A stretch of 30,466 nt of DNA. Origin: an uncultured archaeon. Its GTDB lineage: Archaea; Nanohalarchaeota; Nanosalinia; Nanosalinales; Nanosalinaceae. Where the stretch lies: contig CAZKLW010000001.1 of NCBI GenBank assembly GCA_964553995.1, positions 6,023 to 36,488 on the forward strand, given 5' to 3'. Position 1 is the stretch's first letter. Each line of letters starts with the position of its first letter. Under the pieces are notes generated by a model. The model saw nothing but the letters and a program-made list of their open reading frames with translations, made no database searches and had not been told where the DNA came from. This document shows positions 1 to 30,466 of the stretch, piece after piece. Made by a program: the position numbers and the translations under genes.

Positions 1-84
1 TTCTATCCTAGAATCGGCCGCAGAAACTGGCTTTGATTGATGTTACTCGTAAGTAATATAAATTTATTTCCGAAGTGAGGCTTC

Positions 85-651
85 ATGGGAGATGAAATCG
101 AAGATTTTGATGGTTATCTAGAAATGCAAGGGTTTGGAGAGTACGCAGACGTTCTAAGAGATTATGAGAGTTTGATTAGGGAAAGGCTACAAACTAAGAA
201 TGTCGATCCCAAGACAACCCTTGCAGGGGCTCTATACGATGCAAAACGCGGTGAAATGACTCAGTCCGAGGTAGCGGTTTTAGCTGAAACCACTGAGGTC
301 AGCATAAGGGACGCTAGGAAGGCAATGGGTTTGCATACCGAAGAGGATCTTGATGTGTTAATGAAAGTCGTGCCTTTTGAGCAGGCCCCTCTACTTGACC
401 GATATGCTAATGATACTTTGGGAGAACCACCTGAAGCAGTGGCCGCTGTTATCCATTCACAAATTCTCGGAAAACCTCTCGAGATAACAGCGGAGTATTT
501 TGAGGTTAGCGAAGAAGAAGTAGAAAGAGCAGAAAGTTGGCTTAAAGAAACCAAAGATGAAGAAGAACTAACTCTGGATGCTGTAAGAAGGCATCTAGAC
601 GAAGTACGCAAAGAATCCTCTGCCTTCAGAGAACTCCTTGAGAAATCTTAG
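85..651 (+). CDS. TFIIB/TFB C-terminal cyclin-repeat-like protein lacking the Zn ribbon
   Basis: 188-aa ORF. PKTTLAGALYDAKRGEMTQSEVAVLAETTEVSIRDAR matches the TFB C-terminal repeat/HTH pattern (P..AAAALY...TQ.EVA..A.VTEVTIR). TATA-like TATAAATTT lies about 25 nt upstream. Confidence 0.6.
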   Translation: MGDEIEDFDGYLEMQGFGEYADVLRDYESLIRERLQTKNVDPKTTLAGALYDAKRGEMTQSEVAVLAETTEVSIRDARKAMGLHTEEDLDVLMKVVPFEQAPLLDRYANDTLGEPPEAVAAVIHSQILGKPLEITAEYFEVSEEEVERAESWLKETKDEEELTLDAVRRHLDEVRKESSAFRELLEKS

Positions 652-667
652 AAGAATTCTAGATTTC
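642..667. repeat. Palindrome GAAATCT(T)AGAA-GAA-TTCTAGATTTC (GAA...TTC hairpin family)
   Basis: 642-648 is the reverse complement of 661-667, and 650-653 pairs with 657-660. It overlaps the ORF stop codon. Confidence 0.6.
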
Positions 668-890
668 CTAGACGTATTTAAATTTTAGACGGTAGATTCT
701 CTTGAAACCTCAAAAGAAGGAGAGAAGGGGAAAGCACAGCAAGGAAGCACGGTGGTTCGTTTATCCCAGGGGCGTCCAGCCCGATTCCCACCGCAGAGTT
801 GGCATAAGGAAAGCAATGCAAAGCATGGCTTTGAGACCTGCTCAATACCGAGAAGGTTGGTTTTCAACAGCCACCCGGTCTAAACTTCAC

Positions 891-2840
891 TCAAGTCTCA
901 AGACCAGCTGGAAACCCTATAACCTTGGTCTCGTATTCCCCACCTTCTCCCGCGGCGTTAAAACCGTGTTCCCGGGAGAGTTCTATCAGTTTCTCGACAG
1001 AGTCATCTTCAAGTTCCCGATCGACCCAGGATTCATCGAGACCCTTCGCCGCAACACCTGTTATCTCGACCTCAAAGCCCTCTCTTACCAGCCACCGCAT
1101 GTAGCTCTCCTGATCGGTCATCCATAGCGGCGCAAAGGTCTTGAGGCCCAGTTGCTCGGCTACCTTCTCGACGCGGTCTCGCTGGTAGGTCGATGCTATC
1201 GCACCCGAGACGACACCTTCCACACCGTATTCTTCTTTCGCTTGCCGAAGAGCTTCCTCAAGATCTTCGAGTTCCTTCTCCTTTTCTCCCTCGGTCTCCC
1301 GTATCAAGAGCGGTATCCCGAGTTTCTCTGCCTGTTCCTCGACCACGGATTCCGCCTTCTTCACGTCGAACATGTAGCTTTCCGTGTTTTCAGATCGAAT
1401 GGTGGCGAGACAGGAGATCTCACTGTTTCTCTTCTTCATCCTGTATAGAGCGGCATTCGAATCCTTTCCTCCAGAGGTCAAAGCCGCGAGCCGGTGGTTA
1501 GGCTTATTCCTAAGCGTGTTAAGGTAACTCTGCTTGGATTCGAACTCGTCATCTTTACCAAGCCTTGCGATCGCCTTATCAAAGTTGCTGCCGTACTGTG
1601 CCGCGGTCTTTTCACGCCAAGCAACTTCTTCCGGGACGCCAAGCTTCTCCGCCACAAGCCTCAGGACGTACTTCCGATAGTCTTGGCTGACCTTGTGTTC
1701 ACCGGGGATGGTAAGCGCATGCTCCACGAGTTCTTGGTCCAGGAAGGGAACTCGGAGCTCAAGGCCGTTTCTCATTGAAACCACATCGTCCCTGTAGAGA
1801 TCACGCTCGAAGAGGCCTCGTAGACCGGAGAGGCACTCCTGGTTGTAATAATTCTCCTTCATTCTTGAGTAACCGGCGTAAAGCTGCTCCGACCCCAGAC
1901 CGGAGAACACCACTTTCTGATCTGCATGTTGCAGCGCGAAGTGAAAAGGTAGCGCAACGCCGAGCTTGACTGTTGAGGTTGAAGATATCCATTCCGCAAG
2001 CTCAGGTAGCATCTCTTCTACATCCTCCAGGTCGGCTTCGTAGCTCTCCAGTTCAAGCCCCATATCCCTTGCTACCTCTTCCGCCCATTCAACGTCCCGG
2101 GGCGCATTCACGTTGCCGTGCTGGATGCCCGCAGTGTAACAGGTGAAATCCTTCCCGAGCTCCTGTAATGCGGCCGCCACCATGGTGGAGTCCAGACCCC
2201 CCGAGAAAAGCAGCGCAACTTCACCTTCGGGAATTCTCTTCTCAACTGCCGACAGGAAAAGTTCTTTTATCTCCTCGGCAGCAGCATCCAAGTCTTTGTC
2301 CTCGACATCGAGATCAAAGAACTCCCGCTGTTCAAAACTTATCTCTCCCGATTCAGTGTCGTACCTTAGCATCTGCCGCGGATGAAGCTCCCGTGGTTCA
2401 AGACCCGCCCTCTCGAGCGCCTGTTTTTCCGAGGCAAAGGCGAAGGGATCGCGGGAATACCAGATCGGTTTGATCCCTAAAAGGTCGCGGGCCAGAATTA
2501 CCTCTTCATTACTATAATAGGCGAGTGCGTAAACCCCATCCAGTCCTTCAAGAGCCCCGAGACCTTTGCTGTCCAGCAACTCCAGGAGAAGCTCGGCATC
2601 GTTCCTGACATCTATTTGATGCTTATCCGCCATTTCCCACCAGTTGTAGATCTCACAGTTCGCCGTGAGTGTTCCCTCTCCACGAACAGGCTGTTCTACG
2701 TGGCCTACGACAGGATGCAGGACGTGACCAATCGAGAAATCTTCGAACTCTTTGAGCCCGGAACTCCGTCCCCTATGCTCTAGCTCTTCGACAAGCTGCT
2801 CGACCATTTCCTGGCTTCCTGCTCCGGCTATACCGCACAT
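891..2840 (-). CDS. Fusion of an asparagine synthetase B-like protein (Ntn glutaminase + PP-loop domain) and diphthine-ammonia ligase (Dph6-like)
   Basis: N-terminal MCGIAG, HRG, N(C)EIYN, ARDLLGIKPIWY, FASEK, SGGLDS, LELRVPFLD. The C-terminal ~200 aa carry SGGKDS, SYMF, GAIASTYQRDRVE, FAPLW and GEGGEYET, typical of Dph6/PF01902. Confidence 0.9.
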   Translation of the reverse strand: MCGIAGAGSQEMVEQLVEELEHRGRSSGLKEFEDFSIGHVLHPVVGHVEQPVRGEGTLTANCEIYNWWEMADKHQIDVRNDAELLLELLDSKGLGALEGLDGVYALAYYSNEEVILARDLLGIKPIWYSRDPFAFASEKQALERAGLEPRELHPRQMLRYDTESGEISFEQREFFDLDVEDKDLDAAAEEIKELFLSAVEKRIPEGEVALLFSGGLDSTMVAAALQELGKDFTCYTAGIQHGNVNAPRDVEWAEEVARDMGLELESYEADLEDVEEMLPELAEWISSTSTVKLGVALPFHFALQHADQKVVFSGLGSEQLYAGYSRMKENYYNQECLSGLRGLFERDLYRDDVVSMRNGLELRVPFLDQELVEHALTIPGEHKVSQDYRKYVLRLVAEKLGVPEEVAWREKTAAQYGSNFDKAIARLGKDDEFESKQSYLNTLRNKPNHRLAALTSGGKDSNAALYRMKKRNSEISCLATIRSENTESYMFDVKKAESVVEEQAEKLGIPLLIRETEGEKEKELEDLEEALRQAKEEYGVEGVVSGAIASTYQRDRVEKVAEQLGLKTFAPLWMTDQESYMRWLVREGFEVEITGVAAKGLDESWVDRELEDDSVEKLIELSREHGFNAAGEGGEYETKVIGFPAGLET

Positions 2841-3629
2841 TTATTCCACCTCGTAATCGGCCGCAAAGTCACTGATCTCGCGCTGGCTCGTGTCAAGTGT
2901 CTCGTAGCTCGCTATCACGTCTTCCATCTCGACTTCAACGAACTCGAGGTCTCGCTCTTCAAGGTAGGCCAGCACCTTATCCGTCATTTTGGGGGCGACC
3001 AGTATTCCCCTAACGTTGTTCCGGAAGTCGTCTTCGATCTCGTCGACGTAACGCTGGAGCTGGAGCACCGTGTTGTAGTCGGGATTCCGCTTGACCTCGA
3101 TAACAACGTAGTTGTTCTCGGAATCGCGGGCGAATACGTCTATAAAGCCGGCTGGCGTCTCCCTCTCCCTCTCAATTACCTTGAGACCTTCCTCGACTAT
3201 CTCCGGATCGGTCTCTATCGACTCATGGATATCGATCTCGTGTCCACGAATCTTGAGATCTGATTTATCGATGAGTTTGTCGACCATGAGGAAATCGACT
3301 GACTCGAAACGGATCTCAACTTTTTCCTCAGGCGAACTTCTCAGTGCCTCGAGCACAAGCTCATCCGTGTCTTCGTCGATCTCAACGTTGAAAGAATCGA
3401 CCTCGGGCTGCCAGTTCTTGGGCTGGTAGTTGTCCGGGCCATGCACCAGAAGAGCGGAATCCTGTTTCTTGATCACCAAGCGCTCGCCCCTATCGAGTTT
3501 CGACTTCGCCCGGCCCTGGTAACTAACCGAGCAGAGCCCGTTAACCTGAACCGTGTACTTCCGGGAAAGGTACTTTTCCATTAGCTCTCGTGCCTCGGTA
3601 AAGGATGGATTTTCTACAAGTTCTTCCAT
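2841..3629 (-). CDS. nucS: Endonuclease NucS/EndoMS
   Basis: CSVSYQGRAKSKLDRGERLVIKKQDSALLVH, PKNWQP and the RecB-like nuclease motif GFIDVFARD...VVIEVKR...QLQRY. Confidence 0.93.
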   Translation of the reverse strand: MEELVENPSFTEARELMEKYLSRKYTVQVNGLCSVSYQGRAKSKLDRGERLVIKKQDSALLVHGPDNYQPKNWQPEVDSFNVEIDEDTDELVLEALRSSPEEKVEIRFESVDFLMVDKLIDKSDLKIRGHEIDIHESIETDPEIVEEGLKVIERERETPAGFIDVFARDSENNYVVIEVKRNPDYNTVLQLQRYVDEIEDDFRNNVRGILVAPKMTDKVLAYLEERDLEFVEVEMEDVIASYETLDTSQREISDFAADYEVE

Positions 3630-3644
3630 GAAGGGAAGAAAAAT

Positions 3645-4103
3645 CTAAATCTTCAAGTAAACTTCTGTTCCTATTCCGTATTCCTCATCACCAGTTTCTA
3701 TCCGGCTACCTTCCAGTCTATCCAACCAGTATTCAGCATCAGACCCCATTTCCTCAAACACATCTTCAGTCAACTCCATAGTAGATTGCTCTCCCGTGGC
3801 GGCTTTCAATTGGGCGTTTGACTTCAATACATCGAAAGCCTCCTTTTCCGATCTCAATTCCGGACGCTCATGGAGTACTTCAGCTCCCTCAAGTTCCCTA
3901 GAAGTGTCAATATCCGAAGTTATGCCTTCCCCCAGCTTGAAGACCGCCTCTGTCTGCATGGTCTTGGAACGATGGATGGAAGTCGGCCGGACTCCGAGTT
4001 CTTCATAATCTGTCAAATCCGGTTCGATATCACCAGCCATCTGGCAGTATTTTACCACTTCTGCAAGCAACCCGTGGAGGTGGATCAGCTCCTGTTTCTT
4101 CAT
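3645..4103 (-). CDS. UPF0058 family protein with C-terminal extension
   Basis: MKKQELIHLHGLLAEV and PTSIHRSK match haloarchaeal-type UPF0058. Start set at the ATG at 4103. Confidence 0.75.
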   Translation of the reverse strand: MKKQELIHLHGLLAEVVKYCQMAGDIEPDLTDYEELGVRPTSIHRSKTMQTEAVFKLGEGITSDIDTSRELEGAEVLHERPELRSEKEAFDVLKSNAQLKAATGEQSTMELTEDVFEEMGSDAEYWLDRLEGSRIETGDEEYGIGTEVYLKI

Positions 4104-4180
4104 ACATTGTTCTTGGTCACTAAAAGATAAAACGGCCACGGATCAGAAGCCATAAAAGCCTGAAATATGAGGTCAAAAAC

Positions 4181-4864
4181 ATGGATTATAGGATTAAAGA
4201 CCTTCCCAGAAGCGATAGACCAAGGGAAAAGCTCAGGAAAAACGGTATTTCCGGTCTTACAGATGTAGAACTTCTTTCAATTATGCTAAGAACCGGTATA
4301 AAGGGCAAAAACGTCAAGGAGCTGGCAGCGGAGATACTAGGGAGTTACTCTCTGGACCGGCTGGCGGATAGATCGCTTGAGGAACTCCAGGGATTCAAGG
4401 GTGTATCGGAAGTGAAGGCCGGACAGTTGATCGCGCTGGGCGAACTTGCCAGGAGGACCAAGAGGGAAGAGCGGGAAAGGATCGAGTCATTCAGTGACGT
4501 GAAGTCCCGGGTCGAAGACATGAAGTTTCTCGAGGAAGAAAGATTGAGGATTTTCCACCTGAACTCAGGCAATGAGCTGCTAGCCGAAGAGGATCTCGAA
4601 GGAGGTGTAGATTCCGTAAGTTTTGAGCCACGGAAGATCTTCAGGAACGCGATACGTAAGGGTGCCTCTGCGGTAGTGATCGCGCACAACCATCCCTCGG
4701 GAAACCCACAACCGACCGAACAGGATATTGAGGTCACAGAGCAGCTCATCGAGGCAGGGAATACCGTCGGAGTTGAACTACTTGATCACGTGATTGTTGG
4801 GAAGGAGACCTCCAGTATTAGGAGCTGTGGATCGGCTGAAATCTGGGATCAGGAGCCCCTTTAA
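4181..4864 (+). CDS. radC: RadC / UPF0758 JAB-domain protein
   Basis: DRPREKL, LTDVELLSIMLRTG, HhH region GVSEVKAGQL, AHNHPSGNPQPTEQD and LLDHVIVG. Confidence 0.92.
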   Translation: MDYRIKDLPRSDRPREKLRKNGISGLTDVELLSIMLRTGIKGKNVKELAAEILGSYSLDRLADRSLEELQGFKGVSEVKAGQLIALGELARRTKREERERIESFSDVKSRVEDMKFLEEERLRIFHLNSGNELLAEEDLEGGVDSVSFEPRKIFRNAIRKGASAVVIAHNHPSGNPQPTEQDIEVTEQLIEAGNTVGVELLDHVIVGKETSSIRSCGSAEIWDQEPL

Positions 4865-4889
4865 TAGTTTTCGGTGCAGCCGCACCACC

Positions 4890-4897
4890 TATTTAAA
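4890..4897 (+). promoter_or_regulatory. TATA box upstream of the rpo operon
   Basis: TATTTAAA about 50 nt upstream of rpoH, immediately after a GGTGC-AGCC-GCACC hairpin (4873-4886). Confidence 0.5.
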
Positions 4898-4948
4898 GGT
4901 TACTGGATCGATTTTTACTGTAAGCTTTTCTCCCGAGTGAGATCAATC

Positions 4949-5185
4949 ATGGCCATGGACATCACCGACCACGAAGCCGTTCCTCAGCACAGGAAACTTG
5001 ACGAAGACGAGGCTGAAGAGGTTCTGGAAAAACATGGCGCGGAAAGATCCGATCTCCCGAAGATCGAGAGAACAGATGCCGCACTAAAACAGATGGACGT
5101 CGAAGAGGGAGACGTCATAGAAATCCTGCGGGAAAGCCCTACCGCGGGAGAGACAACATATTACAGGGTAGTCGTCGATAGGTGA
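4949..5185 (+). CDS. rpoH: RNA polymerase subunit H (Rpo5)
   Basis: HEAVPQHRKL, LPKIERTDAA, GDVIEILRESPTAGETTYYRVV. Start moved to ATG 4949 (ATG 4955 is an alternative). Confidence 0.95.
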   Translation: MAMDITDHEAVPQHRKLDEDEAEEVLEKHGAERSDLPKIERTDAALKQMDVEEGDVIEILRESPTAGETTYYRVVVDR

Positions 5186-5191
5186 TAATCA

Positions 5192-6643
5192 ATTCAGGAA
5201 GAATTCCTCTCCCAGCTAGTAGAGAACAATCTCGTAAAGCACCAGATCGAATCCTACAACAGATTCGTTGAAGAACGTGTACAGGCAATTCTAAACGATG
5301 TTGGTGAGATCGAACCCGAGCTACCGGGAGGAGAGGAACTCGTTATCAAGATAGTGGGCGTAAACATAGAGAGACCACATATAAACGAGGCAGATGGTTC
5401 TGTAAGAAAGATTCTACCAAAAGAGGCCCGCATGAGAGATACCACTTATTCAAGCGAGATAAAGGTCGAGATGACACCCATATTCGAGGGAGTGCAGCAG
5501 GAATCCGAAGAGGTCACCATAGGCGAAATCCCGGTGATGATCGGGAGCGACCTCTGCTGGACCTCGGAAATGGGAGAGGAAGAAAAGAGGGAGGCAGGTG
5601 AAGACCCCAGGGATCCAGGAGGATACTTCATAATCAATGGTTCGGAAAAGACACTGATCTGCATGGAGGAGATGGTCAACAACAAGCCGATCTACCTTCA
5701 GGACGATGACGAGGAAACATGCCGTATCAACTCGGAAAACTCAGGTTATGTCCAGCGCCACATTCTGAGGCGTGACAGCGACATAATCAATATCTCGTTT
5801 GCCAATGTCAAGAAGACTCCAGCGGTATCACTTATCAGAGCCCTGGGAATTGAAACCGACAAGGAGATAGTGGAGATGATAGGTGAAGAGTACTCAAGTG
5901 ACGTATACCTCAACATGTACGAGGTCGGGGCGAGCGACCAAGAAGAAGCTTACGAGTATCTTGCCAACCAGGCAGGAATAACCAACGATATCGAGGAACG
6001 GGTCGACTCAATACTTGACGAGTACCTGCTACCACACCTCGGACAGGACCCGGAGGTAAGGGAAGAAAAGGCAGAGTTCCTCGTGGAGATGATAAGAAAC
6101 CTGATAGCTCTCGGAAAGGGAGATATTGAACCTGACGACATGGATCACTACGCCAACAAGAGACTGAATCTCGCGGGAGAACTGCTGGAGATGCAGTTCC
6201 GGAGCGTTTTCCTCGGTAAATGGGGCCTGCTCGCGAGAATGAAGTACAACTTCAGGAAGTCCGCGAAACGTGGGAGGCTGCCTTCCCTGCAGTCCACAAT
6301 TGTGGCGGATACGCTCACGAAACAGATCATGGGTGCGATGGCAACGGGCAACTGGGTGGGAGGCCGCACCGGTATATGCCAGAGGCTGGAGCGCGGCAAC
6401 CGTATAAAGACCCTGGCACATCTCAGGAACATCGTTTCCCCTCTTTCAAGTGATAGACAGCATTTCGAAGCCCGGGACCTCCATCCGACTCAGTGGGGTC
6501 GCGTCTGCCCCATCAAGACCCCGGAGGGAATGAACATCGGACTCAGGACACACCTTGCGATGAGCGCCAACGTTTCCACCGGTCTCAGCGAGATGAAGAG
6601 AAACTCTCTAAAAGCCAAGCTACAGGAGGCTGGAATCGAGTAA
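5192..6643 (+). CDS. rpoB2: RNA polymerase subunit B'' (Rpo2 N-terminal part); probable ATT start
   Basis: The frame is open from 5189 and encodes the conserved LVKHQIESYNRF, well upstream of the called GTG at 5354. AGGTGA (5180-5185) lies 6 nt before ATT at 5192. Downstream motifs: DPGGYFIINGSEK, HYANKRL, ARDLHPTQWGRVCPIKTPEG. Confidence 0.9.
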   Translation: MQEEFLSQLVENNLVKHQIESYNRFVEERVQAILNDVGEIEPELPGGEELVIKIVGVNIERPHINEADGSVRKILPKEARMRDTTYSSEIKVEMTPIFEGVQQESEEVTIGEIPVMIGSDLCWTSEMGEEEKREAGEDPRDPGGYFIINGSEKTLICMEEMVNNKPIYLQDDDEETCRINSENSGYVQRHILRRDSDIINISFANVKKTPAVSLIRALGIETDKEIVEMIGEEYSSDVYLNMYEVGASDQEEAYEYLANQAGITNDIEERVDSILDEYLLPHLGQDPEVREEKAEFLVEMIRNLIALGKGDIEPDDMDHYANKRLNLAGELLEMQFRSVFLGKWGLLARMKYNFRKSAKRGRLPSLQSTIVADTLTKQIMGAMATGNWVGGRTGICQRLERGNRIKTLAHLRNIVSPLSSDRQHFEARDLHPTQWGRVCPIKTPEGMNIGLRTHLAMSANVSTGLSEMKRNSLKAKLQEAGIE

Positions 6644-6644
6644 A

Positions 6645-8447
6645 ATGAGTGCCACAGTATTTCTGGACGGACAGATAATAGGGGAAGTCGAAAACCCGGA
6701 AGAGGTAAGAGAAGATATAATCGAGAAACGGAGAAACGGGGATATACGGAAAGAAGTCTCCGTTTACCATGCTGAAGATCGGGAAGAACTAAAGATAAAT
6801 TCGGATTCTGGACGTGTACAGCGACCTGTAATAATAGTTGAAGATGGAGAATCACAGCTGGGAGAAGAACAGCGAGAGAAGCTCAAGAAGGGAGAGATAT
6901 CGCTTGAGAATCTGGAAGAAGAAGGTGTTATAGAATACCTGGATGCTGAAGAGGAAGAGAACGCCTATGTCGCGATGGACGAAGAAGAATTGACGGACGA
7001 ACACACACATATGGAGGTTGATCCTGCTATAACCCACGGCCTGTCAGCCTCACTCGTGGTCTACCCGGAGAACAACAGGGGAGACCGTGTCAACTTCGGT
7101 GCCAAGATGAGCGGCCAGGGAATAGGAATGTACTCGCGGGAATTCCACCAGCGATTCGATACCAACGCAAACATTCTTTCCTACCCCCAGCAGCCTATTG
7201 TCGAGACACAGACATACGATACACTTCTCGGCGATCACCCCATCGGCCAGAACATGATCGTGGCACTTGGAACTTTCGAGGGTTACAACATCGAGGACGC
7301 GGTCGTGATGAACAAGGCCTCAATCGAGAGAGGGCTCGCCAGATCTACGTACCTCAGGACATACAAGACAGAAGGCCAGCGCTACTGGGGCGGACAGAAG
7401 GATGAAATTGAGATACCCGACAAGGATGTAAGAGGATACAGGAACGAGGAAGCCTACACCCATCTGGATGAGGACGGTATAATCAACCCGGAAACCCCGG
7501 TTGAATCTGACGATGTACTGGTTGGAAAGACCTCGCCTCCCAAGTTCTTGGGAAGTGGGGGCGGCGAGGAAGTCAAGATGGGTCTCGCAGACAGGAGAGA
7601 GACCTCTCTATCTGTCAGGCACGGTGAACAGGGCAAGGTAGATACTGTCATGGTATCGGAGACTGGTGACGGCGACAAACTGCTAAAACTGAAGATGAGG
7701 GAGTACAGGATCCCTGAACTCGGTGACAAGTTCGCTACACGTCACGGACAGAAAGGAGTTATAGGGATGATCGCGCCCGAGGAAGACCTTCCTTTCACAA
7801 AACAGGGTATTACCCCGGACATAATACTTTCAACACATGCTATCCCGAGCCGTATGACAGTTTCACAGCTGATAGAAATCCTCGCGGGAAAGACTGCCGC
7901 GATGAGAGGCGAGAAAGTGGACGGCACGGCGTTCCACAACGAGGACAAGGACGACCTCAAGGAGCAACTGGAAGAACTTGGTTTCTCTTCGACAGGTAAA
8001 GAAAAGATGTACGACGGGATAACAGGAGAGGAACTTGAAGCTGAAATCATGATAGGTCCTGGCTACTACCTGAAGCTCGACCACCAGGTAGGCGACAAGA
8101 TTCACGCCCGTGCAAGAGGACCGGTGACATTGCTCACAAAGCAGCCTACCGAGGGACGATCACAGGAAGGAGGTCTACGCCTCGGGGAGATGGAAAACGA
8201 TGTAATGGTGGCGCATGGAGCATCACTGCTCCTGAAGGAGCGTTTCGGCGCTGACTCCACCGAGATAAAGGTATGTGAAAACTGCGGAGAGATAGGAGTA
8301 TACGACAGACAGGAAAACAGGAGCTACTGTCCTTCATGTGACGCTGGAGATCTCTCTGAAACCGAGGTGCCACACGCATTCCTGCTGCTTCTAAACGAGC
8401 TGAAATCACTTATGATAGATACTGAACTCGAATTGGAGGAGGACTGA
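6645..8447 (+). CDS. rpoB1: RNA polymerase subunit B' (Rpo2 C-terminal part)
   Basis: GYNIEDAV, GDKFATRHGQKG, PSRMT, QPTEGRSQEGGLRLGEME and the C-terminal Zn finger CENC...CPSC. Confidence 0.97.
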   Translation: MSATVFLDGQIIGEVENPEEVREDIIEKRRNGDIRKEVSVYHAEDREELKINSDSGRVQRPVIIVEDGESQLGEEQREKLKKGEISLENLEEEGVIEYLDAEEEENAYVAMDEEELTDEHTHMEVDPAITHGLSASLVVYPENNRGDRVNFGAKMSGQGIGMYSREFHQRFDTNANILSYPQQPIVETQTYDTLLGDHPIGQNMIVALGTFEGYNIEDAVVMNKASIERGLARSTYLRTYKTEGQRYWGGQKDEIEIPDKDVRGYRNEEAYTHLDEDGIINPETPVESDDVLVGKTSPPKFLGSGGGEEVKMGLADRRETSLSVRHGEQGKVDTVMVSETGDGDKLLKLKMREYRIPELGDKFATRHGQKGVIGMIAPEEDLPFTKQGITPDIILSTHAIPSRMTVSQLIEILAGKTAAMRGEKVDGTAFHNEDKDDLKEQLEELGFSSTGKEKMYDGITGEELEAEIMIGPGYYLKLDHQVGDKIHARARGPVTLLTKQPTEGRSQEGGLRLGEMENDVMVAHGASLLLKERFGADSTEIKVCENCGEIGVYDRQENRSYCPSCDAGDLSETEVPHAFLLLLNELKSLMIDTELELEED

Positions 8448-8448
8448 G

Positions 8449-26053: not shown

Positions 26054-26572
26054 TCAGGCCTCGTGGAAACGACCGGAGTAGCCCTGCTCAGTCTCCTCCA
26101 TCCGTATGAAAACTATCTGGTTGAGGCGTGCATTCTCCTTTATCTCTATACCCTCGGGATTCTGGACGTCAAGCATGAACTCTCCTCTACCCGTATAACC
26201 CGAGTCCCAGACCGCGTTTTCGATCGTGGCCCCCATCCTGAGAAGCGAGGAACGGGGAAACGCAATACCCATGATATCGTTGGGAATGTCAACTTTCTCG
26301 TTCATCACCACCTTGTAGACCCCGGGATCAAGAGACCACCAGCCGTAGTCATCCCCGGGATCTTTTTTCTCCGGTTCGATTGCCGTAGATTCCGGAATCT
26401 CCCGCTCCGAGTTGGAGAAATCCAGCTTTCCCGTTCCGTTGTAACGGTGTATCTCTCCCGCGGTTAAATCGAAGCCCTGGGGCTGGATCTGGGTCTCAAG
26501 ATGCGGGTAATCTTGGATCAGGCTGTTTTTCTTGATCTCACGTTCCAGTTCCTCACGGTTCAGCACAGTCAT
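26054..26572 (-). CDS. dut: Trimeric dUTPase (dCTP deaminase/dUTPase superfamily)
   Basis: QIQPQGFDLT, FPRSSLLRMG, WDSGYTG and ARLNQIVF. It lacks the DPG..G.ITLE glutamate of dCTP deaminases. Confidence 0.8.
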   Translation of the reverse strand: MTVLNREELEREIKKNSLIQDYPHLETQIQPQGFDLTAGEIHRYNGTGKLDFSNSEREIPESTAIEPEKKDPGDDYGWWSLDPGVYKVVMNEKVDIPNDIMGIAFPRSSLLRMGATIENAVWDSGYTGRGEFMLDVQNPEGIEIKENARLNQIVFIRMEETEQGYSGRFHEA

Positions 26573-26652
26573 ACTTATCGGAGCCCACCTGAACTTTAAA
26601 CAGGTAGGGCAAAGGATTAAGAAGCCTTAGATGCCTAGACAATTCAGGAACC

Positions 26653-28815
26653 ATGAAACGCCTTGCTTTTGTTGGAATAATTCTGTTAGTCCTCGCAAGT
26701 TTCGCCGCTGCACAGGAAACAGGAGAAAACGTCGATAAAGTTATACTTGCATCAACAGCCAACTTTCCGGATGCCATGATATCTGCGGCGCCGGCCAACA
26801 AGCTCGGAATACCGGTGCTTCTCACGGATAAAGATGAAATGTCGGCCTCGACGGAAAACGCTCTTTCAAACATGAATCCTGACGAAGTAGTGATGGTGGG
26901 AGGCCCAGCAGTAGTATCCGAGGAAGTGGTCAACAACCAGGTCGCGTCCACCGTTGACTCGGTGACAAGGCTCTGGGGTATGACACAGGTCGGAACATCG
27001 ATAGAAGTCGCCGACTACTTCTGGAGCGAGGGAAACGACGAGGCAGTCATCGTCCAGTACCCTCAGGACTCAAAGGAGGGTTACAGGCTGCTCGGAGCTG
27101 TAAAAAACGATTTTGACAACGAAGAAAAACCGATACTGATATCCAAGGAGGGAACACTCTCCTCCACAGTTATCTCCGCGGTTGAACGACTCGGAGCGGA
27201 AGAAGTAGAGGTATACTCCACAGAAGCCGTCAACGTCACACAGGATCTGGAATCCGTAGGTGTACAGGAAGTTGATCTCGAGGAGGCGGAACTACAGGAG
27301 CTCACCGAGAGAGTGGAAAATAGAACGGCGGAAGACCTGGAAAATGAAGAACAGGCAAATCGTACGCTGGTAATTGTGGCGGCGGCAAACTTCCGTCACG
27401 CCATCTCTGCGCCAGCGGTGCCGAACTCCAATTCTTTCGTGGTAGGCGGCAACGAGCAGATAACGGAGGCCGTTGAACTTGCGCGGGACACCGAAGCCGA
27501 GAGGATCTTTGTCACAGGGAAACCAGATCTCGCGCAGCAGATAGCGGATCGTATAGAGTCGGAGACCAACAGATCCGTGGATAGAGTATCCGGAGAAAAC
27601 GCTGCAGAAAACGCTGCAGACATCGCAAACAGAAACCGTGAGGAATGGAGAAACCTCCAGCAGGAAAGATACTCCAGCTGGAAGGAGAAAGTTAATTCGG
27701 CTCCAGGAATACAGAAAGCGGCCAACAGGACCCTTGAAAAGGCGGATACCGAAATAGACGGGAACTCTTCCCAGGAAGCCGGGAACCTTCTTGAACAGGC
27801 TCAACAGGCCTTCGACAGCGGCAACTACTTCCGCGCGAAGCAACTTGCAACAAGGGCGCTCTCTGGCGCCAATATTGACCAGTACCAGCGCATGGACCGT
27901 GAAGAAGTACAGGAAAGAATCCAGGAGGAACGGGAAGATTTCCACGAAGCATCTAGGGAACTGAAAGAGCTTAACCAGGAGAAATCACAGGAGCTCAGAA
28001 ACGCAGAGTCGATGGAGGAAAGACTCGAGATAATCCAAGAGTTCCGCAGAGAACACGAGAAGACAGTCCAGGAACTCCGGAAAGAGGAGAGAGAAAAGAA
28101 AGAGAGAAACCGGAATACGGGTGAAAGATTTGAACAGAATCCCGGTGATTCCGCAGATGTAGGCACCTCCGAACTGAAACTGGAGACTGAGAACAACGAG
28201 CTCAAGGCAGAGGCCAGGTACACCGCCTCTAAATCAGGTTACACCCGCGACATAAATGTCCAGCAGGGCGAAGACCAGGTAACCATCGACTTCAGTCTAG
28301 AGTCTCCTGAAGGACCGGCAGCACAGATGATAACCGAGTACCGATTAGAGAAGCGGCTGGAACTCGGGAACGGCAGTTACAGCATCGATGTGGCTTTGGA
28401 CGTCGACGGAGAGGAAAAAGCCTCATTAACGAGATCTATAGATATTCACTCGGCTTCAGAGTTCGACACGGAATCAGGCGATAGCGAAGAAAACGAGACT
28501 GAAGATGCCAGCGAGGACACTGTGAAATACACTGCAAACGGCTTCCAGCCGGAAACAGTTACAGTTGAACCAGGAGAAGAGGTTACCTGGAAAGACGAAG
28601 CCCCGGGAGATATGTGGGTGGCAGTAGATCAGCATCCTTCTCACACACAGTACGATGGAACAACAACGAACCAGCACTGCCCTGATCCTAACAACAGTGT
28701 CTTTGACCAGTGCACCTCGGGTAACGAGTACAGTTTCACGTTCGAAGAGCCGGGAACCTACAGTTACCACAATCATCTAGCATCCAGCGACACCGGAACT
28801 GTTGTAGTCGAGTAG
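26653..28815 (+). CDS. Secreted protein: signal peptide, cell-wall-binding-repeat-2-like region, coiled coil, Ig-like segment and C-terminal cupredoxin-like domain
   Basis: Signal MKRLAFVGIILLVLASFAAA; CWB2-like VILASTANFPDAMISAAPANKLGIPVLLT...VVMVGGPAVVSEEV; cupredoxin-like YTANGFQPETVTVEPGEEVTW...YSFTFEEPGTYSYHNHL...GTVVV. Confidence 0.8.
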   Translation: MKRLAFVGIILLVLASFAAAQETGENVDKVILASTANFPDAMISAAPANKLGIPVLLTDKDEMSASTENALSNMNPDEVVMVGGPAVVSEEVVNNQVASTVDSVTRLWGMTQVGTSIEVADYFWSEGNDEAVIVQYPQDSKEGYRLLGAVKNDFDNEEKPILISKEGTLSSTVISAVERLGAEEVEVYSTEAVNVTQDLESVGVQEVDLEEAELQELTERVENRTAEDLENEEQANRTLVIVAAANFRHAISAPAVPNSNSFVVGGNEQITEAVELARDTEAERIFVTGKPDLAQQIADRIESETNRSVDRVSGENAAENAADIANRNREEWRNLQQERYSSWKEKVNSAPGIQKAANRTLEKADTEIDGNSSQEAGNLLEQAQQAFDSGNYFRAKQLATRALSGANIDQYQRMDREEVQERIQEEREDFHEASRELKELNQEKSQELRNAESMEERLEIIQEFRREHEKTVQELRKEEREKKERNRNTGERFEQNPGDSADVGTSELKLETENNELKAEARYTASKSGYTRDINVQQGEDQVTIDFSLESPEGPAAQMITEYRLEKRLELGNGSYSIDVALDVDGEEKASLTRSIDIHSASEFDTESGDSEENETEDASEDTVKYTANGFQPETVTVEPGEEVTWKDEAPGDMWVAVDQHPSHTQYDGTTTNQHCPDPNNSVFDQCTSGNEYSFTFEEPGTYSYHNHLASSDTGTVVVE

Positions 28816-28857
28816 AGTATCAATAAAAAAGTAGTCGGGGAAGGAATCCACGTAGAG

Positions 28858-30168
28858 ATGATGGAAAGAACCTATACACATGATATAACTCCAGAAGATG
28901 ATGGAGAGACTGTTTCTGTAGCTGGCTGGGCCCACGAGGTACGTGACCTTGGAGGACTTACCTTTGTGATCCTTAGAGATCGCGAGGGCCAGATTCAGCT
29001 GACCTTCAAAGAAGACGACAACGAGAAACTTTTCGAGAAGGCGCAGGATATAGGCAAGGAGGATGTTATACACGCTACCGGTACCGTTGAATCCAATGAC
29101 CAGGCCCCGGGCGACAGGGAGATCAAGCCTGGATCCTTCGAGATAATTGGGGAGGCGGAATCTCCTCTACCCATGGACGTATCCAAGAATATAGAATCCG
29201 ACCTAGCCACGCGGCTCGATAACCGGTTCATGGATCTGAGGAGGCCGGAAATACATTCAATCTTCTCGCTTCGCTCACACATTATCCAGGCAATGGAGGA
29301 ATGGTTTGACAGGAACGACTACATAAATATCCAGACGCCCACGATAGCCAAGATGGGTGCAGAGGGCGGAGCAGAACTCTTTCCCGTCATATATTACGAC
29401 AAGGAGGCCTATCTATCCCAGTCACCGCAGCTCTACAAGCAGATGCTGATGGCGGCTGGATTCGACAAGGTTTACGAGACGGGTACCGCGTTCCGGGCCG
29501 AAGAGTTCGCGACCTCGAGACATATCTCGGAGATCTCGATGTTTGACGTCGAACTAGCATTTATCGACGACCAGGATGACGTGATGGACGTTCTCGAAGA
29601 ATCGCTCAGGTACACTCTTGAAGAGGTACAAAAGAGAGCGGTGGATGACCTCGATATCCTCGGCGTCGAGATAGAAGTTCCCGAGGAAGATTTCCCGAGG
29701 ATAAGCTTCGAGCAGGCCCGCAAGATCCTTGAAGAAGAGTTTGACCATGTTCCCGAAGACGAGAACGATCTCGATACCAGGGGAGAGAAACTGCTGGGAG
29801 AATACTTCGAGGAGAAAGGTCATCCCGCGTTCTTCGTAGTTGGCTATCCAGAAGAAAAGTTCTACTACATGGAGGCCCGGGAAGACGATGAGTACCAGTC
29901 CCGGCGGTTCGACCTGATCTACCGCGGCCTTGAACTCGCCTCGGGAGGCCAGAGAGAGCACGACCTTGAACGCCTGATGAACGCCATAGAGGACGAAGGT
30001 ATCGATCCTGAAGAACTCTCCTTCTACCTGGAATCTTTCAAGTTCGGGATGCCGCCCCACGGCGGCTACGGACTCGGGATCGACCGTCTCGTGAAACAGG
30101 TCGCGGGGCTGGACAACGTCAAGGAGGCCATACTTTTCCCCAGAGACCCTAACAGGCTGACGCCATGA
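28858..30168 (+). CDS. aspS: Aspartyl-tRNA synthetase, archaeal type, probably non-discriminating
   Basis: GWAHEVRDLGG, TRLDNRFMDLR, YLSQSPQLYKQ, FRAEEF.T.RH and GMPPHGGYGLGIDR...FPRDP. Confidence 0.97.
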   Translation: MMERTYTHDITPEDDGETVSVAGWAHEVRDLGGLTFVILRDREGQIQLTFKEDDNEKLFEKAQDIGKEDVIHATGTVESNDQAPGDREIKPGSFEIIGEAESPLPMDVSKNIESDLATRLDNRFMDLRRPEIHSIFSLRSHIIQAMEEWFDRNDYINIQTPTIAKMGAEGGAELFPVIYYDKEAYLSQSPQLYKQMLMAAGFDKVYETGTAFRAEEFATSRHISEISMFDVELAFIDDQDDVMDVLEESLRYTLEEVQKRAVDDLDILGVEIEVPEEDFPRISFEQARKILEEEFDHVPEDENDLDTRGEKLLGEYFEEKGHPAFFVVGYPEEKFYYMEAREDDEYQSRRFDLIYRGLELASGGQREHDLERLMNAIEDEGIDPEELSFYLESFKFGMPPHGGYGLGIDRLVKQVAGLDNVKEAILFPRDPNRLTP

Positions 30169-30466
30169 AAATAATAGAGGAGTTCACGGAGTTCCTGGAA
30201 GATTACAGGGTTATAGGTCTGGCTGTAGCCTTTATTATAGGTCTCGCGGTGAATGACTTGGTGAAGGCGACTGTAGACGACCTATTCATGCCGGTGATCG
30301 GTATCTTCCTTACCGGGAGTTCATGGGAAACCGCCGAACTGGCATTGCTTGGTGCGCAGTTCAGGATCGGCCATTTCATGGAGCCTTACTCGATTTCGTC
30401 ATAATCGCTTTCCTGCTGTTCGTCTTTGTCAGGTATGTTCTGAAGAAGCAGGATATCAAGAAGTAG
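30165..30466 (+). pseudogene. mscL: MscL large-conductance mechanosensitive channel with a 1-nt frameshift near 30381
   Basis: TM1 is EFLEDYRVIGLAVAFIIGLAVNDLVKATVDDLFMPVI. After IGHFM the TM2 (ALLDFVIIAFLLFVFVRYVLKKQDIKK*) continues in another frame to TAG at 30464-30466. Confidence 0.85.

Follow-up and report, generated by a model that had tools for sequence, protein, structure and literature searches.

The locus considered here raises the question of why a diphthine-ammonia ligase (Dph6) should be joined, within one polypeptide, to a class II glutaminase domain and an AsnB-type PP-loop domain, and of what the second of these partners does. The diphthamide modification of EF-2 safeguards reading-frame fidelity, and the final step of its synthesis, that of Dph6, is the least studied. 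The gene occupies positions 891..2840 on the minus strand of the window, i.e. the whole stretch of 30,466 nucleotides that was analysed, from an archaeon of the family Nanosalinaceae. As the first-pass annotation had stated, it is a single uninterrupted three-domain ORF of 649 aa plus stop, and every motif quoted at that time is present. The order of domains is GAT-II, AsnB-like PP-loop domain, Dph6. On the 649-aa protein, Pfam places GATase_7 at residues 49-143, Asn_synthase in two stretches up to residue 417, and Diphthami_syn_2 (PF01902) at residues 450-643 with an E-value of 7e-54. The AF2 model of the whole fusion protein has a pLDDT of 90.2 and a pTM of 0.90, and the modules are joined by a short linker.

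The start codon is the ATG at 2838-2840, with GAGGTG located 8-13 nt upstream. The TAA stop of nucS (2841..3629, minus strand) abuts this start codon, which makes it probable that the two genes are co-transcribed. No informative conserved neighbours of the fusion gene were found; about 10 loci have a DRG-type GTPase gene in the vicinity, mostly in convergent orientation. One database gene call, P0002 (638 aa), begins at Met12 and thereby truncates the protein before its catalytic nucleophile, Cys2, which is kept by all homologues. An error of assembly or annotation that merged two separate genes, a danger already raised at first pass, can be dismissed with near certainty, since eight single-contig genomes contain the same single ORF, as do dozens of MAGs and metagenome contigs of independent origin, and the one circumstance in favour of an artefact is that the source is a draft genome of 92 contigs.

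The window protein is a known enzyme type with a predicted function, and neither the fusion nor the idea of a built-in ammonia supply is new. AsnB-DUF71 fusions were described in 2012, together with the hypothesis that ammonia passes from the GAT domain to Dph6, and a nanohaloarchaeon was among the examples (de Crécy-Lagard et al., Biol Direct 7:32; PMC3541065). That class is defined by GAT-II, an Asn_synthase PP-loop and DUF71 in one polypeptide, as observed here, and the AsnB(GAT-II + Asn_Synthase_B_C)-DUF71 proteins of Methanohalophilus mahii, Methanosalsum zhilinae and 'Ca. Nanosalinarum sp. J07AB56', the last of the same phylum, exhibit the same three-domain order. The window protein is an orthologue of these fusions, from which it differs in nothing essential, and the role proposed for it, namely the use of glutaminase-derived NH3 by DUF71/Dph6, is the same. 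The 2012 paper contains neither the loss of the catalytic Glu described below nor the forms that lack GAT or stand alone, nor the proximity to dph2 (PMC3541065). No biochemical test of the fusion was found in the literature after 2012.

With regard to the Dph6 domain (909..1493, minus strand, residues 450-644), the sequence looks that of a fully functional enzyme, in line with the first-pass description of the domain as complete. It comprises the second PP-loop of the protein, SGGKDS, corresponding to the Dph6 ATP site (1458..1475, minus strand, residues 456-461), and the motif GEGGEYET (927..950, minus strand, residues 631-638), which carries the equivalents of E183, E186 and E188 of PF0828. 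The score against TIGR03679 is 238.5 bits, above the equivalog cut-off of 197.3, and HMMER matches the domain to 3rjz/2d13 with an E-value of 1e-48. In the HMMER alignment to 3rjz, all nine Dph6-specific residues (PF0828 S44, Y45, E78, Y103, Q104, A149, E183, E186 and E188) are identical; the list of residues separating Dph6 orthologues from other DUF71 subfamilies was taken from PMC3541065. Foldseek superposes the domain on PF0828/PH1257 with a TM-score of 0.81 relative to the target and an rmsd of 1.4-1.6 Å. The C-terminal 200 residues are 41-47% identical to the stand-alone archaeal Dph6 proteins (PF0828/PH1257; 3rjz, 2d13) over the aligned fold, with which they share the PP-loop, GEGGE(Y/F)ET and the nine specific residues, whereas the window protein has about 445 additional residues at its N-terminus. 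A fused Dph6 core is also found in yeast YLR143W, again with domains proposed as ammonia providers, but the accessory domains are unrelated, being two C-terminal RidA domains in yeast and N-terminal GAT and AsnB-like domains here. The Dph6 domain of the fusion is the only one in the genome. The first-pass annotation had called for a check on dph2 and dph5, both of which were found in the genome, and had noted that EF-2, the presumed protein substrate (16014..18203, plus strand), keeps its target His; this residue is His599 (codon 17808-17810), within HEDAIHRG.

The N-terminal domain (2331..2840, minus strand, residues 1-170) is an Ntn class II glutaminase domain by fold match to ASNS and AsnB. 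Its N-terminus reads MCGI (2829-2840, minus strand, residues 1-4) and the NGEIYN motif reads NCEIYN (2643-2660, minus strand, residues 61-66), so that both the intact nucleophile (M-C-G) and the substitution read at first pass are confirmed. The residues of the glutaminase site, namely Cys2, Asn61, Cys62, Glu63 and Asp81, are kept and are invariant in the family. The Arg that binds the alpha-carboxylate of glutamine in AsnB (E. coli R49, human R48) is not among the conserved residues: the position is occupied by an invariant leucine, Leu41, with His42 adjacent.

The middle domain (1506..2288, minus strand, about residues 185-445) is of the AsnB PP-loop type. Residues 1-445 adopt the same two-domain fold as AsnB and human ASNS (1ct9, 6gq3), with a TM-score of 0.74-0.76 relative to the target, and share with them the Cys nucleophile, N-x-E, the Asp, the PP-loop and the equivalent of K449. 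They differ in being shorter (445 aa vs 553), in replacing the catalytic Glu by Leu, TTxR by VKxG and R49 by Leu, in carrying a KxAAQYGS signature, and in scoring below the TIGR01536 cut-off. The first PP-loop, SGGLDS (2187..2204, minus strand, residues 213-218), is invariant in the family, the ELRVPFLD block is kept, and the signature K-x-A-A-Q-Y-G-S, here KTAAQYGS (1587..1610, minus strand), provides K411, which aligns with the essential Lys of AsnB (E. coli K449, human K466). Formation of beta-aspartyl-AMP depends on the catalytic Glu of SGEG (E348 in E. coli, E364 in human), and the T-T-x-R motif reportedly serves the same step, a finding attributed to Boehlein et al. 1997. The AsnB motif SGEGSDE is replaced by SGLGSEQ (1884..1904, minus strand, residues 313-319), as had been read at first pass, and two alignments, HMMER against human ASNS (6gq3) and hhalign against E. 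coli AsnB, both place Leu315 at the position of the catalytic Glu. T-T-x-R is replaced within STVKLG (1959..1976, minus strand), Thr-Thr-Ile-Arg having become Val-Lys-Leu-Gly (V291-K292-L293-G294), with loss of the Arg; Lys292 is invariant across the subfamily. The scores are 231.8 against a cut-off of 267.1 for TIGR01536 (asn_synth_AEB) and 183.5 against 499 for NF006949, both below the equivalog cut-off.

As the catalytic Glu and the T-T-x-R Arg are lost and translation does not require free asparagine, this domain is, on the evidence of its sequence, very probably not an asparagine synthetase, which agrees with the earlier suggestion that the AsnB half may no longer make asparagine. The statement on translation follows from the genomes of the family, none of which has an AsnRS above cut-off. 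GatB is present in nearly all of them, most having two genes with a GatB_N domain. In the genome of the window, asnS was not found; at 82% completeness this absence is weak alone, but complete relatives agree. Glutamine synthetase (glnA) was likewise not found in this genome, a weak absence at the same completeness.

An alternative would be that the protein is bifunctional, the AsnB-like half still working as a Gln-dependent asparagine synthetase to which Dph6 is fused only through the common use of ammonia. The overall preservation of the AsnB fold and domain order is consistent with this, as are the PP-loop, the K449 equivalent, the ELRVPFLD block and the partial retention of acidic residues where AsnB has D351 and E352, and the gene goes by the name AsnB in the literature, where nanohaloarchaeal genome papers count it as an 'asparagine synthase' among the few remaining amino-acid biosynthesis genes (PMC10266531). 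Nevertheless, we regard this alternative as improbable, given that the Arg of TTxR is lost, that the score falls under the equivalog cut-off, and that no subfamily representative covering the position retains the catalytic Glu, human ASNS being inactive as E364A or E364Q (PMC6748925). The alternative also predicts the opposite of the observed phyletic pattern: the module is present with GatB and without AsnRS, and the sister families that have AsnRS lack it. Nor does the module substitute for tRNA-dependent Asn formation, as the fusion-bearing family has GatB and several genomes of the fusion-losing family have GatB yet no AsnB-like module. The label 'asparagine synthase' is probably a mis-annotation of the fusion gene, one that distorts metabolic reconstructions.

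The check on the spread of the fusion proposed at first pass revealed a wide distribution. The same fusion occurs in more than 120 proteins of Nanohaloarchaeota, single-contig genomes included, and in many DPANN lineages, among them MAGs of Nanoarchaeota, Woesearchaeota, Iainarchaeota and Altiarchaeota; it is kept in 47 of the 49 genomes of its own family (eight of them single-contig) and in 6 of the 8 of a second family. The first-pass annotation had also raised the possibility that the Glu-to-Leu change co-occurs with the fusion. This did not hold, as none of the best 150 cluster representatives that cover the SGEG column has a Glu there, whether fused or unfused. By alignment, the loss of the Glu is therefore a trait of a whole unnamed archaeal subfamily, marked by SG[L/Q/N..]G in place of SGEG and by K-x-A-A-Q-Y-G-S. 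Searches of NCBIfam and Pfam for a curated family name gave only sub-threshold AsnB matches. The subfamily forms one clade, set apart from canonical AsnB by the branch starred in the tree, in which the fused forms are interspersed with split, GAT-less and stand-alone ones, the well-supported branches forcing at least 9 changes of architecture. AsnB-type (AS) domains fused to Dph6 and devoid of a glutaminase are found at loci L019, L115 and L140, and the AS domain also stands alone in genomes in which no glutaminase of the subfamily was found. Split GAT-AS genes do not adjoin dph6, and a single locus, L168, has Dph6 immediately after an AS-only ORF. Of the 44 genomes of one marine archaeal class that carry a stand-alone AS, 40 have a dph2 gene within about 0.4-1.5 kb of it, in the same orientation and on one contig, with Dph6 encoded elsewhere; a TBP gene lies between AS and dph2 in this conserved neighbourhood. 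These genomes also encode a stand-alone Dph6, so that the stand-alone AS is not a replacement for it. At L115, a single gene separates the AS-Dph6 gene from a Dph2 C-terminal piece that lies beyond it.

What, then, would the fusion do? The reading we favour, with a confidence only somewhat above even, is that the product is a 'long form' of diphthamide synthetase, the only one of this organism, in which ammonia derived from glutamine is supplied to Dph6 and the middle domain acts as coupling module or conduit. The Ntn domain, with Cys2 intact, would hydrolyse glutamine; the Dph6 domain would adenylate the diphthine carboxylate on His599 of EF-2 and then amidate it with the ammonia so released. 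The middle domain would couple the glutaminase to Dph6, perhaps still binding ATP, and this is the weakest step. Such a glutamine route would mean that the enzyme does not depend on free ammonia, in a cell that relies on a host and apparently lacks glutamine synthetase. GMP synthetase and NAD+ synthetase follow the same logic, glutaminase NH3 being passed to a PP-loop domain holding an adenylated substrate, but each has one PP-loop domain, whereas the window protein has two and its substrate would be a protein side chain. Of the first-pass proposal that the AsnB half feeds glutamine-derived ammonia to Dph6, the part concerning the source is in keeping with the intact Cys2 of the glutaminase domain and had been published as a hypothesis, whereas supply pure and simple leaves the glutaminase-less AS domain unexplained. 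Given the GAT-less AS-Dph6 fusions and the lone AS domain, ammonia delivery alone cannot explain the link between AS and Dph6. The alignment of Leu with the glutamine-binding R49 of AsnB also appears to count against the favoured reading, and the intact PP-loop, along with the many invariant charged residues of the AsnB-type domain (K292, R326, R350, D351, E361, R363, D368, K383, K390, R394 and K411), suggests that this domain has its own active site instead of serving passively as a conduit.

The AsnB-type domain may instead have its own reaction in the diphthamide pathway or on EF-2, activating some carboxylate by adenylation as an accessory 'dph' component; the glutaminase would then primarily feed this domain, with Dph6 working beside it. 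In addition to the conserved PP-loop and charged residues, the single clade with its repeated changes of architecture, the three glutaminase-less AS-Dph6 fusions, the stand-alone AS near dph2 and the Dph2 piece at L115 all argue for such a role. The replacement of Glu348 by Leu or Gln with two acidic residues kept might also be a better fit for a quaternary ammonium such as that of diphthine than for a primary amine. We nevertheless consider this rather unlikely, though deserving of weight, because stand-alone Dph6 is enough in most archaea and in yeast, the archaeal pathway has no known missing chemical step, and the subfamily is missing from many lineages that make diphthamide, two sister families and the marine class's large-genome group among them. 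Moreover, most unfused members adjoin no dph gene, and the intervening TBP gene means that the synteny with dph2 may be historical. For the subfamily as a whole, whose members are joined to Dph6 or to a glutaminase, or stand by themselves next to dph2, we tentatively put forward, as a possibility well short of even, that it is a dedicated accessory component of archaeal diphthamide synthesis, which would bind or activate diphthine-EF-2 or couple the nitrogen supply to Dph6.

The role of the second PP-loop domain was already raised by a reviewer in 2012, and the question is sharper now that this domain is found to exist independently and to be genomically linked to dph2. Should the favoured reading of a glutamine-dependent long form be correct, it would show how tiny-genome, host-dependent archaea secure nitrogen for an essential protein modification.

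The best supported reading of the fusion gene, which we hold with somewhat better than even confidence, is that it encodes a long-form diphthamide synthetase. The diphthine-ammonia ligase (Dph6) domain would perform the known amidation chemistry, the glutaminase (GAT) domain would supply the ammonia, and the AsnB-like PP-loop (AS) domain, having lost asparagine synthesis, would couple the two. The gene is a single uninterrupted frame of 649 codons (891-2840, minus strand) with Pfam matches to GATase_7 (residues 49-143), Asn_synthase (up to residue ~417) and Diphthami_syn_2 (residues 450-643, E 7e-54). Every motif quoted in the first-pass annotation was found in this ORF and its coordinates were verified, as was the claim that EF-2 keeps its target His: the EF-2 gene (16014-18203, plus strand) encodes HEDAIHRG with His599. 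The start codon abuts the stop of nucS, with GAGGTG 8-13 nt upstream. In the database copy (P0002, 638 aa) the protein begins only at Met12, a difference that concerns window positions 2808-2840 (minus strand). A start at Met12 would delete the catalytic Cys2, which is invariant across the family. The neighbours are nucS (2841-3629, minus strand) and the genes for a UPF0058 protein (3645-4103, minus strand) and a RadC-like JAB protein (4181-4864, plus strand); no diphthamide-related gene was found among them (2841-4864).

With regard to the C-terminal part, it scored 238.5 bits against NCBIfam Dph6_archaeal, above the equivalog cut-off of 197.3. Alignment to the stand-alone archaeal Dph6 PF0828 (3rjz) showed that the PP-loop is retained, together with all nine residues specific for Dph6 orthologues (S44, Y45, E78, Y103, Q104, A149, E183, E186 and E188) listed by de Crécy-Lagard et al. 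2012 (PMC3541065). In an AF2 model of the fusion (alignment of 43 sequences; pLDDT 90.2, pTM 0.90), this domain superimposed on PF0828 and PH1257 with an rmsd of 1.4-1.6 Å, so that fold, PP-loop and specific residues are shared with the stand-alone enzymes. Given that these residues are retained, that the fold matches, that this is the genome's sole Dph6 domain, and that dph2 and dph5, for which a check had been proposed, were both found in the genome, a Dph6 function is well supported by sequence and model. The high pTM is compatible with a fixed three-domain body.

The AsnB-like domain belongs to a wider archaeal subfamily. When the top 150 representatives were aligned with E. coli AsnB, the E348 column contained Glu in none of the covering rows, whether or not Dph6 was attached; Leu was the most frequent residue there, alongside Val, Ile, Met, Asn, Gln, Phe, Thr, Ser and Gly. 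In this alignment, loss of the Glu is a trait of the subfamily and not of the fusion. Members share the signature K-x-A-A-Q-Y-G-S. It is missing from the closest relatives among bacteria (Anaerolineales), which read TGEG. A quick PP-loop-domain tree placed a 99* branch between the 124-row subfamily and canonical AsnB. No curated family naming the subfamily was found. Four architectures were observed: GAT-AS-Dph6, GAT-AS (~440-530 aa), AS-Dph6 without GAT, and AS alone (~255-340 aa). They are intermixed in the tree, where starred branches force at least nine changes. An AS-like ORF was present in 74 of the 80 signature-bearing metagenome loci classified, including 11 full fusions, five AS-Dph6 (two complete), 11 GAT-AS (nine complete) and about 30 complete AS-only ORFs. 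The AS-Dph6 genes of L019, L115 and L140 are complete, contig-internal ORFs. Genomes with AS-Dph6 or AS-only contain Dph6, and no subfamily glutaminase was found anywhere in them. Five AS-like ORFs of 431-490 aa (L106, L116, L126, L127 and L138) have an N-terminal region unmatched by the glutaminase query, which may be a different or degenerate domain. A DRG-type GTPase gene (MMR_HSR1 plus TGS) lies beside or near some ten AS-like loci of differing architecture, mostly in convergent orientation (L010, L011, L012, L020, L027, L096, L097, L135, L136 and L165).

Stand-alone AS genes were found in the order dph2-TBP-AS-MazG at four loci (L050, positions 2344-5236; L092; L095; L162). The class of L050 is presumably Thermoplasmatota, as its nearest named relative on the tree is a Cuniculiplasma. 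Among its 121 genomes scanned, 44 gave strong AS-only matches; in 40 of these dph2 shares contig and strand with the AS gene, within ~0.4-1.5 kb of it, and the gene order is the same in 39 of the 40. Dph6 (224-235 aa) is encoded on other contigs, and many of these genomes have a second AS-only paralogue elsewhere. In two larger genomes, the AS gene is directly upstream of dph2 (G108) or 2.8 kb from it (G126). A group of large genomes within this class carries dph2 and Dph6 and no subfamily member. In this group (~1.9 Mb), the Dph2 Pfam match falls in two stretches (1-75 and ~88-301) of 370-400-aa frames, as does the Dph6 match in some genomes, which suggests lineage-specific inserts. At L115, a single unknown gene separates the AS-Dph6 gene from a Dph2 C-terminal piece (4094-4762) that follows it. 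Dph2 is likewise split in G076 (L031, 5257-5535) and G078; the pieces, an N-terminal one of ~60-90 aa and a C-terminal one of ~210-240 aa, are encoded apart, as already reported in DPANN (Narrowe et al. 2018). These links are suggestive of an association with the pathway but are not proof, since the kin are non-independent, the two genes are separated by a TBP gene, and dph neighbours are lacking for most of the other unfused members.

The dph2 neighbourhood, the fusions without GAT and the conserved charged residues of the AsnB-like domain are better explained if this domain carries out a reaction of its own, in or beside the diphthamide pathway. This main alternative is possible but clearly less probable than the synthetase reading, and the pathway has no known missing step for it to fill.

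Nanohaloarchaeal papers list the fusion gene as AsnB, yet true AsnB activity is improbable. The N-terminal part scored 231.8 bits against NCBIfam asn_synth_AEB, below the cut-off of 267.1. Alignments to human ASNS (HMMER) and to E. coli AsnB (hhalign) agree that SGEGSDE is replaced by SGLGSEQ (Leu315), T-T-I-R by V-K-L-G and the glutamine-carboxylate Arg (R49) by Leu41, and that Cys1, N74, E76, D98, the PP-loop, ELRVPFLD and K449 are retained. Human ASNS E364A, E364Q and D367A are inactive (PMC6748925). No AsnRS above the curated cut-off was found in the searched genomes of the window's family, only an AspRS-type match of ~265-285 bits, and the scan of the phylum found both GatB and GatE in nearly all of them. 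As AsnRS is missing and GatB occurs alongside GatE, Asn would be made on tRNA. Two sister families have AsnRS, a stand-alone Dph6 (227-230 aa) and no AsnB-like module; these two have GatE only, and AsnRS also occurs in part of a third family. The route to Asn-tRNA thus switches within one order, and the module occurs in genomes whose translation has no use for free Asn and is missing from those that need it. On these residues and this distribution, the AsnB-like part is very probably no asparagine synthetase, in line with the first-pass suggestion: the catalytic Glu and the TTxR Arg are lost, and the module occurs where AsnRS is absent. A second, very divergent AsnB-like fragment in the window's genome (L004, G000:C21:2-1048, minus strand) comprises the GATase_7 end, LSGGFDS and TGLNSQ in the SGEG place; its N-terminal Cys region is missing, and the contig end truncates it. 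Some relatives have AsnB-type paralogues of ~600 aa.

The fusion proved widespread, as an earlier proposal to map it had left to be checked. The best 120 database relatives (623-684 aa, 63-73% identity, the majority from Nanohaloarchaea) each contain all three Pfam domains, and when cluster representatives were searched exhaustively, several dozen more full-length fusion clusters came up at 35-48% identity. Species genomes with the fusion belong to Nanosalina, Nanoarchaeota, Woesearchaeota, Iainarchaeota and Altiarchaeota. Across the phylum (69 further genomes), the Dph6 domain lies directly behind the AsnB-like half in a 640-790-aa frame in 47 of 49 genomes of the window's family, eight of the 47 being single-contig, and a second family shows the same arrangement in 6/8; that the ORF is an artefact has hardly any probability. 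Exactly this architecture was described in Methanohalophilus mahii, Methanosalsum zhilinae and 'Ca. Nanosalinarum sp. J07AB56' (PMC3541065), where NH3 was proposed to come from the GAT-II domain and a reviewer asked about the role of the AsnB-like PP-loop domain. Both architecture and ammonia-supply idea are therefore already published; no biochemical test of either was found in the later literature searched.

One nanohaloarchaeal family of the window's order (G003-G012; 10 genomes, 80-93% complete) is a candidate diphthamide-less lineage: dph2, Dph6 and the AsnB-like module were found in none of the ten. In its EF-2 (L210-L213) the target His is preserved, and the loop around it is slightly altered (HEDPAHRG or HEDHVHRG). 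This lineage is not mentioned in Narrowe et al. 2018.

The initial observation is upheld, and its interpretation in part: the Dph6 assignment, the pathway genes and the probable loss of asparagine synthesis stand; the tie between the E-to-L change and the fusion does not, the Glu being missing in fused and unfused representatives alike. What is added here is the evidence against asparagine synthesis, the recognition that Glu loss marks an unnamed subfamily that extends beyond the fusion, the range of architectures within it, and its link to dph2.
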